Assembly: GCA_049304035.1 (NCBI GenBank)
Contig: JBAQNR010000007.1
Coordinates: forward strand, 4,548 to 68,547
Reading direction: 5' to 3'
Length of the DNA stretch: 64,000 nucleotides
From: Microgenomates group bacterium
GTDB lineage: Bacteria; Patescibacteriota; Microgenomatia; UBA1406; GWC2-37-13
Within the stretch, counting starts at the first letter, position 1, and the number at the start of each line of letters is the position of its first letter. Of the stretch, positions 1-64,000 are shown piece after piece. The position numbers and the translations under genes were made by a program. The notes under the pieces are model-generated. The model saw only the letters and a program-made list of their open reading frames with translations, did no database searches and was not told the origin of the DNA.

Positions 1-124
1 CGAGATATTCTTGAAGTTCTTTTTCTGCTTGACTCCTCGTAGAAAAAGTCACCGGAATATCATCTTCCGTCCATGTGTTTACCCAACCATCACAAAAAGT
101 ATATTGTTGAACTTCCCATTTCAT
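1..124 (-). CDS. hypothetical protein (N-terminal part, ORF runs off left edge)
   Basis: ATG 124-122 preceded by AAAGGAGAA; frame open to window edge. Confidence 0.5.
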   Translation of the reverse strand, partial: MKWEVQQYTFCDGWVNTWTEDDIPVTFSTRSQAEKELQEYL

Positions 125-142
125 TTTATTCTCCTTTTTATA

Positions 143-454
143 TTATAAGGGTTGATTATGCGTAACATATCCGAAATAAATCATTAGCAATTCCACGAAT
201 TCCTTTACTGCGTCTTCATATTCCAAAGATGTTCCACAATATTCTGGAAATTCTTCTACCTCCCAATTTTCAATATTGTTGTTTGTATCCACATAATGAA
301 GATTGATAGTTGCATCATCGTCACAAATTTCATCGTCAAAATATGCCAATCCATCAGATTCCCACTTGTGTTCTAACATCCACTCTGTTAATGTCTTGAA
401 ATTTCTGAAACTTTTCGGTTGATTTTTATCCAAGTTCATATATAGCGTAAACAT
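143..454 (-). CDS. hypothetical protein (103 aa)
   Basis: track ORF; GGAGAA SD just upstream of ATG. Confidence 0.65.
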   Translation of the reverse strand: MFTLYMNLDKNQPKSFRNFKTLTEWMLEHKWESDGLAYFDDEICDDDATINLHYVDTNNNIENWEVEEFPEYCGTSLEYEDAVKEFVELLMIYFGYVTHNQPL

Positions 455-465
455 ATTTTCTCCTT

Positions 466-523
466 TTTATAATAGTTGGCGCATGACCGTACTGGAAAAA
501 TTCCAATACGGATAGAACAACTA
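466..523 (-). promoter_or_regulatory. stem-loop plus TCATG flank (degenerate member of PeSL-like family)
   Basis: arms 487-495/503-511 (one G.U on minus RNA); followed on the minus strand by TCATG and TATTAT box. Confidence 0.4.
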
Positions 524-547
524 TTGATAAAAGATAGATTTTATTCA
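524..547. repeat. AT-palindrome family copy (TGAATAAAA-N-TTTTATCAA)
   Basis: ttgataaaagatagattttattca; contains stop codon of 545-820 ORF. Confidence 0.6.
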
Positions 548-820
548 GGAAGTTCGGACGAATTCTTCAAATAATTCTATTGCCGCATCATTTGTCAAAG
601 TTTCCTCGTTTCCATATTTCTCGAAGTCTCCAACAAAACTCGCACTGGTTGGATAAAAACTCGGTCTTCCCTCTTCCAGTCCGACTATTTCACAAGCAAT
701 ATCGTATTGATTTGTTTTTCCATTGTTCCTGTGGGACATGGTATAAAATGCTTCATATACAAATCCACCATAAATACTTCTTCGATGAATTCCATTGAAC
801 TCAATTTCAATTTTTTCCAT
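545..820 (-). CDS. hypothetical protein (91 aa)
   Basis: track ORF trimmed to ATG 820 with GGAGGGAG SD. Confidence 0.6.
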   Translation of the reverse strand: MEKIEIEFNGIHRRSIYGGFVYEAFYTMSHRNNGKTNQYDIACEIVGLEEGRPSFYPTSASFVGDFEKYGNEETLTNDAAIELFEEFVRTS

Positions 821-1040
821 TTTGTTCTCCCTCCGATAATCCATCATCGAATTCAATGGTGTTGTCATCTGTAAACGTAAAGGTAATTGATTTTTCTCCT
901 TTCTTTTGTGCTTGACGAATTGCGTCTGCGATTTTACAGGGATTTTCTAATCCAGAAGACTCAACGTTCAATGCGCCAACTCGAACCATGCTCAATACCT
1001 CTATCCACGTGGGTTCTAAATTGATATATTTTGTTTCCAT
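807..1040 (-). CDS. hypothetical protein (77 aa)
   Basis: track ORF; GAGGAGAA SD upstream; 14-nt overlap with next gene. Confidence 0.6.
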   Translation of the reverse strand: METKYINLEPTWIEVLSMVRVGALNVESSGLENPCKIADAIRQAQKKGEKSITFTFTDDNTIEFDDGLSEGEQNGKN

Positions 1041-1052
1041 ATAATTCTCCTC

Positions 1053-1208
1053 TTAGTATAACACAGAAATACCAAAGTTATTGTTCCACAAAGAAAATCC
1101 TATAAGTGTTACCATTCTTTGCTTTCTGTTTATTGTAAAGAATTCCATTTCAAAAGCGGAAACGTGTTCTAAATCTTCAAAATAATATCCACCAAAGTTT
1201 TTTATCAT
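1053..1208 (-). CDS. small hypothetical protein (51 aa)
   Basis: ATG overlaps stop of upstream gene (TAATG); fills a gap in the array; below track cutoff. Confidence 0.4.
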   Translation of the reverse strand: MIKNFGGYYFEDLEHVSAFEMEFFTINRKQRMVTLIGFSLWNNNFGISVLY

Positions 1209-1417
1209 TATTCTCCTTTGACTAAAATTCCACCATTATCAAAAACAATGGTTGCAAAACAAAAAGGGCATGAGTGATATAGAGTGTCACCTATTGCATC
1301 ATTCACGTCCTCCCACTCGTCCGATAAAGCCCCACTACTGTTCAAGAGTTGATTTTGAAAATAAGCCGAAACACAAATAACATATTCGAGGCGCGAATCA
1401 CAGTGAGGACAATTCAT
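1208..1417 (-). CDS. zinc-ribbon protein (69 aa)
   Basis: CPHC ... CPFC pairs; GGAGAAAA SD. Confidence 0.6.
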   Translation of the reverse strand: MNCPHCDSRLEYVICVSAYFQNQLLNSSGALSDEWEDVNDAIGDTLYHSCPFCFATIVFDNGGILVKGE

Positions 1418-1418
1418 T

Positions 1419-1622
1419 TTATTTTTCTCCTTTATATTTTGGTAATTCTATCCAGATGCACCGAAATGGAACCATATATCCTATCTTATTCTTTTCTTCC
1501 TCTGTAAAAATGGTGGCAGAACCTAATTCAACATATCCAAAGTCTGCCTCCCAAAATCCATAACATTCTTCTTCCCAATACATATTATTCTTTGATTCTT
1601 CGGGATTGAATAAAACATACAT
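1419..1622 (-). CDS. hypothetical protein (67 aa)
   Basis: track ORF; GAGGAG SD. Confidence 0.6.
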   Translation of the reverse strand: MYVLFNPEESKNNMYWEEECYGFWEADFGYVELGSATIFTEEEKNKIGYMVPFRCIWIELPKYKGEK

Positions 1623-1623
1623 T

Positions 1624-1818
1624 TTATTGACACTCCTCTGTCGTCAAAATTCTGATGTCCTTCATGCAATTTGTACAACTCAATATTATTTTTGTTGGAG
1701 TTATAGTTGTGTTGGATAGCGTTCCCACGCATTCTGCTCCGCAATGAGGACAATCAAAGTTCATCCAAAAATTAATTTCTTTTGATTTGAAGATTTTAAA
1801 CTCTTCTTCTTTTTTCAT
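1624..1818 (-). CDS. zinc-ribbon protein (64 aa)
   Basis: CPHC ... CTNC; GAGGAG SD. Confidence 0.6.
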   Translation of the reverse strand: MKKEEEFKIFKSKEINFWMNFDCPHCGAECVGTLSNTTITPTKIILSCTNCMKDIRILTTEECQ

Positions 1819-1821
1819 TAT

Positions 1822-2037
1822 CTACTCCTCATAACTATCTACGGTTTGACAACATGGGAACAATTTAACTTCTGAAACCACCATGTTTTGATTTTTACAA
1901 ATATCAAAATAATGTTTTCTTGCTTTCTTTTCTGCCTCCTCTCTTGACGTTGCGTGAATACCTCTCAACTCATAGTGTTGTCGAAAAAATCCCTTCTTGC
2001 TTTTTAGTTCCACACGTGCATCATAGAATTCCAACAT
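1822..2037 (-). CDS. hypothetical protein (71 aa)
   Basis: track ORF; AAGGAGAAAA SD. Confidence 0.65.
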   Translation of the reverse strand: MLEFYDARVELKSKKGFFRQHYELRGIHATSREEAEKKARKHYFDICKNQNMVVSEVKLFPCCQTVDSYEE

Positions 2038-2069
2038 AATTTTTCTCCTTTCTAAATGGTTGTTGTTGA

Positions 2070-2130
2070 TATAATCTTACCATGATTGCCTAGTAAAGTC
2101 AAGTTTACTAGGCAAATAAGCAGATTATAT
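2070..2130 (-). promoter_or_regulatory. PeSL-like class I: stem-loop with -35 in loop plus extended -10 promoter
   Basis: minus strand TTGACT (2102-2097), 17 nt, TGgTAAGAT (-10 at 2079-2074); perfect 10-bp arms 2088-2097/2104-2113 flank the -35; outer TATAATCT/AGATTATA inverted flanks. Confidence 0.7.
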
Positions 2131-2151
2131 TGATAAAATTGTTCTTTTATC
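2131..2151. repeat. AT-palindrome family copy
   Basis: gataaaa-ttgttc-ttttatc, 7-bp perfect arms; holds stop of 2147-2389. Confidence 0.6.
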
Positions 2152-2389
2152 TATTCTTATCGATAACGTCTAGAATTTCATCCAATAGCGCATCTTCCGA
2201 CACGTTCAAAGCATCACAAATTTCTCCAACTTCCAACGGGTCTTCAAAGTGATATTCTGAGTTGAAAATATCCCATTGTTTTTCAACAACAATAACTTCT
2301 TTATAACTTTCCCCGAATTCAATATCAATTCGATAAGAACGCTCAATGATTGGCTCCCAACAATTTCCTAGTGAAATATTGTATTCCAT
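2147..2389 (-). CDS. hypothetical protein (80 aa)
   Basis: track ORF; GAGGAGAAGG SD. Confidence 0.6.
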   Translation of the reverse strand: MEYNISLGNCWEPIIERSYRIDIEFGESYKEVIVVEKQWDIFNSEYHFEDPLEVGEICDALNVSEDALLDEILDVIDKNR

Positions 2390-2390
2390 A

Positions 2391-2618
2391 TCAACCTTCT
2401 CCTCGATTATAGTTTTCCAGCATATTTTCCAATTTGAGTACGGCTCTCAAATCGGCATTATAAGATTCTAATCCAATAACAAGAGCGTCACAAGCAAACC
2501 ATTCATCATTTTTATCATCCCAAATCGGAGCATTATCAAAACGAGCCATACAAGTATCATCTGCAACAGAAAATTTTCCAGTATCGTGATTATAAACAAC
2601 TACGAAATGTGATTCCAT
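2391..2618 (-). CDS. hypothetical protein (75 aa)
   Basis: track ORF; GGAGAATAA SD. Confidence 0.6.
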   Translation of the reverse strand: MESHFVVVYNHDTGKFSVADDTCMARFDNAPIWDDKNDEWFACDALVIGLESYNADLRAVLKLENMLENYNRGEG

Positions 2619-2621
2619 TTT

Positions 2622-3134
2622 TTATTCTCCTTTATAAATCAAATATTCAGGCAAAGTATAGCACATAAAATCACCATCTGTTCCAATTGAAACGCCCCAA
2701 GGCGCACATGGACTACATGGTGTTCCACGAGTTGTAAATTTACTCCACAATACAACAACATCATTTTGACTATCGATTTTCGCCGCGAATTCTCCTTCTT
2801 CATCTGGAATATACAATCCTTCATCATCTTTTTTCCAGTCACCAATTAGTTTTGTATGTTCAAAACAATCCCATTCGCCGTTTTCAATATCCTCAATTTC
2901 ATCCATCCAATCATCAATCATATCTGGGCTTGGATTTTCTTTACGCCCTTCAAGTTCGATTTGTTGTGAGATTAATTCCACCTCCTGCCCATTGCATTCA
3001 ATAATTTCCTCGCAATCTAAACAAATTTCTTCTCCCCCAGACAAATATTCATAATTTAACTTATTGAAAGATATGACTCCGGGACTGGGAATTTCTGAAT
3101 CAAGCCATTTTCCGTAATTATTTTTGACAGTCAT
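2622..3134 (-). CDS. hypothetical protein (170 aa)
   Basis: track ORF trimmed to ATG 3134 with AAAGGAGAA SD. Confidence 0.65.
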   Translation of the reverse strand: MTVKNNYGKWLDSEIPSPGVISFNKLNYEYLSGGEEICLDCEEIIECNGQEVELISQQIELEGRKENPSPDMIDDWMDEIEDIENGEWDCFEHTKLIGDWKKDDEGLYIPDEEGEFAAKIDSQNDVVVLWSKFTTRGTPCSPCAPWGVSIGTDGDFMCYTLPEYLIYKGE

Positions 3135-3136
3135 TT

Positions 3137-3553
3137 TTATTCTCCTTTGATATTGTTTTCTAAATCTCGAATATTTACACGACACATATAAATTTCTTCA
3201 TCGTCCCATTTGCCACGACATTTAAATTGAATATCCCCATCTTTTTCAACAAGCACAGTGTAACATTCCAGATATTCTTGTTCCTCTAATTCTTCGTTAA
3301 ACTCTCCGTCAACCCATTCAATTTCTTCTTGTAAATTATCCTCAATCCATTCGTTATAAGCAATCCAAATTCCACCGCCAAAATAATATTTTGCGCTGAT
3401 AAAATCCGCGTCATATATTGCGGAAACATCAGATATATGATGCTTCAACTCATTGATTACTTCTCGTGTGATTTCCAAAACAAAACGACTTGGGGAATAT
3501 TCCTCTCCCCTATCTTCATTATTATAATATGCCTTTGCGACTAAATATGTCAT
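3137..3553 (-). CDS. hypothetical acidic protein (138 aa)
   Basis: track ORF; GGAGAT SD. Confidence 0.65.
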   Translation of the reverse strand: MTYLVAKAYYNNEDRGEEYSPSRFVLEITREVINELKHHISDVSAIYDADFISAKYYFGGGIWIAYNEWIEDNLQEEIEWVDGEFNEELEEQEYLECYTVLVEKDGDIQFKCRGKWDDEEIYMCRVNIRDLENNIKGE

Positions 3554-3816
3554 TCAGAATCTCCTTTTGAACCATATTGTTCTTCCATCAATTTATTGAA
3601 AGCATCAAAAATCATTCCATAAATCATTCCGCTTTCAATTGTCATAACATCAATAAAATGTTCCAGCGCTTTCAAATGATTGGAACCGGTTGAAGAAGAT
3701 TTAATCCATCCAAAATCTTCGTCTAAACACTTCTTCATCTCTCTTTTTGCAATTTCCAAATTGGGCTCATGATATGCTTTCATAAAATCTTTGCGTACTT
3801 CACTTACGGTTTTCAT
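3550..3816 (-). CDS. hypothetical protein (88 aa)
   Basis: track ORF; GGAGAAAA SD; ATGA overlap with next gene. Confidence 0.65.
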   Translation of the reverse strand: MKTVSEVRKDFMKAYHEPNLEIAKREMKKCLDEDFGWIKSSSTGSNHLKALEHFIDVMTIESGMIYGMIFDAFNKLMEEQYGSKGDSE

Positions 3817-4021
3817 TTATTTTCTCCTTATATTCTTCGTATTCTGTCTCAGAGTACATCAGTTGATAAACCGGCGTACCAAAAGCATTTTCAAACCAGT
3901 GCCATATCTCATATTTATTTGTTCCTATTTCAAAATGAAGAAACCGTATCTCTATACATTCATCGTCGTCAATGGGAACATCACCAAGAACATTCCACAA
4001 ATCCTTCACAGTAAAAATCAT
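3800..4021 (-). CDS. hypothetical protein (73 aa)
   Basis: track ORF trimmed to ATG 4021 with AAAGGAGAA SD. Confidence 0.6.
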   Translation of the reverse strand: MIFTVKDLWNVLGDVPIDDDECIEIRFLHFEIGTNKYEIWHWFENAFGTPVYQLMYSETEYEEYKEKINENRK

Positions 4022-4022
4022 C

Positions 4023-4187
4023 TTATTCTCCTTTTTGTTTCCAGTGAACATATTCAAAATTTAAATTTATCCAAAAAATAGAAAATCCCGTATGTGAATT
4101 GTAGTTGTCTCCATAGTGATATAAATCAAGAAACTCTCTAACAATTTTGATAGTCAAAACCCATCTTCTTCCTTGAATAAGAACCAT
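4023..4187 (-). CDS. small hypothetical protein (54 aa)
   Basis: ATG 4187 with GGAGGAAAA SD; fills a gap; below track cutoff. Confidence 0.45.
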   Translation of the reverse strand: MVLIQGRRWVLTIKIVREFLDLYHYGDNYNSHTGFSIFWINLNFEYVHWKQKGE

Positions 4188-4229
4188 TTTTCCTCCAAAA
4201 ATGTGAATAAAATCTCAGTTTTATCAATA

Positions 4230-4505
4230 CTATTTCTCGAATGTCATTCCTTGATAGTTTGTCACGATTGTGTAAACATATGAAAAATCCTCAACAACCA
4301 TGATTTCAATTCCAGAATCTTTCAACATTTCTTCAATGTAATGTTGAACATCATCTCTACATTCTGAAAGCAAAGAAAATTCGAATCCACAATCCCTTTC
4401 TTCAGATAGATAATATTCAAACATAATGCGCCTTGTACGCATGTTAATCCTGATGCGTATGGGAGTTTCCACCTCGTCATATTCACAATCAATAATGAAG
4501 TCCAT
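4230..4505 (-). CDS. hypothetical protein (91 aa)
   Basis: track ORF trimmed to ATG 4505 with AAAGGAGAAAA SD. Confidence 0.6.
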   Translation of the reverse strand: MDFIIDCEYDEVETPIRIRINMRTRRIMFEYYLSEERDCGFEFSLLSECRDDVQHYIEEMLKDSGIEIMVVEDFSYVYTIVTNYQGMTFEK

Positions 4506-4530
4506 TTTATTTTTTCTCCTTTTTATGATT

Positions 4531-4588
4531 ATAATCTTACCACGAATATCCACAATCGTCAAATTGTGGATACATAAGAAGATTATAT
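4531..4588 (-). promoter_or_regulatory. PeSL-like class I: stem-loop with -35 in loop plus extended -10 promoter
   Basis: minus strand TTGACG (4562-4557), 17 nt, TGgTAAGAT (-10 at 4539-4534); 9-bp arms 4548-4556/4563-4571. Confidence 0.7.
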
Positions 4589-5586
4589 CAGTCTATCCAA
4601 AATGTGTGGCAATGGGGACAATGCGTTCCACATGGAAACTCATTCAGATAATACGTATTTCTGTGTCTCCGCATATCCATATCCATTGGAGTACACCCAC
4701 CTTTTTCAAATGTTTCCTTATATCTTTTTTCTCTTGCTAATTCTTCCGCATAAGATTCATTTACCTTTGCCTTTTTTGCTGACGTTTTCTTTTTTCTAAA
4801 AGAAATTCCCGTTCCATCACACCAGTTTGTGGACATTCCACAAACTTCATACGTGTATGAATACTTCACTTCCTTATCGATAAAAAAGTTCTTAATCTCA
4901 AACGGAATTGCAAACTTATGCCCAACCAACTGGCAATTGTCACCCGCCCCATTCCAAGTGTCAATAATTGCAATATTTGGATTTGTAAATTCAACAACAT
5001 TCTTATCAGACAAATGCATCATCTCATTAATGTCACCGGTAAAATAAATCACCAATCTTCCGTTGTCACCTTGACGAATCATCATGTCAATGTCATTATC
5101 CCATTTTGTTTCTTTCAGCGGGATTTTTAATGCTTTCTTGATTTGTTTGCACATTTTATCAACTTCGTCTTGGTCTGATAAGCATCCGTCATAAAATTCT
5201 TCGCCAGTATCATAAAACATTACAATATCCCTTGTGTTTCTGATTAAATCTTTTATTGGGTCGGACTCGTCCCTATCCATAATAACATCCCGAAGATTTT
5301 CCCAGTGTTCTTCCATTAACTCTTCCGCTTCTTCTTCGGTTATGTCGAATTCTTTTTCAATTTCGTCCTTCAATTCTTTTGCAATAAAATCTAAACTATC
5401 GCATTGACATTCCCAAAACCAATCATCGCAATTTTGGTCAATATGACACCAGTCTTGTGTTCTTATTGCTTCCGCGACACTTTCCAGACTATCATCTAAA
5501 TTGCTTCGATAATCAACATAAATCAAATCATAAGACTTATTCAACAATTTTTCAATATCTTCGTAAGTAATTTCCTTAGTTTCCAT
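4588..5586 (-). CDS. hypothetical protein (332 aa), C-terminal CxxC/HCxHC cluster
   Basis: track ORF trimmed to ATG 5586 with AAAGGAGAT SD; no family recognised. Confidence 0.7.
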   Translation of the reverse strand: METKEITYEDIEKLLNKSYDLIYVDYRSNLDDSLESVAEAIRTQDWCHIDQNCDDWFWECQCDSLDFIAKELKDEIEKEFDITEEEAEELMEEHWENLRDVIMDRDESDPIKDLIRNTRDIVMFYDTGEEFYDGCLSDQDEVDKMCKQIKKALKIPLKETKWDNDIDMMIRQGDNGRLVIYFTGDINEMMHLSDKNVVEFTNPNIAIIDTWNGAGDNCQLVGHKFAIPFEIKNFFIDKEVKYSYTYEVCGMSTNWCDGTGISFRKKKTSAKKAKVNESYAEELAREKRYKETFEKGGCTPMDMDMRRHRNTYYLNEFPCGTHCPHCHTFWID

Positions 5587-5809
5587 TTTGAATCTCCTTT
5601 TTGAATTCAGAATATTTTTGTCGAGCAAGCCACAACGGGTCATCGTATCCAGAATCAAACATCTCCCATTTTAACCATTTTTTCCCAGTTTCTCCCATTC
5701 TAATATGATATGTTTCTGCCTCATGCCACAATTGTACCCAATGATTGTTTATCGTTTCTTCTTGAACGCCTCCACATGCTAACTCATATCTTGATAATTC
5801 TCTAAACAT
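5576..5809 (-). CDS. hypothetical protein (77 aa)
   Basis: track ORF; GAGGAGAAAA SD. Confidence 0.6.
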   Translation of the reverse strand: MFRELSRYELACGGVQEETINNHWVQLWHEAETYHIRMGETGKKWLKWEMFDSGYDDPLWLARQKYSEFKKEIQNGN

Positions 5810-6000
5810 TTTTTCTCCTCTATTTCGTCAAGAATTTCGTTTACTCCTACGGAGTACCCTGCGTCAAAAGTTGTTTTTAGACTTCTTAGAACTTGTTTTT
5901 CCAGTTCCTCGTCCGTTATTTCATCCATATAGTGCATTTTTATGCTTAACATAATATTTTTTAAAAATCTCTCAGGTGTTGGTATTGGATAGCGATTCAT
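5779..6000 (-). CDS. hypothetical protein (73 aa)
   Basis: track ORF; AAGGAGATAAC SD. Confidence 0.6.
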   Translation of the reverse strand: MNRYPIPTPERFLKNIMLSIKMHYMDEITDEELEKQVLRSLKTTFDAGYSVGVNEILDEIEEKKCLENYQDMS

Positions 6001-6014
6001 GTTATCTCCTTTTG

Positions 6015-6070
6015 ATTATAATTCATAATACCATGATTGTACAGGAGATTCTCCTGTACAAATAAGACTA
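6015..6070 (-). promoter_or_regulatory. PeSL-like class II: palindromic stem-loop plus extended -10 promoter
   Basis: 25-bp near-perfect palindrome 6037-6061; on the minus strand followed by TCA-TGgTATTAT (-10 at 6030-6025). Confidence 0.6.
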
Positions 6071-6093
6071 TGAATAAAATCGTACTTTTATCA
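6071..6093. repeat. AT-palindrome family copy
   Basis: tgaataaaatcgtacttttatca. Confidence 0.6.
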
Positions 6094-6094
6094 A

Positions 6095-6595
6095 TTATCG
6101 CGCCCAGTATTCCACCCCGTCAAAATCCCCAGATGTATAATCTTGTTGCAATTCTTCTGCCGCTTCTTTCCAGTCTATGCAATTCAACGGCCAACCCTCA
6201 CTTCCATCTATTGTTCCAATATCATTTGCCAATTCTTTTGCATATTCAACAAAATAAGAATCCCTAATCAGAGTTGTTCCATGATTCCAGTCTGGACAAT
6301 ATCCTTCAAATTCATCTTGAAAATCCCTCAGTGATTTCAATTCGATTGCTTCATCCGAGTCTTCCCAGTCTGTTTCCAATTTCTCAATTTGACTTCTTAA
6401 TTCACGAATCTCCTCATCTAACTCATCTATTTTATCTTCAGAATCTTCTCTCGTCAATTCCAAATCTTCAATCTCGTCCTCTAAATCCTGGACTTTATCT
6501 TCAAAAATATCCTCATCGCTTTCTAATTCCTCAATTCGTTCAATAATATCACGACTGTCTAAAATATCTTCTGAATTATCAATATTCCTTCGCAT
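6095..6595 (-). CDS. acidic protein, ArdA-like C-terminal domain (candidate anti-restriction DNA mimic)
   Basis: N-terminal D/E-rich coiled segment; C-terminus DSYFVEYAKE...NCIDWKEAAEELQQDYTSGDFDG resembles my recollection of the Tn916 ArdA tail (DMYDVARYYIEE...NYIDYQAYGRDLDLSG). Confidence 0.4.
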   Translation of the reverse strand: MRRNIDNSEDILDSRDIIERIEELESDEDIFEDKVQDLEDEIEDLELTREDSEDKIDELDEEIRELRSQIEKLETDWEDSDEAIELKSLRDFQDEFEGYCPDWNHGTTLIRDSYFVEYAKELANDIGTIDGSEGWPLNCIDWKEAAEELQQDYTSGDFDGVEYWAR

Positions 6596-6604
6596 ATTTT
6601 CTCC

Positions 6605-6943
6605 TTATGAATAATATGTATAAACTTTCAAAAATTCACCATATTCATCAGACCATTTTATCAGCACACCAGAAAAGAAACTATCGGATTTATGTCCATC
6701 AAACTTAATCGGACATTCTTCAAATGGACAATTTTTTCCATCAACACGCATAAACTCACCCAAATCAAAAACCCAATTCTTATATTTGAAAAAAGCATTA
6801 TTTTCCAATTCTTCTGCGTCATAATAATCGAATTCTTTCTTCCATTTATCAGACAACTCATATCCATAAATAATTGGAACATCATGATTATTTCCGAAAA
6901 TCTTCAATCCATCTTCATTTTGCCAAAGCGGTTTGCTCAACAT
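6605..6943 (-). CDS. hypothetical protein (112 aa)
   Basis: track ORF trimmed to ATG 6943 with AAGGAGAAAA SD. Confidence 0.6.
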   Translation of the reverse strand: MLSKPLWQNEDGLKIFGNNHDVPIIYGYELSDKWKKEFDYYDAEELENNAFFKYKNWVFDLGEFMRVDGKNCPFEECPIKFDGHKSDSFFSGVLIKWSDEYGEFLKVYTYYS

Positions 6944-6956
6944 TTTTTTCTCCTTA

Positions 6957-7289
6957 TTATTTTGCTTCAATAAAAAATCTCGCCCCATCATATTTAATTT
7001 TGTTCCACCACGTCCAAGTATTATTTCTTTTATAAGAGTATTCGTTGTTTTTTAGCCAATCTTCAAATTCATCGAAATGAGCGCTGTGTTGGTCAGAATT
7101 TCCCAGTATTGGAAACAATGAAACATCATAGCAGTCATATACGCCATTATAAGAAACGGAGAACTCCTTTCTTTCCCCGTGCCACGTTCCAAGATAAACA
7201 TTGTCGTGATTTAATCCAGCAAACAACAACTCTTCAATACTCCAATATTCTGGCTCATCCTTTTTCATCTTACACAATACGAGTTTCAT
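6957..7289 (-). CDS. hypothetical protein (110 aa)
   Basis: track ORF; AAGGAGAAAA SD. Confidence 0.6.
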   Translation of the reverse strand: MKLVLCKMKKDEPEYWSIEELLFAGLNHDNVYLGTWHGERKEFSVSYNGVYDCYDVSLFPILGNSDQHSAHFDEFEDWLKNNEYSYKRNNTWTWWNKIKYDGARFFIEAK

Positions 7290-7304
7290 TTTTTTCTCCT
7301 TATA

Positions 7305-7328
7305 TGAATAAAAGCGTCATTTTATTTA
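7305..7328. repeat. AT-palindrome family copy
   Basis: tgaataaaagcgtcattttattta; loop similar to copies at 7751 and 7941. Confidence 0.6.
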
Positions 7329-7735
7329 GAAATATCGACAAGTGCTTTCTGATACTTTTTAATTAGTTGTGTCTTGTTTCCGAGAATACTTTCTTTTAGG
7401 TTACAAATTATGTCGCATATCTTTATAACTTTCGCAACGCTGTGTCTGGAAACTCTTGATATATATTCATCATAAGTTTCTGTTTCATAATGGGTTAGCG
7501 CATGAACATTGTCTCCAACAAAATTCCCAAAATAGTGGCTGATTTCAGCCCATCCCGTTTCTGTGTCCTCAACAACATCGTGCAATATTGCTATAATTTG
7601 ATAATATTCATCATATCCCAATTCTGAAACAAGATTTGAAACTTGTTCAAGATGATAAAAATACGGTTTATTTCCATACATTTGTTTTCCGTGTTTGTTT
7701 TTTGCGAAATATTTTGCCTCATCGAGTAATTTCAT
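7322..7735 (-). CDS. HD-domain phosphohydrolase, SpoT/RelA-hydrolase-like (small alarmone hydrolase candidate)
   Basis: KHGKQMYGNKPYFYHLEQV ... IAILHDVVEDT matches the (p)ppGpp hydrolase HD signature; 137 aa single domain. Confidence 0.7.
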   Translation of the reverse strand: MKLLDEAKYFAKNKHGKQMYGNKPYFYHLEQVSNLVSELGYDEYYQIIAILHDVVEDTETGWAEISHYFGNFVGDNVHALTHYETETYDEYISRVSRHSVAKVIKICDIICNLKESILGNKTQLIKKYQKALVDISK

Positions 7736-7750
7736 TTTTAATCTCCTTTA

Positions 7751-7776
7751 TGAATAAAATAGCGTCATTTTATTCG
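7751..7776. repeat. AT-palindrome family copy (perfect 9-bp arms)
   Basis: gaataaaat-agcgtc-attttattc. Confidence 0.7.
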
Positions 7777-7925
7777 ATTGTGTGAGTCTCAATATAATAA
7801 TGGTTATGCTCATTTTCATATTGTTCCGACAATTGATTTTTTATAGAAATTGCATCATCTTCCTTTTCAAAAACTCCAATAACACTAGTGTATTCTGAAT
7901 CTTCAAATAAAATATGTACTTCCAT
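7770..7925 (-). CDS. small hypothetical protein (51 aa)
   Basis: ATG 7925 with AAAGGAGAT SD; stop lies inside the palindrome; below track cutoff. Confidence 0.45.
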   Translation of the reverse strand: MEVHILFEDSEYTSVIGVFEKEDDAISIKNQLSEQYENEHNHYYIETHTIE

Positions 7926-7940
7926 TTTAATCTCCTTTTA

Positions 7941-7964
7941 TGAATAAAATAGTGTTTTTATTCA
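7941..7964. repeat. AT-palindrome family copy (perfect 9-bp arms)
   Basis: tgaataaaa-tagtgt-ttttattca. Confidence 0.7.
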
Positions 7965-8062
7965 TTCTCTTTGAATTCAGACCTATTCTTGGGCTCAAAA
8001 ATATCATCCCTGACCAGTCCTTTCCTGAAAAGAAAATCAATTATAAAAGACCATAGTTTCAT
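7958..8062 (-). CDS. 34-aa ORF translationally coupled to the radical SAM gene
   Basis: ATGA overlap with radical SAM stop (8062-8059); MKLWSFIIDFLFRKGLVRDDIFEPKNRSEFKENE; no SD of its own. Confidence 0.35.
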   Translation of the reverse strand: MKLWSFIIDFLFRKGLVRDDIFEPKNRSEFKENE

Positions 8063-9030
8063 TTTCTTTTTTCCTCCACCATATTATTATAATCCACGAG
8101 ACAATCTAAACAATTTTGTTTGCAAATTGGGTCGAGATGGGTATCGTGATTTTCACTCCAAATTTTTCTTTGTTCCAACATATTTTCATCAACTCTACCA
8201 ATTGGTTCGCCGCCCTCTCTCATGTGAATAACGCAAGGAAAATGCCAACTTCCGGCGACAACCGAATCATCTACAACCAAGTGACATTTTCTTGTATCAT
8301 TATCAGAAATTCCCCTAACATTTTTTCCAGATAGAAGATTTTTAACTCGATATTTCAAAATCGGATGTGCTTCTAAAATATAATCTGGAATTAATTCCAA
8401 CTTTGATAATGCACCATTGTATTGTGCCGCAGTAATAATCCGAATATCCGAAACTCCCAAATCGTGTGCGAATTTTACCACATCAACAACGGTTGATTGT
8501 GTTTCGTCCGTTAAAACAATTCCAACTGTTACATATGTTTCTTTTGAAAGCCATTCGATATTTGACGCAACTCTTTCAAAAATTCCTTTTCTACCACCGG
8601 ACATTTTTTCCGCATCTTCGGCACAACAGGCATCCAAACTAATTGAAAAATCATTTACGCCAGCGTCCAAAAGATTTCGGTACATTTTTTCTGGCATAGA
8701 ACCATTTGAGGAAATCGCAATTCTTTTTATTCCACCTTCTTTTGCAATTTTCACAAACTCAACAACATTTGGGTGCATTGTTGGCTCACCACCAGAGAAA
8801 CGAATGTTTTTCAATCCGCTTGAAATCCAACTATTCAAAACAGATTTCACAATATCTGGATGTAAATGTCCAGAACAATCCCTGCTGTATGCTTTTACTC
8901 CACGACAATATGGACATTTATAGTTGCACATTTCCGTAATAATAATTTCGCAACGTTCCATATTGAAGTGTTCTTTTATTGCTCTTTCGTCTGTCAATGT
9001 ATAAAATCCAATGTTAGATACCGAAGACAT
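8059..9030 (-). CDS. radical SAM enzyme (MoaA/viperin-like core, Cys-rich C-terminus), substrate unknown
   Basis: CNYKCPYC (CxxxCxxC), FSGGEPT, ISSNGS motifs; C-terminal CKQNCLDC; trimmed to ATG 9030 with AAAGGAG SD. Confidence 0.8.
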   Translation of the reverse strand: MSSVSNIGFYTLTDERAIKEHFNMERCEIIITEMCNYKCPYCRGVKAYSRDCSGHLHPDIVKSVLNSWISSGLKNIRFSGGEPTMHPNVVEFVKIAKEGGIKRIAISSNGSMPEKMYRNLLDAGVNDFSISLDACCAEDAEKMSGGRKGIFERVASNIEWLSKETYVTVGIVLTDETQSTVVDVVKFAHDLGVSDIRIITAAQYNGALSKLELIPDYILEAHPILKYRVKNLLSGKNVRGISDNDTRKCHLVVDDSVVAGSWHFPCVIHMREGGEPIGRVDENMLEQRKIWSENHDTHLDPICKQNCLDCLVDYNNMVEEKRK

Positions 9031-9292
9031 TTTCAAACTCCTTTTTTCTGAAATGTGTCCAACAAAACTCATTATCAATTATACACATTACTGCTACTTC
9101 GTTATTTTTTGGTCTACAAAACAATCTTCCTCCTTCACAATATCCAATGGCATATTTTCGTAAAACATTTGAATTTCTGATTATTTCAACTTCCCTACAT
9201 GCAACCCCTATTTCCCTCCATATTTTCAATCCCTGTCTCCACCTAGACCAATCGAAACTATCTGGTGGTATTTTCGGTATATAGTATTTCAT
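9014..9292 (-). CDS. hypothetical protein (92 aa)
   Basis: track ORF trimmed to ATG 9292 with CAGGAGAA SD; overlaps radical SAM start. Confidence 0.55.
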   Translation of the reverse strand: MKYYIPKIPPDSFDWSRWRQGLKIWREIGVACREVEIIRNSNVLRKYAIGYCEGGRLFCRPKNNEVAVMCIIDNEFCWTHFRKKEFENVFGI

Positions 9293-9310
9293 TGAATTCT
9301 CCTGTTTCAT

Positions 9311-9365
9311 TTATAATTCCATGATTGCACATAAAAATTCTCTTATGTGCAAATAGGACTATAAA
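9311..9365 (-). promoter_or_regulatory. PeSL-like class II stem-loop plus TGn -10-like box
   Basis: 10-bp perfect arms 9325-9334/9343-9352; on the minus strand followed by TCATGGAATTATAAA. Confidence 0.55.
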
Positions 9366-9656
9366 CTATTCTGGATGAAAGTCCGACATTGACATATCCA
9401 GAGTAAATCTTCCATCATATTCCATATTTAAAAATTTAGACACATTTTCTGGAAAATCATCGGTATGTAAGTTCACATGTTTTTTATTTTCTTCTTTATA
9501 ATATATCGCACCCCACCCTCCTCCCACTTGCATGTGAATTTTATTTTTTTGAAAATATGGTTTTACATATTCCTCAAAAACATCGTTGGCAATATCTTCA
9601 ATTTTCTGAAGATAATTATCTCTTGCGTTTTCTATTTCCAATTCTATGTCTCTCAT
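9366..9656 (-). CDS. hypothetical protein (96 aa)
   Basis: track ORF; GAGGAAAA SD. Confidence 0.6.
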   Translation of the reverse strand: MRDIELEIENARDNYLQKIEDIANDVFEEYVKPYFQKNKIHMQVGGGWGAIYYKEENKKHVNLHTDDFPENVSKFLNMEYDGRFTLDMSMSDFHPE

Positions 9657-9664
9657 TTTTCCTC

Positions 9665-10198
9665 TTAATAATCCTGATACAAATCACGAAGTTTTTCCAA
9701 CCCCCCACTTCCAACGACTCGAAGTAGTTTCAATCCAATTTCACGACACTCATTAAAGATTTTTTCTGCTTTCCTAGAATCTTCCTCATATCCATAATTT
9801 CCACACCAATCTTCAAAATCGCATTCAACTGCATCTGAATCCAATGTCAGAGAATACATAACATCTACAATATCGGGTAGAATTGGTTTCTTTTTATTCG
9901 GAAGAAAATATCCACTTGAGAAAGTCCCCTTAGATTCGAATCCACTCTCACATTCTTGTAAAACCGCCTGTCTTTCATCATAAGATTGTTTGAACGCTCT
10001 TTTATACGAGGGGCAATGACCAGAACCCATTCCGTAATCCGTAGTCAAAAATTCTTTTCCGCGAATTAAAAGTGTTACCTTATAATTCAATGATGGATAC
10101 TTTTCTCCAGCATTTCGAGATAAACTCCATGGAACAAATTTTGTTGTCATGGACAATCCCATTTCGTCCAAAACGTTCCTAATCTCATCTTTTTCCAT
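9665..10198 (-). CDS. hypothetical protein (177 aa)
   Basis: track ORF; AGGAGAATAA SD. Confidence 0.65.
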   Translation of the reverse strand: MEKDEIRNVLDEMGLSMTTKFVPWSLSRNAGEKYPSLNYKVTLLIRGKEFLTTDYGMGSGHCPSYKRAFKQSYDERQAVLQECESGFESKGTFSSGYFLPNKKKPILPDIVDVMYSLTLDSDAVECDFEDWCGNYGYEEDSRKAEKIFNECREIGLKLLRVVGSGGLEKLRDLYQDY

Positions 10199-10208
10199 TT
10201 TTATTCTC

Positions 10209-10583
10209 CTATATTGTTTTTCCAGATTCCAATATTTCCCTAGTTTTTGCGGTTATCGGTGTTAATTCTATGTTTAAATAATCTCCACAAATTCTTTTTA
10301 CATCGCCCGGGGTTATTGTGTGAACTTCTGTTTCAAATTCATAGCAAGGATTCCCATGCTTATCGTCATAAATTCTTACGGAAACAGGAGTGTGTTTTGT
10401 AGAAATTGCATCGGCAAGGAGTGTTAGTATTCCAATCATTTCCAATTTTGAACTGCAAATAACTCGAAATTCACTTCCTTGCCACATCAACCACTGAAAA
10501 CAAACAGTGTGTGATTTGTGGTCGGGTGAATAATTACTATAAACCCATGTAAAATGTTTTCCATATGGACTTTTATATAACAT
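10209..10583 (-). CDS. hypothetical protein (124 aa)
   Basis: track ORF; AAGGAGAAAAC SD. Confidence 0.65.
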   Translation of the reverse strand: MLYKSPYGKHFTWVYSNYSPDHKSHTVCFQWLMWQGSEFRVICSSKLEMIGILTLLADAISTKHTPVSVRIYDDKHGNPCYEFETEVHTITPGDVKRICGDYLNIELTPITAKTREILESGKTI

Positions 10584-10594
10584 TGTTTTCTCCT

Positions 10595-10786
10595 TTAAAA
10601 CTCAGTTATTCTTGTAATAATTTCTATTTTGCCACCGTCATAAATTTCTAGGTCATAAATATACCAAATGCTTTTGCGATAGTATTTAGATTTACAAAAT
10701 ATTTTTATCGCATCAAAATATCCTTCGGCAATAATCGGAAATCTAACATTTTCAACATCCAGTTCTTTTATAATATAAGTATTCAT
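10595..10786 (-). CDS. hypothetical protein (63 aa)
   Basis: track ORF; AAAGGATAA SD. Confidence 0.55.
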   Translation of the reverse strand: MNTYIIKELDVENVRFPIIAEGYFDAIKIFCKSKYYRKSIWYIYDLEIYDGGKIEIITRITEF

Positions 10787-10798
10787 AAAATTATCCTT

Positions 10799-10972
10799 TT
10801 ATTCAGGTTTTTCTTCTGCCAATTGTATCGTTTCAATCATTGAAACACACACTTCTTCTAAATTTTCACATGGCTTTTTATCATTGAAATCTAGTTTTCC
10901 ATCTTCCCATATTTCAAAATATAAAAAATATCCCACTTCTTTTATTACAACTTCAAATTTACAGGATTTCAT
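10799..10972 (-). CDS. hypothetical protein (57 aa)
   Basis: track ORF trimmed to ATG 10972 with AAGGAGAAAA SD. Confidence 0.55.
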   Translation of the reverse strand: MKSCKFEVVIKEVGYFLYFEIWEDGKLDFNDKKPCENLEEVCVSMIETIQLAEEKPE

Positions 10973-11195
10973 TTTTCTCCTTGTCATCAAATTTCATCAA
11001 GTTTGTTCCTAATTTCTGCATTTCAATTCCTCTGTGCCAAATTTCCCAAGGAGACAGTATTCCATAGCTTTTGTGTGTGGTTTTTCCATTTTTATCCATA
11101 CTCCAGATAATTAATTCTCCGTTTGACATAATAAATATCTCGTGGATATTATCCTCAGAATCTCTTACGTCTATTCTCACATCATCTCCGCTCAT
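10959..11195 (-). CDS. hypothetical protein (78 aa)
   Basis: track ORF; GAGGAGAAGAA SD. Confidence 0.6.
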   Translation of the reverse strand: MSGDDVRIDVRDSEDNIHEIFIMSNGELIIWSMDKNGKTTHKSYGILSPWEIWHRGIEMQKLGTNLMKFDDKEKNEIL

Positions 11196-11209
11196 TTTAT
11201 TCTTCTCCT

Positions 11210-11434
11210 CTATTCATAATCTGAACCGCGAATTCCATAAATATCCAGACCTAATCCCTCGGAATTCTCTCGATTAATATCAATTTGAAGAGTGTTGAAA
11301 ATAGTTGCAACCCTCATCAAATCTTGATAATTGAAATAATTATCGAATGTTTTGACATACACGGCATTTTTTACCACGCAATAATCTCTAATCTTGAATA
11401 TTCCACCAAGCAATTTTGCAATATTGTTTTCCAT
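11210..11434 (-). CDS. hypothetical protein (74 aa)
   Basis: track ORF trimmed to ATG 11434 with AGGAGAAACC SD. Confidence 0.55.
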   Translation of the reverse strand: MENNIAKLLGGIFKIRDYCVVKNAVYVKTFDNYFNYQDLMRVATIFNTLQIDINRENSEGLGLDIYGIRGSDYE

Positions 11435-11442
11435 GGTTTCTC

Positions 11443-11631
11443 CTATTCCTTTAACCATTTTCCAGAAATCAATTCTTCAAATTTTTCTTCGCACCGCAAA
11501 TGCAAGCGATATGCCCTTGGAAAATTAATAAATTTTTGCAACCAATTTCCCTCATATAAAAGTTTGTGAACCTCCAATTGCATATTCTCCAATTCCTTGA
11601 ATTTTTTGTCGATTTCCTCTGCGTCCGTCAT
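11443..11631 (-). CDS. hypothetical protein (62 aa)
   Basis: track ORF; AAAGGAGAAAA SD. Confidence 0.6.
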   Translation of the reverse strand: MTDAEEIDKKFKELENMQLEVHKLLYEGNWLQKFINFPRAYRLHLRCEEKFEELISGKWLKE

Positions 11632-11652
11632 ATTTTCTCCTTTTGTTTAATT

Positions 11653-11717
11653 ATATAATAATCTTACCATAAAAGCCAATAACCGTCAAGTTATTGGCTC
11701 ATAAGCAGATTATACTA
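11653..11717 (-). promoter_or_regulatory. PeSL-like class I: stem-loop with -35 in loop plus extended -10 promoter
   Basis: minus strand TTGACG (11689-11684), 17 nt, TGgTAAGAT (-10 at 11666-11661); 10-bp arms 11674-11683/11690-11699, followed by TTTTA on the minus strand. Confidence 0.7.
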
Positions 11718-11741
11718 TTGATAAAAGATGTATTTTATACA
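11718..11741. repeat. AT-palindrome family copy
   Basis: ttgataaaagatgtattttataca; holds stop of 11735-12058. Confidence 0.6.
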
Positions 11742-12058
11742 GATATTCTAATTTTTGCATCTGGATTTTCTTTGCAGGCTTTCAAATATGCCTCAACAAA
11801 AATTACCAATCCGTCATAATCCCCCCACCCGTTTGATGGATTGAAAGATTTAAAAAATGTTTCAGCAGATTTTAGTTTCATTAATCCCGATTCGAGAAAA
11901 GGAATCAATTCTCCTGCTGTTTCAATACCCAAGTTTTCTGGGTGCCAACATGGGTCATATAAATCCGCGTGGCTTGCCATCTCATTTAAATTGTGGGTAA
12001 TGTTCCACTCAAAAACTTCCTTAGGTCTGTTTGCAATTAAACTTACATCTAGTGACAT
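11735..12058 (-). CDS. hypothetical protein (107 aa)
   Basis: track ORF; AAGGAGATAAA SD. Confidence 0.65.
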   Translation of the reverse strand: MSLDVSLIANRPKEVFEWNITHNLNEMASHADLYDPCWHPENLGIETAGELIPFLESGLMKLKSAETFFKSFNPSNGWGDYDGLVIFVEAYLKACKENPDAKIRISV

Positions 12059-12068
12059 TTTTATCTCC

Positions 12069-12092
12069 TTGATAAAATAAGTGTTTTATTTA
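12069..12092. repeat. AT-palindrome family copy
   Basis: ttgataaaataagtgttttattta. Confidence 0.6.
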
Positions 12093-12277
12093 CATTTACA
12101 ACCGTAATTTTCCAGTTGATAAGCATTACAAGAACATTTCTTTTTATTTTTTCTTTCATATTTATCAATTTTTTCTTGCGCCTTTCGAATCATTTCAAAA
12201 CACAATAAAATTGCAATTTGACAGTCTAAGTCCGTATCATCGAACCACTTAATTGAAGGTGCAGTTTTTATAGCCAT
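12086..12277 (-). CDS. hypothetical Cys-rich protein (63 aa)
   Basis: track ORF; AAAGGAGTA SD. Confidence 0.55.
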   Translation of the reverse strand: MAIKTAPSIKWFDDTDLDCQIAILLCFEMIRKAQEKIDKYERKNKKKCSCNAYQLENYGCKCK

Positions 12278-12513
12278 AAAATACTCCTTTTATTCAGGTA
12301 AATCAACTAAGCTCAAAGAATATATTTGTACCGCGTGGACTTTTTTGTAATCCTGTCCATCAAAAGATTCCTTAAATGTTCTTAAGGCTTACAGCGCACT
12401 TTCTCCGTTCCAAATCGTCTCATAATTGAAACTTTCTTCAAAATAACTAATCACCCATTTATTTTTCATTCTCTCAATCATATTATCTCCTTGTGGATAG
12501 ATTCCACATTTTA

Positions 12514-12825
12514 TTAATAACACAACCCAAAATTCATTTGAACGAATTCTTCCAACTCTTTTCTTGTTGGATTGTCGATTGCCAATGCGGCATGAAACCA
12601 TCCCTTGAATTCAAAATGACGAGGAATAAGGTTTTTATCGCCAATTCTTCCACAACCAAGAATGTCTTCAAAAACACCCGCCTTAAGCTCTGCGTTTTCT
12701 TTCCAGATGAAGATACATTCTCCATAATATTGTTTTCCATGATAATGTGGAGCAGAAACAAATCCAATCCTGTTTTCTTTTGGAATATCGCATAATTCTC
12801 GAAGCGTTTCTTCTGATATGTTCAT
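12514..12825 (-). CDS. hypothetical protein (103 aa)
   Basis: track ORF; AGAGGAG SD. Confidence 0.6.
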   Translation of the reverse strand: MNISEETLRELCDIPKENRIGFVSAPHYHGKQYYGECIFIWKENAELKAGVFEDILGCGRIGDKNLIPRHFEFKGWFHAALAIDNPTRKELEEFVQMNFGLCY

Positions 12826-12837
12826 AAAACTCCTCTT

Positions 12838-13041
12838 TTATTCATATTCGACTGTTACTTTTTTGCCATAAATATACTTTTTCAAGTCCTCTTGAGTTTC
12901 GTTCTCCGTGAGAGAGGCCGTCTCGGGAATACTTTCCCACGCTTTCCAAAACCAAAGAAAACGTTCTCTTTCTTCTGCCACAAAATGCCACAACATAAGA
13001 ATTCGATTGAATTTTTGTACAATTCTATATTCTTTTTTCAT
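12838..13041 (-). CDS. hypothetical protein (67 aa)
   Basis: track ORF; ACGGAGG SD. Confidence 0.6.
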   Translation of the reverse strand: MKKEYRIVQKFNRILMLWHFVAEERERFLWFWKAWESIPETASLTENETQEDLKKYIYGKKVTVEYE

Positions 13042-13184
13042 GATAAAACCTCCGTTTTATCAACATATTGAAAATAAAACCACTCCATAAAATCCGGAAA
13101 ATCTGTTTCAGTATATTTGATATTATTTCGCCTACAATATTCGCCAGCAATTTCGTGCAATAGTTCGTAAATTTTCCTGTACAT
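13038..13184 (-). CDS. small hypothetical protein (48 aa)
   Basis: track ORF trimmed to ATG 13184 with AAAGGAGAAAA SD; the longer track version reads through the regulatory hairpin. Confidence 0.45.
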   Translation of the reverse strand: MYRKIYELLHEIAGEYCRRNNIKYTETDFPDFMEWFYFQYVDKTEVLS

Positions 13185-13198
13185 ATTTTCTCCTTTAT

Positions 13199-13260
13199 AT
13201 ATAATATGGCTCATGACTATCCACGAAAGAAATTTCGTGAATAGATAGAGAATATTATAA
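13199..13260 (-). promoter_or_regulatory. PeSL-like class II stem-loop with TCATG flank
   Basis: 12-bp arms 13217-13228/13233-13244 (one G.U on minus RNA); upstream TATAAT-ATTCTCTAT flank on the minus strand. Confidence 0.5.
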
Positions 13261-13905
13261 TTCCATCTTAATTTGGCAACCACACGAACCGAATCTGTCG
13301 TCATATTCATAGTCACGCCAAGAATCATCGTGTTCTTCATTGTATTTTTTACAGGTTTTACAAATCTTCAAATGAATTACTCGGTCATATAATGCAGTAA
13401 AATCTTTTTCTTGCGGAATAGATTCCATTAAATTTGTATCTTGGCAAAACCAATAGTTCATCTGGTCGAATTGTTCATCGGTTAAATCTTCCTCAATATC
13501 GAAATCTCGTCCCGCCAAGTATCTTAATTCATAATCCACCGACTTATATTGTGCCTCAGATTCTCTTTGTGAAAAATCATTATCATCATAAACGGGATAA
13601 TTATCGTGCAGTTGATGATAAATTTCGTCACAAATTTTAAGATTTTCATAATCTGATTCGTGAATATAAATCGTATCTACCCACCCCACCGCCCAGTGGG
13701 AGGCGCGTTCAACTAAAATTCCTTTTTTATTATCCCAATCAAATCCTTCTGGATAATCACGTAAAAAAGATTCCCAATTGGATTCCTCGAGAATATCAGA
13801 ATCTCGAGTTATTGACATAAAAACATAAAATTCCTCAAAAGTATCCCCAAGATAACTATCGGGATATTTCCACTTGTGCATATATTGTGGCTCATATTTT
13901 TCCAT
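13255..13905 (-). CDS. hypothetical protein (216 aa), C-terminal Cys cluster
   Basis: track ORF; AAGGAGAATTAG SD. Confidence 0.65.
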   Translation of the reverse strand: MEKYEPQYMHKWKYPDSYLGDTFEEFYVFMSITRDSDILEESNWESFLRDYPEGFDWDNKKGILVERASHWAVGWVDTIYIHESDYENLKICDEIYHQLHDNYPVYDDNDFSQRESEAQYKSVDYELRYLAGRDFDIEEDLTDEQFDQMNYWFCQDTNLMESIPQEKDFTALYDRVIHLKICKTCKKYNEEHDDSWRDYEYDDRFGSCGCQIKMEL

Positions 13906-13906
13906 T

Positions 13907-14131
13907 CTAATTCTCCTTTATAAAAGAAATTGGGGTGTCTAATTCTTTTTTCAAAGAACGTGCAAATTCTAAATGTGTATTCTTATAAATCAATCCAAAA
14001 CTCGCGTGATTTTTATTTGCAAACCATAATTCATGAAATCCCCATTGATTTTCTAAAACGTGTCCACCATAATAAGACGAGTAATAACAATATGTGTATC
14101 CTTCTTCCTTAAATGTTTTCTTATTGCCCAT
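13907..14131 (-). CDS. hypothetical protein (74 aa)
   Basis: track ORF; AAGGAGAAAAC SD. Confidence 0.6.
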   Translation of the reverse strand: MGNKKTFKEEGYTYCYYSSYYGGHVLENQWGFHELWFANKNHASFGLIYKNTHLEFARSLKKELDTPISFIKEN

Positions 14132-14146
14132 TGTTTTCTCCTTGTG

Positions 14147-14169
14147 TGAATAAAAACCTCATTTTATCA
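14147..14169. repeat. AT-palindrome family copy
   Basis: tgaataaaaacctcattttatca. Confidence 0.6.
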
Positions 14170-14184
14170 ATTGTAGAATACAAC

Positions 14185-14221
14185 TGAAAACAGTAGACAT
14201 TTATTCCCCAAATATCTACTG
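14185..14221 (-). terminator. rho-independent terminator (minus strand)
   Basis: 12-bp stem 14191-14202/14210-14221 (one G.U on minus RNA), followed by UUUUC on the minus strand; downstream of 14235-14588. Confidence 0.65.
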
Positions 14222-14234
14222 ATGTTCAATTATT

Positions 14235-14588
14235 CTATATACAACCGCCGCACGAATTGCTTCGCCAATCCTTCTCGTTAATAAGATTATATAAATTTTC
14301 TAAATCTTCCATCGTAATTTGCTCAAGAACCCCAGAATCTTTGAACATTTTATAAATCCACCCGTAGTTTTTTCCAATCCAATCTTCAAAATCTAATCCA
14401 TCATAATAATTATCAAAAACCTCCATCCAATCTTCAAAATGCCAAGATTGATAATCTCTTGCGGTATTCATATTTTCCCCAATTACTTCATCTGGAATTT
14501 TCAACTGATTTCCATTCATAGAAATTATCCACTCCCCCATACACAAACAGGGGTATCTTCCAGTCCATTCTACTTCAAATTTATTCAT
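14235..14588 (-). CDS. hypothetical protein (117 aa)
   Basis: track ORF; AAGGAGAATT SD. Confidence 0.65.
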   Translation of the reverse strand: MNKFEVEWTGRYPCLCMGEWIISMNGNQLKIPDEVIGENMNTARDYQSWHFEDWMEVFDNYYDGLDFEDWIGKNYGWIYKMFKDSGVLEQITMEDLENLYNLINEKDWRSNSCGGCI

Positions 14589-14599
14589 AATTCTCCTTA

Positions 14600-14815
14600 T
14601 TATTTGTGTAATTCAATTCCCAAAGCGAGAGGCCACAAAATATAGACTAAAATAATACTTACAATTTTTTGGAACCAACCAAGCGTTGAAAACGTTGCTC
14701 CAAATCCACCACAAAAACCAAGGGTAAACAAAAATCCCGCCGTCCACAATGCGGCAACAACGCCCTTGATTGCTGAAACAATTTCTTGTGTCTTTTTATT
14801 CATCAATTCTTTCAT
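14600..14815 (-). CDS. small membrane protein (71 aa)
   Basis: two hydrophobic segments; AAAGGAGAATC SD. Confidence 0.6.
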   Translation of the reverse strand: MKELMNKKTQEIVSAIKGVVAALWTAGFLFTLGFCGGFGATFSTLGWFQKIVSIILVYILWPLALGIELHK

Positions 14816-14832
14816 GATTCTCCTTTATAGTA

Positions 14833-14856
14833 TTGATAAAACTGGTATTTTATTCA
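14833..14856. repeat. AT-palindrome family copy
   Basis: ttgataaaactggtattttattca. Confidence 0.6.
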
Positions 14857-15017
14857 TGTATCAACCAAATTACTTCTAAAACACGATGAAATATCCCAAT
14901 CTGGAAAATAAAAAACCAAACGCCTTTTAACCCTAGCCAGTTTTCATCTTTTCCAAAATGAAAATGGATAAACTTATCCATAGGTCTAAAAGAAACACTG
15001 TAGTTTTTCCCTTTCAT
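14850..15017 (-). CDS. small hypothetical protein (55 aa)
   Basis: ATG 15017 with AGGAGATAG SD; below track cutoff. Confidence 0.45.
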   Translation of the reverse strand: MKGKNYSVSFRPMDKFIHFHFGKDENWLGLKGVWFFIFQIGIFHRVLEVIWLIHE

Positions 15018-15046
15018 TTTACTATCTCCTAGATAAATTCTCTATT

Positions 15047-15283
15047 TTATCCATTAAACGGGATTTCTACTCCCAAAACCTCGGTACCGTTTTCTTTAGT
15101 CCATTTTGCTACAACCAAAAACGCCGGTTTAGTTTTCCAAGAAAAACAATGTTCACGAATTTCCTCCACCTCCGAAATACCGAAAACATAAGGCTCTTCA
15201 CCCTCACTTTTTTCATGATTATACCAGAATTTCTCTCTTGTTAAATTATTTCCTCTTGCGTCTTTTACAATGTATCCGTACAT
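15047..15283 (-). CDS. hypothetical protein (78 aa)
   Basis: track ORF; GGAGGATAAAA SD. Confidence 0.6.
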   Translation of the reverse strand: MYGYIVKDARGNNLTREKFWYNHEKSEGEEPYVFGISEVEEIREHCFSWKTKPAFLVVAKWTKENGTEVLGVEIPFNG

Positions 15284-15315
15284 ATTTTTATCCTCCAGAT
15301 AAAATGATGATTTTA

Positions 15316-15588
15316 TTAATTCTTATAAAACGGATGTAAAAGATTGATAGACCTTTCAGAGAGTTTGTAACTATTTTCTTCAACTCCTTTTATCAAAAAG
15401 CCTTCCTGAACCAAATCATCGTGCCAAAACTTCATTTTTATAAATTCAAACTCTTCAGGATTTTTCTCAATAGAATCTTTCAAAAGAAAAACAAGAATAT
15501 TTTCTTTCTCGCTAGCCTGTCGAGTTTTTCCTTCTAACATCCCATAGGGATGTTGTGTTGGAATATTGAAATTTTTTGGTTTTAACAT
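15316..15588 (-). CDS. hypothetical protein (90 aa), possible winged-helix
   Basis: track ORF (TTG) trimmed to ATG 15588 with AAAGGAGAAAA SD; wHTH guess based only on the LVQEGFLIKG...YKLSERS pattern. Confidence 0.55.
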   Translation of the reverse strand: MLKPKNFNIPTQHPYGMLEGKTRQASEKENILVFLLKDSIEKNPEEFEFIKMKFWHDDLVQEGFLIKGVEENSYKLSERSINLLHPFYKN

Positions 15589-15630
15589 TTTTTCTCCTTT
15601 TTCTGCATAAAATTGTTGTTTTATCAATAG

Positions 15631-15654
15631 TGAATAAAATCCCCCTTTTATTCA
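15631..15654. repeat. AT-palindrome family copy with GGGGG loop
   Basis: tgaataaaatcccccttttattca; a second weaker copy lies at 15605-15626. Confidence 0.6.
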
Positions 15655-15656
15655 GA

Positions 15657-15920
15657 CTAAAGCGTATCTACAAATTCAAAAGCCTTAACTTTTTCATTGC
15701 TTCTTACCCTAAAAATTTCACTGTCTTTTCCGTTTTCCCAAATTGATATGATATAAATGTCTTTTCCTCCCCAATAATTTCCTGGAAAATAATCCTCATC
15801 CTCTAAAACCTCTTGGATTTTCTTTGCGACCAATTTAGAATCTTCGGTGATAAGAATTGTGTCACGCGAATAATCCTCATATTCTTGCTGATTATCTTTT
15901 TCAACTTGATATATTTTCAT
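15657..15920 (-). CDS. hypothetical protein (87 aa)
   Basis: track ORF; AAGGAGAAAAA SD. Confidence 0.6.
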   Translation of the reverse strand: MKIYQVEKDNQQEYEDYSRDTILITEDSKLVAKKIQEVLEDEDYFPGNYWGGKDIYIISIWENGKDSEIFRVRSNEKVKAFEFVDTL

Positions 15921-15929
15921 TTTTTCTCC

Positions 15930-16370
15930 TTATTCACAAAGTTTTTCGTAAACTAAATCCATAATGTCCTGATATTCGTACCATTCTTTTACACAATCAG
16001 GTTTTGAATATACCGTTGTACATTTTCCATTTTCTTTTGGAACAACTCCTTTTCCGCCTTTTGGACGTTTTTCAAATGATAATGGGCATCCCTTTCCGTC
16101 TACAAATAAAACGCAGGCTTTTCCTCCCCAACTTGCATCAATTATTCCAGAATTAACATTTCTCATTCTAAGGAAAAAAACCCTATTCCTATCTTTTCCA
16201 AAAATATCCCCTTCCCACCAATCAATAGAAACATTTCCAGAATCTAAAACATTCATTATACTTTCAACAGAAATTTTTCCAATATCTTCGGGCGAAAAAT
16301 GACATCCCATTCCCCTACAACATTCACCATTGCACTTGCTGCAAATAGTTTTATTCTCGTTATTTTTCAT
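15930..16370 (-). CDS. YkgJ-like CxxCxxCC cysteine-cluster protein
   Basis: CSKCNGECCRGMGCHF near N-terminus matches the CxxCxxCC zinc/iron-chelating family; trimmed to ATG 16370 (GAGGTG SD). Confidence 0.55.
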   Translation of the reverse strand: MKNNENKTICSKCNGECCRGMGCHFSPEDIGKISVESIMNVLDSGNVSIDWWEGDIFGKDRNRVFFLRMRNVNSGIIDASWGGKACVLFVDGKGCPLSFEKRPKGGKGVVPKENGKCTTVYSKPDCVKEWYEYQDIMDLVYEKLCE

Positions 16371-16374
16371 GATT

Positions 16375-16644
16375 TTACCACACCTCAATTTCTATTTCAT
16401 AACTGCTACCAAAATCGCAGGTTTCACATCCTCCCTGACAATATCCATTTTCCCAATCAATATTCTTTGTGTCAAAGAAAATAGAAAGTTCTTCCAATTG
16501 AGAAAACGTGCATGAAACATATTCGTACATTTGTTCAATCTTAATCACAACTTTTCCTGATTCGGATTTCAAAATCTCTATGTTCATATCTCCCCAAATT
16601 TTCACTACTTTTTCTTTGATTTCTTTTTCTGTGTGTTCTATCAT
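16375..16644 (-). CDS. hypothetical protein (89 aa)
   Basis: track ORF trimmed to ATG 16644 with AAAGGAGAAAA SD. Confidence 0.6.
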   Translation of the reverse strand: MIEHTEKEIKEKVVKIWGDMNIEILKSESGKVVIKIEQMYEYVSCTFSQLEELSIFFDTKNIDWENGYCQGGCETCDFGSSYEIEIEVW

Positions 16645-16655
16645 TTTTTCTCCTT

Positions 16656-16727
16656 TGATATAATTTTGACTTATATTTATACTCAAAACAACTTTGAGTA
16701 TAAATATAAATCCCCCTTCTTTAACTT
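16656..16727 (-). promoter_or_regulatory. class III element: GGGGGAT plus 16-bp AT-rich stem-loop plus AGTCAAAAT
   Basis: perfect arms 16672-16687/16693-16708; atccccc at 16710-16716; same flanks as the 22355 copy. Confidence 0.55.
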
Positions 16728-17093
16728 TTACAGATTATATACTGCGTCACGAATTTTGTACATGAATTCTTGTGCATCAACTGGACTAACATAACTTGAA
16801 TTTCTTATTCTTTCTTTCATTGAATCTAAGACGGTTGATTGATTCATTTCCGTTAAATCTGATAAAGAGTGAAAATCCTCAAACGGAGTTGGACAAGAAC
16901 ATCCCGAGTCGCTTGCGGTATAAATCTTTCCATTTTTTGCTTTCCAAACAACGATATAATCAAACTCGTAACTTCCAGAAGACAAATCTATTTGGGCAAC
17001 AATTTCGAGCCCACATTTTTCTGGATTATAATATGGATTTTCATTAAAAACCCAGTTGTTTTCATCCAATGAAAAATCATAATCTCTGAACAT
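16728..17093 (-). CDS. hypothetical protein (121 aa)
   Basis: track ORF; AAGGAGAAGAA SD. Confidence 0.65.
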   Translation of the reverse strand: MFRDYDFSLDENNWVFNENPYYNPEKCGLEIVAQIDLSSGSYEFDYIVVWKAKNGKIYTASDSGCSCPTPFEDFHSLSDLTEMNQSTVLDSMKERIRNSSYVSPVDAQEFMYKIRDAVYNL

Positions 17094-17112
17094 TTCTTCT
17101 CCTTATAAAGTG

Positions 17113-17134
17113 TGAATAAAATCAGCCTTTTATA
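17113..17134. repeat. AT-palindrome family copy
   Basis: tgaataaaatcagccttttata. Confidence 0.55.
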
Positions 17135-17369
17135 GATTCTTTACCAAAGAAAATCCATTTGCTTCCAAAACCTCAATGCAATTTGACATAATAAAATCCT
17201 CGGCGCTATCAAAAATCCTCATTGGATTTCTTTCCTTTAGAGGATATTTATACCACAAAATGCATCTTCCATCTGAAAATAATTCAAATGTAAAAAAGGA
17301 ACCGACAGAATACTTTTCATATTCCTTTATTTTGTTCGTAATTTCGCACAAATATTCATTTTGCCACAT
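17130..17369 (-). CDS. hypothetical protein (79 aa)
   Basis: track ORF trimmed to ATG 17369 with CGGAGGAAAA SD. Confidence 0.6.
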   Translation of the reverse strand: MWQNEYLCEITNKIKEYEKYSVGSFFTFELFSDGRCILWYKYPLKERNPMRIFDSAEDFIMSNCIEVLEANGFSLVKNL

Positions 17370-17382
17370 TTTTCCTCCGATG

Positions 17383-17406
17383 TTGATAAAATACAAATTT
17401 TATTTA
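17383..17406. repeat. AT-palindrome family copy
   Basis: ttgataaaatacaaattttattta. Confidence 0.6.
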
Positions 17407-17558
17407 TAGTCGACGAATTCTTTGATTAGTTTTCCACCAAAGAATAAAAAACATCCCGCAAAGAAGAATCCCACTTCTGCACCCTTCCAAGATTCGGGAA
17501 AAATCTCTGTAAAAAAGTAAATCAGAATAATCAATCCAAACTTTTCATAGTTATTCAT
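17400..17558 (-). CDS. small membrane protein (52 aa)
   Basis: ATG 17558 with GGAGGAAAA SD; hydrophobic; below track cutoff. Confidence 0.45.
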   Translation of the reverse strand: MNNYEKFGLIILIYFFTEIFPESWKGAEVGFFFAGCFLFFGGKLIKEFVDYK

Positions 17559-17574
17559 TTTTCCTCCAACAGAA

Positions 17575-17598
17575 TTGATAAAACATAGATTTTATTGA
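17575..17598. repeat. AT-palindrome family copy
   Basis: ttgataaaacatagattttattga. Confidence 0.55.
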
Positions 17599-17822
17599 TA
17601 GTGATTTTCAATTGCTTCTGTTACTTTTTTCTTGAAATAATCCAACAAATCCAATTCATCACTCGAAACTCTGAAATAAACCACCTCAGAAAACCAACCA
17701 GAAGATTCGGTTGTTATTTCATCAACATCTAGCCCTAAATCCCAACACGCAGTTCTAATAAAATTTGGAATTCTGTTTGCTTTTGTCCCCTCAATCTTTC
17801 CACCAATCGAATATCTTCCCAT
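17592..17822 (-). CDS. hypothetical protein (76 aa)
   Basis: track ORF; CGGAGTA SD inside the upstream gene end. Confidence 0.6.
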   Translation of the reverse strand: MGRYSIGGKIEGTKANRIPNFIRTACWDLGLDVDEITTESSGWFSEVVYFRVSSDELDLLDYFKKKVTEAIENHYQ

Positions 17823-17823
17823 A

Positions 17824-18039
17824 TCAATACTCCGTTATAAAAAGCGCACATTCCTGTAATTTTTTGCTATCATAAAACGGGTCATATTCCGTTCCACGAA
17901 TTGAATTTGCAATATCAGGATGCAAATCATACAAGAAGTTGAAAAAACATTGACCCATTCTCAAATATGAATGAGCCGCATGTTCAGCACGAGCCAATTC
18001 TAATATTTTTGATACTTCCTCGATTGTTAGTTTTTGCAT
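17824..18039 (-). CDS. hypothetical protein (71 aa)
   Basis: track ORF; AAGGAGAAAAT SD. Confidence 0.6.
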   Translation of the reverse strand: MQKLTIEEVSKILELARAEHAAHSYLRMGQCFFNFLYDLHPDIANSIRGTEYDPFYDSKKLQECALFITEY

Positions 18040-18049
18040 TATTTTCTCC

Positions 18050-18343
18050 TTATAAATTTACTTTGAAATTTCCAATTAAATTTCCAAAATATTTCCGTGG
18101 ATTTTGTTCAATGATTTTGGAAACTTCTATAATCAAATCCACAGGAAGATGAAAATATTCTGCAATTTGATATTTATCTAAACTAATCCCCCATTTTCCC
18201 TTATTGTTTCCGTGGTCGCTTATTTTTCGGATAATAATTGCCGTCATGTGATTTGCTATGGTCTCGACAATTTTTGGGTCAATATTCCATTGCCGAGAAA
18301 TTATTTCAGCATCAATTATATCACTTTTTGCAAGATTAGTCAT
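18050..18343 (-). CDS. hypothetical protein (97 aa)
   Basis: track ORF; TAGGAGAAAAAC SD. Confidence 0.6.
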   Translation of the reverse strand: MTNLAKSDIIDAEIISRQWNIDPKIVETIANHMTAIIIRKISDHGNNKGKWGISLDKYQIAEYFHLPVDLIIEVSKIIEQNPRKYFGNLIGNFKVNL

Positions 18344-18440
18344 GTTTTTCTCCTATGTGAAAGAATTCCAAAAGTGAAACAAAAACTAGCATAACAAATC
18401 CATATCCAACAACTTCCAGGATTTTTGCAAAAATGTGCAT
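18336..18440 (-). CDS. small membrane peptide (34 aa)
   Basis: ATG 18440 with AAAGGAGTT SD; hydrophobic core; below track cutoff. Confidence 0.35.
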   Translation of the reverse strand: MHIFAKILEVVGYGFVMLVFVSLLEFFHIGEKHD

Positions 18441-18442
18441 TT

Positions 18443-18787
18443 TTATAACTCCTTTATTTGTTTCAGAATTTCTTCCATTTCTTCATCGTTTTCCAATCTG
18501 ATAACATCATCGGTAATTGGTGTATCATAAACAATTTTCCACTTGTTCATAAAACCATATTTTGTTACTGCCAATTCCATTTCAAAATTTGTTCCGAGAT
18601 GAGATACGACACTTGCCCCATATCCGTTTGGAAATTTAAATTCTTCGCAATATCCGTCAAATAATTTTCCAGATTTCACAACGTAGTTTCTGATATTCTC
18701 AGAAAAATGAACGGGTGCGCCGCATTGAGGACACGTTCTTTCATCCCCTTTTAATCCACTTCCACAAAACCTACAACTTGTAATCAT
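18443..18787 (-). CDS. zinc-ribbon protein (114 aa)
   Basis: CRFCGS...CPQCGAP at N-terminus; trimmed to ATG 18787 with AAAGGAGAAAA SD. Confidence 0.6.
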   Translation of the reverse strand: MITSCRFCGSGLKGDERTCPQCGAPVHFSENIRNYVVKSGKLFDGYCEEFKFPNGYGASVVSHLGTNFEMELAVTKYGFMNKWKIVYDTPITDDVIRLENDEEMEEILKQIKEL

Positions 18788-18799
18788 TTTTTCTCCTTT

Positions 18800-18877
18800 G
18801 TGATTATGAAAATTAAATATATCATGATTGTACAGAATTCTCCCCATTATTGATTCTGTACAAATTGATTATTTAAC
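18800..18877 (-). promoter_or_regulatory. PeSL-like class II stem-loop plus extended -10 promoter
   Basis: 11-bp perfect arms 18828-18838/18853-18863; on the minus strand followed by TCA-TGaTATATT; paralogous to the 20226 copy (shared TTTAATTTTCATAA). Confidence 0.55.
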
Positions 18878-18900
18878 TTGATAAAATGGTTGTTTTATTC
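18878..18900. repeat. AT-palindrome family copy
   Basis: ttgataaaatggttgttttattc. Confidence 0.6.
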
Positions 18901-19092
18901 GGGAAACCAAGAGTATGAGCAAACAATAATAATATCTCCACGATAATCTGCTTTATCAATTTCTTTTAGCGCTTCTTCTTCTGATTTGTATCCATAGATA
19001 TTGAAAACACTTTTTCCCCATCTTTTTGGATGTTTTAGCAATCCGTTTTCATCAATATCATAAACAATATATCTTTTTTCACGTTTATGCAT
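18895..19092 (-). CDS. hypothetical protein (65 aa)
   Basis: track ORF; GGAGGACTAAAA SD. Confidence 0.6.
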   Translation of the reverse strand: MHKREKRYIVYDIDENGLLKHPKRWGKSVFNIYGYKSEEEALKEIDKADYRGDIIIVCSYSWFPE

Positions 19093-19094
19093 TT

Positions 19095-19451
19095 TTAGTC
19101 CTCCGTATGATTTTCTGGAAAAGCAGGATTATCTTCCACATGTCTTTTATTGCCGATTTTTTGTGTTAACAAAAGATTTTGTTCTTCTTTCGTCAACATT
19201 GGAAAATATTTTTCCCTAAACTTTTCCTGATTTTTATCCCATAAAGTTTGTGGCTCATAATAATATTCGTGCTTGAGCCAATTTGCAAATGGTAAATCCC
19301 CACGAGTCCAGAAAAATTTCGCAATTGTTTCTGCCCCATCTGGAATTCTCTGCATAGCATAAAACTCTGGATAAATATCATTTAACTTTATTGCTTGACG
19401 ATGAATTTTTCCATTAAGAAAATAGACATAATAATTCTTTGGGGTTTTCAT
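19095..19451 (-). CDS. hypothetical protein (118 aa)
   Basis: track ORF; AAGGACATG SD-like. Confidence 0.6.
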   Translation of the reverse strand: MKTPKNYYVYFLNGKIHRQAIKLNDIYPEFYAMQRIPDGAETIAKFFWTRGDLPFANWLKHEYYYEPQTLWDKNQEKFREKYFPMLTKEEQNLLLTQKIGNKRHVEDNPAFPENHTED

Positions 19452-19460
19452 TTCATGTCC

Positions 19461-19577
19461 TTAAAAATTGTCATAAACATCGCAACAATATGAATATGAT
19501 ATTCCATAGAAATTATGCCAAATCAATTTCTTTCCTGGAATTATTGACGCAATCTTTTTCACGTTTATGATTTTCAT
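19461..19577 (-). CDS. small hypothetical protein (38 aa)
   Basis: ATG 19577 with TAGGAGAATAA SD; below track cutoff. Confidence 0.35.
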   Translation of the reverse strand: MKIINVKKIASIIPGKKLIWHNFYGISYSYCCDVYDNF

Positions 19578-19579
19578 GA

Positions 19580-19753
19580 TTATTCTCCTATTGTCCAATA
19601 ATAGCCATTCCAAACCCAAAACGAAATTTCCTTATCCAAATAAATTTCATTCTGGAGTCCATCAAACATTTTTTGGATTGAAGAAAATTCCTCAACCATA
19701 TTGCAAACAATCCCCTTGTCAATTGAAATCCCGTACTTTTTTCGTGTTGCCAT
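19580..19753 (-). CDS. small hypothetical protein (57 aa)
   Basis: ATG 19753 with AAAGGAGAAAA SD; below track cutoff. Confidence 0.45.
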   Translation of the reverse strand: MATRKKYGISIDKGIVCNMVEEFSSIQKMFDGLQNEIYLDKEISFWVWNGYYWTIGE

Positions 19754-19762
19754 TTTTCTCCT

Positions 19763-19930
19763 TTAGAATATCAGAGTGAACAAATACACAATCAACAAAA
19801 CAACCGCCGCTGGAATTGTGAAGTACAAACTTACCCAGAAAAATCCAATCACACCCAAAAGAAAATCCGCGATATTATGTTTCTTTTTGAAACAGTCAAT
19901 TTCTGTTGTTCCCAATATTCGTGTTTTCAT
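19763..19930 (-). CDS. small membrane protein (55 aa)
   Basis: ATG 19930 with AGGAGAAAAAA SD; C-terminal hydrophobic segments. Confidence 0.45.
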   Translation of the reverse strand: MKTRILGTTEIDCFKKKHNIADFLLGVIGFFWVSLYFTIPAAVVLLIVYLFTLIF

Positions 19931-19939
19931 TTTTTTCTC

Positions 19940-20209
19940 CTATTGAAATAGACATGGGTATTCCGAAATTTTATTTACTTTCAAAGATTGTTTAGTTATG
20001 GATTGCGTTTTTCTCCTGTACTCAATTGTTATGGCGGTGTAATTTCTAACAATCAAAATAATCCAACATCTATCTCCGAGATTTTCCCCATCTCCCAAAA
20101 TAAACGCTGTATCAATTCCTTCTGATTTTTTTGTTAGAAATTCAACCATTTCAATATCTACCGGTATATTTCTGTTGATTATCTGATTTCGGGCATGTTG
20201 ATTTATCAT
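19940..20209 (-). CDS. hypothetical protein (89 aa)
   Basis: track ORF; AAGGAGTCAAA SD. Confidence 0.6.
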   Translation of the reverse strand: MINQHARNQIINRNIPVDIEMVEFLTKKSEGIDTAFILGDGENLGDRCWIILIVRNYTAITIEYRRKTQSITKQSLKVNKISEYPCLFQ

Positions 20210-20225
20210 TTTGACTCCTTTCCTT

Positions 20226-20295
20226 TATGAAAATTAAATGTCCATGACCGTACAAAATCTTGCCCCGTTGATTTTGTACAGATTGGTATTTAATT
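20226..20295 (-). promoter_or_regulatory. PeSL-like class II stem-loop with TCATGG flank
   Basis: 10-bp perfect arms 20250-20259/20270-20279; on the minus strand followed by TCATGGACATTTAATTTTCATAA. Confidence 0.5.
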
Positions 20296-20484
20296 CTAAT
20301 CCAGCGCTCTTTTTTTCCAGATTTCAAAAAATCGCTCTTTTGGTTCTTTTACCACACAAATATTGTATTCTTCTGGGGTTATTTCAAATAGTTTTCCATT
20401 ATGAAAAATATACAGTGGCTCTGGATAATTCTTCAATTCTAAAATATCACCTTCTCCAAATTGTCCATCTATTCTAATAATCAT
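20296..20484 (-). CDS. hypothetical protein (62 aa)
   Basis: track ORF; GAGGAAAAA SD. Confidence 0.6.
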   Translation of the reverse strand: MIIRIDGQFGEGDILELKNYPEPLYIFHNGKLFEITPEEYNICVVKEPKERFFEIWKKRALD

Positions 20485-20633
20485 TTTTTCCTCAGAGTCA
20501 AGATATATTCTTCACCGCCAAAAACAATTGTGATTGAGTTTTTTTCCGAGAAAACTTCGGCGCATCCTGATTCAATTCGACTCTCGGTGGTTCCGTTTAT
20601 CAAATCAAATAAGTGGTAAAGCAAATATTTCAT
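20481..20633 (-). CDS. small hypothetical protein (50 aa)
   Basis: ATG 20633 with GGAGGATAAAA SD; ATGA overlap with next gene. Confidence 0.45.
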   Translation of the reverse strand: MKYLLYHLFDLINGTTESRIESGCAEVFSEKNSITIVFGGEEYILTLRKK

Positions 20634-20646
20634 TTTATCCTCCGTG

Positions 20647-20670
20647 TTGATAAAATATTAGTTTTATTTA
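20647..20670. repeat. AT-palindrome family copy
   Basis: ttgataaaatattagttttattta. Confidence 0.6.
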
Positions 20671-20838
20671 TACTTTGATGATGTAAAATCCACCATGTTT
20701 CAATTCGATTTTGAAATTGAATGTGTCAAATTTATTCGACAACATCCTCAAAACTTCTGACAATTCGGTTTTATAGCAAAAACATTCCCCGAATGTCTCA
20801 TATTGAAGAGACAAATATTCTTCCACTTCTTTTGACAT
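20668..20838 (-). CDS. hypothetical protein (56 aa)
   Basis: track ORF (TTG) trimmed to ATG 20838 with GGAGGTTGAT SD. Confidence 0.55.
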   Translation of the reverse strand: MSKEVEEYLSLQYETFGECFCYKTELSEVLRMLSNKFDTFNFKIELKHGGFYIIKV

Positions 20839-20853
20839 ATCAACCTCCAAATA

Positions 20854-20877
20854 TTGATAAAATAATGTTTTTATCTA
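20854..20877. repeat. AT-palindrome family copy
   Basis: ttgataaaataatgtttttatcta. Confidence 0.6.
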
Positions 20878-20879
20878 TA

Positions 20880-21083
20880 CTATTTTTCCAGAATATATTC
20901 CCGTTGTCCATGAAAAACAATAAACATTCCTTTTGTATTTTCATAGAGTTGGTATACTCTTCCAATGGTAGTCTTACCAGAATCATCCACAATAAAAACA
21001 CTTTCGGGAATACCTTCTTCATTCAATGAAATATCATCTTGCTTGAACCAGTAATCTCTTCCATATTTATGTTTTTCTGGCAT
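20880..21083 (-). CDS. hypothetical protein (67 aa)
   Basis: track ORF trimmed to ATG 21083 with GAGGAGAGTT SD. Confidence 0.55.
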   Translation of the reverse strand: MPEKHKYGRDYWFKQDDISLNEEGIPESVFIVDDSGKTTIGRVYQLYENTKGMFIVFHGQREYILEK

Positions 21084-21101
21084 GTTAACTCTCCTCATCC
21101 A

Positions 21102-21125
21102 TTGATAAAATGGATATTTTATTTA
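21102..21125. repeat. AT-palindrome family copy
   Basis: ttgataaaatggatattttattta. Confidence 0.6.
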
Positions 21126-21470
21126 TGTTTTCAGATTTACAACGGTTCTATCTTCATCCCCAATAAAACACGTTCCTTCTTCTTCCCAATATTCAGGAAG
21201 ATTCCCTTCAACATTTAAAGCGAATTCAATTTCTTTTTCGTTTTCATCATCGTAACAAATCGCAATTTCCCCATATCTTCCAAAATCATGAGATTGCCAA
21301 TGGATTTTAAAATAACAACTCAAATCATCTGAAATTGGAAACAATTTTTCCAAATAGGATTTATAGCGATTTAATTCCTGACGCATAGCGGGAATATAAT
21401 CCTCATTTGGATTTACTTGCACACAGTCTTCTCCGCAGGGGGTACAACCCAATTCAAAAGAATCTCTCAT
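21123..21470 (-). CDS. hypothetical protein (115 aa)
   Basis: track ORF; GGAGAAAAATA SD. Confidence 0.65.
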   Translation of the reverse strand: MRDSFELGCTPCGEDCVQVNPNEDYIPAMRQELNRYKSYLEKLFPISDDLSCYFKIHWQSHDFGRYGEIAICYDDENEKEIEFALNVEGNLPEYWEEEGTCFIGDEDRTVVNLKT

Positions 21471-21712
21471 TATTTTTCTCCAAGAATTTCATCAATCAAA
21501 TTAACATTGTTGTTGGTGTCAAATCCAAACAAAACGTTCTCCACTTGAACCAAGGCAACCATTCTTTCACGATTCTTTTCTTTTTCGGCTTTTCCTATTT
21601 CCATCTTGAGAAATTCCACGGTGTTTAGGTAATTTTTCTCCATTCTTTCTTCTTCATTGAGAAATTTGCTTTTTAATTCCTTGAATTTAAGAACGTCACC
21701 GACCGTTATCAT
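21470..21712 (-). CDS. hypothetical coiled-coil protein (80 aa)
   Basis: track ORF; AAGGAGAAAAATC SD. Confidence 0.6.
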   Translation of the reverse strand: MITVGDVLKFKELKSKFLNEEERMEKNYLNTVEFLKMEIGKAEKEKNRERMVALVQVENVLFGFDTNNNVNLIDEILGEK

Positions 21713-21723
21713 GATTTTTCTCC

Positions 21724-21891
21724 TTAGAAAACTAATTCAACTTCATCCCAAGTGAAATATCCTACGCCAACCTTGAGTTCCACTTTAATAACTTCCTGCT
21801 CCAAAAAAAGACGAGCGGGAAAAGTTTCCACAATTGTTCCAATTTGCCCATGATTATAACATTCTTTCAAGATTTTTACTTTTTGTAACAT
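21724..21891 (-). CDS. small hypothetical protein (55 aa)
   Basis: track ORF trimmed to ATG 21891 with AAAGGAGAAAA SD. Confidence 0.5.
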   Translation of the reverse strand: MLQKVKILKECYNHGQIGTIVETFPARLFLEQEVIKVELKVGVGYFTWDEVELVF

Positions 21892-22343
21892 TATTTTTCT
21901 CCTTTCAATATATTCCTGATTTTCAACAATCTTGAACAAAATTCTCGTTGAGTTAAAACAGTGTGGCTTTCATCATTTTTTCCCATAGAATGAGTCAATG
22001 ACGAATTTCCAGTTGCCAGCAAAGCATTTTTGAAACTTGAATTTTTTGACAATTCAAAAAATGCCCTGTCTAACAAATCCTGATAATCTTGTGAATGACG
22101 ATTGATTTCTTTTCCCTGCCAAAATAATGTTTGAGTCTTCCACCATTTTTTTGGCTTTCCCTTAAATTTTGCTTGCTTTCCTACTAAAGTGCAAACAAAT
22201 TTTTGCATTTCCACATCCTTAAATTTCAAGGATTGCAGAAATCCTTCCATGGAATTGCATGGAATTCCGTCAATAATGAACGGATGCGGCGCAAAATTTG
22301 AGAGACTCGAAGCAGGAAAACCATTTCCGCTTCCAATATCCAT
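21891..22343 (-). CDS. NADAR (YbiA/DUF1768)-like protein, candidate ADP-ribose-processing enzyme
   Basis: LSNFAPHPFIIDGIPCNSMEGFLQSLKF ... ALLATGNSSLTHS parallels E. coli YbiA FSNFAAWPIKVDGKTWPTSEHYFQAQKF ... LLATAPAKLVEHT (from memory); trimmed to ATG 22343. Confidence 0.6.
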   Translation of the reverse strand: MDIGSGNGFPASSLSNFAPHPFIIDGIPCNSMEGFLQSLKFKDVEMQKFVCTLVGKQAKFKGKPKKWWKTQTLFWQGKEINRHSQDYQDLLDRAFFELSKNSSFKNALLATGNSSLTHSMGKNDESHTVLTQREFCSRLLKIRNILKGEK

Positions 22344-22354
22344 TTTTTTCTCCT

Positions 22355-22425
22355 TTTGGTTATATTTTGACTTATAAATATCCACAAACGAATTTGCGAA
22401 TATTTATAAATCCCCCTGAATAAAA
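22355..22425 (-). promoter_or_regulatory. class III element: GGGGGAT plus 17-bp AT-rich stem-loop plus AGTCAAAAT
   Basis: arms 22372-22388/22393-22409 with two non-WC positions, both G.U on minus RNA; atccccc at 22410-22416. Confidence 0.55.
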
Positions 22426-22662
22426 CTATATATTAAGAAATCTAAAGATTAATTCCGCGTCCCATTTTTCAACCTCTATTGTTAAATCCTTGGTTGTCTT
22501 TTCACAGGCATCGCAGAAAAGATAATGGGAATTCGTTGATAAAACTTCATCCCATAAATGTTTTCCATCACAGCAATTTCTTTTTTTCCAATATTCTAAT
22601 TCTTTTTCCGTCCACTCCCTTTCTCCATCTATTTGGTAACTTTTTCCGAGATAAGAGTCCAT
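22426..22662 (-). CDS. hypothetical Cys-containing protein (78 aa)
   Basis: track ORF trimmed to ATG 22662 with GGAGGAAAA SD. Confidence 0.6.
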   Translation of the reverse strand: MDSYLGKSYQIDGEREWTEKELEYWKKRNCCDGKHLWDEVLSTNSHYLFCDACEKTTKDLTIEVEKWDAELIFRFLNI

Positions 22663-22676
22663 TTTTCCTCCAAGTG

Positions 22677-22700
22677 TTGATAAAACGAAGATTTTATACA
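22677..22700. repeat. AT-palindrome family copy
   Basis: ttgataaaacgaagattttataca. Confidence 0.6.
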
Positions 22701-22869
22701 GAATATGCACTATGCCAAATCATTTTCGCAAAAGAAATTTTCCTCGGAAAATTTGGGTCATCATAAAATTCCTCGGAAAAGGTTACGAATGGAAGTTGTG
22801 AAAACCAAGGGGTTTCATGTCCAATTGAAATCGAAAAATTTCTTTCCTTGAACTTGAATTTTATCTCCA
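22693..22869 (-). CDS. small hypothetical protein (58 aa)
   Basis: ATG 22869 with AAGGAAAAAAC SD-like; below track cutoff. Confidence 0.4.
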
Positions 22870-22882
22870 TAATGTTTTTTCC

Positions 22883-23050
22883 TTATGCGTCAATCGATTC
22901 GATTTCACAGTTTTCCCTGCGGATTAATTCCCTTTCAATTTCCCGTAGGTTATACGGAATATATGACAATGAGATTCTGTCATCATCGTAGCACAAAATT
23001 TCCTCCATCCATTTTACCAGTTGTTTTTTATCTTCCAGTTCTAATTCCAT
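22883..23050 (-). CDS. small hypothetical protein (55 aa)
   Basis: ATG 23050 with GGAGAAATAAAA SD; below track cutoff. Confidence 0.45.
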   Translation of the reverse strand: MELELEDKKQLVKWMEEILCYDDDRISLSYIPYNLREIERELIRRENCEIESIDA

Positions 23051-23052
23051 TT

Positions 23053-23199
23053 TTATTTCTCCTTTTCAATTTCTGATATTTCCACAGTTATCCTGTGGAT
23101 TTTTCCCATATATTTAAAAGTGATAACATTACCTTCAATATTGGGACGCGCAAAACGAAATATATCCCTGATTCTCGACAGTATCATAATTATGTCCAT
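23053..23199 (-). CDS. small hypothetical protein (48 aa)
   Basis: track ORF trimmed to ATG 23199 with AGGAGAAGAT SD. Confidence 0.45.
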   Translation of the reverse strand: MDIIMILSRIRDIFRFARPNIEGNVITFKYMGKIHRITVEISEIEKEK

Positions 23200-23230
23200 A
23201 TCTTCTCCTAATTTGAAAATTGACAAAAGC

Positions 23231-23272
23231 CTGCCGATAATATTTCCCCGTAAATTCATCAATTATCGGCAG
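23231..23272 (-). promoter_or_regulatory. 11-bp perfect inverted repeat just downstream of promoter (operator or 5' UTR hairpin)
   Basis: ctgccgataat (23231-23241) / attatcggcag (23262-23272), 20-nt loop. Confidence 0.5.
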
Positions 23273-23283
23273 ATATTTCGTTA

Positions 23284-23312
23284 ATTTTACAACTTATTTG
23301 TTATTTTGTCAA
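23284..23312 (-). promoter_or_regulatory. sigma70/sigmaA-type promoter (minus strand)
   Basis: TTGACA (23312-23307), 17 nt, TAAAAT (23289-23284). Confidence 0.6.
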
Positions 23313-23313
23313 G

Positions 23314-23520
23314 TTAATTTTCAATCAGTCCATTATCAAAAAGGATTTGTTCCATCTTGATTTTCAAAAATTCCTCATGGCGTTTTTCACCAAGAGATTT
23401 TCCAGGATTCCACTGAACATATCCCTTTTTACTTGCGCCATGCTTTGTTGTGATTCTTTTTCCCTTCTTTTTGTTATTCTTGCTGTTATTTCCATCAAAA
23501 GATTTATTTGTTGTTTGCAT
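23314..23520 (-). CDS. basic Lys/Asn-rich protein (68 aa)
   Basis: track ORF; AAGGAGAAAATC SD. Confidence 0.6.
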   Translation of the reverse strand: MQTTNKSFDGNNSKNNKKKGKRITTKHGASKKGYVQWNPGKSLGEKRHEEFLKIKMEQILFDNGLIEN

Positions 23521-23531
23521 GATTTTCTCCT

Positions 23532-23732
23532 TTAAGAAAATTTTACCAAAATAATTCCGTCAAAAATATCAGAATAAACAACGGGAAATCCATTGTTATT
23601 CAAATATTCCAGAACGGACGAATCGGTTGTAGAAAGTGTGAACAGAGTCCACCAACCATTTGAAATTACGGTGAATTCTTCCACGTGATTCGGTTTTTCC
23701 GCAAGCCAAATCTTCATGTCTTCAACTTTCAT
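23532..23732 (-). CDS. hypothetical protein (66 aa)
   Basis: track ORF trimmed to ATG 23732 with AGGAGAAAAAATC SD. Confidence 0.55.
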   Translation of the reverse strand: MKVEDMKIWLAEKPNHVEEFTVISNGWWTLFTLSTTDSSVLEYLNNNGFPVVYSDIFDGIILVKFS

Positions 23733-23743
23733 GATTTTTTCTC

Positions 23744-23938
23744 CTATTGCTGACAAATTTCCAAAATATCTTCTTGCGGAATAATTCCAGTTTCCGCAAG
23801 ATTTGCGACACAATCCGCCTCGAAATCTGATGGTTGGATTTTCGAAATTGAATCCACCATAAAAAATATGGCGATTGTAAGAGCCAATAGAATGACGGTT
23901 TTATTTCTGTTTTTCATGAGTAAATTTGTAAAATCCAT
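23744..23938 (-). CDS. small protein with N-terminal signal/TM segment (64 aa)
   Basis: track ORF trimmed to ATG 23938; weak SD; start uncertain. Confidence 0.4.
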   Translation of the reverse strand: MDFTNLLMKNRNKTVILLALTIAIFFMVDSISKIQPSDFEADCVANLAETGIIPQEDILEICQQ

Positions 23939-24047
23939 AATCTTCCATTTCTGCGTTGTCCAGCATAGCAATTGTCACGAATTGCCGCCTTTAATTCGAT
24001 TTGAAATTCCATATAGTTATCAAACTCGTATTCAATCATTTTTGACA
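23913..24047 (-). CDS. small hypothetical protein (44 aa)
   Basis: ATG 24047 with AAGGAGAAAAA SD; below track cutoff. Confidence 0.4.
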
Positions 24048-24145
24048 TTTTTTCTCCTTATGGATATAATGATGCTAAAACCCAAATTACAAAACACAAA
24101 ACAACTCCGACCTTTTGCCACATTGGAATTCTTTTAGATGCCATA

Positions 24146-24340
24146 TTATTGCCCAAGATTTCTTTTCAAAGATTCAATTTGAGACTCTACATACATGAGC
24201 CTTGATGGTTTAGGAACAAAATATATAAACCCATTCCTTTTATTTGCCTCAAGACTTTCTTCATGCATCTTTTTCAGAGTCTCAAACTCTTTTTCAAACT
24301 TTGAGAGAATTTCTTCTCTCTTTTGCTTTTTTGTTTTCAT
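24146..24340 (-). CDS. hypothetical coiled-coil protein (64 aa)
   Basis: track ORF; TGGAGAAAAAC SD. Confidence 0.6.
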   Translation of the reverse strand: MKTKKQKREEILSKFEKEFETLKKMHEESLEANKRNGFIYFVPKPSRLMYVESQIESLKRNLGQ

Positions 24341-24374
24341 AGTTTTTCTCCATTTGAATTTATTTTTGAAACAG

Positions 24375-24454
24375 TGGCAATGGGGAGATTCGAACTCCGC
24401 AATTCTTCCTTTCGGCGATTTCCCAGAATCATTTGGAAATTGTGCGCCATTGCC
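24375..24454 (-). ncRNA. tRNA-like element (canonical acceptor stem and T-arm, non-canonical D/anticodon region)
   Basis: minus strand GGCAATG...CGGAGTTCGAATCTCCC-CATTGCC-A: perfect 7-bp (extendable to 9-bp) acceptor stem and GTTCGAATC T-loop; the middle folds as one long arm (ATTTCCAA/TGGGAAAT, loop AUGAUUC) plus CCGAAAGG hairpin; no cloverleaf found by hand. Confidence 0.45.
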
Positions 24455-24459
24455 ATTTA

Positions 24460-24777
24460 TTAATTTATTCTCATTTCAAACATTTGGATAAAATCAATCT
24501 CTAAATTTTGCACGTATTCAAATCCAATTTTCTCATAACTTTTCCGCGCAGGAATATTTTCCTTTGCAACATACAAGGTATATTTTCCAGGAAATTCCTG
24601 TAAAAATTCCATCAACATTTTTACACAATATCCATTTCCCCGATACTTTTTGAAAATCTTCACGCTCCAAATTTCATCTTTGATAATCGCAAATGTTCCC
24701 ACAAATTTTCCATCATCAGAAAAATATACAAATTTTTCCTCATCAGGATAATGCTGGATTGCTTTTGGAATAATCAT
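24460..24777 (-). CDS. GNAT-family N-acetyltransferase (minimal, 105 aa)
   Basis: KKYRGNGYCVKMLMEF (acetyl-CoA R-x-x-G-x-G motif) and NIPARKSYEKIGF. Confidence 0.65.
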   Translation of the reverse strand: MIIPKAIQHYPDEEKFVYFSDDGKFVGTFAIIKDEIWSVKIFKKYRGNGYCVKMLMEFLQEFPGKYTLYVAKENIPARKSYEKIGFEYVQNLEIDFIQMFEMRIN

Positions 24778-24855
24778 AATATTTCTCCATACAAATTTAA
24801 TCTTTCAAAGTTTATCCTGAATTCCTCATAAAAATTCAGGATATAATTTGAAGTA

Positions 24856-25152
24856 TTAAACCGGTTCGGGATGGTAATTGTCCCACTCTTCCATATTCCC
24901 ATCCAACCACTTAAAATAATCGTAGTAAGAGGGCATTTCGGAAATTTCCGCAGGGTAACACTCACTCATCTCCTCATCCGAATAGTATTCCATGCGGGAA
25001 TAAAATTCGTTGCAGAATTCCGACGATTTGTTGAATCTCTGCAAGTGTATTCGTTCTACAAAATTTCTGCGATTCTGTCGCCAAATTTCGTAGAATTTTT
25101 CCTTGCGTTCCGCTTTCCTTTCCTCTTTTTTGAGGCGTTCACGTTCATTCAT
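24856..25152 (-). CDS. hypothetical protein (98 aa)
   Basis: track ORF; AAGGAGAAAAAAC SD. Confidence 0.6.
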   Translation of the reverse strand: MNERERLKKEERKAERKEKFYEIWRQNRRNFVERIHLQRFNKSSEFCNEFYSRMEYYSDEEMSECYPAEISEMPSYYDYFKWLDGNMEEWDNYHPEPV

Positions 25153-25162
25153 GTTTTTTCTC

Positions 25163-25229
25163 CTTATACAAATTTATTAGACTAATCAGAATCTACAAAT
25201 GATTTTGCAAATTCTGATTAATCCCCCTA
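25163..25229 (-). promoter_or_regulatory. class III element: GGGGGAT plus 17-bp stem-loop
   Basis: arms 25183-25199/25204-25220 with two non-WC positions, both G.U on minus RNA; atccccc at 25221-25227. Confidence 0.55.
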
Positions 25230-25253
25230 TTTATAAAATTCTGGTTTTATTCA
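25230..25253. repeat. AT-palindrome family copy
   Basis: tttataaaattctggttttattca. Confidence 0.55.
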
Positions 25254-25255
25254 GA

Positions 25256-25450
25256 CTATGCGTTTTTTGAAATAATCACAACCTCGTTGACAACTCCCCC
25301 ATTTTTCAAAAGAGAATCTGAAACGGGGTCGTTGTTTTCCGCAACCAACCAAGTAATAAATTCCTGATTGTGCCAAAAATATTCCAAATGTATTTGGGCA
25401 TCTGGAGACAAAAAACGAATAGAAAAAACTTTTTTCATCTGGTAATTCAT
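25256..25450 (-). CDS. hypothetical protein (64 aa)
   Basis: track ORF; CAGGAGAAAAT SD. Confidence 0.6.
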   Translation of the reverse strand: MNYQMKKVFSIRFLSPDAQIHLEYFWHNQEFITWLVAENNDPVSDSLLKNGGVVNEVVIISKNA

Positions 25451-25671
25451 TATATTTTCTCCTGTTGAAAATCTTCTGGAATAGATTGATAATTTTCTGA
25501 TATATCCTCGAAAAAATACGCCATAGAAGTTAATTCCTCATCGGAATATTTTTCAGGATTTTTTACTTCTGACATTTTGATTGCCTTATAATCTATATCC
25601 CATAAAGGAATAAATCCCGCAGGATTTACGTTTTTATAGAATACAATGAAAGGCTCTTCAAATCTAAACAT
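25450..25671 (-). CDS. hypothetical protein (73 aa)
   Basis: track ORF; GGAGGAAAA SD. Confidence 0.6.
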   Translation of the reverse strand: MFRFEEPFIVFYKNVNPAGFIPLWDIDYKAIKMSEVKNPEKYSDEELTSMAYFFEDISENYQSIPEDFQQEKI

Positions 25672-25690
25672 TTTTCCTCCATTGATATTA

Positions 25691-25714
25691 TGTATAAAAT
25701 CCCCGTTTTATTCA
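25691..25714. repeat. AT-palindrome family copy with CGGGG loop
   Basis: tgtataaaatccccgttttattca. Confidence 0.6.
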
Positions 25715-26025
25715 GGGTATCCGCACAAAACTTTTACGCAATCTGAAAACTTGTAATACAGGTCAACAATCCCAGATAAAAATCTTCCATTTTCCAAAGG
25801 TTGAATAAACCATCCTTCTTCTTCAAAATCATATGAAATCATGGAATTTGAAAAAAGGTCACATTTCCACAAACCATCCTGGATTTGTGTCCATTCGGAA
25901 AAGTGTACTTTGCTGCACGTTCTGGAAATTACTGCAAAGTGTTCTTTGGCATTTTCACCATCCGAAAATGCTTTTGAAACTATTTCCCCTGCGATATTTT
26001 CCCAAATCAATATATATTTTTCCAT
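25708..26025 (-). CDS. hypothetical protein (105 aa)
   Basis: track ORF; TAAGGAAAAAT SD. Confidence 0.6.
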   Translation of the reverse strand: MEKYILIWENIAGEIVSKAFSDGENAKEHFAVISRTCSKVHFSEWTQIQDGLWKCDLFSNSMISYDFEEEGWFIQPLENGRFLSGIVDLYYKFSDCVKVLCGYPE

Positions 26026-26037
26026 GACAATTTTTCC

Positions 26038-26151
26038 TTATAAATTTATTCCAATTAGCGACGATCCGGCTTTAATCAATAAAGCCATAATCCCAACAAA
26101 TACGGGCGCGACTACAAAAAACAGAATTGCAAGCATTTTATTTGTGGACAT
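26038..26151 (-). CDS. small membrane peptide (37 aa)
   Basis: ATG directly abuts the upstream stop (TAAATG); hydrophobic core; below track cutoff. Confidence 0.4.
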   Translation of the reverse strand: MSTNKMLAILFFVVAPVFVGIMALLIKAGSSLIGINL

Positions 26152-26292
26152 TTATTTTACCTCTTCGCAGGAAATAAATCTTCCATTGATGAATGAGAAA
26201 AAATAGGCGCGTGCTATCGTTTCCGATTCTGCTGGAATTGTCTTCGTTTCCACTCGCCCACTCGTATAACTGGTGTAAGTTAATTTGTACAT
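26152..26292 (-). CDS. small hypothetical protein (46 aa), first gene of the leftward array
   Basis: ATG 26292 with CAGGAGAATAT SD; below track cutoff. Confidence 0.45.
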   Translation of the reverse strand: MYKLTYTSYTSGRVETKTIPAESETIARAYFFSFINGRFISCEEVK

Positions 26293-26325
26293 TTTATATT
26301 CTCCTGTTTTTTATTAGAATTAGAA

Positions 26326-26387
26326 TCACTTATAGATTCTCATAGATATTTTATTTTTATAAACTACCTATGAGAGTCTATAAGTGA
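26326..26387. promoter_or_regulatory. 20-bp inverted repeat upstream of the first leftward gene (operator/control hairpin candidate)
   Basis: tcacttatagattctcatag (26326-26345) / ctatgagagtctataagtga (26368-26387), 1 mismatch, 22-nt AT loop. Confidence 0.5.
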
Positions 26388-26446
26388 CATATAACACCTT
26401 GTACTATTATTGCAGTGTTATCTTATAAACTCTCGTGAATAATACA

Positions 26447-26474
26447 TTGACTATATACGATAACTTTTTATAAT
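26447..26474 (+). promoter_or_regulatory. sigma70-type promoter (plus strand)
   Basis: TTGACT (26447-26452), 16 nt, TATAAT (26469-26474). Confidence 0.5.
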
Positions 26475-26766
26475 ACCCGTATAAACTTCTTTCAGGCGTC
26501 CACTTTGAATTATCTATTTTTATATGTAACGGGATTTATTTATTCGATGTTATGTGCGCCGAATAATTCCTATACATCAATAGTTTATTCAAGAACCTTA
26601 CTCGTTATTTATTTTCTTTTTATTGGGAAGTTTGAAACGTATACAGAAAATTGTATTATATATGTGATTTTATTTTTATCTGGTATAAACACGGATTATT
26701 ATATAAAATCTAATTTTTAGGATAATACTAGAAAATATTAATCTTTTTTTGTTATCCACGTTATTT

Positions 26767-26810
26767 GTTAATAAAAGAATACCCCACCCGTTATAACGGG
26801 TGGGGTATTC
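26767..26810 (-). terminator. strong rho-independent terminator (minus strand; possibly bidirectional)
   Basis: perfect 14-bp GC-containing stem 26777-26790/26797-26810, followed by UUUUAUU on the minus strand; 24 nt after stop of 26834-27241. Confidence 0.8.
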
Positions 26811-26833
26811 TGTTTCACTTCTTGCGGGTTGTG

Positions 26834-27241
26834 CTACTTGCTCTGTTTCGCAACCTTGCTCGCTTGTAAGGCTGTTGCGCGTGCGTGAGTTTCACGAATG
26901 GCTTGACGTTCGGCCAGCTTTTGGGCAATTTTCTTGTCACGTGATTCACGTACAAGAACACTTGCCAGTTGATTGAAATTAACTTTCTTTACGCTGTTAA
27001 TGCGTTTCTGGAGTGTTTCAAGACCGTTAACAATCATGCGGGCGTAAATTTGACCTTGCGCGAATTCGAGAGTATTCTCTTTCGCATCGCTGAAAGAAAG
27101 ATAACCCGCGACATTGACACGCACTTCTTTCACTTTGCGAGTGAAGATTGTATCATTTCGGCCTTTCTCACTTGCGCTTGCAATGAGTGATTCAATCTTC
27201 GCATTTACTTCACTTTCATTCAATACTAAATTCTGTTTCAT
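26834..27241 (-). CDS. orphan hypothetical protein (135 aa) with basic Ala/Lys/Gln-rich C-terminal tail
   Basis: track ORF trimmed to ATG 27241 (AAAGGATAA SD); visibly GC-richer than its very AT-rich surroundings; own terminator. Confidence 0.65.
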   Translation of the reverse strand: MKQNLVLNESEVNAKIESLIASASEKGRNDTIFTRKVKEVRVNVAGYLSFSDAKENTLEFAQGQIYARMIVNGLETLQKRINSVKKVNFNQLASVLVRESRDKKIAQKLAERQAIRETHARATALQASKVAKQSK

Positions 27242-27454
27242 GTCTATTATCCTTTGCTTATATCCGTTTGTGTCATTGACACATACTATAATGCGGATAT
27301 TCGCTTTAACACAGAGAATTAACATTCTCTGATATTATCCTAAAAATTATGTTTTGGCTATTCCGTTTTATCAGATATGTCTTGCATCCGTTGAATCGCC
27401 TATGTGAGACAATATTATCATGTAAAGCGTTGATCAAACGTACCAGTTGCCACA

Positions 27455-27472
27455 CCTTACAATATTGTAAGG
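27455..27472. promoter_or_regulatory. perfect 18-bp palindrome (operator-like)
   Basis: ccttacaatattgtaagg. Confidence 0.5.
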
Positions 27473-27566
27473 TAGTACATTTATTAAGGTAGGGCTATTG
27501 ACATATTATATTTTATGCCGGTGTATATTGTACTAATTGTATCATGCTGCGCTGCGTTTATATATG

Positions 27567-27654
27567 TTTATTTAGGTTAGACTAAATTATTATTTAGCTT
27601 ATACTTATTATTTATTTAGTCTATGCTTATTGTTTATTTAGTTATATATAACTA
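27567..27654. repeat. four tandem 22-bp iterons (TTTATTTAG-N13), replication-origin candidate
   Basis: (T/A)TTATTTAG cores at 27567, 27589, 27611, 27633: exact 22-bp phasing. Confidence 0.65.
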
Positions 27655-27820
27655 GTTAACAACAAAATAAAATCTAAAATTATAAACCTGTGCAAAACAT
27701 AGACAAAATAAATCATAACATATTAGAATTGTCAATGGGCAAAATATAAATTTATAAATTGATACTTGACAGATATATAATACTATGGTGATACCGGTAT
27801 AGTCATATAACTATATAGAT

Positions 27821-27841
27821 ATACTAATAAATTATTAGTAT
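27821..27841. repeat. perfect 21-bp palindrome
   Basis: atactaataa-a-ttattagtat. Confidence 0.5.
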
Positions 27842-27897
27842 AGTTTACATACTAGTAGTAAGTTGATAGTAGCCAGGTGCCTATAGTTACTCAACTC

Positions 27898-27933
27898 ACA
27901 CATAATAAAATAACAAAACACATAATAAAATAA
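27898..27933. repeat. 16-bp direct repeat x2
   Basis: acacataataaaataa at 27898-27913 and 27918-27933. Confidence 0.6.
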
Positions 27934-28210
27934 ACTCAAAAAATACTAAAAATAATCATATAGACTATATATGAACCAAGAAGATTACCAATAGAAACTG
28001 CCAACACTTTGCCAATAGTTTTACATAATCAGAGAATACATATCCGAATATACATACTCCGTCAGAATATCGAAGTACCTATATGTAGACCAATAATATC
28101 CGAATAGAATTAATTGCCAATACAAAAAATAAAACCTAACACAAACAAAAAAATATTTTACAACCATGCTCAACACATAAACAAGATAAGCATTGTCGTA
28201 ATTGACCAGT

Positions 28211-28240
28211 AAAAATAAAAAGAGGTCGAATACGAACCTC
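28211..28240 (-). terminator. rho-independent terminator (minus strand)
   Basis: GAGGUU...GACCUC stem (28222-28240, G.U only on minus RNA), followed by UUUUUAUUUUU. Confidence 0.55.
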
Positions 28241-28667
28241 AAAAATAAAATAAACAATATAGACTATATCAATATAAAACTTGTGATAAATCTGAATAAT
28301 ATCAAAAAAGTCATATTACCGTATAAACAATAGGATAACAGTTTACATTCGGCATATTTGATAAATCCATGGATTTGCAGGTATAAATTTAAGTGTTCTG
28401 GCTCCGCCATGTTTCATACCTTTAATGGAAGGTTATTTTGGTTTTTTCCAGTATGACTAAATTTTGCATTGTTTTCCACAACACTATGAAAACTCTTTAT
28501 CTGGGGCAAATTTGAACTTCAATTTTCAACGTATAATGTAAACATGGGGAAATCATTGTACAGCAACATAAACTCAACCTTGAGGCTCCTGTTGACTTTC
28601 AATGGAACAACTAGGACTTACAAGGTATTATTACGGAGGAGATAAACTTTGTCCTATTTATATTAAC

Positions 28668-28699
28668 AAAAAAAGACACCTCGATTTGAGATGTCTTTT
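28668..28699 (-). terminator. rho-independent terminator of the helicase operon (minus strand)
   Basis: 11-bp stem 28672-28682/28688-28698 (G.U on minus RNA), followed by UUUUUUUG; about 125 nt after the helicase stop. Confidence 0.65.
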
Positions 28700-28824
28700 A
28701 AGGGGTGGAGCAAGTTGTCTAGATGCGTTATACTCGACATTTATCAATAGTATATATATAATAATATAGTTAACTTATGACAGATGTCGAAAATAACGCA
28801 GATGTGTTCCTTCGCGTATTCTGA

Positions 28825-30282
28825 CTATTTTGTATTCGGACTATCCTTATCCACAATCATCCACCACCTCTTATGTCTATCTTCACCTTTCGTTTCCTGT
28901 TCGGATATGAGTTCCAGGGGTATTCCGTCTTCGGCTATGATTGAGTTGATACTGTTGATTCCTCTATTCCTGTAGTTTGTATTCTTGGGGGAGAATATGA
29001 GATAAAAGAACTTGTCCTTGAATGTTTCCTGCTCACTCTTGAACATCTTGATGTTCTTCTTGGATAGCAGGAACTCCGCCAGTCCTATGATTTCAAACTG
29101 TTTGTCGGCGTTCTCTTCGTCATCCTCCCATTTGGCTTGAAAGTATTCCACCAGATACTTCTTGTACCCATTGTATTCTTTCATGACCTTTTCAAGAAAA
29201 TCAACCTGATAGGAATAGTTATAGTATTTTGCTTTGTTGATGTTGAAGTCATTGTCCACAATATCATCGAACATTGCCTTTCTATGTTTCTGCTGGAACT
29301 CCTCTTCCCCGAACTGTTCCCTTTCTTCAGCAATATCCAGTTTCATCTTAAGGCTCCCCAGATGATAGTTCAACTCTCTGTTGTGGTGGTTCTTAACAAA
29401 CACCCTTATCTTATCATTCTCGTTCAGGATGCGTTTTCTACCTAACGCTTGAATAAGAGTAATCGGATTGATAAAGTCCAATATGATTGTTTTTACCGAT
29501 TCGTCACAGATGGATATTCCATTTTCCATAACCTTTGTGGTGCAGAGTATTCTTGCAGAAAAGTATTGATTCTCAATGATTTCCTTTTCTGTATTCTGGT
29601 CGGAATATTTATAGAACTCCTTATTGGATTCTGCACAAATAAAAACCGCATCATCGAAACTCTGAGATAGCGCCAACGCCTCTGCCGCACTCGAAGAAAA
29701 ATATATTGCTTTTTCCTCATGTTCCAGGTTTTGTAGGATTGCTTCTGGCGTCCTGTCTTTATAGTAAAACGACAGGGATGAGATATAAGAATAATCCTTT
29801 TCTGCTGTATAGATAAAATCAAACTTGTTTCCAGCGAATAGGGACATCTCTGGTGTAGCTGAAATAAAAACAAATATCTTGTTGGGATAGTCTGTTTCGA
29901 ATATGTCCAGCAGCAGGTCTGTATTCCTATTGAAATCAGAGTCGGCATAGATATAGTGGAACTCATCACATACAATTGCATCAAACTTTGAAAATAAATA
30001 CTGGAGGTCTTCCCTTGTCTCAAGTATTCCATTCTCAATAGACTGGTAATTTCTTACAGTGATGAAATCAGCCTTTTCACGGATGTCTTCTATGATTTGA
30101 TTTTTTAACAGCGTCCTATTTGAAAGAATAAGAATTCTCTTGTTGTTTCTTAAGCACCATTCATACAGAGTATTCTTCGTCCAGTAACTTTTGCCGGTTC
30201 CCGTTTGAGCAGAGATAAGAACCTTCTTTCCTATCCAACTATCAATCTCGCCTATTGGAATTATGTCTGATATATATTTCAT
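28825..30282 (-). CDS. SF2 DEAD/DEAH-box-type helicase
   Basis: Walker A AQTGTGKSYW, DExH box VCDEFHY, FISATP, motif VI QALGRKRI; start set to ATG 30282 (ATGA coupling with the upstream gene). Confidence 0.8.
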   Translation of the reverse strand: MKYISDIIPIGEIDSWIGKKVLISAQTGTGKSYWTKNTLYEWCLRNNKRILILSNRTLLKNQIIEDIREKADFITVRNYQSIENGILETREDLQYLFSKFDAIVCDEFHYIYADSDFNRNTDLLLDIFETDYPNKIFVFISATPEMSLFAGNKFDFIYTAEKDYSYISSLSFYYKDRTPEAILQNLEHEEKAIYFSSSAAEALALSQSFDDAVFICAESNKEFYKYSDQNTEKEIIENQYFSARILCTTKVMENGISICDESVKTIILDFINPITLIQALGRKRILNENDKIRVFVKNHHNRELNYHLGSLKMKLDIAEEREQFGEEEFQQKHRKAMFDDIVDNDFNINKAKYYNYSYQVDFLEKVMKEYNGYKKYLVEYFQAKWEDDEENADKQFEIIGLAEFLLSKKNIKMFKSEQETFKDKFFYLIFSPKNTNYRNRGINSINSIIAEDGIPLELISEQETKGEDRHKRWWMIVDKDSPNTK

Positions 30283-30611
30283 TCTTTGGTTATACCCCAA
30301 GTCCAATCTTCTTTTGTTTGAAATGTGTGCAAAATTATTTTATATGGTAAATTTCTTTCTTTCAAAAATCTTTCGACAACAGCAATGCTATAACCAGAAA
30401 AATCAAATCTTTTTCCTGTAACAAACTGCTCGGAAATCAATTTCACAAATTCGCCAAGTTCTTCTTTGGTGTGAGTATATCCATATTCCATGGAACACTC
30501 CCACATATCTAAGACATCGATAATCCTACTTTGTTCCAGATGCTTAAGTTCATCTATGTCCAGTTTGACATCATACTTTCTATCCAGCATCTTACCATTC
30601 TTTTTATACAT
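30279..30611 (-). CDS. hypothetical protein (110 aa), first gene of the helicase operon
   Basis: track ORF; CAGGAGGAATAA SD. Confidence 0.65.
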   Translation of the reverse strand: MYKKNGKMLDRKYDVKLDIDELKHLEQSRIIDVLDMWECSMEYGYTHTKEELGEFVKLISEQFVTGKRFDFSGYSIAVVERFLKERNLPYKIILHTFQTKEDWTWGITKE

Positions 30612-30636
30612 TTTTTTATTCCTCCTGTCTCCATGT

Positions 30637-30713
30637 GAAAATAAAAGCGGCTCAGGTCGATGCGGAGATTTACACCATTCATCTTACTGTACGGGCAAAA
30701 CTATCCCGAGCCA
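30637..30713 (-). promoter_or_regulatory. structured GC-richer leader ending in a U-tract (attenuator or small RNA candidate)
   Basis: 8-bp long-range stem 30705-30712/30649-30656 (G.U on minus RNA) encloses about 48 nt, followed by GCUUUUAUUUUC, then the SD of 30611 gene; begins at the predicted TSS of the 30720-30748 promoter. Confidence 0.4.
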
Positions 30714-30719
30714 CTTTGA

Positions 30720-30748
30720 ATTATATCATACTATTCTTTTTAAGTCAA
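30720..30748 (-). promoter_or_regulatory. consensus extended -10 promoter (minus strand)
   Basis: TTGACT (30748-30743), 17 nt incl. TGa, TATAAT (30725-30720). Confidence 0.75.
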
Positions 30749-30791
30749 TACCATATAAGACCCAAATAGTCCAAATTACGATATATGGGGC

Positions 30792-30820
30792 TTGACAAAT
30801 AATATATTTAATGATATAAT
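30792..30820 (+). promoter_or_regulatory. consensus extended -10 promoter (plus strand)
   Basis: TTGACA (30792-30797), 17 nt incl. TGa, TATAAT (30815-30820). Confidence 0.75.
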
Positions 30821-30853
30821 ATGGCAATATTTAATAAAAAGGAGCAACCATGG

Positions 30854-31369
30854 ATGACTGAACCATACCTTCAAGGTGATTTCAATAATACTTGTGGAAT
30901 TTTTTCAATACTAAATGCTTATAAAATAATATATGAGGCAAATGAAGATTCAACATATTTTCTGTACGAGGAAATAGTTCGATATTTCATCAAAAAAAGA
31001 ATGTGGGCGGATATTAGTCTTGATGGGATGAACTTTAAACAAATGAATATGGTCATGAGAGACGTTGGTTCAAAATATCTTGATTATAAAGTTTCATGGA
31101 TGTCATTTCCAACACCAACGCTGACCATTTTCTGGAACTCAATGAAATCACACTTAAGAGACAATAAAGGATGTGTTATATTGGGGATAAGTAATAGAGA
31201 GGAACACTGGACAGTGGCAGAAAAATCAACTCCCCGGGGGATTCGTTTATGCGATAGTAATGGGTGGAAATATTTAAGAAAACATATGTGTACTATGTAT
31301 AAGACAGAGTGGAACAGGTACTACTTGACCCCGGCTCAGAATTTTTTTATTTTTGGAAAAGGAGAATAG
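30854..31369 (+). CDS. papain-fold (C39-like) cysteine peptidase candidate
   Basis: Q-x6-CGIFSILNA (oxyanion Gln plus Cys) and EEHWTVA...IRLCDSNG (His, Asp/Asn) arrangement; start moved to ATG 30854 (GGAG SD), because the track ATG 30821 lies at the promoter -10. Confidence 0.45.
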   Translation: MTEPYLQGDFNNTCGIFSILNAYKIIYEANEDSTYFLYEEIVRYFIKKRMWADISLDGMNFKQMNMVMRDVGSKYLDYKVSWMSFPTPTLTIFWNSMKSHLRDNKGCVILGISNREEHWTVAEKSTPRGIRLCDSNGWKYLRKHMCTMYKTEWNRYYLTPAQNFFIFGKGE

Positions 31370-31468
31370 ATGGACGTAACATTTTTAGTCACACGAGCAA
31401 TCCTAATTATCGTGGGACTTCTGGCGATTTATTTTATGAATTTATATCATAACAAGAGAGGAACCTAA
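31370..31468 (+). CDS. small membrane peptide (32 aa)
   Basis: AAAGGAGAATAG-ATG; one TM helix; TAATG overlap with next gene. Confidence 0.4.
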   Translation: MDVTFLVTRAILIIVGLLAIYFMNLYHNKRGT

Positions 31469-31665
31469 TGAACGAATTCGAAGAAGAATTCATTGAGCGA
31501 CGATATTTAGAAATTATGGAAGAGATAAAGGGAAGTTTTGTTTATGGAATTCCAATTGAGGTGGAGGACGAGAGGATGCTTGTTGTTGCGGCGTATATGG
31601 CGGGTCTTCAATCAACATTATATAATCCTACTGAAAAAACAGGAAAAGTGGAGCGTAGACAATGA
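31468..31665 (+). CDS. hypothetical protein (65 aa)
   Basis: track ORF; AGAGAGGAA SD. Confidence 0.6.
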   Translation: MNEFEEEFIERRYLEIMEEIKGSFVYGIPIEVEDERMLVVAAYMAGLQSTLYNPTEKTGKVERRQ

Positions 31666-32123
31666 AAGTAAAAATAGAGTGCGAGTTAAAAATTAACGAA
31701 AAAGAATTGAGCAAAGACAAGAAAGAGAGAGAAAGGGATATAAAAAGCCAAATAAAATGGGCAAAACAAAGAGTTCAAAGGGGCTATGATGAACGAATTT
31801 CATGGAGTATAGACTGGTACTTAAATAGGATGATGCCAAAATGGTTGAAAGAACTGAGACCAGTTGAGGGTAAAACTCAAGGAACACCCATGGAATTTTT
31901 TACTGATGAAGAATGCTCAACATCAGATGGTATTTCAAAAGAAGCGGAAGTCAGGGCAAGAGATGCTTGGAAAAAAGAAATTGATATTATGATTTCTGGA
32001 TTTGAAGCAGCACAAAGACTAAACGATTCTTGGAAGCCTGAAAGTGAAGACAGCGAAGATTGGAAATTGTTCAACGCTGGTTTTGACTCATTCAAAAAAT
32101 ATTATTTTTGTTTATGGGACTAG
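31662..32123 (+). CDS. hypothetical protein (153 aa)
   Basis: track ORF; ATGA overlap; GGAG SD. Confidence 0.65.
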   Translation: MKVKIECELKINEKELSKDKKERERDIKSQIKWAKQRVQRGYDERISWSIDWYLNRMMPKWLKELRPVEGKTQGTPMEFFTDEECSTSDGISKEAEVRARDAWKKEIDIMISGFEAAQRLNDSWKPESEDSEDWKLFNAGFDSFKKYYFCLWD

Positions 32124-32133
32124 GAGACCATAT

Positions 32134-32370
32134 ATGAGCAACCTAAAAAATATTATAAATGTAATTGATATGAAATCAATTATGCTCGAAGAAGAAGTTG
32201 ATAATCTTGAAATCGATGATGATGAGTACTGGGAACAGTTTGAAGAAGACATCGATGGATACGACGAGGAAACTGGTGAATGCCGTTGGGTAGAGATGAG
32301 TTATTACAGCATTCCTTCCAAGACAAATTGGGTAGAAGAATTTATTTCAAAACAAAGGAGCGAAAAATGA
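32134..32370 (+). CDS. acidic hypothetical protein (78 aa)
   Basis: track ORF trimmed to ATG 32134 with TAGGAGACC SD. Confidence 0.6.
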   Translation: MSNLKNIINVIDMKSIMLEEEVDNLEIDDDEYWEQFEEDIDGYDEETGECRWVEMSYYSIPSKTNWVEEFISKQRSEK

Positions 32371-32582
32371 GTTGGAGCAATGAGCCCGAAAAAGATTTTA
32401 TGTCAAGTTTAAAAGCGTTGATGGTTAGATATAACGTAAAGTTGGAAAGAACACTGGTTGAAACATTAGATGGTGATTTTTCGTTATGGGCATTTTGTAA
32501 TGATGAGCCAGTTCGAGCAAATGAAATCTATCTGACCTTGGATGAGATTGGCGAAGAAGTCGGATACGAGAAGGCTGAATAA
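32367..32582 (+). CDS. hypothetical protein (71 aa)
   Basis: track ORF trimmed to ATG 32367 (AAAGGAGCG SD; ATGA overlap). Confidence 0.6.
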   Translation: MSWSNEPEKDFMSSLKALMVRYNVKLERTLVETLDGDFSLWAFCNDEPVRANEIYLTLDEIGEEVGYEKAE

Positions 32583-32599
32583 AATAGCGGTTTTATCCA
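32576..32599. repeat. AT-palindrome family copy (plus-arm)
   Basis: tgaataaaatagcggttttatcca, then TAGGAGAG SD. Confidence 0.6.
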
Positions 32600-32613
32600 T
32601 AGGAGAGTGAGAC

Positions 32614-32823
32614 ATGTTTTATAGAGGTGGCGGAACAGGATTTTTTATAAGAGGTGCGGTTCGAGAACTTCTGAGAGAAAGAGACCGAAGAAGGGCACAT
32701 GAAGAAAAACATCCTTCTCCAAAACCGGAACCTCGGGCTTGGACTAAAGAAGAGTTCTGGATGGTGGCATGGTTGATTGCTATATTTGCTATTAGTTTTT
32801 ACATTGCAGTTATCACATTGTAG
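32614..32823 (+). CDS. small membrane-anchored protein (69 aa)
   Basis: track ORF; C-terminal TM helix; AGGAGAG SD. Confidence 0.6.
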   Translation: MFYRGGGTGFFIRGAVRELLRERDRRRAHEEKHPSPKPEPRAWTKEEFWMVAWLIAIFAISFYIAVITL

Positions 32824-32836
32824 AGGAGATAATATT

Positions 32837-33148
32837 TTGGATTCTAAATCTATTGGGATGTTGTTATGGATTTTAGGTGCTTTGGTAGTAAACGATTTGA
32901 TTGTACTTTACACTGGACATTTGGTATACAAGAAACTACTGGGAATTATAGAATTTATGTGTGACATAAAAGTGATGCACTGCGAACGTTGCCACAGGCC
33001 AACGTTGGTTTATGGTGGAACCGATGCTTTAAAAACATGTTCGTACTGCACTCCTCAATACTGTGATGATTGTGGAACAAGCCATGGAATCGTTGACGAC
33101 GGATACGTTGGATACAAAAATAAATTGAAATCAAAAAAGTCTGTATGA
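32837..33148 (+). CDS. membrane protein with C-terminal zinc ribbon (103 aa)
   Basis: GAGGAGA SD then TTG 32837 (alternative ATG 32858); CERCH...CSYC...CDDCG. Confidence 0.55.
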   Translation: MDSKSIGMLLWILGALVVNDLIVLYTGHLVYKKLLGIIEFMCDIKVMHCERCHRPTLVYGGTDALKTCSYCTPQYCDDCGTSHGIVDDGYVGYKNKLKSKKSV

Positions 33149-33165
33149 AACTCTGATTTTATTCA
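33146..33165. repeat. AT-palindrome family copy (degenerate left half)
   Basis: tgaaactctgattttattca, then TAGGAGAAC SD. Confidence 0.45.
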
Positions 33166-33177
33166 TAGGAGAACATA

Positions 33178-33594
33178 ATGAAGTTAGAAGATATAGTAAT
33201 ATCTGCAATAAACATAAACAAAGACAATCGAAAATATATGCCTGAGTCAACGTTCCACTCCCTTTCGACAGTGGGTTATGTTCTTGATTTTTGTACTATT
33301 CATATTGATATTGGCAGGCAAACTGGAAAAACTTATTTTATTCAAAATTATGCCCGCAGTTGGGACTTGATTATTGTTCCAAATGAAAGTTTGAAGAGAA
33401 TTTACCTCATGAGTACGCCCTCGGATTTGTTGGTGTTGACACCAGAAGAGGTTATGGGTTATAAATTCGAGACCCCTCCTGAAACCATATATTTTGACGA
33501 ACCAAAATTATGTTTTAAGCGTGTTCCAAAAGAAGACTTGTTTTATAAGTTTATCAAGAATAAAAATCAAACGGTGGTTATGCTAGGACAATAA
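33178..33594 (+). CDS. small P-loop NTPase-like protein (138 aa)
   Basis: Walker A-like GRQTGKTY and hhhhDE-like IYFDEP. Confidence 0.45.
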   Translation: MKLEDIVISAININKDNRKYMPESTFHSLSTVGYVLDFCTIHIDIGRQTGKTYFIQNYARSWDLIIVPNESLKRIYLMSTPSDLLVLTPEEVMGYKFETPPETIYFDEPKLCFKRVPKEDLFYKFIKNKNQTVVMLGQ

Positions 33595-33616
33595 AAGAAA
33601 AGGAGGTCGTTTATAA

Positions 33617-36256
33617 TTGCGGAAACTACAGCAGTTTTATATCATGTCGTTGCAATCTGCAAGAATCAAGAAGGTTGGAAAAATAGTTTCAACACTTCAA
33701 GATGCGAGAAAAAATAACGAGATTATTTCTGCGGGCGACTCCCAGTTATTTCGGACGTTGAGAAAGGTGTCTAATCACCCCTATGAGGAATCCGAACTGT
33801 TGCGGTTGTGGAATGAAAGAACAAGATTAAAGAAAAAGAAAAACAAAAAAGAGAACGTAAGCAGGATGTCCGAACTTACCTCAAAGATTGACGAGATGTT
33901 ATTTGTTCCAGAGATTGTTTCCATAACCTTCAATCACGTTGCACACTACAAGCAATTTGTGAAAGAGGGCGTGTGGATAAATGGAACAAAATTTGTCCGA
34001 TTTATGGGTAGTGCGGGGCAATTGAGGCGTTCAACCGTCCTTTTTATTCAAGAACAATATTTGGAAAAGGTAAGAGAGATTATCGAGAACGGGTTCAATA
34101 AAGAGGTTCCAGTAAATTTTGGGAAGTTCAATGCGTACTACTCGCTGGTTTCAAGCAGTAGTATTCCTGTCTCGACGCCCAACTACGTTGTCATTCCAGA
34201 TTTGGAAGAAACAAGAGATACTGAGGTTGACTTTGTTGAAGACGACAATGAAACAGTAAACAGAAAAGTTCTTCCCATCGTTCACAATCTTTTTGATGGT
34301 GCTGGAATTATCTCCATGGATTTTGCAAAGCAATGGAGTTTCGATTTAGGATTGGATTATGATGCGTGTTCTTTTATTTTCAGGGCTCCTTGGTGCAAGG
34401 GTCTGTTGACTTCGTTTCCTTTTAGGACACTTGCTGCTGAACTCGGAGTTTCAGAGATTACCGATATTTATGGGGATGTTCACCAGATAGACAACGTTGA
34501 TGTTGTTATGACAAAATCCCAGTTTAAACTGAGTGAGGGGTATTCTTCTATTGCTGAACACAAAACAAACTCCCTAGAGAACAATCTATCTTGGAACGTT
34601 ACAAGAGTCAATCCGAATAAAGACAAAAAATCTTTTATGAGTTCCTACCAGTATATTCAGGTTCTCAAGGATGACGTAGATATAGAAAAACTATGCCGAC
34701 CAACATTGGACTACTTCAATGATGTGTCAATTTTGGACGGAGAAAAAGCGCTAATCTATTTGATGGGTTCTGATATAGAAGACGACTTGAAGTTCAACAA
34801 AATAGAAAATCCGATAGTGAAAGCGCTGTGTTTGAACAAAGATGTGATTCAAGACCCCCACATTAGAAAATCGATTATAAAAAGTCTCAACAGAAAGATA
34901 CGAGATAGTTACTTCGGAAAACTCCTGATAAGCCCAGGAAATTATCAGTTTGTTTTGTTTGACCCCTATGCGATAGCGCAACACGCCTTCGGGTTCGAGG
35001 CAACTGGTCTTTTGGGTGCAGGAGAGCATTATTCACAATACTGGAATAACATGGGCTCAAATCAGGTTGTTGCAGGCAGAAGTCCTTTGACATGGCGCTC
35101 AGAGATGTTGAGGTTGGACTTCAAGAACAACCAGAAGATGGAGAAATATTTTGGGCATCTGTATAGTGGAATAGTGTTTAATGTTCATTCGCCAGATATG
35201 ATGTGCCTTGCGGACGGAGATGGGGACGGAGACGCAGTATTCACATCCGATAATGACGAATTGTTGAAGAACTGTTATGGCGGGGTTCCTGTGACATACA
35301 ACAGAAAGGCGACAACAAAGAATAAAATTTCATACGATGAGTTGTCGGTTTTTGATGCAATGAGTTTTAATTCAAAGATTGGTCTGGTAACGAACAACAG
35401 TAGCACATACTATTCCATGTTGTCTTTATTTCCAGAAGATTCCAAAGAACACCAACTAATTCTAAAGAGACTTGTTATTTGCAGAAAGCAACAGGGAATG
35501 GAAATCGATAAAACAAAAGGTCTTCTTATCGACAGACTCCCAGAATGGAATAAGAAATCAGACGACCCAGTTCACAACAACATCCTGACAAATCGAAGAC
35601 CAATGTGGATGAACTGGCTCTACCCCCATAGAAAGAAAGATTACGACTCCTATAATGAAATGTACGATGTTTATTGCTACGCCAAATACGGGTTCGGTAT
35701 AGACTTTTTATTGAAGAAGGAAGTCGTCACAGAAGAGCAATCAAAAATTATAGAAAGACATAGGAAGTTTTGTCCAGTGGTTGTTGGTTCAACCTCTATA
35801 ATGCAGAGGATTTCAGATTACATGGTTTCAGAGGTAAAAGAACTTAAGGTGTCGGTAAACAACAAAGAATTTGACTATTCGGTATATTTCGATAAATCGG
35901 TTGGTCTAAACGAATCTATTCGTGAACCGCTAAGAGACTTGATGAAATTATATAATAAGTTGAAAAAGAACCTGTTCTTCTCTCCAGACGGAGAAAAATC
36001 GGAAATCGTAGAGTTCATAAAGAACAAGGCTTTTGAAATAAGTTCAGACTTGTCCGAATTGACCAATATGGCTCTGGATATAAACTATGGAACGGGATAC
36101 TCTCAGTCATTCGTGTGGGAAATATTTTCCGATGGAATATTGGACGCCATGAAAAAGAAAACCAGGACTTTTGATTTTCCTGTCCCAAAGGAAAACGGAA
36201 GGATTTCGTTTGCCGGAAGAAGGTTCAACATGGTAAAAGGTGGTGTCGATGAGTAA
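33617..36256 (+). CDS. YonO/RdRP-like two-barrel single-subunit RNA polymerase
   Basis: FIFRAPWCKGLL (compare FQIRxxGxKGvv of DPBB1 in cellular RdRPs) and VVAGRSPLTWRSE...IVFNVHSPDMMCLADGDGDGDAVFTS (compare RxPxxxxGD...DxDGD catalytic loop, related to beta-prime NADFDGD); AGGAGG SD 10 nt before TTG 33617. Confidence 0.7.
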   Translation: MRKLQQFYIMSLQSARIKKVGKIVSTLQDARKNNEIISAGDSQLFRTLRKVSNHPYEESELLRLWNERTRLKKKKNKKENVSRMSELTSKIDEMLFVPEIVSITFNHVAHYKQFVKEGVWINGTKFVRFMGSAGQLRRSTVLFIQEQYLEKVREIIENGFNKEVPVNFGKFNAYYSLVSSSSIPVSTPNYVVIPDLEETRDTEVDFVEDDNETVNRKVLPIVHNLFDGAGIISMDFAKQWSFDLGLDYDACSFIFRAPWCKGLLTSFPFRTLAAELGVSEITDIYGDVHQIDNVDVVMTKSQFKLSEGYSSIAEHKTNSLENNLSWNVTRVNPNKDKKSFMSSYQYIQVLKDDVDIEKLCRPTLDYFNDVSILDGEKALIYLMGSDIEDDLKFNKIENPIVKALCLNKDVIQDPHIRKSIIKSLNRKIRDSYFGKLLISPGNYQFVLFDPYAIAQHAFGFEATGLLGAGEHYSQYWNNMGSNQVVAGRSPLTWRSEMLRLDFKNNQKMEKYFGHLYSGIVFNVHSPDMMCLADGDGDGDAVFTSDNDELLKNCYGGVPVTYNRKATTKNKISYDELSVFDAMSFNSKIGLVTNNSSTYYSMLSLFPEDSKEHQLILKRLVICRKQQGMEIDKTKGLLIDRLPEWNKKSDDPVHNNILTNRRPMWMNWLYPHRKKDYDSYNEMYDVYCYAKYGFGIDFLLKKEVVTEEQSKIIERHRKFCPVVVGSTSIMQRISDYMVSEVKELKVSVNNKEFDYSVYFDKSVGLNESIREPLRDLMKLYNKLKKNLFFSPDGEKSEIVEFIKNKAFEISSDLSELTNMALDINYGTGYSQSFVWEIFSDGILDAMKKKTRTFDFPVPKENGRISFAGRRFNMVKGGVDE

Positions 36257-37004
36257 AAAGGCATCCAGAATAATCTTGGATGAAGAAGCAGAAGCAGAAA
36301 GATTGTTTTCCATTGTTCCAACCTCTATCCGCTATAAAGATATTTTTATTATGGCAAAATATCTTTATAGCAAAGGGGAAAACACAATGTCGGTAAAAAA
36401 CAAACTTTTGGGTTATTGCGAATCCTCTGAGACATATAACTATGTGGTAGAGGGAAACACGCTTGATTCTGCGATAAAGAACGCCAAGTTATACGACATA
36501 AAAAAATCTGGGCTAAAGATAGGGATAACCAAAAAAGAAACCGATATTCTTGGAAAACTAAGCCACAGAGATTATCGAGTTGCCTTGTATATATTATATG
36601 TTTCAAAATTAGAAAAATATCAAAGTTCAGACGGAGATAAGAATAAGCCAAAAAGATTTGAATGTTACTTTAGCCATGGAATTGAGGATGCGGTAAAAAG
36701 TTGCTCGAACACAAAGATGAGCAGGAACGCCATTTATGATTTGTCACACAGGTTATTTTTGGCAAACGTACTGGTTCCAAAAATTGGAAGAAACTGGGTA
36801 TATTGGGAGGTCATTTGTTCGGATTTTGACAGTAAAAAATTCGAATTCATAATTGATTCCTCTTGTGATTTTAACTCCCAAATACAATATTATTGCGTGA
36901 ATTGTGGCAAAAAACTAGAAAAAAAGTCAAAAATGCATGAGTTATGTGACGAGTGCCACAGTACACAAGTAAAAGAAAAAGACAGAATCAGAAAGTCTTT
37001 GTGA
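36249..37004 (+). CDS. hypothetical protein with C-terminal zinc ribbon (251 aa)
   Basis: ATG 36249 with GGTGG SD, overlaps RNAP stop; CVNCGKK...CDECH. Confidence 0.6.
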   Translation: MSKKASRIILDEEAEAERLFSIVPTSIRYKDIFIMAKYLYSKGENTMSVKNKLLGYCESSETYNYVVEGNTLDSAIKNAKLYDIKKSGLKIGITKKETDILGKLSHRDYRVALYILYVSKLEKYQSSDGDKNKPKRFECYFSHGIEDAVKSCSNTKMSRNAIYDLSHRLFLANVLVPKIGRNWVYWEVICSDFDSKKFEFIIDSSCDFNSQIQYYCVNCGKKLEKKSKMHELCDECHSTQVKEKDRIRKSL

Positions 37005-37058
37005 AAAAATTCCAGAGAGTGGCTACCGGTAATATACTATGGAAAGGAGACCCAAATT

Positions 37059-37418
37059 GTGGTAAATAAAAAGAAAAGTGAGAAGGAATTTCTCGACACG
37101 GATAGTTTTGTAACCGTCTTGGCTCAGAAAGCGGGGTTTACAAAAGGAGACATAAAGGTTGTAATAAACACCTTTAAAGATATTTTAGAAGAGTGCGTAA
37201 AAAACGACATTGATGTTGACCTGAAGGGACTCTTCCATATGAGCGTGATTGATATTGAATATACAAAACCACCCGGAATTGTCGCATTTAAGGGCGGAAC
37301 GGATTTCAATAGGAACGCGAAAAGGGTCAAGTTTGTGACACCCTTAAATCTACGCGATATTGCGAAGGCAAGTTCGGAGAAACAAAACAATGAATCTTCT
37401 AACCGAGAGGTTGTGTGA
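37059..37418 (+). CDS. HU/IHF-family DNA-binding protein
   Basis: FVTVLAQKAGFTKGDIKVVINTFKDILEECV...VDLKGLF...RVKFVTPLNLRD matches the HU fold pattern; GTG start with AAAGGAGA SD. Confidence 0.65.
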   Translation: MVNKKKSEKEFLDTDSFVTVLAQKAGFTKGDIKVVINTFKDILEECVKNDIDVDLKGLFHMSVIDIEYTKPPGIVAFKGGTDFNRNAKRVKFVTPLNLRDIAKASSEKQNNESSNREVV

Positions 37419-37593
37419 AATAGATAGAATATCTAAACAAATTCAAGAGGCAAAGATATTGCTATGTCAAGTTGAATGGCTCTATGATACTGGAGCCAAA
37501 ACATATAGATGCCCGATATGTCTATGTCTGAAAGATGGTGGGCATTCGGAAGATTGTAAATTGAATGAGTTTTTGAATGAAAACGAAGTATGA
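37390..37593 (+). CDS. small CxxC protein (67 aa)
   Basis: track ORF trimmed to ATG 37390 (GGAGAAAC SD); CPICLC...C. Confidence 0.5.
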   Translation: MNLLTERLCEIDRISKQIQEAKILLCQVEWLYDTGAKTYRCPICLCLKDGGHSEDCKLNEFLNENEV

Positions 37594-37614
37594 ATAAAAT
37601 GGTAATTTTATAAA
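37591..37614. repeat. AT-palindrome family copy (plus-arm)
   Basis: tgaataaaatggtaattttataaa; TGA is the stop of 37390-37593. Confidence 0.6.
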
Positions 37615-37631
37615 CAAAAGGAGAATATAAA

Positions 37632-37853
37632 ATGGAAAAATTTTTGGTTTGGTTTGCTGATTCACCGATTGCTAGTTTCTTGCGTGTTGCCCTCTCTTTC
37701 GTGATTGCCGCTGCTGTCGCTGATTTTGCCAAGATTGGCAGTTTCGACGTTTCCAACTGGCAGACTTGGTTTATTGGGGCACTTGTTTCTTCTATTCCTC
37801 TGTTGCTCCGTTGGTTGAACCCAATGGATTATGCCTTCGGAAAGGGTTCGTAA
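37632..37853 (+). CDS. small two-TM membrane protein, r1t-type holin-like
   Basis: LRVALSFVIAAAVADF...W..W..ALVSSIPLLLRWL pattern resembles the r1t holin family; far from the endolysin, so the role is uncertain. Confidence 0.35.
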   Translation: MEKFLVWFADSPIASFLRVALSFVIAAAVADFAKIGSFDVSNWQTWFIGALVSSIPLLLRWLNPMDYAFGKGS

Positions 37854-37863
37854 TAATGGCAAA

Positions 37864-37934
37864 TCTTACTTCTTTTTAGAAGTAAGACAAATACAACAAA
37901 GTTTATCTGATTTTGTTATATTTGTCTTGTTTTT
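37864..37934 (+). terminator. tandem terminator hairpins
   Basis: perfect 10-bp stem 37864-37873/37878-37887; second 15-bp stem 37886-37900/37912-37926, followed by TTGTTTTT. Confidence 0.6.
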
Positions 37935-37937
37935 AAC

Positions 37938-37966
37938 TTGACTTATTTCAGTTCATATGATATAAT
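37938..37966 (+). promoter_or_regulatory. consensus extended -10 promoter (plus strand)
   Basis: TTGACT (37938-37943), 17 nt incl. TGa, TATAAT (37961-37966). Confidence 0.75.
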
Positions 37967-38010
37967 TGCCTTAATTGGCATATTATCCGTATAAAAAAGG
38001 AGATTTATAA

Positions 38011-39360
38011 ATGCAGAAAAAGTTATATGATGATTGTAAAGCTAAAGAGGACGGCTCTCTCGACATTACATGGTCGGAGTTAGCATCGAGATATAATATT
38101 TTCTCTGGGAAGATTCTTTCAGATAGATGGTACCGTATAAAATCGAAACCAAATCCGGAACTCGAAGATGTAGAAGATATTTCTTCTAATCCAGTGAAAC
38201 AATCTCTTGAAAACTTTTTTGAATCACAGCCAGACGTTATTGACGATGACTTAGATGACGATACTCCAGAATACAAAGAAACTATCGAAATGAAATCAGA
38301 TGGCTCTATGTATAGCGACAGGCTTATCGAGATTTGTGAACAAGATTTGAAATCTCCAAGGTCAATCCTCATCGCTCACAAGTTTGACCCCGAACTGTGG
38401 GAGGTTGTAAACTGTAAAAACAATCTTTGGCACTCTCCAAGGGTGAAAGACTTAGGATTGAGAGTTTTATACCAGTCAAAGCTCACCACCAAACCGAGAA
38501 TTCCAGAATGGACGGAAGAACGATTGCTGTCAATGTTTGACTCTTTGGCCGCCAAAGATTTTTCTCCTGTGGAAATTCTTCCATCTTCTTATTCAATCAA
38601 TGGAAAATCACTCGTCATTCCAATTGCGGATTTGCACATTGGGCTTCTTGCGACAATGCAGGCGAATAACAATGAATATAATATGGAGATTATGGAAAAA
38701 CTATATCGTTCAACCATATCTCAAATAAAAGAACGTGTATCAGGACAGAAATTTGAAGAGGTGGTGTTTGTTGTTGGAAACGACTTTCTAAACACAGATA
38801 ATCTCGCAAATACAACTTCTCATGGAACACCTCAAGATAGCGCCACATTTTGGTATTCTATCGTAGATAAGGCAATTGAACTGATTTCTGTTGGAATAAA
38901 CAGTTTTCTAGAGATTGCGCCCGTATATGTTTATAACATCGTTTCAAATCACGACGGTCAATCTATGTACGGCGTTATGAAAGTTATTGAACAGATGTAC
39001 AAGAATAATAGGTATGTTCATATTGATGTGTCTCCTCTCCCGAGGAAGTATCATCAGTTTGGTAGAACCCTGTTGGCGCTTACGCATGACATGAAGATTG
39101 CAAAAGGTCTTGAGACAATGACCGTGGAAGCAAAAGATAAATGGAGTGAGTGCAATAAATTCTATTGGATTTTAGCACATCTTCACACTGAGATGCAATA
39201 TCAGAAAAGTGGACTGATGGAAATCTATCGGGTTCCAACTATCTCTGGATATTCCAGATGGTCTAACGACAAGGCTTTTGTTCAAACAGAAAAAAAGACA
39301 CAGTGCTTCGTTGTTGACGAAGAAAGCGGCATTGTGGACACAATGTATATAATCGTGTAA
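38011..39360 (+). CDS. calcineurin-like metallophosphoesterase-like protein (449 aa)
   Basis: ordered motifs IADLHIG, VVGNDFLN, VSNHDG, LTHD, LAHLHTE resemble DxH / GDxxD / GNHD / H / GH blocks (second block has N for D). Confidence 0.45.
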   Translation: MQKKLYDDCKAKEDGSLDITWSELASRYNIFSGKILSDRWYRIKSKPNPELEDVEDISSNPVKQSLENFFESQPDVIDDDLDDDTPEYKETIEMKSDGSMYSDRLIEICEQDLKSPRSILIAHKFDPELWEVVNCKNNLWHSPRVKDLGLRVLYQSKLTTKPRIPEWTEERLLSMFDSLAAKDFSPVEILPSSYSINGKSLVIPIADLHIGLLATMQANNNEYNMEIMEKLYRSTISQIKERVSGQKFEEVVFVVGNDFLNTDNLANTTSHGTPQDSATFWYSIVDKAIELISVGINSFLEIAPVYVYNIVSNHDGQSMYGVMKVIEQMYKNNRYVHIDVSPLPRKYHQFGRTLLALTHDMKIAKGLETMTVEAKDKWSECNKFYWILAHLHTEMQYQKSGLMEIYRVPTISGYSRWSNDKAFVQTEKKTQCFVVDEESGIVDTMYIIV

Positions 39361-39436
39361 TTTATTTTTATTGACCCTTTTATTCTAGGGGGAAATTTAC
39401 TTTTAGCCTCACGTACCAAGAGTACGAAGAGTTCTT

Positions 39437-39475
39437 AATACCCACACTTTTGAATAAGTGTGGGTATTTTGTTAT
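39437..39475 (+). terminator. rho-independent terminator
   Basis: perfect 13-bp stem 39437-39449/39456-39468, followed by TTTGTT. Confidence 0.7.
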
Positions 39476-39581
39476 GTCGGGATTGATGCAAGGAAGCATT
39501 CATCTTTATGGTGATATGAAGGTATCGAAGTCCTTCATTCCGATTATGTGTTCAGAAATAAAGTAATAAAAGGAGTTTATA

Positions 39582-40586
39582 ATGTCAGGAAAAAGCAGAA
39601 GAATTAGTTCAACACTGTCAGTTGGTGTTGGAGATAAACTTTCAGAAGAGCATGGATACTGTCGCAAATGTACGACAATAAAAAAGGGGGTTGATTTTTA
39701 TGCGGCTACGGATAAATTTTTAGATACGAATGGAAAGTTTTCTGTATGTAAAGCATGTGTGTCTGATATTTTTGTTGGATTTTTAAACAGCGAAAGAGAT
39801 GTAAAGAAAGCGATGTTTTTAACTTGTAAGACTTTGAATATTATGTATTCAGAATCTCATCTTGAAGCCGCAATATCTCAACTATCCACAAAGATGGGCT
39901 CCGAAGCGAATATTGATTATTCTAAGTTATTTGGTATATATAAGACCAAATTAGTCACAATTACATCTGCTTCTGGGGATGGTTCAGTTGGAACATTTGA
40001 ATACAATCCCGGTTTAACATTTAATCAGGAAGATGAACAGATTATATCTGACAATGAAGGTGAGGATTTTGCTAATTATTTAAAGAAGACCTGGGGTTCT
40101 GGACTCAGTATTGATGACTATGATTTCTTGGAAAGCACACTTGCGGAATGGCAGTCTACGCACAACTGCAATACAACCACAGAACTTCACCTTATGAAAC
40201 TTATTTGCCATGCCGAATTAGATATTCGCAAAGCAAGAGAGACCGGTGGTGATACAAAATCCATGGTGAAGGCGCTTCAGGATTTAATCAAAACAAGCAA
40301 TCTGTCTCCTGCCCAATCAAGTATGAGTTCCATGAACAAATCACAAGAGGCGCTCGGGGTTAGACTTAAGGAAATTGAAGAACTCGAGCCGTTAGAATGG
40401 TTGGAAAAACATAAGAACCCATTCGAAGACGTTGATAATCTATCACAATATCTTGATGATTTTATAGCAAGACCAATTAGAAATCTTATTACCGGTTCTC
40501 GTGATTTTAATATTAAATCGGTTGATGAAGACGGAAGATTTGACATAGAGATTAGGGAGCCGGAGGACGAGGGGGATATTTTATGA
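39582..40586 (+). CDS. putative terminase small subunit (334 aa, N-terminal Cys4 element)
   Basis: position immediately upstream of and ATGA-coupled to the large terminase; CRKC...CKAC; no family motif recognised. Confidence 0.4.
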   Translation: MSGKSRRISSTLSVGVGDKLSEEHGYCRKCTTIKKGVDFYAATDKFLDTNGKFSVCKACVSDIFVGFLNSERDVKKAMFLTCKTLNIMYSESHLEAAISQLSTKMGSEANIDYSKLFGIYKTKLVTITSASGDGSVGTFEYNPGLTFNQEDEQIISDNEGEDFANYLKKTWGSGLSIDDYDFLESTLAEWQSTHNCNTTTELHLMKLICHAELDIRKARETGGDTKSMVKALQDLIKTSNLSPAQSSMSSMNKSQEALGVRLKEIEELEPLEWLEKHKNPFEDVDNLSQYLDDFIARPIRNLITGSRDFNIKSVDEDGRFDIEIREPEDEGDIL

Positions 40587-42394
40587 GCATTCAACCCGGC
40601 GCGATAACTTCTCAGCAGAGAAATAACGAGAGAAGACAAAACCCTCTTCTTAGACCAAAATTCATGGTCAAATCAAAAGAAGTAACAGAAGAGAAAAGAA
40701 AAAGACTTATAAGATGGGCTATATTCTATAGAAGAAACACCCATAGATTTGTTGAGCACTATCTTGGAATAAAACTTTACCCATATCAAAAACTTTGGAT
40801 TTATATGATGGGAATAAAGGACTCTATGGTTTCTGTTGCAGCACGTTCTTCCGCAAAGACATGGCTTATTGGTGTGTATGCAGTTGCAAGATGCATCCTT
40901 TATCCAAACAGTAGCGTTGTCATTGTGAGTTCTACTTTGGCTCAAGCGGCAATTATTCTATCCGAAAAGATACGGGGGCTAATAAATGACTATCCCGCAG
41001 TTGCAAGAGAAATAGAATCCATTACGGTAGGTCAAAACAAGAACGAGGCAATATTCTATAATGGTTCAACCATTAGGGTTTGTGCCAGTAGAGACTCTGC
41101 TCGCGGGGCACGTGCAACTTTTATTATTGTGGAAGAGTCGAGACTTGTAAATCTTGATATTCTTAACAGTGTTATTAGACCGTTCGCGTTTGTTAGACCA
41201 ACGCCATATTCAAAACTAAAAAAATACTCATACCTTCCTCCAGAAGAACCAAAAGAGATGCATATTACATCTGCACATTATTCATCTGGTTGGTGGTATA
41301 AAGAAATGCTTGTTGCAATCAAAAACATGCTTCAAGGGAAAAATGTTGGATTCTTCGCAACGGACTATCTTACCGCAATTTTTCATAAAATAAAGACAAA
41401 GGCGGTAATTGAAAAAGATAGGGAAGTCATGGATGAAATAACTTTTCAACATGAGTATCTGAATTTGAGTTCTGGAGAGTCTAGCTCAAGTTATTTCAAG
41501 AACAAAATGTTTCAAAAAAATAGAAGTATGAAAAAATCATTTTATCCTCTGAGACCAGAAGAATACGCGAATAAAAATCAAAAGTCTTCTCTTCCTAAAA
41601 AAGAGGGTGAAATCAGGGTGGTTAGTGTTGATATTGCTACACGCGCAGGAAAGCAAAACGATAATTCTATTTTATCTTGCTTTAGATTATTTCCTACTAC
41701 AAAGGGATATGAAAAAGAAGTTCCTTATATGGAATCTCATTCTGGCTCAAACACTGGCATTCAGGCTCTTAGGGTAAAACAATTGTTCTATGAGTTCGAA
41801 GCAGATTACATTGTACTCGATGTGGCCAACGCGGGAATTTCCGTGTATGATTCTCTCACGAGTATTACTCATGATTTAGAAAAGGGAATTGAGTATCCTG
41901 CGATGACATGTATGATTCATCCGTCAATATCAGAAAAAATGTACGACGACCTAAAGAACAGAACGATTGGATTGAACGCTCTACCTGTTATTTATCCTAT
42001 TTATGGTTCATCTCAATTGAACTCTGACATTGCGGTTCAGATGAGAAACTCCCTCCAGAGAAAAACAATAACATTTCTCGTGGGAGAAAATGATGCAGAA
42101 GACTATCTTTCTAAGAATATCAAAGGATATTTGGACGCGGAGGATAGTGAGACAAGAGCCAACGCCCTTTCACCATTTGTTGAAACGGGTTTATTTGTAT
42201 ATGAATCAATAAATCTATCTATGACCATAGTTTCGGGGCTTATCAAATTATCGGAACCACCCGGAAATAGAAAAGATAGGTATACTTCGGTTTCATATGG
42301 AAACTACTTTATTTCCATATTGGAACAGGATTTATTAAAAGAATCTGAGCCAAACGATTTGGAAGATTGGCTGAATTCAACAGTTACTTGTTAA
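40583..42394 (+). CDS. terminase large subunit
   Basis: 603 aa; Walker A-like AARSSAKTW, Walker B FIIVEES, C-terminal RNaseH-like VVSVDIATRAG; position before the head genes. Confidence 0.7.
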   Translation: MSIQPGAITSQQRNNERRQNPLLRPKFMVKSKEVTEEKRKRLIRWAIFYRRNTHRFVEHYLGIKLYPYQKLWIYMMGIKDSMVSVAARSSAKTWLIGVYAVARCILYPNSSVVIVSSTLAQAAIILSEKIRGLINDYPAVAREIESITVGQNKNEAIFYNGSTIRVCASRDSARGARATFIIVEESRLVNLDILNSVIRPFAFVRPTPYSKLKKYSYLPPEEPKEMHITSAHYSSGWWYKEMLVAIKNMLQGKNVGFFATDYLTAIFHKIKTKAVIEKDREVMDEITFQHEYLNLSSGESSSSYFKNKMFQKNRSMKKSFYPLRPEEYANKNQKSSLPKKEGEIRVVSVDIATRAGKQNDNSILSCFRLFPTTKGYEKEVPYMESHSGSNTGIQALRVKQLFYEFEADYIVLDVANAGISVYDSLTSITHDLEKGIEYPAMTCMIHPSISEKMYDDLKNRTIGLNALPVIYPIYGSSQLNSDIAVQMRNSLQRKTITFLVGENDAEDYLSKNIKGYLDAEDSETRANALSPFVETGLFVYESINLSMTIVSGLIKLSEPPGNRKDRYTSVSYGNYFISILEQDLLKESEPNDLEDWLNSTVTC

Positions 42395-42396
42395 GC

Positions 42397-42432
42397 AAAC
42401 AGGCTATCCCAACCGATAGCCTGTTTTAATTT
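42397..42432 (+). terminator. rho-independent terminator
   Basis: perfect 12-bp stem 42397-42408/42415-42426, followed by TTAATTT. Confidence 0.65.
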
Positions 42433-42452
42433 AAGAACGTTGGAGGTGTTGA

Positions 42453-43265
42453 TTGTATAATGGATTTTATGAGTTGGTTTGCAACAGCGAAGAGGAAATT
42501 GCTGGATTTTATCAAGGCGAAATGGATTTAGATTTAAAGACAAATCAATATCTTATCTTGAAGAACAGCAAAGGCGACATACTAGACAAACTTAGGTGGG
42601 ATGGAAAGGAGTTCAAACAACTTTCCAGAACTAAATTACAGGCAATCAAACCAAAAACAGCGCGGCAGGAATGTTTATTCGACCTACTCGCAAACAAGAG
42701 TATTCCGATAAAGATTATCGCGGGAGTTGCAGGAAGTGGAAAAAGCAAACTGGCAATCTCACACGGACTACATTTTGTATTGAAGGGCGATTATCAAAAA
42801 ATATTCATCGTGCGACATAATGTTGCAGTAGGTGAAAAGAACGGATATGTCAAGGGCTCCAAGTTCGATAAGGCAATGGCGTGGTTGGGATTCTTTGAAG
42901 ACAATATTGAAGACCAACAACTTAGCATGGCTGAGATGTTCGACAGAAAAACTTTAGACACGGACTTTGTTGAAGCAATGAAGGGTCGAGACTTAAAGAA
43001 CTCTTTCATTATTGTTGATGAATGCGAAGACTTAACAGTAGAACAGTTCCGAATGTTGGGTGAGCGGGTATCCTATGGTAGTACGGTTTGTTTTGTGGGA
43101 GACTATAATCAAACAACACAAGAAAAATATAAATCAAATAGCGGGCTATGTAGAGCAATCGAAAATTTATCTGGAAGTCCGCTAGTTGGAGTAATCGTGT
43201 TTGATGATGTCGTAAACGACAATGTAAGAAGCGATGCCAGCAAGGTGTTCACTTCTTTATATTAA
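42453..43265 (+). CDS. PhoH-like ATPase
   Basis: Walker A GVAGSGKSKLA, Walker B IIVDECED, GDYNQT; TTG start 6 nt after GGAGG. Confidence 0.65.
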   Translation: MYNGFYELVCNSEEEIAGFYQGEMDLDLKTNQYLILKNSKGDILDKLRWDGKEFKQLSRTKLQAIKPKTARQECLFDLLANKSIPIKIIAGVAGSGKSKLAISHGLHFVLKGDYQKIFIVRHNVAVGEKNGYVKGSKFDKAMAWLGFFEDNIEDQQLSMAEMFDRKTLDTDFVEAMKGRDLKNSFIIVDECEDLTVEQFRMLGERVSYGSTVCFVGDYNQTTQEKYKSNSGLCRAIENLSGSPLVGVIVFDDVVNDNVRSDASKVFTSLY

Positions 43266-43284
43266 TTAAATAAAGGAATATTAT

Positions 43285-44043
43285 ATGAATATTACAAAAG
43301 AAGTAGAATTTCCGGACATCTCGTTTTGGCAAGGAAATGTGGACTTCGCAAAAATGTCATCCAAAACAAAAAACATAATTCTTCGTGCGGGTCAGGGAAA
43401 TTTTATAGATAGTAAATTTGAAAGAAATAGAAGTGAAGCAAAAAAATATGGAATGAATTGGGGAATGTATTGGTTTTTTGATGGAAGATATTCTCCAAAG
43501 TCTCAAATTGAGGCAATCGCAAGGCTGATAAGACAAAACGATAATATTCCGAATGTTGGATTATGGATTGACTGGGAACGTAACTATTCCGGAAATTATG
43601 AGGGAATAAAAAATGTTATTGCCGTAATGGAAGGAATAGAGGAAGAGTTTCCTTATATGAAGGTTGGGATTTACACGGGTTATTATTTTTTTATTGGAAA
43701 CACAAATAGAATTCTGAACTATTATCAGTTACAATATTTAAAAAATAAACCACTGTGGCTTGCTAGTTACACCGACTATCCTCAATACGTAAAAGTTCCT
43801 TTTCCGTGGACTAACGATACCGTAACAGTTTGGCAGTGGGGTACTCCTCCACTTGGAAAAGAATACGGATGCGAGGATTCCGTCGAGATAGATATGAACT
43901 GGTGGACGAAATCAAAAGAAGAATTTGAACAATTCATAGGAAAATCAAATTCAAATACCAACGTCGGAGAAAAATATGTTCAAATAGAATCTATATCGTT
44001 GAGATTGGAAAACGGTGTAAAAAGAGAATTTATAAAAAAATAG
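43285..44043 (+). CDS. GH25-family muramidase (endolysin)
   Basis: FPDISFWQGNVDF...IILRAGQG...D..F..N...A...GM.WG.YWF pattern typical of GH25 lysozymes. Confidence 0.7.
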   Translation: MNITKEVEFPDISFWQGNVDFAKMSSKTKNIILRAGQGNFIDSKFERNRSEAKKYGMNWGMYWFFDGRYSPKSQIEAIARLIRQNDNIPNVGLWIDWERNYSGNYEGIKNVIAVMEGIEEEFPYMKVGIYTGYYFFIGNTNRILNYYQLQYLKNKPLWLASYTDYPQYVKVPFPWTNDTVTVWQWGTPPLGKEYGCEDSVEIDMNWWTKSKEEFEQFIGKSNSNTNVGEKYVQIESISLRLENGVKREFIKK

Positions 44044-44053
44044 GAGGTTTCCC

Positions 44054-44425
44054 ATGGCGAGATATACTTTTTTAACAAAATACAATATGGCATTACGTTC
44101 TGGAGTGGGAATCTCTTTTCCTGTTGTGAAGATAGTTGGAAATCCAAAAATCATAAATGGATATATTTCATATGGAACAACAATTTTATCAGATGAGATG
44201 ATTGAAAATAATAAAGGGGAATCTTGGCTAAAAGTTCTTCAAGTAAACGGAAAAGACGTTGTTGTTGAAGGATATGTTGCATATAGGATTGGACTGAACA
44301 TTTTTGGAAAATTGACAGACTCTATGGAAGACCCAAATCTGATAGAAGTAGAAAGCATAACGGTTATTCCAACCTACAAAAATGGTGTAATTGGAACCGC
44401 TTCAACGTACTATTTAAATAAATAA
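44054..44425 (+). CDS. SH3-like domain protein (possible separately encoded cell-wall-binding module)
   Basis: LRSGVGISFPVV...GESWLKVLQVNGKDVVVEGYVAY resembles bacterial SH3b; adjacent to the endolysin. Confidence 0.35.
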   Translation: MARYTFLTKYNMALRSGVGISFPVVKIVGNPKIINGYISYGTTILSDEMIENNKGESWLKVLQVNGKDVVVEGYVAYRIGLNIFGKLTDSMEDPNLIEVESITVIPTYKNGVIGTASTYYLNK

Positions 44426-44426
44426 A

Positions 44427-44458
44427 CAAAACCCCCTATTGATAAAATAGGGGTTTTA
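44427..44458 (+). terminator. terminator hairpin (overlaps an AT-palindrome copy at 44439-44462)
   Basis: aaaaccccctatt/aataggggtttt stem with one bulge, followed by TTTTAT. Confidence 0.55.
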
Positions 44459-44484
44459 TACATAGTAACAATATTCAGATTCAT

Positions 44485-44520
44485 AAATACCACTATTTAA
44501 AGATAGTGGTATTTCTCAAT
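44485..44520 (+). terminator. second terminator hairpin
   Basis: perfect 12-bp stem 44485-44496/44503-44514, followed by CTCAATTTT. Confidence 0.5.
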
Positions 44521-44560
44521 TTTAATATTACATTATCGTAACTGATAGGAGGAATATATC

Positions 44561-45502
44561 ATGTTTAATACTTTTGCAAAACCTTTTGTTCAGTTATTTA
44601 AGGTTGTATCTGAGGGAGTTCGCTATCTGCTCTATGACCGTTTCACAGATACAGCACCGACTACGTTATATACGAGTCCTGCTGTAACTGCACCTGTACC
44701 TAGTTTGGGGAGTGACCTTGTTGTGAATGGTGGATTTGCAACAGATACAGATTGGACTAAAGAGGCTACATGGACAATAAGTGGAAATGTAGCGAATGCG
44801 CTTGGAAGTGGAAACATTACTGCAACTGTTCCTCCACTCACTGTTGATGTATGGTATCAATCGTCATACGACAATATTAGTAGAGTTTCTGGAAGTACAA
44901 ACATAAGAATTGGTGCAGTAAACAATCCGTTACACAATAACATAGGGACATTTGTTGAGACACAGAAAGCAGGAACTTCTGGTTTATTAGTTAGGTCTGT
45001 TGGTTTTGAAGGAAGTATTGATAACGTTATAGTCAAACCCCTAACCCTAAGCACACTCTTTGCTTCAATCACAACACAACTTGCCAACATATCATGTTCA
45101 GTCAAAGCAACTCTAACCGCAGGAACACAAGCAGGCGTAGTTGCAAGACTGGACTCATCTTCATCTCCTGCAAATTTCCTTATCGCTTATCACGATGGGA
45201 CAAATATTGTATTGGATAAATGTGTAGGTGGAGTTTATACCAACCTAATCAACACAGCCGCTACTTATGCCGCAGATAGAAAACTCAGAGTAATTACCTA
45301 CCACTCAGATGCTACAACTTTGAAGGTGAGGGTTTACTACAACGATGTTCTAATAGGTGCGGAACAGACTGTGACAGACGCAGGAATTAGACAGAATGTT
45401 CTTCATGGTAACTTCTCTACTTATGTAGGAAACACCTTTGACTATATCAATGTTTATCCTCGCGGAAGCGACAACGAGTATTCAAAACTAGATGACTATT
45501 AG
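44561..45502 (+). CDS. tail fibre/receptor-binding-like protein, paralogue of 48229-49167
   Basis: Ala/Thr/Gly-rich; C-terminus VYYNDVLIGAEQTVTDAGIR...F aligns with LWYNGAQIGADQTISDATIR...F of 48229-49167. Confidence 0.5.
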   Translation: MFNTFAKPFVQLFKVVSEGVRYLLYDRFTDTAPTTLYTSPAVTAPVPSLGSDLVVNGGFATDTDWTKEATWTISGNVANALGSGNITATVPPLTVDVWYQSSYDNISRVSGSTNIRIGAVNNPLHNNIGTFVETQKAGTSGLLVRSVGFEGSIDNVIVKPLTLSTLFASITTQLANISCSVKATLTAGTQAGVVARLDSSSSPANFLIAYHDGTNIVLDKCVGGVYTNLINTAATYAADRKLRVITYHSDATTLKVRVYYNDVLIGAEQTVTDAGIRQNVLHGNFSTYVGNTFDYINVYPRGSDNEYSKLDDY

Positions 45503-45520
45503 AAGAAATCAACTAAATAA

Positions 45521-45554
45521 ATGTCCCTTTTATCTTCCGGGGTAAAAGGGACAT
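45521..45554 (+). terminator. hairpin (terminator-like, no clear U-tract)
   Basis: perfect 12-bp stem 45521-45532/45543-45554. Confidence 0.4.
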
Positions 45555-45582
45555 AACATTAAAAATTAACAAGGAGGTGCTT

Positions 45583-47079
45583 ATGCCAAGATTGAGTTCG
45601 GACTCTTTGAGCAATCAGAATATATCATCTGCCTTGCTTGTAAAAACTTTTACGGCTGGTCAAAATTATTCTTCGCTGATGTTTCAGATTTTTTTAGACC
45701 AAATTGCTGGAGGTGGAGATTATAAAATTTATCTCACTCATCAAATTACTGGTATCGGGAGTGAATATAAAACAGCAGTAACTACCGATAGTCTCGCTGT
45801 TGGAGAAACTTCACACAAGTTTGGAAGTATTCAAATTCCAGCAAATAATACAGACGTAATAAGAATATACGTTCAAGGTTTGACTGGAGATACAACAACT
45901 CCAGATATAACCGTTGAAGTTTGGGATTTAGCAGTTTTAACACCAACCGTTCAAGGAAGAACTTTGAACGTTTCTGCGACAGGGGAAGCAGATATAAGTG
46001 CAGGTGCAGTAGATTTGATTTGGGACGAGCCTTTGACTGGCGCGACCCACAATGTATCAACTAGCGCAGGACGTAGGCTTAGACAACTTGCTGGAAACAT
46101 CGTTATTGATGGTACTGCTGTTGGAGCGGGGGTAAACGGAAATCAAATAATATTAGATTCAACAGCGAGTTCTGTTGATGGTTCATATGACCCCTCATTA
46201 ATTGCAATTGTTAGTGGAACGGGAGCGGGACAATGTAGATTAATATTACAATATGAGGGTGCAACCAAGTTAGCAACGGTAGATAGAACTTGGAGAGTCT
46301 TACCCGATGCCACCTCTGATTATATCATATATGCTGATGCTGGCAGAGAACACGTGAATGAAGGATTGGCAAGAGGTGGAACAATCAACACAATTCGGTT
46401 GAATTCTGATGCTTCAGTTACGGACAACGAGTATGCTGGACAATTAATATTTATTCGCTCAGGGGTGGGAGAAGACCAAGTGGGTCTAGTATCTACTTAT
46501 GATGGAACAACAAAGTGGGCAACGGTTTCAAGAGATTGGGGTATTATACCAGATACAACTTCTGCATATGTGGTGTTACCAGCAAAAGCCAATTTACCAG
46601 CGGATAATGCGGTGGCTGTTTGGAGTCATGCAACCAGAACATTGAGTTCTTACGGAACACTGATTGCAGATATTTGGAATTATGTAAGGAGAACCCTTAC
46701 TTCTTCAACCGCGATTTCTTCGACTGACGTTGGAAGATATGGCGAGTTGTCACAAGAACCTGGTGTTTTGAATATAACCATGGTTCACGATGATGATTTG
46801 AGTTTTGACCTTTTGCTCAATCTCGATGTTACAAACTATGATTATTTTGCGGAAATCCAACCCCTCGGGGGCGGAACCCCAATAGTTATAACCGTTACAG
46901 CAACAGATGTGGCAACTGGAAATCTTCATTTCTACATATCTGATACGAGCATAGCAACGCTAGCAATCGTTAAGGAACGCCATAAGTGGTACTTCAAATT
47001 ATCCACGCCCAAACAAGAAACTCCTCCAATTACAACGTTCGAAAGAACAATATTGGCGGGTTATTTAAATTTAATATAA
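45583..47079 (+). CDS. tail fibre-like protein with internal tandem repeat (498 aa)
   Basis: two copies of G.G.(G/E)(Q).....Y(E/D)G.TK.ATV.R.W...PD.TS.Y motif; ATG 45583 with AAGGAGG SD. Confidence 0.5.
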   Translation: MPRLSSDSLSNQNISSALLVKTFTAGQNYSSLMFQIFLDQIAGGGDYKIYLTHQITGIGSEYKTAVTTDSLAVGETSHKFGSIQIPANNTDVIRIYVQGLTGDTTTPDITVEVWDLAVLTPTVQGRTLNVSATGEADISAGAVDLIWDEPLTGATHNVSTSAGRRLRQLAGNIVIDGTAVGAGVNGNQIILDSTASSVDGSYDPSLIAIVSGTGAGQCRLILQYEGATKLATVDRTWRVLPDATSDYIIYADAGREHVNEGLARGGTINTIRLNSDASVTDNEYAGQLIFIRSGVGEDQVGLVSTYDGTTKWATVSRDWGIIPDTTSAYVVLPAKANLPADNAVAVWSHATRTLSSYGTLIADIWNYVRRTLTSSTAISSTDVGRYGELSQEPGVLNITMVHDDDLSFDLLLNLDVTNYDYFAEIQPLGGGTPIVITVTATDVATGNLHFYISDTSIATLAIVKERHKWYFKLSTPKQETPPITTFERTILAGYLNLI

Positions 47080-47102
47080 TTGTATTTTAGGAGGTAAAAA
47101 AT

Positions 47103-47387
47103 ATGACAGAGCCAAATAAAATACCAATTCTGGTTACATTACAGGGAGAGACGTTTACGGTTTTATCAAGTTCTCTTGGAACGCTGGTTGTAAGTGAAAA
47201 TTTTACGCCATTCGTTCAGCAAGCCTCAAACTGGAACTCAACAACAAATCCAACTCAAATACTAAACAAACCCACAATCCCAACCGTCGAGCCCAGTACG
47301 GTTTTAAATGACGTACTAGTGGGAGACGGAACGGGTGGGTGGGTTAAGAAAACGTTGGCAGAATTCAAAACAATACTTGGAATTTAA
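47103..47387 (+). CDS. hypothetical structural protein (94 aa)
   Basis: track ORF; TAGGAGG SD. Confidence 0.6.
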   Translation: MTEPNKIPILVTLQGETFTVLSSSLGTLVVSENFTPFVQQASNWNSTTNPTQILNKPTIPTVEPSTVLNDVLVGDGTGGWVKKTLAEFKTILGI

Positions 47388-47390
47388 ACA

Positions 47391-47414
47391 TAAATAAAAC
47401 ACGTATTTTATTCA
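47391..47414. repeat. AT-palindrome family copy (plus-arm)
   Basis: taaataaaacacgtattttattca. Confidence 0.6.
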
Positions 47415-47473
47415 TACTATAAAAAAACAAAATTCTTTGTTTTTTCCGTTAATAGCGGGCAAGGAGGTTTTAA

Positions 47474-48190
47474 ATGGCAATTGTTTTTACGGGACGAATG
47501 AACGTCCCAAACTATACGGCTCTAACAACTGATTTGGCGGGTGGAATCCTGCCGGGCGCACAGCCCGGAATGGTCATATTTCTTTCGGATAATGCAACGT
47601 GGAAAATTGTACAACACGACTTGAGTTTGGCAACATATGCTCTTCCTGTTACACTGTCTCCATCTGCGTCTATTGACATTGGTGATGTGACCCTTTTGGC
47701 AGGTGAAGCATATATTGGAAAAACTGGTGGAAGCACAACCGTTGTAACTGTCGCTCCCGTTTTAACTGTTGCCGCAACGTATGCTACGGGGGATTACGTA
47801 GGAACAAGCGCCGCACCGATGACCTTTTCTAGTTGTGCCAGAGTTGCTGGTGGAACCGGATTAATCACGGGCTGTATGCTTATTGATTATAATTTGCAGT
47901 CTGTTTCTGGAGAACTCTGGCTATTTGATGCCAGCGTAAGCGCACCCGCTGATTCTGCGGCATGGAGTTTAAGTGATGCTGACATGCTAAAATGCATCGG
48001 TGTAATTCCGTTTTCAACATATTACGCTAGTGCATTGAACAGCGTGTCATTTGGTGTTCCTACCTCTGCTCCAATTGTATTTAAATGTGGAAGCGCCCTG
48101 AGAGAACTATACGGATGTTTTGTAACTCGTGGTGCTCCCGCTTACGCTTCTGGAGATTTGACCTTTAGATTATCCGTATTACAGGATTAA
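47474..48190 (+). CDS. hypothetical structural protein (238 aa)
   Basis: track ORF; AAGGAGG SD; GC-richer Ala/Gly/Thr-rich composition. Confidence 0.6.
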   Translation: MAIVFTGRMNVPNYTALTTDLAGGILPGAQPGMVIFLSDNATWKIVQHDLSLATYALPVTLSPSASIDIGDVTLLAGEAYIGKTGGSTTVVTVAPVLTVAATYATGDYVGTSAAPMTFSSCARVAGGTGLITGCMLIDYNLQSVSGELWLFDASVSAPADSAAWSLSDADMLKCIGVIPFSTYYASALNSVSFGVPTSAPIVFKCGSALRELYGCFVTRGAPAYASGDLTFRLSVLQD

Positions 48191-48195
48191 AACTA

Positions 48196-48219
48196 TGAAT
48201 AGAAACATTGTTTTATTCG
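48196..48219. repeat. AT-palindrome family copy (plus-arm)
   Basis: tgaatagaaacattgttttattcg, then GAGGTG SD. Confidence 0.5.
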
Positions 48220-48228
48220 AGGTGTGTC

Positions 48229-49167
48229 ATGGATGATAGGCGGCGCAGACTGATTGGGGCGGGGGTGTTGGGGCGAGGCGGGGCAACATTCGCTCGCACC
48301 ATTAGTCCAACGTGGGGCAGTGAACTACTGTCAGACCCCGGACTTGAGGGAATATACACGGCTGGATTATGTGCTGGATTTTCCAAAGGAGGAAGCCCAA
48401 CCGTGTCGCAATCTGCTGATGTGCATGGCGGGGCAAAGGCTCAGGAATTCACGGCAGTCGCAAACAGCAACGGCATCCATTATGGCTCACTCGCGTCTGT
48501 TGTGGGGTTTGAGAAAATATCCGCTTGGTCAAAACGCACCGCAGGGGCAAGTGGAAAAACCAATATCCAACATATCACAACCTTTGGAACAATAAAACAA
48601 ATTTTTAGTATAACTTGGGCAGATTACACGCAAATAGAACTCGTGGCGAGGAATAATGGGGCATCAGACTTATATCCATGTATTAACCGTGATGCCTCTG
48701 TATTTGACACGGTTATCGTAGACGACATCAGCCACAAGAAATTAACTCTATCAACAGCACTAGCCACTCCCAAAACGCATGACAGTGATGCGATTGTCAG
48801 AGCGGGAGTAACCGTGCCTGTTTGCTATCAGGGGGGCGTGGCAATGAATCTGAACAGCCTATCTACTCCGACTTATGGAGTATTGGCTTATGTGGATGGG
48901 AATCCGCTTGGAACTGTTGGGACTTATGCCGCCACTCTCGACCAAATTATCAATAACGTATGGACACGCCTTGTCCATGCAGTAATAACCTATGTCGCAG
49001 GTGCGAGTATCGAGGTACGAAACGTTGGTAATACCTATCAACTCTGGTACAACGGCGCACAAATTGGAGCAGACCAGACCATCAGTGACGCGACCATTAG
49101 GGCTGGGACGATTGCCACTCAATTCGCCACATCACCCAATGTTATTTTTGCGAGTTACGCGCCATGA
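48229..49167 (+). CDS. tail fibre/receptor-binding-like protein, paralogue of 44561-45502
   Basis: track ORF trimmed to ATG 48229; C-terminal similarity to 44561-45502; the most GC-rich stretch of the window. Confidence 0.5.
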   Translation: MDDRRRRLIGAGVLGRGGATFARTISPTWGSELLSDPGLEGIYTAGLCAGFSKGGSPTVSQSADVHGGAKAQEFTAVANSNGIHYGSLASVVGFEKISAWSKRTAGASGKTNIQHITTFGTIKQIFSITWADYTQIELVARNNGASDLYPCINRDASVFDTVIVDDISHKKLTLSTALATPKTHDSDAIVRAGVTVPVCYQGGVAMNLNSLSTPTYGVLAYVDGNPLGTVGTYAATLDQIINNVWTRLVHAVITYVAGASIEVRNVGNTYQLWYNGAQIGADQTISDATIRAGTIATQFATSPNVIFASYAP

Positions 49168-50147
49168 ATGGATTTGAGGTAAGCACCAACACCTACGCCG
49201 TTAAAGAACTGCTTGGACTTGGCGGATCAATCACCAACAATACGGGCGCAACGGGAGCAGATGGATTCCTTCCAAAAATAGGTAGATGGCTAAACGTCTA
49301 CAGCCTTGACAGATACGCCGTCACCAACAAAGGGATTGATGGCAAGGACTCCTGGTATAGCCTGATACGACTGCAAACAGACGTTATTGACCTTGCGCCA
49401 GATTTGATTATTTACGACTGCGCTATCAACGATAACGACCAGTCGCCTTATGCAAAATGCGAGGAAGCGGTAATCCGCAGGCTAAGAACTGCCCTGCCAG
49501 ACGCGAAAATAGCAGGCATTATTTTCGGGACAACTGCCAACAGGCTCGGAACTGACCCAACCAACACAAAAGCAACAACAGCGGCGCAGGTGCGGGAAAT
49601 TCTCACACATTATGGGATTTTATATGCAGACCAAACTGCCGCCGTTGTTACTAGTGTTAACGCAGGCACTTATACACTCGCTCAAATATTTGCAGACACC
49701 ATCCATCCCGCTGATGTAGGTCACTTGCTAGGCAAACAAACTTTGGATGATGTAATTCCAACGGCATTAACCCAAACATTGCCTTCCCTGCCTACACCAT
49801 TGCATGATACTGCCGGAGATTATTCTCAAACCCCAATAATTAGAGTCGCAAATGATAATGATGGCGAGACGGGTGTATGGGCAGAGAGTGGAACAGACGA
49901 GGCATCAAGTACCGCAGATTCAACAATCACATGGACAGGAGCATTTTCAAGTTTTGGATTTGATACTGGATACGGAGCCTCGCAAACATATGCATGGCAA
50001 ATAGATGGCGGAGCATGGACAAATGTTTCTCCATCCACAGTGGGATATACCAATAACCTGCTATGGAGTGGAGCGCGGGGAGCACATACTGTGGTTGTGA
50101 AAGTTGTAACTGGAACCATTACGGTTAAAAGATTTTTAGCTGTATAA
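49164..50147 (+). CDS. SGNH/GDSL-type hydrolase domain tail protein (putative esterase)
   Basis: IIYDCAINDN (GxND block) and ADTIHPADVGH (DxxH block); ATGA-coupled to the previous gene. Confidence 0.55.
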   Translation: MNGFEVSTNTYAVKELLGLGGSITNNTGATGADGFLPKIGRWLNVYSLDRYAVTNKGIDGKDSWYSLIRLQTDVIDLAPDLIIYDCAINDNDQSPYAKCEEAVIRRLRTALPDAKIAGIIFGTTANRLGTDPTNTKATTAAQVREILTHYGILYADQTAAVVTSVNAGTYTLAQIFADTIHPADVGHLLGKQTLDDVIPTALTQTLPSLPTPLHDTAGDYSQTPIIRVANDNDGETGVWAESGTDEASSTADSTITWTGAFSSFGFDTGYGASQTYAWQIDGGAWTNVSPSTVGYTNNLLWSGARGAHTVVVKVVTGTITVKRFLAV

Positions 50148-50163
50148 AATAAGCATTTTATTA
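50143..50163. repeat. AT-palindrome family copy (plus-arm)
   Basis: tataaaataagcattttatta. Confidence 0.5.
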
Positions 50164-50217
50164 ATACACAAAGGATAAAATGAAAAATAAAAATCTTAGA
50201 AAGGAGGTAAAAAATTA

Positions 50218-51858
50218 ATGGCAAATACAAAAACAATTAAAAAGAAAGTTGCCCCTCCTCAAGAAAAAAAAGTTCTTTTAACAGAGCAGGAAACGTGGGA
50301 TGTCTTGCGGTTTGCATCTGAGTTATATGGCGGACAGATGGGATATAATCCCATGCTTGTAAATGCAAGAATGCAAGACATGACAATGAATATAAAGAAT
50401 GGAACAAGCGTTCAAATAGACGCGGCTCTCGCTGAACCAAAATTGAATGAGGCTTTTCTTACTGGACAATCTGAGTTCTTTGAATTAACGTCGATGCTGT
50501 ATAAGCGTATATTGTATTATCTGAGCGGAATCCCCGCTTTTGATTTTACTTATACTTGTACAAATGCAACTGATAAGGATTATAAGTCCCCCGCGTATAA
50601 AAAAGATTTAGAAGCAGTAAAAGAATTTTTTGATAAATTCAATCCAAAACAAGAGTTCAGAACAATTCTAAAGCAAATGGTTCGTCAAGAAACATTTTTT
50701 GGATTCTTCAGAGATGATGGGGAAAGATATTTGTTTCAGGAGATTCCAGAAAATTATTCAATGATAACTGGTCGTTGGGAAAACGGATTGCTTTGGGATT
50801 TGAACATGTATTTATTTTTACAACCCGGATTTGTTCTCGATATGTTTCCTGATATTTTCAAGAAATTATGGAAGAAAGCGTTTGGTAATAAACAACCCAA
50901 GGAAATATATGACCCCGCTACCGGCGTTGATAAAAGAGATTCTTCTTGGATTTACTGGGTTCAGACATCACCAAAAGATGGTTTTTGGTGTTTCAAACTG
51001 CAACCAGAACTAGCAACGAGAATTCCTTTCTTAGCACCAATGTTCCCAGATGTTGTTTTACAAAAAACAATGCGGGAATTGCAAACCAACACCTATATTG
51101 CAGCTGCGTCGAAGATAATCTCGGGTCGTGTTCCCATGCTGAATAAAGACACGAAAGCGGCGGTGAGAGACAGTGTTGCTATTTCTCCAGAGTTGCTTGG
51201 AAAATTCCTTGCTCTTATGAAATCAGGTTTATCTGATGCAATCAAGGTAACCTCAAGCCCATTGGAAGACCAAGCGGCAATTGAGTTCTCCGGTGCCGAT
51301 TCTGATTTTTATCAGAATTATTTAAAAACAACAACCTCATCTTCTGGTGTGAACTCACGCTTGATTTACACTCTTGATAAGAATAATGCGGTTGAATCAC
51401 AACTATCAATTAACGTTGATGAGTTTTTGATGTTTGGTTTATATCCTCAGTTTGAAAATTTCTTAGATTATCAAACGAACAAGTTGACAAAGAAATTTAA
51501 GTTTAAATTCAAATTTGAAGGTAGTGAATTCTATACCAATAGAAAAGAGAGATTTGATACTCAGATGTCTCTTATTCCTTTGGGTATAGTTATGCCACAA
51601 AAAATTGCGGCGGCTATTGGAATGTCTCCATTTGCTTTTATTAGACAAATTGAAGAATCAAAAGCAATGGGATTTACCGATATGCTGACTCCAATAGAAA
51701 CAGCGATGGGTGGATTGGCTGGAGCGGGCGGAAAAACGAAAGGGTCAAACCCATCGGGCAAAGAAGGAGCGCCTAAAAAAGATGCTTCGGAACTGAGTGA
51801 AGGTGGAGAAAATACTCGTGACGCCGCAGGCAACGCTGGACGTGGGGGAGATGAATAA
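50218..51858 (+). CDS. putative portal protein (546 aa)
   Basis: size and position at the start of the head module; Gly-rich C-terminal tail; no motif-level support. Confidence 0.5.
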   Translation: MANTKTIKKKVAPPQEKKVLLTEQETWDVLRFASELYGGQMGYNPMLVNARMQDMTMNIKNGTSVQIDAALAEPKLNEAFLTGQSEFFELTSMLYKRILYYLSGIPAFDFTYTCTNATDKDYKSPAYKKDLEAVKEFFDKFNPKQEFRTILKQMVRQETFFGFFRDDGERYLFQEIPENYSMITGRWENGLLWDLNMYLFLQPGFVLDMFPDIFKKLWKKAFGNKQPKEIYDPATGVDKRDSSWIYWVQTSPKDGFWCFKLQPELATRIPFLAPMFPDVVLQKTMRELQTNTYIAAASKIISGRVPMLNKDTKAAVRDSVAISPELLGKFLALMKSGLSDAIKVTSSPLEDQAAIEFSGADSDFYQNYLKTTTSSSGVNSRLIYTLDKNNAVESQLSINVDEFLMFGLYPQFENFLDYQTNKLTKKFKFKFKFEGSEFYTNRKERFDTQMSLIPLGIVMPQKIAAAIGMSPFAFIRQIEESKAMGFTDMLTPIETAMGGLAGAGGKTKGSNPSGKEGAPKKDASELSEGGENTRDAAGNAGRGGDE

Positions 51859-51875
51859 AATCAATATTTTATTCA
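51852..51875. repeat. AT-palindrome family copy (plus-arm)
   Basis: tgaataaaatcaatattttattca; TGA is the portal stop. Confidence 0.65.
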
Positions 51876-51967
51876 CAAAGTAAGACGAGGAACGAATGTG
51901 AAATTGGTTGTTCGATAATCCTCTAAGGATAAGGTAAAAAACCACATATATAAGGAGAAATAAAAAA

Positions 51968-52639
51968 ATGACAGCTTTAACAAGCAAAGAAATCTCAGAT
52001 TTAAATAGAATGAATCGCTCCGCTCAAAATGCGGTATTGGGCACTCGTCTTGGTGCAATTGATGGCTCGGTAACAAGTGGTACAACTTTAGTTGCGGTGA
52101 GTTTCTCTCCCGCGGCAAGTGCAACCACTACCAGCATCAATGCCCACAAGTTATTTGCGATTGGTGATGTAACGGGCAATACCGCCTATGGTATGGGAGA
52201 CCCCGCCAAACCGACTACTGGTATAATGGCATCTTTTGGACGTACCGCATTGGCCACAGGAACATTTACCGATACCGCCGCTGATTTTCGTATCATCAAT
52301 AAACTTGTTGACACAACGGGCGTCCACTCCATGCAAGGTTTGTATGTAAAAGCAAAGAACTATTCTGGGGCAACCTTGACTGGTAATCTCTATGGTGCTT
52401 TTATCGAAACAGTTGCAGATGGAACCGTGGATGGTCAAAGTGCGGCAATCAAACTTGGAACCGATGCAACTCGCGTTAACAGAATGATTGATGCTGGCGA
52501 TATGCTTTTGACAAAATATACTAGCAACAAAGCAGTTGTTCTTTTGAAATTTGTGGATGCCGCTGGCACTACACAGTATCTTGTTCACAATACCGATGCC
52601 GCAACAGTTCTTGCAGTAACTTCGTCTGCCCCATCATAA
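51968..52639 (+). CDS. hypothetical structural protein (223 aa)
   Basis: track ORF; TAAGGAGAAAT SD; Ala/Thr/Gly-rich. Confidence 0.6.
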   Translation: MTALTSKEISDLNRMNRSAQNAVLGTRLGAIDGSVTSGTTLVAVSFSPAASATTTSINAHKLFAIGDVTGNTAYGMGDPAKPTTGIMASFGRTALATGTFTDTAADFRIINKLVDTTGVHSMQGLYVKAKNYSGATLTGNLYGAFIETVADGTVDGQSAAIKLGTDATRVNRMIDAGDMLLTKYTSNKAVVLLKFVDAAGTTQYLVHNTDAATVLAVTSSAPS

Positions 52640-52650
52640 AAAAGGATTTC

Positions 52651-52818
52651 ATGAATATCACAATTGAAGACTTAGAGAATCGTAAGAAAACACTTCAAGA
52701 AGAGTTAGACGGGCTTTTGAGTAAAGCCAATGCCATCAGTGGGGCGATTCAGGATTGTGACTATTGGCTTGAACAAATAAAATTAGAGAAAGAAGACCCT
52801 AATTTATCGGAAGGTTAG
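52651..52818 (+). CDS. small coiled-coil protein (55 aa)
   Basis: ATG 52651 after AAAAGGA; below track cutoff. Confidence 0.45.
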   Translation: MNITIEDLENRKKTLQEELDGLLSKANAISGAIQDCDYWLEQIKLEKEDPNLSEG

Positions 52819-52823
52819 CAAAA

Positions 52824-52856
52824 AAGAGGTGTGTCCAAGTTGTGGACACACCTCTT
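52824..52856. terminator. strong hairpin (terminator candidate)
   Basis: perfect 14-bp stem 52824-52837/52843-52856; A-run before it and a short T-run after it. Confidence 0.5.
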
Positions 52857-52900
52857 ATATTATACATCCTTTCACCAAAAGGAAAGGAGGATAAAAATTA

Positions 52901-53395
52901 ATGAATGAAAAAATAATTAGTGAAAATCTCGTTCAAGCAATAATCGGACAGATGAGAGAAGAAAAAATAAATGCTCATGTCTACTTATTTATTTCTGGTT
53001 TTCTAAAAGGAAAAGGATTAGACAATCTTGCCTCTATTTTTGAAAATCAATACAAGGAAGAAAATGAACATTTTCATAAATTCTTCGATATACTAACCGA
53101 TTTTAACGTTGTTCCAAATATTCCAGATATTCCCAATGTTCAATTTGATTTCACATCGATTGTGGATATTGCGAATAAATTTCTGGAAAGGGAACTTCTT
53201 ACAACTGAAAGTATAACAGAAATTAGGGATTTATCTATTGATGAATCTTATCCTATTGCGGAAGAATTCTTGCGCGATATGATTTCTTTACAGCGTTTGG
53301 AATACGAAGAAGCATTAACAATGGTCGATAAAGCAGAGTTATGTGGCTCCAATTGGATGAACGTATTTATTTGGGATTTGGGATTGAAGGGTTAG
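52901..53395 (+). CDS. ferritin-like protein
   Basis: QMREEKINAHVY..., YKEENEHFHKFFDIL (ExxH), FLERELLT, SLQRLEYEE align with FtnA ferroxidase-centre helices (from memory). Confidence 0.65.
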   Translation: MNEKIISENLVQAIIGQMREEKINAHVYLFISGFLKGKGLDNLASIFENQYKEENEHFHKFFDILTDFNVVPNIPDIPNVQFDFTSIVDIANKFLERELLTTESITEIRDLSIDESYPIAEEFLRDMISLQRLEYEEALTMVDKAELCGSNWMNVFIWDLGLKG

Positions 53396-53398
53396 CAT

Positions 53399-53626
53399 AT
53401 GTATATATCTAACCCCTCAATATTGAAATCCGATTTAATAGAATGCGGTAGAACCATTGCCGAATATCTTGAGGGAAAAAGTATTCCGATGTTATCACAT
53501 GATAATGGAAAATATTATTTTTCTTATACTGAGTTAACAAAAGAATTGTTGCTTCAAATACCACTTGAAGTAAAAGTAAAAAGATATTTCTTAGGAGAGG
53601 AGGATTACAAAATAAAACATGTCTAA
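53399..53626 (+). CDS. hypothetical protein (75 aa)
   Basis: track ORF; weak AAGGG SD. Confidence 0.5.
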   Translation: MYISNPSILKSDLIECGRTIAEYLEGKSIPMLSHDNGKYYFSYTELTKELLLQIPLEVKVKRYFLGEEDYKIKHV

Positions 53627-55214
53627 ATTGCTGAAATTTACAGTAAATGATTATACAGTAGAAGAAAATCCTCAATCTCACTTTGCGATACTCAATATGA
53701 AAATTGTTTCTGATGGCGATAATATGCACAGTTTGCCAATTGAGACCGATGCTATTAGAAAAGCATCCTCAACATTATTTGGTAAACCTGTATTAGCGGA
53801 TTACTTGGAAGATGGAACGTTGGGCGGACACGGGGAGACAGAAATCCCAATCGGAACCTTCCTCGATAGGGACGTTAAAATTCAAAAAGAGTCCGATGGG
53901 AAAACATGGATGTACGGCGTTGCTTATATTTGGAAAAGATATTTTCCACATATTATGGATGTTTTCAAAAAGAATGATGGGAAGACAGATATTTCAATGG
54001 AAATTGAAGTAACAGAATCCCGCTTCGCTCTTGATGGAAAAGAACATATTTATGGATTTAATTTTCTAGGCGTAACCACGATTGGTGTGACACCCGCGAT
54101 TACCGGTAGTGGGGCAACTGTTTTGCAATTCTCTGCTTTAAAACAAAAAGCAGAAGAAGAATTTTCAAGTAAGTACTCAGAAATAGATTTTACAATACCC
54201 CAAGGTGTTAAAGATTGGTGCAATAAAGGATTGAGTTTTCAGTCATCGAAAGGCGGACACCCCGTATCACTAGCGGTTGCAAGACACATTGTAAAAAATG
54301 ATATTGCTAACCCAAAGAAAGTGCAACAAATGAAAAAGTTCTTCGAGAAAAATAAAGACTTTGAATTTACCGAATCTGATAATCCAGATGGAAAATCATT
54401 GTCATTTATGTTGCATGGCGCTGGTGAAGGGAGAGTTTGGTCTAATGATGTTTGGATGTCGATGCAGGAAGCGAACAATAAAAAAAGTTCGTTCTTCTCT
54501 GCGGAGGAAAATAAAATGAAGGAGGACGAAGAAGATATGGATGAGAAAAAGAAAGTTGAAGCCTCATCTCCCCCGCCTGAAAAAGAAGAAGAAAAGGTAG
54601 AGGAAAAAATGAGCGCCGAGGAAGTTCCTGCTGAAAAGGAAGAAGAAAAGAAAGAAGAAATGTCAGCGGAAAAAGAACCCGAAGGTGTGGAAGACTCTCC
54701 AGAAGAAGAGAAGAAAGAAACACCAGAAGAGGAAAAGAAAGAGGAAATGTCTCTCGATGCTTATGCTGATGTTCCCGCTTTCTTATCAATGCTTGAATCT
54801 GAAACAGAGCAACATCAAGCCATGGCTGGTATGTTTGCCGCTGGAAATGTTCAGGCTCCCACTATGTATTCGGCTTTTTATGCTTTGGCAAAAAAATTCG
54901 CTGATATGAAGGGCGAATTTGAAGCATTGAAGAAATTCAAGGCAGATAAAGAAGCAGAAGAGTTTGGTTTGAAAGTTGAAGCATCTCTCAAAGATGTCTA
55001 TGCTTTCTTGCCAAAAGAAGAAGTTGACCAGCAAAAAGAAGAATCAAAGAAATTTACCCTTGAAACTTTTAGCGCTTGGGAAACAGGCTTAAAGGCAAAA
55101 GCCTTTGAAGCGTCTAAGAATATAAAGCACGAAGATAAGAAAGAAGAAGATGTAAAACGCTTCCCCTTTGGAAATCTGAATGCCAAAAAATCAAATAAAA
55201 AATCTTTATGGTAA
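53619..55214 (+). CDS. scaffolding / prohead-core-like protein with Glu/Lys-rich linker (531 aa)
   Basis: position between portal and capsid genes; long EEKKEEMS-type low-complexity acidic segment; helical C-terminus. Confidence 0.45.
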   Translation: MSKLLKFTVNDYTVEENPQSHFAILNMKIVSDGDNMHSLPIETDAIRKASSTLFGKPVLADYLEDGTLGGHGETEIPIGTFLDRDVKIQKESDGKTWMYGVAYIWKRYFPHIMDVFKKNDGKTDISMEIEVTESRFALDGKEHIYGFNFLGVTTIGVTPAITGSGATVLQFSALKQKAEEEFSSKYSEIDFTIPQGVKDWCNKGLSFQSSKGGHPVSLAVARHIVKNDIANPKKVQQMKKFFEKNKDFEFTESDNPDGKSLSFMLHGAGEGRVWSNDVWMSMQEANNKKSSFFSAEENKMKEDEEDMDEKKKVEASSPPPEKEEEKVEEKMSAEEVPAEKEEEKKEEMSAEKEPEGVEDSPEEEKKETPEEEKKEEMSLDAYADVPAFLSMLESETEQHQAMAGMFAAGNVQAPTMYSAFYALAKKFADMKGEFEALKKFKADKEAEEFGLKVEASLKDVYAFLPKEEVDQQKEESKKFTLETFSAWETGLKAKAFEASKNIKHEDKKEEDVKRFPFGNLNAKKSNKKSLW

Positions 55215-55232
55215 TAACGGAGGAATAATAAA

Positions 55233-55775
55233 ATGACTTACCCTGTACTTATTCAAAAATCCGCGATGGCGAAGGATGTTCTGTCCCTCAATCGCTATGC
55301 TGAATGTGCTTCAATTGTTGGTAATGGATATTTGGTCAGTGTTGCCGCCAAATCCGCAACCGCCGGTGAAGGCGAAGTTTGGACTGGTGTTTTGCCCGTA
55401 ACTGGAACTCTCCCCAAACTTTGGATGGTTTACCAGCCTGAAATCAACCTCACTGTTGATGGAACCAAAGAGTTCCGTGGTATCAATGTTGACCCGCGTG
55501 ATTTCTATGTTCCTGCTGGAGCAAAATTTGGTATCTTTAAGCCCCAAGTTGGTGATATTATTCGCATGACTGGTGATGGATTTGCTACTGGTACTGGCGC
55601 CGCTTCTGCGTTTGCAGTCGCCGTTGACCAAGCATTTAAATTGACATGGGCTTCGGGTGCCATTTCCGGTCTTTCGTTTGCTTATCTTGCCACCACGTAT
55701 ATCAGTATTTCTGATGGTAGCATTGGCACACAAAGAGTAACCGCATATGATATGGAATGCGTTGCCGTAGCTTAG
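55233..55775 (+). CDS. head-associated structural protein (decoration-like by position, 180 aa)
   Basis: directly upstream of the capsid gene; ACGGAGGAATAA SD. Confidence 0.45.
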   Translation: MTYPVLIQKSAMAKDVLSLNRYAECASIVGNGYLVSVAAKSATAGEGEVWTGVLPVTGTLPKLWMVYQPEINLTVDGTKEFRGINVDPRDFYVPAGAKFGIFKPQVGDIIRMTGDGFATGTGAASAFAVAVDQAFKLTWASGAISGLSFAYLATTYISISDGSIGTQRVTAYDMECVAVA

Positions 55776-55843
55776 TCTATAAATCAACAATGATGATTTA
55801 TTTAAAAAATAAGAACAATAAAAAGATGGAGGAATAAAAAGAT

Positions 55844-56959
55844 ATGATTAAAATGCCTAGCAACGTACTTGCCTTTTCCGGTGGCAAGACCGACGTTTAT
55901 GAAAAATTTGTTGATTACTACAATCACTCGATGTCTCGCATCGACAAAACTCGCACTTATTTTTTCCAAGACAAGCGCGATGATGGTTCATTGATTTCTC
56001 TCGATGAAAAAGAAGCCGAAATGAATGACGCCTTCAAGACGGAAATCATGCGTGTGGCTGGAATCGCTTCTTTCGAAGGATTCCCTCTTCAGACTTGGAG
56101 CAATCACCCCTCGCTTAAATTTGCAACATTTGCCGTTGTAAGCGCCATGGTTGACATGGTGCTTCCCGATGCTTTGATTCAGTCAACTGGTCTCTATGCC
56201 GATGTTCGCTCAATCGGCTTTGGCGATTCTGCTTCATTCGAAGTTGCTCCTCGTGACCTGTTTGTGGTCTCGAAGGGTAGTTTGACCAAACGCGCTGGAG
56301 AAATTCAGAAGCAGTTCAATGGTCAAGTGACCATTCTTCCCGAATTCAGAAGCCTTTCAACCGAAGTTGCTTTAGCCAAAGTTCTCGCTGGAAAAGAAAG
56401 CCTTGCTTTGTTTGTCATGAAGATTGCAAAATCGATGGAAGTTGCACTTGCTTCCGATGTTTATAGCACCTTCAATACCGCTATGGCGGCTTTGGACAAC
56501 GCTGGCGACGACCTTCTTCGCGTGGCTGGATACACCCAGACCGACTTGGTTTCTCTCGGTCAGAAAGTTACCTCATGGAATGGCGGAAACAAAGCCATGA
56601 TTTGTGGAACTCAATTGGCTCTCCAGAACATTCTTCCTGCCGATGCTAACTATCGCTATACCTTGGAATCTGCTTATGCCACACTCGGCTATGTTCAGAA
56701 TTTCGCTGGTTTCGATGTTATGCTTCTCCCGCAGGTTGCTGATTGGGCTACGCCTTTCAAGACCTTGCTTGATGATACCAAGATTTATATCATCTCCCCG
56801 GGCGCTCAGAAACTCGTAAAAGTTGTCCTCGAAGGAAGCACTCTTGCCAACACAGACGCTCCTTATGCCAACGCCAATCTTTCTCAGAGTGCTACAATCT
56901 GGAAATCTTGGGGCACTGCAATTTGTACCAATGCCGTGGCAGCGGTTTTGACCTTATAA
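55844..56959 (+). CDS. putative major capsid protein (371 aa)
   Basis: size, position after scaffold, GC-richer and biased composition consistent with a highly expressed structural gene. Confidence 0.6.
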   Translation: MIKMPSNVLAFSGGKTDVYEKFVDYYNHSMSRIDKTRTYFFQDKRDDGSLISLDEKEAEMNDAFKTEIMRVAGIASFEGFPLQTWSNHPSLKFATFAVVSAMVDMVLPDALIQSTGLYADVRSIGFGDSASFEVAPRDLFVVSKGSLTKRAGEIQKQFNGQVTILPEFRSLSTEVALAKVLAGKESLALFVMKIAKSMEVALASDVYSTFNTAMAALDNAGDDLLRVAGYTQTDLVSLGQKVTSWNGGNKAMICGTQLALQNILPADANYRYTLESAYATLGYVQNFAGFDVMLLPQVADWATPFKTLLDDTKIYIISPGAQKLVKVVLEGSTLANTDAPYANANLSQSATIWKSWGTAICTNAVAAVLTL

Positions 56960-56965
56960 TTTAAG

Positions 56966-56994
56966 TTGACATATTAGAGATAGTGTGTTATAAT
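56966..56994 (+). promoter_or_regulatory. consensus extended -10 promoter (plus strand)
   Basis: TTGACA (56966-56971), 17 nt incl. TGt, TATAAT (56989-56994); flanked by direct repeat TTATAATT(T)AAG at 56953 and 56988. Confidence 0.75.
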
Positions 56995-57040
56995 TAAGTT
57001 ATCAAAGCAGATAGAATCCTTGGACGCAGGGAATTTCGAC

Positions 57041-57077
57041 AAGGGGTTTGTGCCTCTTCATAAACCCCTTCTGTTTT
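57041..57077 (+). terminator. terminator/attenuator hairpin between promoter and HNH gene
   Basis: 9-bp stem aaggggttt/aaacccctt, 12-nt loop, followed by CTGTTTT. Confidence 0.55.
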
Positions 57078-57105
57078 GAAATATTATAATAAGAGGATTA
57101 TAAAA

Positions 57106-58137
57106 ATGACAATGGGAAAAAGAAAGACAAAAAAAGAGATTCAATCCCAAATAGATTTGATGCATGGTGTCGGAAAAATTAAAATAACAAAATACACTGC
57201 CGTTAGGAACAAGGGCGGCTTCAAGTGTTTAGTTTGCGGGCATAGATGGACAACTTTTGTCGCCAACGTTATAAAAAGAACGGGTTGCCCAATATGTGCC
57301 ACCGATGGTCTTCGCCTTTCAATGGATGAGGTAAGAAAAATTGTTGAAGACAACGGAGCGGAACTTATATCTAAAAAATATAAGAACACAAAAGAACACC
57401 TAAAAATAAAATTTACAGAATGTGGACATGTTAGAAAAATGTCTCTGTATGCAATCCAACAACGACAAGGATGCAAATGCCGAGCCCAAGATAAATTCAA
57501 AGAAACATTGTCGGAAAAATGTTCCGATAAATTAAATGTTATTTTAAAAGAAAAGAACTATGTTCTACTCAAAAGAGAAGCCATCATGAATTGGGATTCT
57601 TTTATATCTTATAAATGCGATATTGGACACATAGTAGAAAATCAAACATATAGAGATTTTTCAAGAAGAAAAAAATGCAAACAATGTTGCCAAGATTCTT
57701 GGGGAGAAAAACAAAGAGGATGTCTCGGAAACAATTGGAAAGGTGGGATAACATTTTTTAGAATCCATGCTCGAAAATATTTGACCCAATGGAAAAAGGA
57801 TTCTATGAAAGAATCTAATTATAAGTGTATAATAACCGGTGACAGATTTGATGACATACACCATTTATATTCCATGGACAAAATATTACGGGACGCACTT
57901 TATGAACTAGGAATTGACATGAGAGAGTTCGTAAAAGACTATTCCCAAGAGGAAATAGATGCTGTTTCCAAAAAAATAGTCGAACTTCACGATTCCCATC
58001 CTCTGGGTGTTTGCCTGAGAAAAGATATTCACGCTTTGTTCCATAGTGTTTATGGATATGGAAATACCGACGAAGTTCAATTTTATGAATTTAAAGAAAA
58101 AATAAAATCCGGCGAAATTATAATACCGGAAATATAA
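57106..58137 (+). CDS. HNH homing-endonuclease-like protein with N-terminal zinc ribbons
   Basis: CLVCGHRW...CPICA repeats; C-terminal ITGDRFDDIHHLYS ... DIHALFH HNH-like; ATG 57106 with AGAGGA SD. Confidence 0.55.
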   Translation: MTMGKRKTKKEIQSQIDLMHGVGKIKITKYTAVRNKGGFKCLVCGHRWTTFVANVIKRTGCPICATDGLRLSMDEVRKIVEDNGAELISKKYKNTKEHLKIKFTECGHVRKMSLYAIQQRQGCKCRAQDKFKETLSEKCSDKLNVILKEKNYVLLKREAIMNWDSFISYKCDIGHIVENQTYRDFSRRKKCKQCCQDSWGEKQRGCLGNNWKGGITFFRIHARKYLTQWKKDSMKESNYKCIITGDRFDDIHHLYSMDKILRDALYELGIDMREFVKDYSQEEIDAVSKKIVELHDSHPLGVCLRKDIHALFHSVYGYGNTDEVQFYEFKEKIKSGEIIIPEI

Positions 58138-58160
58138 AACATATAAAAAAGGATAAAAAA

Positions 58161-58751
58161 GTGAATAAAAAAACAAATACCACGAAGTCCGAATCGGACA
58201 ACGATAGAATTTTAAAGCAAAGAATTGCGGAACTGGAATTACAACTTGAAAACAAGGAAGCGTCTGGAGAGAATATTTCTATAGCCTCTGATTTCAATGT
58301 TCCAGTGATGTCTTTGTTTATGGGTAAATTGAATCTTTCAACTGAAGGATTTGGAAAAGGTCATAAATATTGGTGGTCTGAATTTGGACAAAAGAAAACA
58401 GTGCCATATTCTGACTTGGCTCAAATCATAAACGCGGAAGAAAGCCTTCTTGGAAAAGGATATTTTTATATTATGGATGAGCGTGTAATAAAGAAACACG
58501 GTCTTACTCAAACATATGAAAGCATCCTTGACAAAAAGAAATTAGAACAAGTATTCTCACTATCCCCGAATGCGGTTGAACTATATCAGTCCGCAAACCA
58601 ACCACAAAAAGATATTATGAACACATTCATAATTCAAAAAATCGTAAAAGACGAATCTATTGATTTAAACGTCGTGAATAAAATCTCAAAGGTTGCGGGT
58701 TTCGATTTGTTCTCAAAAGCACAGGAACTAAAAGAAAGACAAAATAAATAA
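58161..58751 (+). CDS. hypothetical protein (196 aa)
   Basis: GTG start after AAAAGGATAAAAAA. Confidence 0.55.
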   Translation: MNKKTNTTKSESDNDRILKQRIAELELQLENKEASGENISIASDFNVPVMSLFMGKLNLSTEGFGKGHKYWWSEFGQKKTVPYSDLAQIINAEESLLGKGYFYIMDERVIKKHGLTQTYESILDKKKLEQVFSLSPNAVELYQSANQPQKDIMNTFIIQKIVKDESIDLNVVNKISKVAGFDLFSKAQELKERQNK

Positions 58752-58765
58752 TAAAGGAGGTGTAA

Positions 58766-59236
58766 ATGCCTGAACCAACGGGAACTCCGTATTCGAGCAT
58801 CTTTGACCTCTTCATATCACAAATTGAAGATTATAGATTAATTGATTTATATCGAGATAATCCTGATAGCTTTACAACATATTTGACGGGATTTATGATA
58901 TTGGCAATACCTGAATTTTCAAATTGTACCCAAGACTTAAGTTTGAGAGATGATACGACACATTATTTTACAGATGTTATCACTGATGAAAACATAAAAA
59001 TACTCTCAAAGTTAATGGTCAAAGAGTGGCTATCAAAAGAAGTAAAAGATATAATGCAAATGAGATGGAATCTAACCGATTCCGATTTCAAACATTATTC
59101 AGAAGCACAAAATACAAAATCAAAACAAGATTTATTGTTGGAACTCAAAGAAGAATGTTCTCAAATGCTATCTGATTATGGAATGAAAAATAATGATTGG
59201 GCATCTTGGTTAACTGGAACCTTTTATGTACCATAA
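58766..59236 (+). CDS. hypothetical head-tail joining-region protein (156 aa)
   Basis: track ORF; AAAGGAGGTG SD; position. Confidence 0.55.
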   Translation: MPEPTGTPYSSIFDLFISQIEDYRLIDLYRDNPDSFTTYLTGFMILAIPEFSNCTQDLSLRDDTTHYFTDVITDENIKILSKLMVKEWLSKEVKDIMQMRWNLTDSDFKHYSEAQNTKSKQDLLLELKEECSQMLSDYGMKNNDWASWLTGTFYVP

Positions 59237-59248
59237 GGAGGTTTGACT

Positions 59249-60529
59249 ATGGCATACAAATATTTGGAGTCAAGCCTCCCTTTAAAAAAAAGTCCAAAAG
59301 AAACTTACACCAATCATTTTCAGCACATTCTAGACGCTGAATTTAAAAATTCTTCTGATTGGTATACGATTCAAGAAGAAACATATCAGGGCTCTGGAGA
59401 ATTTCAAAATGTAGACGTAAGAGTAACAAAAGCTATCGCCATGAAAACCAGTGGGAATGTTGGTGATGACTTTAAAATTCTATCGTTTCAAAGTATGGAG
59501 CATCAATCACCCCCTGGAACCATGTATTTTTTCGATGATAACTACTGGATAACGGTAAATAGCGAGGAAATAAAAAATCTTGCGGCTTCTTGTACCATTC
59601 GAAGATGCAACAATGTCTTGAGATGGAAAGACCCAACAACGGGGAGGGTCTACAATGAAAAATGTATAATTGATTATCTAATCAAGGAAACAAGAGACTA
59701 TAGCACCGCTGGTTCATCGTTGGTTCAACCATCTGGTTTTATTGAAGTGTTTTGTCAATCAAATGATAGAACAAATTTGATAAAACAAAATCAGAGGTTT
59801 CTATTTGGAAATACTAACAATTGGGTCTCATATAAGATTCAGGGCGGTGGTTTAAATAATTTTATTAACTTAAAAACACTTGACAACAATAGCAATGGAA
59901 TAATAAGATTGAGTATGCTTGTTGTTCAGGTCAACGCGGAACTTGACGATATTGTCAACGGAATAGCCGACTCTCTCGAGAGCGTTTATACTTTGACTCT
60001 TGACTACTCCACTTTGAGTTTGAACATTGGAGACGCTTTAACATTTACTCCAACCATCAAGAAGAATGATGAAACCATATCTTCAACTGTTTTGTGGACA
60101 TCAAGTGATACTAGATATGCCACAGTAAACAGTTCTGGCAAAGTGACCGCCATAGCAAACGGTATGGCATATATTACCGCAACGCTTGAAGATGCTCCAG
60201 AAGTAACTGCAACCTGCGATATTACTGTTTCAGCAACCCCGGTTAGCAATAAGAAAGTTGTTGTTTCTCCGAACGTAAACTATGTTTATGAAGGTGCAAC
60301 ACAAATATTCTCGTGCTATCTTTATATTGATGATACGGTTCAAGCAGATGCGTTTGTGTTCGAGATAGATGGTGCGGTTCCGCCCGGGAACTTTACTTTT
60401 ACTGTCATTGACGATAATCATTTTTCAATCAAAAATATTAAAAAATATTTAGATGAAAATCTTGTTGTGACATCAACATCTGGAACCAACGTAAAAACAT
60501 CCCCGATAACTTTGCTTGGAGGATGGTAA
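59249..60529 (+). CDS. structural protein with Big_2 Ig-like domain (426 aa)
   Basis: LTLDYSTLSLNIGDALTFTPT...WTSSDTRYATVNSSGKVTAIANGMAYITAT matches the Big_2 pattern; ATG 59249 with AAGGAGG SD. Confidence 0.6.
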   Translation: MAYKYLESSLPLKKSPKETYTNHFQHILDAEFKNSSDWYTIQEETYQGSGEFQNVDVRVTKAIAMKTSGNVGDDFKILSFQSMEHQSPPGTMYFFDDNYWITVNSEEIKNLAASCTIRRCNNVLRWKDPTTGRVYNEKCIIDYLIKETRDYSTAGSSLVQPSGFIEVFCQSNDRTNLIKQNQRFLFGNTNNWVSYKIQGGGLNNFINLKTLDNNSNGIIRLSMLVVQVNAELDDIVNGIADSLESVYTLTLDYSTLSLNIGDALTFTPTIKKNDETISSTVLWTSSDTRYATVNSSGKVTAIANGMAYITATLEDAPEVTATCDITVSATPVSNKKVVVSPNVNYVYEGATQIFSCYLYIDDTVQADAFVFEIDGAVPPGNFTFTVIDDNHFSIKNIKKYLDENLVVTSTSGTNVKTSPITLLGGW

Positions 60530-60530
60530 A

Positions 60531-61106
60531 ATGACAGATTTTAATAACAAGGGAATCAAAAACCCAGATGATAATTATGGATATTCACAGATAGAGGGAT
60601 TTGATGATTATTCATATAATATTATTTCGAAACTGATGACCGAGAATGAAGCAATTTGGAAGCTGTTAAAACACAACACCCCCGATGCGTGGAAAGAATC
60701 AAACCTAACAACGCAAGAAAAAAGAGATATGATATACGCCGGGCAACCCGATGAAACATTATATAATGTATTTACTGGAGACGGTCAAATTTCAGCGTGG
60801 GTAAAAGAGGTTTGTATTCTTAGAATCTTCCCTCTTTCATTATTTCCTCAGAATAGAACAGTAACAACTACCACAATTGCCCTAGATATATATTGCCACT
60901 ATAGAACATCAACTCTTTCAAACTATAAAAACAGGGTGGATGTTATAGTAAAAGAATTGATTCAATCTCTTAACGGAAAAGACATTGGGGTTGGACTTGG
61001 AAAAATATTCTTTAATGCTGTTGCAGCAAAAGAAAGCAGAATTTACGAGTCTGGTCAGATTCCATATAAGGGAAAAAGAATGGTAATGTCAACCTTACAA
61101 GGATAA
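60531..61106 (+). CDS. hypothetical structural protein (191 aa)
   Basis: track ORF trimmed to ATG 60531 (GGAGGATGG SD). Confidence 0.55.
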   Translation: MTDFNNKGIKNPDDNYGYSQIEGFDDYSYNIISKLMTENEAIWKLLKHNTPDAWKESNLTTQEKRDMIYAGQPDETLYNVFTGDGQISAWVKEVCILRIFPLSLFPQNRTVTTTTIALDIYCHYRTSTLSNYKNRVDVIVKELIQSLNGKDIGVGLGKIFFNAVAAKESRIYESGQIPYKGKRMVMSTLQG

Positions 61107-61107
61107 A

Positions 61108-61863
61108 ATGAAAACACCATATGAACTGGACTATATATTTGACGAGCCAGTAAAATATAAAACACTCAGGCTCCATCCGGTTAGGATGCGGGACTATTTT
61201 TATTTCTTTGGTGTTTCCGATATTCTTACTGTTGATAAAAACTCAATACCAGATATGAACATTATTTCAATGAGTTATTTGGATTATCTTATGGCTTATT
61301 CTAATGATGAAAATATCTATGTTCAGAAGGTTTTGGGTATTCTCAGTATTTGTACGAAAGAAGAAGATATTTCTGTGTACAAAACTGGAGAGAATAAATT
61401 TACATTGAACATAAAAAAGGAGACGTATACTCCAAATGATTTTGATGAAATCATAAAAATTATATGTGAACAAAATCTGGTTGAAGTTCCAGATTTTAGT
61501 ATTCAGAAAGAAATACGAGATAGAATGGAAGAGGGAAAAAGATTGAAGTCCAGAGAGAGTGGACATAAAATGGCTCCACTTGAAGACCAAATGGTGTCCT
61601 TAGCCATGGCGACAGGTGTTCCCATAGAGTCCATTTACAATATGACCTTTAGAAAATTCTCCAAGGCTCTCGAAAGAGTCGACTTGAGAATGCACTATGA
61701 GATATATTTATCGGCTAGTATGAGCGGATTCGTGTCTTTTAAGGATAAAAGTTTTATTAAGCATTGGCTTTCTGATACAGAAAAAGAAGATACTTCAATG
61801 ATTAACGTTCAATCATTGGAGAATAAAATTAGTTTTAAAGATAAAATGAATGGAGGAGAATAA
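61108..61863 (+). CDS. hypothetical structural protein (251 aa)
   Basis: track ORF; AAGGATAAA SD. Confidence 0.55.
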   Translation: MKTPYELDYIFDEPVKYKTLRLHPVRMRDYFYFFGVSDILTVDKNSIPDMNIISMSYLDYLMAYSNDENIYVQKVLGILSICTKEEDISVYKTGENKFTLNIKKETYTPNDFDEIIKIICEQNLVEVPDFSIQKEIRDRMEEGKRLKSRESGHKMAPLEDQMVSLAMATGVPIESIYNMTFRKFSKALERVDLRMHYEIYLSASMSGFVSFKDKSFIKHWLSDTEKEDTSMINVQSLENKISFKDKMNGGE

Positions 61864-61866
61864 AAC

Positions 61867-62892
61867 ATGACTAAAAAGTTTTTAGTTTCTACAGCAGATG
61901 TTTATGGATATGACTCAAGTTATAACCTAATTCTGTCTGGTAAGACCCTGCTCGATTCCTCAATTGAAACGACCCTCGGAAATACCGATGTTCGTGGTGG
62001 TCGAGGCAATCAGTTGCAGTATGTATATTATCATACTGCCGAAATGAATCTCAAGATTTCTGATGCACAATGGAATCTTGATTTTCTTGCCGCCAACGTT
62101 GGTCAGAGTAAGACTACTGGCGCAAATATTTTCCAAGAAGAGACAATCGTTCTCAATGCTGGAAAAGGTGGAAGCGTTACCGACACGCCTCTTGCTGTAT
62201 CTGGAACAACGGTTTATGGTTGGGTTACTCTTGCGAGTGGCGTTGTTGAACGTGTTACGTTCTCAACCAAGGCTTTCACAACCTCTGGTGGCGCAGAAAA
62301 CGAATCTGTTTGTGTTCGTTATTATGCCCTCGATTCTGCTGCAACATCGTTGACCATTCCTGCAAACGTTGTTCCTAGCGTTGTAAATCTGGTTCTCGTG
62401 GCTCAGTTGGCTTCAAGTGATTCCAGCACGAATATCATCGGTGAAGTTCAAATCAATGTTCCGAAGGCTGTTTTAAGTGGCGCATTTACGATTTCTTTAA
62501 CACCCGATGGTGTTGCTTCGACTCCCTTGAATGCCCGGGCTCTTGCCTCAAGCAATGTGGTTGGCTGCGCTGACACTCCCACATATGCTACAATCAAAGA
62601 AATCATCTATAACACCAATTGGTATGACAACGTTGTCGGTCTTTCAATTGTGGGTGGCGATTTCACTATCGCATCTGGAACAAGACAACTTACCGTATAT
62701 GCCATTCCTTCTAGCGGAGCGGCTTTTGTTCCTCCGGTTGCAGATTTGACATTCGCAAGTTCTGATGCAACAAAAGCAACCGTGAGTGCGGGTGGACTTG
62801 TAACATTCGTTGCAAGTGGAACCACAACCGTAAAGGCTTCGATTACTGCCGCAACTTCGATAGACGCAAACATCGTTGTGACTTGTTCGTAA
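61867..62892 (+). CDS. putative major tail protein with C-terminal Big_2 Ig-like domain (341 aa)
   Basis: C-terminus LTFASSDATKATVSAGGLVTFVASGTTTVKASI matches Big_2; GC-richer composition; position after the connector genes. Confidence 0.45.
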   Translation: MTKKFLVSTADVYGYDSSYNLILSGKTLLDSSIETTLGNTDVRGGRGNQLQYVYYHTAEMNLKISDAQWNLDFLAANVGQSKTTGANIFQEETIVLNAGKGGSVTDTPLAVSGTTVYGWVTLASGVVERVTFSTKAFTTSGGAENESVCVRYYALDSAATSLTIPANVVPSVVNLVLVAQLASSDSSTNIIGEVQINVPKAVLSGAFTISLTPDGVASTPLNARALASSNVVGCADTPTYATIKEIIYNTNWYDNVVGLSIVGGDFTIASGTRQLTVYAIPSSGAAFVPPVADLTFASSDATKATVSAGGLVTFVASGTTTVKASITAATSIDANIVVTCS

Positions 62893-62908
62893 CATAGAAC
62901 AATCTTTT

Positions 62909-62939
62909 TTTGTGGGGTAGATAAGCTCTACCCCACAAA
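62909..62939. terminator. strong hairpin (terminator candidate)
   Basis: perfect 13-bp stem 62909-62921/62927-62939, flanked by T-run/A-run. Confidence 0.5.
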
Positions 62940-62960
62940 ATTATAAAGGAGAATAACAAA

Positions 62961-63182
62961 ATGAAATTGAAAAAACTTCTCAAGATAGTTCTTGTTGCCC
63001 CCTCATATATTATCGTAGATGACAACGGAAACAATGTCAGCATCCATACAAATACAGATAATAAAAAAATTGGCGATTTTTTCGAGGTTGAATACGAAAT
63101 AGAAGACAAGAAACCAAGTAAGACTTCCTATAAGCGTGAAGAAAAACAATCATTCTTAAAGGAAGAAAATAATGAAGAATAA
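62961..63182 (+). CDS. hypothetical protein (73 aa)
   Basis: track ORF; AAAGGAGAATAAC SD. Confidence 0.6.
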   Translation: MKLKKLLKIVLVAPSYIIVDDNGNNVSIHTNTDNKKIGDFFEVEYEIEDKKPSKTSYKREEKQSFLKEENNEE

Positions 63183-63214
63183 TATCATCCCAAAAATAAG
63201 GCGGAAAAACCGAT

Positions 63215-63496
63215 ATGGTCAGCGAGGAACCTAATACAACTCAGAGAAGACAGCAGGATGAAAATCGCCAAAGTCTTCATGAGGAATTATATTTACAAAA
63301 AGGTTATTCCAAAGCAGAGGTTGAGATTCTTTTGAAACTTGAAAGAATGGAAACAAAGATGGAATCTTTTGAGGAAGCAAAAAAATCCTACATCAGAAGA
63401 GAAGAATTTGAGCCAATCAAACAGATTGTTTATGGAATGGTGGGTATAATTCTAATTGGGTTCATCGGAGCCGTAATAGCTTTGGTAATAAGGTAA
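63215..63496 (+). CDS. C-terminally membrane-anchored protein (93 aa)
   Basis: track ORF; C-terminal TM helix. Confidence 0.5.
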   Translation: MVSEEPNTTQRRQQDENRQSLHEELYLQKGYSKAEVEILLKLERMETKMESFEEAKKSYIRREEFEPIKQIVYGMVGIILIGFIGAVIALVIR

Positions 63497-63504
63497 TAAA
63501 AAAT

Positions 63505-63999
63505 ATGAAAAATCAAAAAAGAAGAAAAACTGATTTCGATGATGAAAAGTTATCAAAAAAGATAAAAGTTGAGAAAACATTAAATAAAATCCTGATAGGA
63601 ATTCTTGTTTTGATTGCAATGAGCATGGGTGCGGGAATGTACTTGTATCTTTTTGATATGAACCCTCCCTTAATAATTCACAACAACCCTATTCCAACAG
63701 ATAAGTCAACCTATCATTTGGGAGAGGACATATATGTTACCTTCGATTACTGTCGATATACAGATGCACCAGTTGAAAGATATATTTCGTTTATTGATGG
63801 AATGACTTTTCAACTTCCACCAGTGTATTCGGCGGGAGGAGAGATAGGTTGCAACATAAACAAAACAAAAATAGCAACTGTACCGTTATCTTTGCCAACT
63901 GGAATATATCATCTACGCGGAAAAAGCGAATACGATGTGAATTTCTTGGCTACAAGATACGTCACTTGGGAATCCGAGGAGTTCCAAGTGGTAAAATAG
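63505..63999 (+). CDS. N-terminally membrane-anchored protein (164 aa)
   Basis: track ORF; basic N-terminus then a TM helix. Confidence 0.5.
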   Translation: MKNQKRRKTDFDDEKLSKKIKVEKTLNKILIGILVLIAMSMGAGMYLYLFDMNPPLIIHNNPIPTDKSTYHLGEDIYVTFDYCRYTDAPVERYISFIDGMTFQLPPVYSAGGEIGCNINKTKIATVPLSLPTGIYHLRGKSEYDVNFLATRYVTWESEEFQVVK

Positions 64000-64000
64000 C

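Follow-up and report, generated by a model that had tools for sequence, protein, structure and literature searches.

A repeat-rich, gene-poor region beside the helicase operon of an SPbeta-like phage: a candidate control hub and possible iteron-type origin

The locus and its gene layout

The window, that is the whole 64,000-nucleotide stretch of DNA analysed, belongs to an uncultured SPbeta-like phage of 131 kb (genome 130.8 kb), and positions 26293-28824 form the sole large gene-poor stretch in that genome. The region lies inside the leftward arm, with an SF2 helicase operon (28825-30611) on one side and a long array of small early genes on the other. It had been described from the sequence as a divergence region, but the genes on both sides are on the minus strand and transcribed leftward; the strand switch, with back-to-back promoters, is found outside the region at 30720-30820 (about 30.7 kb). 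The helicase operon separates this large gap from the polymerase/late arm, and the gap directly at the polymerase arm measures 209 bp. The premise that the neighbouring operon is that of a replicative helicase also fails, as the enzyme is an SF2 DEAD-box helicase, and the DnaG-DnaB primase-helicase fusion and the Pol III alpha gene are located 60-70 kb from the region.

The GC content of the whole region is 31.0%, with 25% in 27500-28340; since the genome stands at 36% and the early arm at 33%, the AT-richness is moderate rather than extreme. Searches of the region against deposited phages (megablast and blastn, 50,697 phage records) returned no match, and a search for tRNA and tmRNA gave nothing meaningful.

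Features of the region

All repeats, palindromes, promoter-like sites and terminators listed in the sequence-only reading are present, some of them with other dimensions. The features are as follows (strand given where one applies).

26326-26387, minus strand: long hairpin with 29-nt arms, 90% complementary, and a loop of 4 nt; it precedes the first early-array gene by 34 nt
26447-26474, plus strand: rightward, near-consensus sigma-70-type promoter-like site, TTGACT-16-TATAAT (11/12 matches)
26705-26742: left arm of an inverted repeat of 38 nt (complementarity 84%, 17-nt identical core TAATTTTTAGGATAATA)
26776-26811: bidirectional intrinsic terminator, a perfect 36-bp palindrome with a 16-bp stem and 9 G-C pairs
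26834-27241, minus strand: orphan gene of 135 aa, with an AAAGGA ribosome-binding site 8 nt before the ATG and its own terminator
27318-27355: right arm of the 38-nt inverted repeat, overlapping the 8-bp inverted repeat at 27312-27331
27454-27473: perfect 20-bp palindrome ACCTTACAATATTGTAAGGT (previously given as 18 bp, 27455-27472)
27557-27956: candidate unwinding element, overlapping the iterons
27567-27654: iteron array, four TTATTTAG cores at exact 22-bp spacing
27820-27842: odd palindrome of 23 nt, TATACTAATAA-A-TTATTAGTATA (previously given as 21 bp, 27821-27841)
27845-27905, minus strand: conserved block containing the 19-mer TGTGTGAGTTGAGTAACTA at 27884-27902
27898-27933: direct repeats, two identical 16-mers ACACATAATAAAATAA at 27898 and 27918, 20 bp apart
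27985-28122, minus strand: cluster of TATTGGCAA-type boxes at 27985-27993, 27998-28006, 28009-28017 and 28114-28122
28222-28240, minus strand: second intrinsic terminator, near the 28258 copy of ATATAGACTATAT, a repeat that also occurs at 27958
28241-28670, minus strand: 430-nt unit between two terminators, with GC and sequence complexity above the surroundings
28671-28699, minus strand: intrinsic terminator of the helicase operon
28724-28800, minus strand: dyad element in which the inner arms (CGACAT/ATGTCG) are invariant and the outer arms covary

The left end is dominated by the hairpin that precedes the early array. Its outer stem (ACTTATAGA) bears a loose likeness to the hairpins found at intervals along the early arm, with which it shares the ACTTATA start. 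It is placed before an early gene, as are those hairpins and the PeSL-type cassettes of T4-type phages, but it lacks the clear embedded promoter of either, and it differs from the early-arm hairpins in its longer arms and in the absence of the CAAA/TTTG closing motif. It would be at most a candidate member of the early-arm hairpin family. The promoter-like site at 26447 and the terminator at 26776-26811 would bound a unit of about 330 nt without a supported ORF, and no convincing minus-strand sigma-70 site for the early array was found in 26388-26775.

The description of the region as nearly ORF-free overlooked the gene at 26834-27241. Its ribosome-binding site, its terminator, which also closes the rightward unit, and its composition (43% GC, with GC1>GC3>GC2) indicate that it is a real gene. 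The product is predicted to be a four-helix protein with a basic C-terminal helix. No homologue was found in a word-index search, full HMMER over 1.84 billion representatives gave repeat-protein noise only, and comparison with Pfam, PHROGs and PDB sequences gave no match; the AlphaFold model, a generic helical bundle, gave no match in Foldseek with E below 0.5. The gene and its terminator are bracketed by the 38-nt inverted repeat, which is absent elsewhere in the genome, and in this respect the orphan looks like a later insertion. Missed genes, which the sequence-only reading had named as a refuting finding, come down to this one orphan. It is common to no relative, and conserved small ORFs are lacking in the rest of the region: tblastn of all six-frame pieces of at least 20 aa against all relatives' loci revealed none that was real.

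The central part contains the iterons, seen as 3.7 copies of a 22-bp repeat at 27567-27646, with TTATTTAG cores at 27568, 27590, 27612 and 27634. In the whole genome TTATTTAG occurs in 11 copies only, four of them in this 22-bp-spaced array. The repeats are phased at two helical turns and are themselves extremely AT-rich; the array ends in a perfect 16-bp palindrome (27639-27654), and an inverted iteron-like copy follows at 27695-27718. Predicted unwinding points to the same place, as the least stable duplex of the genome at the 100-, 200- and 400-bp scale lies at 27557-27956.

On the right, five lineages carry the dyad element downstream of their helicase. At 7 of its pairs both sides have changed, and 86% of cells are paired, compared with 75% in shuffles. 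The hairpin ATGTCGAA contains TGTCGAA, which raised the idea of a Spo0A box; the genome contains 15 perfect boxes where about 20 would be expected, without enrichment in the gaps, and this was set aside as a weak lead.

Clustering and conservation in relatives

The concentration of features in this region is far above chance. The longest three ORF-free gaps of the genome all fall within it, as do 4 of the 12 perfect even palindromes of at least 14 bp, in a region that makes up 1.9% of the genome. Only three tandem arrays in the genome score 50 or more, and the sole one with at least three copies is located here. The melting minimum is only partly independent evidence, since in AT-rich phages the lowest stability is to be expected in non-coding DNA.

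The sequence-only reading would have been refuted by a region absent or variable in related genomes; a gap of this kind is instead conserved. At least ten relatives keep a gene-free gap of 1.0-2.1 kb after the helicase homologue (L001, L002, L006, L008, L009, L016, L024, L025, L087 and L089/L090). In most of them there are tandem repeats particular to that gap, with a period of 20-28 bp or a multiple of it; these are lineage-specific and usually sit where the DNA is least stable. For 9 of 10 relatives, the gap includes the least stable 100 bp of the whole 10-21 kb locus. The first gene beyond the gap differs from relative to relative, with no homology among these genes.

Some short elements are shared. 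The 19-mer TGTGTGAGTTGAGTAACTA is identical in L001, the closest relative (BLAST E = 3e-4), with partial conservation downstream of it as far as TAGTATGTA; the block is unique in the window, and looser TGTGTGA...ACCTGG versions of it are found in L087 and L089. The TATTGGCAA box is also clustered in the gaps of L001, L087 and L089, and the TACAATA core of the 27454-27473 palindrome recurs in those of L089, L087 (3 direct copies) and L002 (at least 8 copies). K-mer sharing between the gaps is no higher than in shuffles, with no motif present in all of them, and an 18-mer motif scan of viral contigs gave no match.

Interpretation

We propose that the region is a composite cis-acting control hub in which an iteron origin is the most likely function and a packaging start a possible one, a reading that, judged from sequence features, we hold with about even confidence. 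Read leftward, the stop signals of the helicase operon (the CGACAT dyad hairpin and two terminators) come first, followed by a field of putative protein-binding boxes (the TATTGGCAA boxes, the TGTGTGAGTTGAGTAACTA block and the palindromes), the four phased iterons on the least stable DNA of the genome, the self-contained orphan gene and the first hairpin of the early operon. A phage-specific initiator would bind the iterons and open the adjacent, very AT-rich DNA, where replication would start, and the shared boxes would bind proteins common to the lineage. A packaging start or the genome ends may also lie in the hub, as in experimentally mapped relatives.

Iteron origins typically have at least three helix-phased direct repeats, each about 17-22 bp long, beside an AT-rich unwinding element, and here four 22-bp-spaced TTATTTAG cores are overlapped by the least stable windows of the genome. 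This pairing, which recurs in the relatives, argues for the origin that the sequence-only reading had named among several options. The arrangement resembles that of phage lambda ori, pSC101 and P1 oriR, with their 3-5 helix-phased direct repeats of about 20 bp, an inverted copy nearby, a position on or next to the most AT-rich and least stable DNA, and a repeat sequence that varies between relatives. The hub differs from these systems in that the iterons themselves are extremely AT-rich and no recognisable initiator gene contains or adjoins them, the sole adjoining gene being that of the 135-aa orphan, which matches no family, sequence or fold. Nor is there an enrichment of DnaA boxes, with 4 at no more than one mismatch in 25.5-29.5 kb against about 2.5 expected and the densest clusters elsewhere. 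Clustered host DnaA boxes are a feature of many origins, not of all. The cumulative GC skew has its minimum at about 26-31 kb, but this is confounded with the change of transcription direction at 30.7 kb.

A packaging start (pac), or physical genome ends formed by a short direct terminal repeat, is a tentative reading of the region, and one that could hold alongside an origin in the hub. The repeats and boxes would then be binding sites of the small terminase, and the genome end that is first to enter the cell would have the early genes directly inside it; a conserved terminase could be expected to preserve a site such as the 19-mer found also in L001. Agreement with mapped phages is one of position only. 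In the Psychrobacillus phage Perkons (MT325768), which encodes a helicase homologue at 31% identity, a YonO-type polymerase and HU, PhageTerm placed a 264-bp direct terminal repeat in a gene-free stretch of about 2.1 kb (PMC13245101), which, like the hub, is repeat-rich, adjoins the SF2 DEAD-box helicase and heads small early genes. In SPbeta-like phages, read mapping located the opening or pac point in the yonR-yonP gap, in a fixed block of about 250 bp (bioRxiv 10.1101/2021.11.22.469490; PMC8270828). SPbeta shares with the present phage a size of about 130 kb, a YonO-type RNA polymerase, a YonF-type terminase (38% identity) and one conspicuous non-coding gap near the boundary where the polymerase/late arm meets the early genes. 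In both mapped phages, however, the gap has the polymerase arm directly on one side and the early or helicase side on the other, while here the helicase operon intervenes: in Perkons the gap precedes the helicase and abuts the polymerase arm, whereas the hub lies downstream of the helicase. There is also no sequence match to the terminal or pac regions of either phage, and k-mers in common with the terminal stretches of Perkons do not go beyond AT-rich noise. Among relatives, two IMG/VR contigs (L010 and L011) have identical ends 1.39 kb upstream of their helicase, and 11 contigs stop at a distance of 0-1.7 kb beyond the helicase. Further clustering of contig ends is seen 6-9 kb deeper in the early arm, and some ends fall inside tandem repeats, so that repeats or strain variation account for them as well; we therefore rejected this clustering as decisive for termini. 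Furthermore, the C7 assembly is a circle with no break at the region, and its 21-bp head-tail overlap, left by the assembler, is the only terminal repeat found, with none in G001 or G002.

It is unlikely that the region does no more than mark a transcriptional boundary and offer accessory genes a landing pad, with no role in replication or packaging. Terminators would then insulate the helicase operon, promoters and operators would serve the early arm, and a variable moron slot would hold genes such as that for the 135-aa protein. This is consistent with the three strong terminators and several promoter-like sites, the non-homologous first post-gap gene of every relative, the atypical GC and private inverted repeat of the orphan, and the resemblance of the 26326-26387 hairpin to those of the early arm. 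A mere boundary leaves unexplained, however, why exactly phased iterons lie on the least stable DNA and why this recurs in relatives; the early array is not preceded by a convincing sigma-70 promoter, and the promoter-like sites exceed the number in shuffles by a modest margin only (35, shuffles 26.4, sd 4.3). Still less probable are non-coding RNAs in the gene-free parts, as had also been suggested; the candidates are a minus-strand unit of about 430 nt (28241-28670) and a plus-strand unit of about 330 nt (26447-26811). Both are bounded by promoter-like and terminator signals, the former stands out in GC and complexity, and an independent assembly of the same phage has one T fewer in its sole candidate small ORF, which argues that it is non-coding; no conserved ORF was found in it. 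Against this, Rfam gave no match even at E <= 1, hairpin and terminator noise aside, and none at the gathering score, and the folding of the 430-nt unit is no better than that of shuffles (z = -1.12). The z of -5.7 for the 330-nt unit is due to its terminator, and the relatives offer no alignable sequence at either unit in which covariation could be sought.

Returning to the control hub, a broader version of it can be put forward as speculation that we consider improbable. YonO-polymerase phages of Clostridia would have in common an undescribed module for both origin and packaging, its parts always in the same order (helicase stop, CGACAT dyad hairpin, field of TATTGGCAA boxes, AT-rich direct repeats, TGTGTGA...ACCTGG element, and lineage-specific iterons on the most meltable DNA of the genome), in which gene and iterons are swapped as a cassette. 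The first post-iteron gene, here that of the helical, basic-tailed 135-aa orphan, would encode the phage's own iteron-binding specificity protein.

Significance

Large phages of the SPbeta-like and YonO-polymerase kinds are common in gut and soil Firmicutes. To our knowledge, a replication origin has been defined for none of them, and we know of packaging starts mapped in a few Bacillus-type isolates only. The annotation of the region is corrected by the present analysis, in that it holds one real orphan gene, on the sequence evidence given above, and is not a strand-switch point. The hub pinpoints a 200-bp candidate for iterons and unwinding, together with three short box families common to relatives whose helicases are about 50% identical, all of which can serve as concrete targets when cloning the origin, mapping read starts or testing for protein-DNA binding.

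Position of the region in the phage genome

The contig (JBAQNR010000007.1) comprises 130,778 bp and its first 21 bases are identical to its last 21 (window -4546 and 126231), which indicates a circular assembly and thus a complete phage genome of ~130,757 bp. It was binned together with a 1.3-Mb bacterial genome. The phage terminase shares 38% identity with YonF of SPbeta and 42% with the terminase of Thomasclavelia phage TR-TP1. Genes are oriented rightward from ~30.8 kb to ~81 kb (window coordinates) and leftward in all of the remaining genome, and the sole divergent switch, with back-to-back consensus promoters, is located at 30720-30820. The gene-poor region at 26293-28824, previously described as a divergence region, therefore sits within the leftward arm, with the helicase upstream and the small early genes downstream.

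Genes considered in relation to the region
28825-30306, minus strand: SF2 DEAD-box helicase, neighbour of the region
33617-36256: YonO/RdRP-type single-subunit RNA polymerase (Pfam RdRP, E = 7e-16)
Contig 92484-95654: Pol III alpha, 60-70 kb from the region
Contig 103353-105347: DnaG-DnaB fusion, 60-70 kb from the region

Given that the replicative genes are 60-70 kb distant, the adjoining helicase is no evidence for an origin.

Anatomy of the region

All features listed in the sequence-only reading were recovered in place or within 1-2 bases, and they cluster in the region far beyond chance. Two palindromes, listed at 18 and 21 bp, are slightly longer; they span 20 bp (27454-27473) and 23 nt (27820-27842). 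Of the genome's 12 perfect even palindromes measuring at least 14 bp, four lie within the region, which represents 1.9% of the sequence. When ORFs of at least 50 aa on the coding strand are taken as genes, the region holds all three of the longest stretches left uncovered in the genome (808, 695, and 567 bp); the next in length is 341 bp. Tandem Repeats Finder reported three arrays scoring at least 50 across 130.8 kb, and only the iterons at 27567-27646 (22-bp unit) have at least three copies. The iteron core TTATTTAG has 11 copies genome-wide, four of them here at exact 22-bp spacing. The least stable 100-, 200-, and 400-bp windows of the genome all fall at 27557-27956, on the iterons. The region had also been called extremely AT-rich but proved only moderately so, its GC content being 31% (25% at 27500-28340) where the early arm has 33% and the genome as a whole 36%.

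Neither DnaA nor Spo0A boxes are enriched in the region. The genome has four perfect DnaA boxes, and one of them, TTATCCACA (28847-28855), falls in the final helicase codons, 25 nt from the region, with no cluster of such boxes around it. We found no promoter on the minus strand that would convincingly serve the early array. Between the promoter-like site at 26447 and the bidirectional terminator, the plus strand contains a 71-aa ORF (26505-26720), or 57 aa when started at an internal ATG, that encodes two hydrophobic stretches; it has neither a ribosome-binding site nor a conserved relative.

An overlooked orphan gene

The region had been considered nearly ORF-free, which overlooked a gene on the minus strand (26834-27241, 135 aa, ATG at 27241) that was previously called by a public gene caller (P0002). 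It has an AAAGGA ribosome-binding site, a GC content of 43% with GC1>GC3>GC2, and a terminator with a 16-bp stem 23 nt past the stop codon. The product is a true orphan, with zero relatives in 5.8 billion clustered proteins or, by full HMMER search, among 1.84 billion representatives. Pfam and PDB gave no match, and PHROGs a single marginal one of unknown function (E = 0.0045). The protein was modelled as four helices (pLDDT 78), and a fold search with this model returned no match.

A 38-nt inverted repeat (26705-26742 and 27318-27355), absent from the rest of the genome, flanks the gene and its terminator, with both copies pointing inward and sharing a 17-nt identical core, TAATTTTTAGGATAATA. 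Because of this bracketing repeat and the atypical GC, the gene looks like a self-contained inserted cassette (moron); the repeat may be an insertion scar or may act as a pair of operators.

Gaps and shared elements in relatives

Homologues of the helicase are numerous in metagenomes, the closest at 58% identity. A gene-free gap follows the helicase, directly or past one or two small genes, in the relatives listed here.

Length of the gene-free gap in relatives (contigs carrying a helicase homologue)
L001: 1.9 kb
L002: 1.4 kb
L006: 2.1 kb
L008: 1.9 kb
L009: 1.0 kb
L016: 1.4 kb
L024: 1.6 kb
L025: 1.8 kb
L087: 1.4 kb
L089/L090: 1.5 kb

The first gene past the gap is different in each relative and non-homologous between them, and no conserved small ORF was found in the gaps. 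Tandem repeats private to the individual relative occur in most gaps; their period is either 20-28 bp or else 37-39 and 75-93 bp. When the 10-21 kb locus was scanned for its least stable 100 bp, these fell within the gap in 9 of 10 relatives, frequently at the repeat array.

No alignment spans the gaps from end to end, but they have several short elements in common (sequences on the helicase strand). The 19-mer TGTGTGAGTTGAGTAACTA is identical here (27884-27902) and in L001, occurs once in the window even at three mismatches, and is followed by ~60 nt of partial conservation; L087 and L089 contain looser TGTGTGA...ACCTGG versions. TATTGGCAA boxes, with a background of ~1 exact copy per 26 kb, are clustered here (four copies, 27985-28122) and in the gaps of L001, L087 (four exact plus variants), and L089. 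TACAATA cores recur, in this phage within the 20-bp palindrome, in L087 as three direct copies, and in L002 at least eight times. Downstream of the helicase, five lineages share a dyad whose inner arms, CGACAT/ATGTCG, are invariant and whose outer arms covary; seven pairs have changed on both sides. Its arm alignment has 86% of cells paired versus 75% in shuffles, a value reached by 1 of 500 shuffles, with the count biased towards pairing as the arms were picked by a palindromic search pattern. The dyad loop here (28734-28790) contains facing promoter-like sites, TCGACA-17-TATAAT (plus) and TCGACA-16-TATATT (minus), which are not kept in the L087 or L089 copies.

Possible roles: origin, packaging, and non-coding RNA

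We give an even chance to the reading of the region as a composite hub with the iteron array as origin, a role favoured by the anatomy, namely phased iterons on the most meltable DNA of the genome. The main rival, or addition, to this origin is that packaging starts, or the genome ends, within this hub; we regard this as possible rather than probable, and it is favoured by position. Two relatives studied by experiment guided this assessment. In Psychrobacillus phage Perkons, 264-bp direct terminal repeats were mapped by PhageTerm (PMC13245101); they lie in ~2.1 kb of gene-free DNA immediately upstream of the helicase homologue, adjoining the YonO arm. In SPbeta-like phages, restriction and read mapping located the point where the genome opens to the gap between yonR and yonP, next to yonO (bioRxiv 10.1101/2021.11.22.469490; PMC8270828). 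Two IMG/VR contigs of one further relative (L010 and L011) have identical ends 1.39 kb upstream of the helicase. Many relatives' contigs stop within the gap, but contigs also break 6-9 kb deeper in the early arm and some end within tandem repeats; we therefore rejected ends in the gap as evidence for physical ends, as repeats or strain variation explain the breaks equally well. A non-coding RNA is a weaker reading, since the 430-nt unit between two minus-strand terminators (28241-28670) folds no differently from shuffles (z = -1.12) and an Rfam search gave nothing meaningful.

Several assembly features were also observed. Contigs from two relatives, L087 (11470-11661, 36-bp unit) and L091 (G001; 1-110, GAGCCCTTCCCCAGAGT x4), end within G+C-rich tandem repeats, whose position at the edge of the gap may be the reason for breaks there. 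In 18 of 20 cases, helicase contigs (L001, L002, L006, L025, and ~15 shorter ones) reach 30-54 kb into the polymerase/late side but only 0-9 kb into the early-gene side; evidently the early arm of these phages either resists assembly or varies strongly. A second, independently assembled contig of this phage (L003, a Logan contig from SRR28062879) ends at ~27811, among the palindromes, and has six rather than seven T in a homopolymer (4884-4900 versus window 28293-28312) inside the only candidate ORF (48 aa) of the 430-nt unit.

The origin and packaging or terminal roles are not exclusive. The non-coding hub described here would work like iteron origins and the pac/terminal regions of SPbeta-type phages, whereas it differs from those known hubs in being downstream of the helicase, in its shared, previously undescribed boxes, and in harbouring an orphan gene.

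Follow-up and report, generated by a model that had tools for sequence, protein, structure and literature searches.

The stretch of DNA analysed here (the window, 64 kb) is part of a contig of ~131 kb, about 67 kb of which lies outside it, and judged by its gene content it is a large phage that is distantly related to SPbeta. It encodes a single-chain RNA polymerase of the YonO type (33617-36256; Pfam RdRP), which shows 26-32% identity to its counterparts in the Bacillus phages BUCT082 and SPbeta and the Clostridium phage c-st. A large terminase gene is found at 40583-42394, and the structural proteins match the YonD, YonB, YomX, YomW, YomV and YomU families. A gene at about 37060-37390 appears by eye to be HU/IHF-like, and the order of polymerase and HU gene is that of yonO and yonN in SPbeta. 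Some 2-4 kb past the right edge of the window (L037 12689-14376), a GIY-YIG gene and a gene for a 331-aa protein with a Phage_integrase domain follow the tail genes; the latter could be an integrase or an MrpR-like repressor with a recombinase fold.

According to a strand-restricted ORF heuristic, genes lie on the minus strand from 1 to 30611 and on the plus strand from 30821 onward. ORFs of at least 150 aa agree with this division, except for two overlapping longer opposite-strand ORFs, and all called genes point away from the 26-31 kb region. Reading leftward on the minus strand from the point of divergence, the order is a 110-aa gene, an SF2 helicase gene, a terminator, a gene-free stretch, a 135-aa gene and a run of small genes. 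The gene-free stretch, at a distance of 3.2 kb from where the late operon begins, contains a short array of direct repeats, which is the subject of this analysis. The features of the locus are as follows.

26776-26811, bidirectional: terminator, a G+C-rich hairpin with a 16-bp stem and T runs on both sides, between the 135-aa ORFan gene and the leftward operon of small genes
26834-27241, minus strand: gene for a 135-aa protein, with a Shine-Dalgarno sequence and a strong bidirectional terminator
27326-28824, no strand: gene-free stretch of 1.5 kb downstream of the helicase gene, the largest intergenic gap in the window
27567-27654, plus strand: array of four 22-bp direct repeat units, starting at 27567, 27589, 27611 and 27633
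27585-27758, no strand: least stable duplex of the 64 kb and candidate unwinding element (G+C 14-18%; nearest-neighbour free-energy scan)
27695-27718, minus strand: fifth copy of the unit, inverted (24-nt arms, 88% complementary, 66 nt apart)
27884-27901, minus strand: 18-mer GTGTGAGTTGAGTAACTA, identical in the nearest relative (L002 12575-12592)
27985-28123, minus strand: CTATTGGCAA-type repeats at 27985-27994, 28009-28018 and 28114-28123
28671-28699, minus strand: intrinsic terminator that ends the helicase operon (12-bp stem, then a T run)
28825-30282, minus strand: SF2 helicase gene, 485 aa (Pfam DEAD and ResIII; PHROG 16)
30720-30820, both strands: back-to-back divergent promoters with extended -10 TG

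An earlier note on this DNA had placed the array within a non-coding divergence region of ~2.5 kb, about 1.2 kb from the SF2 helicase. The distance is right (1171 bp, from 27654 to 28825), but the supposed non-coding block holds the 135-aa gene, so that only 27326-28824 is truly gene-free, and the strand-divergence point of the genome is 30611-30821, not the array region. The promoter pair at this point matches TTGACA-17-TATAAT at 12 of 12 positions on the plus strand and 11 of 12 on the minus strand, which implies, as far as such matches can tell, that the host uses promoters of the sigma-A/sigma-70 type. The cumulative GC skew has its minimum near 31 kb, declining up to that point and climbing beyond it. 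The skew inflection that the earlier note had proposed to look for at the array is thus found at the strand switch instead, with its minimum 3.4 kb away from the repeats at 27.6 kb. The turn coincides with the switch in gene strand and is therefore inseparable from transcription-linked bias; GC skew neither supports nor excludes an origin within 26-31 kb.

Each of the four units of the array opens with a (T/A)TTATTTAG core, as previously described: TTTATTTAG at 27567, 27611 and 27633, and ATTATTTAG at 27589. The start-to-start distances are 22, 22 and 22 bp with no indels, a spacing that had been equated with two helical turns and that does come near to two, the actual value being about 2.1. 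The relationship extends over the whole 22-bp unit (consensus TTTATTTAG-NYTATRCTTATTR), with pairwise identities of 13-17 out of 22 positions. Tandem Repeats Finder reports 27567-27646 with a period of 22, 3.7 copies and a score of 81, the maximum for the window being 82. The longest exactly phased run of a 9-mer, with one mismatch allowed, was determined in 200 dinucleotide-preserving shuffles of 26300-28824; it comprised two copies in 199 of these and three copies in the remaining one, and none gave four phased copies. The motif WTTATTTAG occurs six times in the 64 kb, where 3.6 occurrences are expected, and four of the six fall within the array; the two copies elsewhere represent the chance level.

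The core is far better preserved than the spacer. Across the four units, 51 of 54 pairwise positions are identical in the 9-bp core (94%), compared with 37 of 78 in the 13-bp spacer (47%), where ~30% would be expected from composition. The clustering of invariant columns in the core is marginal in a column-permutation test (p = 0.054). With this limit, retention of the core, divergence of the spacers and the exact phase together form the pattern of a site under selection and not that of a recent product of slippage. The inverted fifth copy lies to the right of the array, and its reverse complement, TTATGATTTATTTTGTCTATGTTT, matches 27605-27628 at 21 of 24 positions. Because of this copy the minus-strand RNA fold of 27555-27730 has a z-score of -2.4. 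Taking these properties together with the comparison with other phages given below, we regard the array as real, phased and lineage-specific, and as a predicted target of protein binding.

The gene-free stretch around the array contains no credible ORF between 27326 and 28824. No Rfam family matched this stretch at gathering thresholds, and relaxing the limit to E values of up to 1 brought up hairpin-type noise alone; a tRNA search found none. The lowest-stability windows of the whole 64 kb lie here, at 27585-27684 for windows of 100 bp and 27559-27758 for windows of 200 bp. From the final two or three units of the array, the minimum reaches across the A+T-rich spacer to their right as far as the inverted copy. 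In nearly every genome the lowest duplex stability is found in A+T-rich non-coding DNA, and the minimum is for this reason weak evidence by itself. The A/T skew switches at the array, from T-rich on the left to A-rich between 27650 and 28350, a local flip that is explained by the repeated A-rich motifs. No AA/TT phasing of 10.5-11 bp or 22 bp, of the kind associated with curvature and helically phased A-tracts, could be detected in the region. DnaA boxes with up to one mismatch number 45 in the window, among them those at 26752, 28472, 28847 and 29252; at this threshold none is located inside or beside the array and the boxes are not clustered.

Promoter-like sites overlap or flank the array on both strands (minus 27706-27679; plus 27578-27605 and 27700-27729), and the minus-strand site reads TTGTCT-16-TATAAT, a match at 10 of 12 positions. 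Between 26000 and 31000 there are 35 such sites, compared with 26.4 +/- 4.3 in shuffled sequence (~2 sd above). A late (YonO) promoter at the array was considered and rejected, synteny with SPbeta placing it after the polymerase and HU genes, at 37-38 kb. Two palindromes were noted in the surroundings. One, at 28724-28800, lies between the helicase stop codon and the terminator and consists of 28-nt arms with mirror-image promoter-like hexamers, of which the plus-strand copy would drive an RNA antisense to the 3' end of the helicase gene. The other, at 26326-26387, is near-perfect (29-nt arms, 90% complementary, 4-nt loop), immediately precedes the opening gene of the long leftward operon, and could be an operator or an RNA hairpin.

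The genes on either side differ in character. The SF2 helicase is a conserved neighbour of the gene-free stretch. Its AlphaFold2 model (pLDDT 92) resembles most closely the folds of DEAD-box RNA helicases and flavivirus NS3, and no sequence match was found in the PDB. The possibility that it is a specialised origin or replicative helicase was rejected on the basis of this modelled fold, which appears to be that of a generic DEAD-box/NS3-like SF2 protein; because the fold is generic, proximity of the helicase says little in favour of an origin. The 135-aa protein is a coiled-coil-like ORFan that matches only itself and giant coiled-coil proteins in searches of 5.8 billion and 1.8 billion proteins, gives no convincing match in PDB or Pfam and is not conserved in the relatives; for these reasons we discarded it as a candidate for the array-binding protein. 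Its gene has a G+C content of ~44%, compared with 33% around it, and together with the terminator it is bracketed by 38-nt inverted repeats (26705-26742 and 27318-27355, 84% complementary). From these sequence features it looks like an inserted cassette.

Relatives of the locus were sought in several collections. A megablast of the region against phage records gave no match, neither the helicase nor the 135-aa protein had a relative in scans of IMG/VR, and a scan of GTDB genomes with a helicase alignment was negative too. Many metagenomic homologues of the helicase are available, the nearest being 58% identical. Eight relatives were compared (L002, L003, L006, L007, L010, L012, L030 and L033, the last a Clostridium tetani plasmid). 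Downstream of the helicase gene, all eight have a gap of about 1-1.9 kb without genes; among the 100-bp windows of each locus (10-21 kb), the one of lowest stability lies in this gap in six of the eight. Conservation of the repeats in related phages had been suggested as a check; the TTTATTTAG motif is absent from all eight relatives, although the closest is only 58% identical in its helicase. A search of IMG/VR for three copies in 22-bp phase returned unrelated arrays without similarity, mostly of 11-bp period, from giant viruses and other phages, and these were set aside.

Other sets of repeats occur in the gap of several relatives, although a clear array is not present in every one. For example, repeats of 75 bp and 93 bp occur in L002 together with TTATTTTAAT motifs, a 20-bp array is found in L006, and L003 contains copies of ATTGCCAA, five of them as a direct array with 19-29 bp spacing. 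The CTATTGGCAA-type (TTGGCAA) repeats are common to the three closest phages, namely the window, L002 (11969-12114) and L003 (10705-10950). The window has a further degenerate copy at about 27999, L002 has three copies, and L003 has five within one mismatch, or up to seven in a looser search with ATATTGCCAA. The five copies in L003 are in the opposite orientation relative to the helicase, which suggests an internal inversion of part of the gene-free stretch. When the TTGGCAA repeat pair was searched for in IMG/VR, none of the 16 matches was next to a relative of the helicase, and they were dismissed as chance or coding matches. The 18-mer GTGTGAGTTGAGTAACTA is unique in the window, 0.03 matches being expected at up to three mismatches, and the non-coding DNA around it is otherwise ~60% identical to L002; no match to it was found in IMG/VR or in JGI metagenome contigs. 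On comparison of these sequences, the position and general character of the gap are kept, its content is partly kept among close relatives, and the 22-bp array is lineage-specific.

Two further observations concern individual relatives. The DNA at 21243-23064 of the window, including a T4 gp30.3-like gene, is 92-95% identical to L002 16033-17696, compared with 58% identity for the helicase protein, which in terms of sequence similarity indicates a recent mosaic exchange between the two phages. In L003, an 18/36-bp tandem repeat (GTGAGCAGGTC...) at 11495-11661 runs up to the end of the contig; the assembly probably broke because of this repeat, which is probably part of a repetitive coding region.

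The function of the array is not assignable from its sequence alone, and an origin of replication is the single best guess, to be held tentatively. The proposal of the earlier note, that the array is an iteron-type replication origin, is plausible for a candidate, while falling well short of being probable. The array, its phase, its core, the adjoining stability minimum and the conserved gap all agree with it; the lack of a recognisable initiator, the absence of the motif from all relatives, the lack of a DnaA cluster, a skew turn that lies elsewhere and the generic nature of the helicase count against it or lend it no support. The defining parts of iteron origins are the iterons, a DNA unwinding element (DUE), DnaA boxes and a Rep protein (PMC4980987). 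A minimum of three helically phased direct repeats, each of about 17-22 bp, is expected of such an origin, and the array has four at exactly 22 bp; a candidate A+T-rich unwinding element adjoins it, with the weakness as evidence pointed out above, while DnaA boxes with up to one mismatch are missing from the site. With respect to a cognate initiator of the Rep or O type (winged-helix) encoded in cis, the remark that none is recognisable was borne out: families of Rep and initiator proteins, ParA/B and integrases are not represented among the 90 ORFs between 1 and 37853, most of which have no family assignment.

Among known systems, the iteron origins with theta replication (pPS10 oriV, R6K gamma ori, RK2 oriV and P1 oriR) and lambda ori resemble the array in having direct repeats beside A+T-rich DNA. 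In the familiar layouts of the pPS10, R6K and lambda origins, the iterons of pPS10 oriV are four in number, contiguous and 22 bp long, next to an A+T-rich segment, and lambda ori combines four iterons with an A+T-rich region. The operators of plasmid rep genes are accompanied by a further, inverted copy of the repeat nearby, and so is the array. In contrast to these origins, there is no adjacent or recognisable gene for a Rep or O-type initiator, the core is only 9 bp long, the DnaA boxes are unclustered, no replication gene contains or adjoins the array, and the neighbouring helicase is a generic SF2 enzyme.

If the array acts as an origin, the four phased repeats and the inverted copy would be the binding sites of a candidate sequence-specific protein of the phage lineage. 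With a spacing of about two turns, the bound proteins would be aligned along almost the same side of the helix, where they could oligomerise and strain the adjacent, very A+T-rich 100 bp; this DNA would then melt and the replication machinery would load. The element would thus be an origin composed of iterons and an unwinding element, and its location would be the gene-free, conserved and cis-acting stretch that follows the helicase gene in an SPbeta-like phage. We infer all three of the steps involved, namely binding of a protein, melting of the flank upon binding and the start of replication at the array. Differences in the repeats between lineages are to be expected if the sites co-evolve with a specificity protein, and genes that run away from the 26-31 kb region would suit bidirectional replication from this neighbourhood. 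An origin accounts for the link with the stability minimum and for gene orientation, and has many precedents in phages and plasmids; we rank it first among the readings considered, as a possibility and not as an expectation, since a gene switch, a packaging site or a plasmid-partition site agrees with the evidence almost equally well. By analogy, the other functions carried by the gap in relatives (parMRC and a pac site, discussed below) weigh against a simple origin.

A less probable explanation, although one to be taken seriously, is that the repeats form an operator or regulatory array, at which a phage repressor or activator binds cooperatively, controls promoters in the gene-free stretch and gates early leftward transcription. 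The promoter-like sites that flank and overlap the array fit such a role, since a transcript from minus 27706-27679 would cross it, and the array precedes the next gene to be transcribed, that for the 135-aa protein, by 326-413 bp. The excess of promoter-like sites over shuffled sequence is nevertheless only about 2 sd, the array is far from any start codon, and no HTH or RHH regulator is recognisable nearby. A precedent is provided by MrpR, the master repressor of SPbeta, whose target is a repeated element present in promoter regions, that of yonP among them; the Phage_integrase-domain protein just beyond the window could be MrpR-like. The element (SPBRE) is 15 bp in length and is scattered over about ten promoters (PMC10516654). 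SPBRE and the array are alike in being repeated intergenic elements of an SPbeta-type phage that are bound by a phage-specific protein, with the difference that binding to the array is only predicted. Furthermore, SPBRE is present as single copies over about 10 promoters, whereas the array motif is confined to one tandem array and is not dispersed to other promoters: in the 64 kb, four of its six copies are in the array and the other two are at chance level.

A packaging site (pac) is rather unlikely. In this case the small terminase subunit would bind the phased repeats and direct the first cut of headful packaging. A precedent comes from SPbeta-like phages, whose genome opening point and pac site are located in a gene-free gap of 950 bp between yonP and yonR, next to the yonO late operon (bioRxiv 10.1101/2021.11.22.469490, PMC8270828). 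Like the stretch that holds the array, the SPbeta gap is large, gene-free and close to the YonO late operon, and short repeats (TATCGTAA, read by eye) are found in it as well. It is, unlike the present stretch, the divergence point itself; here the two-gene helicase operon intervenes between gap and late operon, and there is no sequence similarity between the two non-coding regions. The genome of phage Perkons has its physical ends, marked by direct terminal repeats, in the interval from the RNA polymerase operon to the helicase gene. The gap is also where a number of independently assembled relatives stop, but these stops are at non-homologous positions and other assemblies continue across them, so that contig ends were rejected as genome ends. 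In addition, the large terminase gene is 13 kb distant from the array and no small terminase was identified.

Next in rank, and improbable, is the reading of the repeats as a parC- or tubC-type centromere for partition in a plasmid-prophage state, in which a small protein would coat the repeats and couple the DNA to a filament-forming motor. The C. tetani plasmid provides a precedent. This circular replicon of 139 kb (NZ_AP026813.1) carries the helicase homologue followed by a gap of 970 bp, in which about five TTACACATTAATTAAACTA-like repeats immediately precede a gene for ParM/StbA and another for a 97-aa protein. By its sequence and arrangement this is a parMRC partition locus, so that parC-like repeats and parM occupy the equivalent position after the helicase. 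A degenerate GIY-YIG-like remnant is visible by eye between the parC-like repeats and ParM/StbA (within 2481-4815). Single-locus tandem direct repeats, like those of the array, are typical of parC (pSK41, R1 and the C. perfringens plasmids) and of tubC (pBtoxis and phage c-st), and parC of pSK41 consists of four 20-bp repeats. Centromeres of types II and III are in general tandem direct repeats at one locus, upstream of their operon (PMC5016525); the first of these properties is found here, and no integrase was found in the first 38 kb. The second, which is a defining feature, is not: no par operon adjoins the array, and the next gene is the 135-aa ORFan, 326 bp away. Pfam searches of the 90 ORFs between 1 and 37853, and a tblastn of the window with ParM and ParR of C. 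tetani, detected no ParM, ParR, ParA or TubZ. The Phage_integrase-domain gene just outside the window could, moreover, mean that the phage integrates.

It is more doubtful still that the array is a neutral tandem duplication, produced by replication slippage in a fast-evolving A+T-rich spacer and without a function of its own: the array is lineage-specific, the non-coding regions of relatives are full of assorted short repeats and the column-clustering test is marginal, but spacers near chance identity beside a well-kept core, an exact phase that has survived this divergence without indels, and the presence of an inverted fifth copy all speak against it.

A broader proposal extends the origin reading and is highly speculative. 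The gene-free stretch behind the helicase gene would be a conserved, modular "cis-acting hub" of the phages and phage-plasmids that encode a YonO polymerase, in which the phased array, particular to each lineage, may be the specificity determinant for initiation of replication. The TTGGCAA repeats and the 18-mer may then be common sites for loading of the machinery, possibly read by the conserved C-terminal domain of the helicase. If this were true, it would represent a type of origin that lacks an initiator and is driven by an SF2 helicase, which is not known to have been described for bacterial viruses and would be loosely analogous to the UL9 system of herpesviruses.

According to a review, replication of SPbeta "has not yet been investigated" (PMC8270828), and no origin is known for SPbeta or its relatives. 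Whichever role it has, the array is well-formed but ordinary-looking, an element of a familiar sort in a group of phages that has been little studied. If the array or the stretch around it were shown to be an origin, a centromere or a pac site, it would be a first handle on the cis-acting biology of a large group, the phages and phage-plasmids with a YonO polymerase, and would offer a compact element for the construction of vectors. Its main value would lie in opening up how SPbeta-like phages replicate, are maintained and package their DNA.

Follow-up and report, generated by a model that had tools for sequence, protein, structure and literature searches.

What is done to the transcripts of a very strong early promoter by the folded leader that separates it from a replication helicase? 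The locus lies in a 64-kb stretch of DNA (64,000 nucleotides, here called the window) that forms part of the 130,778-bp contig G000:C7. This contig, with a GC content of 0.362 against 0.37-0.41 in the other contigs of the 1.3-Mb bin, looks like a large phage genome, with an exonuclease, a terminase and structural genes on its plus arm, many small genes on its minus arm, and a point of divergence between the arms at 30720-30820. Since RNase J and RNase Y are both encoded in the bin, above curated cut-offs, and the named relatives of the helicase are Bacillota, the Firmicute rules of promoter use and mRNA decay are the right frame for the leader. A megablast search of GenBank phages gave no match. 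The first and last 20-mers of G000:C7 each recur elsewhere in the contig and the corresponding 30-mers do not, which may reflect a genome that is circular or permuted and was assembled with a short overlap.

The divergent promoters and the leader in the window

Transcription of the two arms is predicted to begin at a pair of divergent consensus promoters (Table 1). Two near-perfect extended -10 promoters about 43 bp apart had been claimed from the sequence, and this was borne out: 43 bp separate the -35 hexamers, both promoters carry the TG extension, and no other sites with at least 11 of 12 matches and this extension were found in a 20-kb scan. From the position of the -10 element, leftward transcripts are predicted to start at 30713-30715. 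The rightward promoter has a short leader that is unstructured on folding, followed by an SD (AGGAG) and an ATG at 30851/30854, and the other consensus promoters of the phage likewise have short plain leaders or drive tRNA-Met. This tRNA-Met(CAU) gene, which lies outside the window (L133:343-469, minus strand, corresponding to G000:C7 ~107742-107868), is driven directly by an exact consensus extended -10 promoter. Divergent exact extended -10 pairs on both strands also occur in five of the related loci described below (L011, L012, L081, L122, and L123), with the pattern TTGAC-N15-TGNTATAAT and -35 gaps of 9-32 bp compared with 43 bp in the window.

Table 1. Features of the leader locus, its neighbors and the second leader (window coordinates)
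Feature	Coordinates	Strand	Details
Rightward consensus extended -10 promoter	30792-30820	+	TTGACA-17-TGaTATAAT, 12/12 match
Leftward consensus extended -10 promoter	30748-30720	-	TTGACT-17-TGaTATAAT, 11/12 match
P1 5' arm	30705-30714	-	GUGGCUCGGG; begins at most 1 nt from the predicted 5' end; covariation
J1/2	30701-30704	-	AUAG; family consensus (A/C)UAG/AUAA (alignment A7)
P2 hairpin	30682-30700	-	UUUUG[CCCGUACAG]UAAGA
J2/3	30677-30681	-	UGAAU; family consensus ends AAU (alignment A7)
P3 hairpin	30659-30676	-	GGUG[UAAAUCUCCG]CAUC; loop L3 30663-30672 with conserved AUCUCC
P1 3' arm	30647-30656	-	CCUGAGCCGC
U tract	30638-30646	-	UUUUAUUUU; 8 U in 9; zero spacer after P1
SD-like purine box	30628-30633	-	UGGAGA; complementary to UCUCCG of L3
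Real SD to start codon of orf110	30609-30626	-	AGGAGG 30626-30621, A-rich spacer, AUG 30611-30609
orf110	30279-30611	-	First operon gene; 110-aa orphan without family or homologue
SF2 (DEAD/ResIII) helicase	28825-30306	-	485-aa database form would start at 30282
Canonical intrinsic terminator	28699-28671	-	12-bp stem, 5-nt loop, U tail; ends the two-gene operon
YonO-type single-chain RNA polymerase	33617-36256		Pfam RdRP PF05183
Second copy, promoter to ATG	56966-57106	+	Consensus extended -10 promoter 56966-56994
Second junction leader	57002-57079	+	MFE -33.8, z -5.45

The leftward transcript has a leader of ~100 nt that opens with a long-range helix, P1, for which an 8-bp stem (30705-30712 with 30649-30656) was correctly given in the original prediction; two further pairs extend it to 10 bp (30705-30714 with 30647-30656), of which seven are G-C and two are G.U. 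The claim of a single wobble specific to this strand was right in kind but not in number, as there are two (G30707.U30654 and U30713.G30648), both of which become A.C mismatches on the plus strand. The roughly 48 nt enclosed by P1 are indeed richer in G+C (0.42 versus 0.33 in the intergenic region); they are not a loop, however, but the two conserved hairpins of a three-way junction. The minus-strand RNA from 30714 to 30637 (78 nt) folds at -25.7 kcal/mol (z -3.09; 1 of 200 shuffles was as good), whereas the plus strand of 30637-30714 folds more weakly (-15.2 kcal/mol, z -1.0). The comparative junction fold scores -15.1 kcal/mol in the window against -24.5 for the MFE, i.e., 9.4 kcal/mol worse, and the P2 stretch (30682-30700) pairs differently in the window's own MFE. 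For this copy, P1 is the only secure helix.

P1 and the segment that follows it have two of the features expected of an intrinsic terminator, a G+C-rich stem of at least 5 bp and a U tract within 0-2 nt of the stem (UUUUAUUUU abuts P1). In place of the usual loop of 3-8 nt, the arms of P1 hold 48 nt folded as two hairpins, and because this "loop" is 48 nt long, a consensus terminator scan of 29500-32000 called zero terminators. Past the U tract, the order foreseen in the original prediction (U tract, then the SD of the first gene) was found, with the difference that a conserved SD-like UGGAGA box stands between the two. There is no ATG, GTG or TTG 5-12 nt 3' of this box in the window leader. 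An SD-like sequence that lacks a start codon is also a mark of 5' stabilizers. Structure at or close to the 5' end would be a second such mark, and P1 lies 0-1 nt from the start predicted by the -10 position. Within 30612-30646 of the minus strand, part of the U tract (UUUUAUU) can pair without a mismatch with AAUAAAA, which lies between the SD and the AUG of orf110, and does so in the full-leader MFE, where the box and the SD are enclosed in a loop; an equivalent pairing (AUUUUAU/AUAAAAU) is present in L011 and is weak in other members.

Of the "helicase operon" originally envisaged, the helicase is indeed part, although the operon is short, consisting of orf110 and the helicase, whose start orf110 overlaps, up to the terminator listed in Table 1. 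Promoter candidates between the U tract and orf110 amounted to a single 9/12 match (30639-30610) that would start transcription inside orf110, so there is no credible promoter for orf110 of the kind that would set the leader apart as an sRNA gene with its own promoter and terminator. Two further candidate features were rejected. A leader peptide from the AUG of the J2/3 "AAUG" has no SD, and its frame through AUCUCC differs among members; a candidate antiterminator, formed by L3 and the 3' portion of the P1 5' arm (GGGAU:AUCUC), is present in the window and absent from its relatives.

A covarying leader family in related phages

Homologues of the helicase were found in metagenomes down to ~40-58% identity, and their loci were fetched. 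Leaders of the same build as that of the window are present in L011, L012 (identical to L013), L021, L023, L055, L081, L115, L117, L122, and L123, and a longer variant is present in L022 and L083. The family thus has 13 members, the window and 12 metagenomic phage contigs, several of them interrelated, with the same SF2 helicase downstream; the phages that carry these leaders are large and uncultured and have both this helicase and a YonO-type RNA polymerase. Other close relatives (L014, L016, L116, L118, L120, L124, L019, L020, and L024) have short unstructured leaders. In L082, the place of the leader, behind the early promoter and ahead of the helicase, is taken by a genuine tRNA-Arg(UCU) (L082:1030-1103, plus strand), followed by a U-rich stretch and GGAG; ARAGORN detected this tRNA as a control and found no tRNA or tmRNA genes in the window.

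MAFFT alignments of the leaders were structurally inconsistent, and a covariance model was therefore bootstrapped from two close relatives, being seeded from L122 and L123 only, with a structure of our own. This first model ranked the leaders of L115, the window, L081, L023, L021, and L011 above every other hit in the 332 kb searched. A second model, built from those eight leaders, added L012 (E 0.0065) and the previously unseen L055 (E 0.011). L117, L022, and L083 were assigned by eye, their leaders not having been retrieved by the models. In the resulting alignment of 10 leaders (A7), in which pair counts lean towards the structure because the sequences were aligned to the covariance model, 95.8% of cells pair, compared with 56.4 +/- 3.0% after shuffling (0 of 500 shuffles reached the observed value) and 29-48% when partners were slid. 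Double changes occur at every one of the 18 pairs, and a covariation score of 1.006 compares with 0.28 in shuffled alignments and at most 0.16 in those with slid partners. P3 is paired in 100% of cells, with double changes in each of its five pairs. RNAalifold returned the same three helices (covariation term, -7.39), and the junction appears in the single-sequence MFE of 8 of 12 members. Cells with G.U outnumber those with A.C by 16 to 2, which fixes the transcribed strand.

Conservation and covariation in homologous leaders had been set beforehand as a check that could refute the original prediction, and both were found. A search of Rfam, also proposed at that time as a check for a riboswitch or other known family, yielded no family match: cmscan of 29500-32000 against Rfam 15 at E <= 10 gave four chance-level hits, none of them in 30600-30750. 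The leader is a real covarying RNA element, and its family is absent from Rfam.

Wider searches did not enlarge the family. The helicase alone had no relatives in IMG/VR or in 189 genomes of the host family, where the leader DNA gave short chance matches only, and a search with the YonO-type polymerase for more such phages returned nothing. A GTDB scan with a helicase profile found only distant prophage helicases (at most 35% identity over the full length), and the second covariance model detected no leader in those that were searched. The motif CCCGTACA..GAATG..ATCTCCG gave two hits in IMG/VR, both in GC-rich coding sequence and regarded as chance.

Across the family, P1 pairs the extreme 5' end of the transcript with a segment ~50-60 nt downstream. 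It comprises 6-10 bp, with 1 non-canonical pair in 101, and lies ~0-4 nt from the predicted start behind every promoter that matches the pattern exactly; its arms, 45-70 bp apart, differ in sequence in every phage with complementarity kept. P2 is a variable hairpin, while P3 has 4-7 bp, zero non-canonical pairs and a loop that carries (A)UCUCC. J3/1 (0-2 nt) leads into the P1 3' arm, which is followed by an A/U-rich tract of 8-14 nt. In a scripted count of 12 members, 9 have at least six U among the 9 nt that abut P1; about half of the members have at least seven in this stretch, and L055 is also U-rich here (UUUUAUUAU). The tract is weak or absent in L011, L117, and L083 and weak in L022. The terminator- or attenuator-like look that had been remarked on thus holds for P1 and the U tract in the window and in about 9-10 of the 13 members, but not in L011, L117, and L083, which are without the tract.

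Beyond the tract lies a purine box, found 8-14 nt after P1 in all 10 core members (variants GGAGA, GGAGAU, GAGAUG, GAGGC, GGGGAUA, and GGAGAGA), and then the first gene's SD, from which the box is separate in most members. The L3-box duplex has an energy of -5 to -11 kcal/mol. In the window, L011, L012, L021, L115, and L122/L123, the box is the best partner of L3 in the whole downstream leader; for L023, L081, and L117, the best partner tabulated is the true SD, which is near-identical to the box in sequence. Changes that preserve L3-box pairing were seen in L012 (C-G and G-C), L117 (C-G), and L055 (U.G and U-A). Cognate energies differed from non-cognate ones with a p of 0.014, and a position-wise shuffle gave a p of ~0.07, so covariation between loop and box is only suggestive.

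In 10 of 12 members, where 1.7 would be expected, a self-complementary tetranucleotide (GUAC, UGCA, GCGC or GAUC) lies in the P2 apical loop (0 of 20,000 simulations reached 10), and the P2 apex is dyad-symmetric in most members, e.g., GGTTGCAACC. The loop of the window, CCCGUACAR with the palindrome GUAC inside it, is shared with L011 over a different stem. Hairpin selection alone does not predict such palindromes; loop-loop RNA dimerization and recognition by a dimeric protein are possibilities.

The gene that follows the leader varies. It is the helicase in L011, L012, and L023; a GIY-YIG (SegE-like) endonuclease in L055, L115, L123, and probably L122; a D12 (adenine) methylase in L117; and a 68-aa ORF in L021 and L081. 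Judging from these gene orders, the gap between leader and helicase is an insertion hot spot for homing endonucleases, a methylase and orphans (slot coordinates, L055:869-1498, L115:111-959, L123:900-1499, and L117:608-1528). The leader stays with its promoter while the first gene changes, which indicates that the box belongs to the element rather than to one gene's ribosome-binding site. The idea that orf110 is a decayed homing endonuclease was rejected, as it has no similarity to the endonucleases of the relatives.

A second leader of the same design is present on the plus strand of the window, at 57002-57079. Its 10-bp P1 (UCAAAGCAGA/UCUGUUUUGA) begins 1 nt downstream of the predicted start and is followed by J1/2 (UAG) and two hairpins; the loop of P3 (CCUCUU) can pair with the true SD (AAGAGGA, 57091-57097) of a zinc-finger ORF with its ATG at 57106. 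This ORF had earlier been called an HNH endonuclease; Pfam offers a weak DUF4379 treble-clef match and nothing more specific. With filters off, this leader was the second-best hit of the R2 covariance model in the window (21.2 bits, E 0.12; noise up to 17 bits), and the hit, at 57001, begins exactly at the predicted start. We regard this second copy as weak. Its P3 together with CUGUUUUG also looks like a canonical terminator. No further copies were found in the contig or bin by covariance-model search, a hit at L133:13526 having been rejected as coding sequence.

Attenuation, stabilization and other readings of the leader

A G+C-rich helix that abuts a U tract in most members, in a position behind a very strong promoter, points to attenuation. 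Our leading interpretation, to which we assign a probability of about 0.45, is that the leader serves as a promoter-proximal attenuator and 5'-end cap for transcripts of the host RNA polymerase; in broader terms, it probably throttles or protects the helicase messenger. The element would act in cis on transcripts made by the host sigma-A RNA polymerase. The pre-folded P2/P3 junction would bring the arms of P1 together, and P1 would close as the U tract is transcribed, whereupon a fraction of polymerases would release an RNA of ~73-77 nt with paired ends and a 3' end predicted at ~30638-30642. Attenuation of this kind would limit, or time, the transcription of orf110 and the helicase from a promoter that is constitutive and very strong. 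In read-through transcripts, the 5' end would stay buried and the purine box would be carried along, and mRNA stability or translation may then depend on pairing of the box with the P3 loop or on its binding by 30S subunits. Conservation of the junction nucleotides suggests a phage or host factor that would read the junction.

The attenuator interpretation draws on the stability of the 10-bp P1 (z -3.09) with a U tract directly after it, on the covariation of the family, on a 9-nt stretch with at least six U behind P1, as counted in 9 of 12 members, on the placement of P1 ~0-4 nt from the predicted start, on the independence of the leader from the first gene, and on a second leader of the same design behind another consensus promoter of the phage. 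Several observations count against it, however. The branched 48-nt interior is far from a canonical loop of 3-8 nt, and the phage has plain hairpin terminators elsewhere. L011, L117, and L083 are without a convincing U tract, and termination therefore cannot be a universal function of the family. A purine box that is reached only after the U tract could not affect termination there, no alternative (antiterminator) pairing proved to be conserved, and the junction fold is 9.4 kcal/mol worse than the MFE in the window while the counts from A7 lean towards the structure. Since a box past the U tract can matter only in read-through RNA, neither a pure terminator nor a pure small RNA accounts for the whole element.

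The chief rival, which is possible though it does not have our preference, is a Firmicute-type 5' mRNA stabilizer in which P1 hides the 5' end from RppH and RNase J1 and the start-less SD box holds a 30S roadblock, following the logic of STAB-SD, the aprE leader, and the SP82 polypurine sequence. The U-rich tract would then be a mere unstructured spacer or an RNase Y site, with no significant termination. The closeness of P1 to the predicted start (0-4 nt in most members), the box 8-14 nt after P1 in the ten core members, and the RNase J and RNase Y of the bin all speak for stabilization. A simple 5' hairpin would suffice for this purpose, however, and stabilization gives no reason for a conserved junction, for the P3 loop or for the constant nucleotides of the junction; 30S binding would be hindered by a loop that, as an anti-SD, is complementary to the box; at least seven U in the 9 nt abutting the stem, as in about half of the members, is more than a spacer needs; and the operon so protected is only ~2 kb long. 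Attenuation and stabilization are not mutually exclusive. Because the junction nucleotides and the anti-SD loop are explained by neither, a factor-dependent switch is also suggested, in which a ligand or phage protein at the junction would decide whether the P3 loop pairs with the decoy box or the true SD, whether P1 closes, or both, with a transcriptional or translational read-out depending on the member. The conserved AUAG and AAU of the junction and the AUCUCC loop would fit such a switch, as would the mixture of members with and without a U tract, which resembles the mixed expression platforms of riboswitches, and the equal or best pairing of the loop with the true SD in L023, L081, L117, and the second leader. 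We nevertheless consider it unlikely, given that no known aptamer was matched, that the downstream genes are variable and non-metabolic, and that the loop-box covariation is only suggestive (p = 0.014 and ~0.07).

A discrete small RNA of ~75 nt, terminated or processed and acting in trans on the SDs of phage or host mRNAs with its leader position incidental, is improbable to a similar degree. A strong promoter and a terminator-like end would yield a compact, tRNA-sized RNA, a real tRNA-Arg occupies the same slot in L082, and a second unit exists at 57002-57079; on the other hand, the downstream genes have no separate promoter, so the operon must be transcribed through the element, a conserved box lies past the U tract, each genome has a single copy, and no target was identified. 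Very improbable, in our view, is an element that works as DNA, its inverted repeats being bound as operators by a dimeric repressor that acts on the early promoter, or else a similarity due to chance, in either case with no RNA function. The dyad-symmetric P2 apex of most members and the two adjoining promoters would suit an operator, but G.U, a mismatch in DNA dyads, prevails over A.C by 16 to 2, the P1 arms lie 45-70 bp apart and differ in each phage yet remain complementary, the stems vary in length, and the plus strand folds poorly. A more ambitious proposal goes beyond the attenuator interpretation and is rather unlikely, if somewhat less so than the switch or the small RNA: the leaders may represent a new class of phage regulatory RNA, a factor-responsive junction attenuator in which the P3 anti-SD toggles between decoy box and real SD, the P2 loops kiss or dimerize, and the device has been reused to restrain the homing-endonuclease cassette.

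Known systems and early gene control

Promoter-proximal terminators are known from phages, as at lambda PR'-tR', where a short 6S RNA is made until Q acts. As at that locus, a strong constitutive promoter is followed here by a stem and a U tract within ~80 nt, and a short RNA would be made unless polymerase reads through. Instead of a simple hairpin, however, the stem closes a conserved three-way junction; it starts at +1, termination is a prediction here, and three members are without a U tract. No Q-, N-, nut- or put-like element was identified. Three-way-junction riboswitch aptamers of the purine class and similar ones are another point of comparison; these measure ~65-75 nt, and their P1 closes a junction of two hairpins and governs a P1-dependent expression platform. 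The leader shares their size, the P1-closed junction of two hairpins and, as predicted, a platform that depends on P1, but it has no Rfam hit at E <= 10, other junction sequences, and a non-metabolic gene context.

Stabilizing 5' structures in Firmicutes include the 5' stem-loop of the aprE leader, the STAB-SD of cryIIIA, and the SP82 polypurine sequence (PMC3997798). The leader resembles these in having a structure at the predicted transcript start and a start-less SD-like sequence, in a host with RNase J and RNase Y. The known stabilizers need only a hairpin and/or an SD, however, and are without a conserved junction, an SD-complementary loop or a U tract (PMC3997798). In phage T4, RNA structures that sequester the ribosome-binding site restrain the homing endonuclease genes I-TevI, segB, and mobE (PMC2988022). 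Here too, a hairpin has a pyrimidine stretch complementary to an SD, and endonuclease genes follow some of the leaders. In T4, by contrast, the SD lies inside the hairpin stem and relief comes through a late promoter within the structure (PMC2988022), whereas the leader presents its anti-SD in a junction loop, and in the leaders of helicase genes the nearest anti-SD partner is the decoy box and not the real SD. The conserved junction nucleotides and the anti-SD loop would also be consistent with masking of the ribosome-binding site of phage homing endonucleases (PMC2988022).

The phage's own polymerase may respond differently to the element. Most domains that are conserved among multi-subunit polymerases are missing from the YonO family, and the beta flap, which is needed for hairpin-dependent pausing and termination, is among the domains that multi-subunit polymerases evolved for regulation (PMC5467207). 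In view of this domain loss, a transcript made by the phage polymerase might ignore the leader; this is speculation, and no leftward promoter for the phage polymerase is known.

In sum, the way in which large Firmicute phages with a YonO-type RNA polymerase control their early genes has hardly been studied, and the leader stands at the first decision point of this control, where host polymerase transcribes from the strongest promoters with the replication helicase downstream. The leader family could reveal a compact and portable attenuator or stabilizer module. Given that the slot it guards is a hot spot for endonucleases, a methylase and orphans, the element would also shape the expression of incoming selfish genes.
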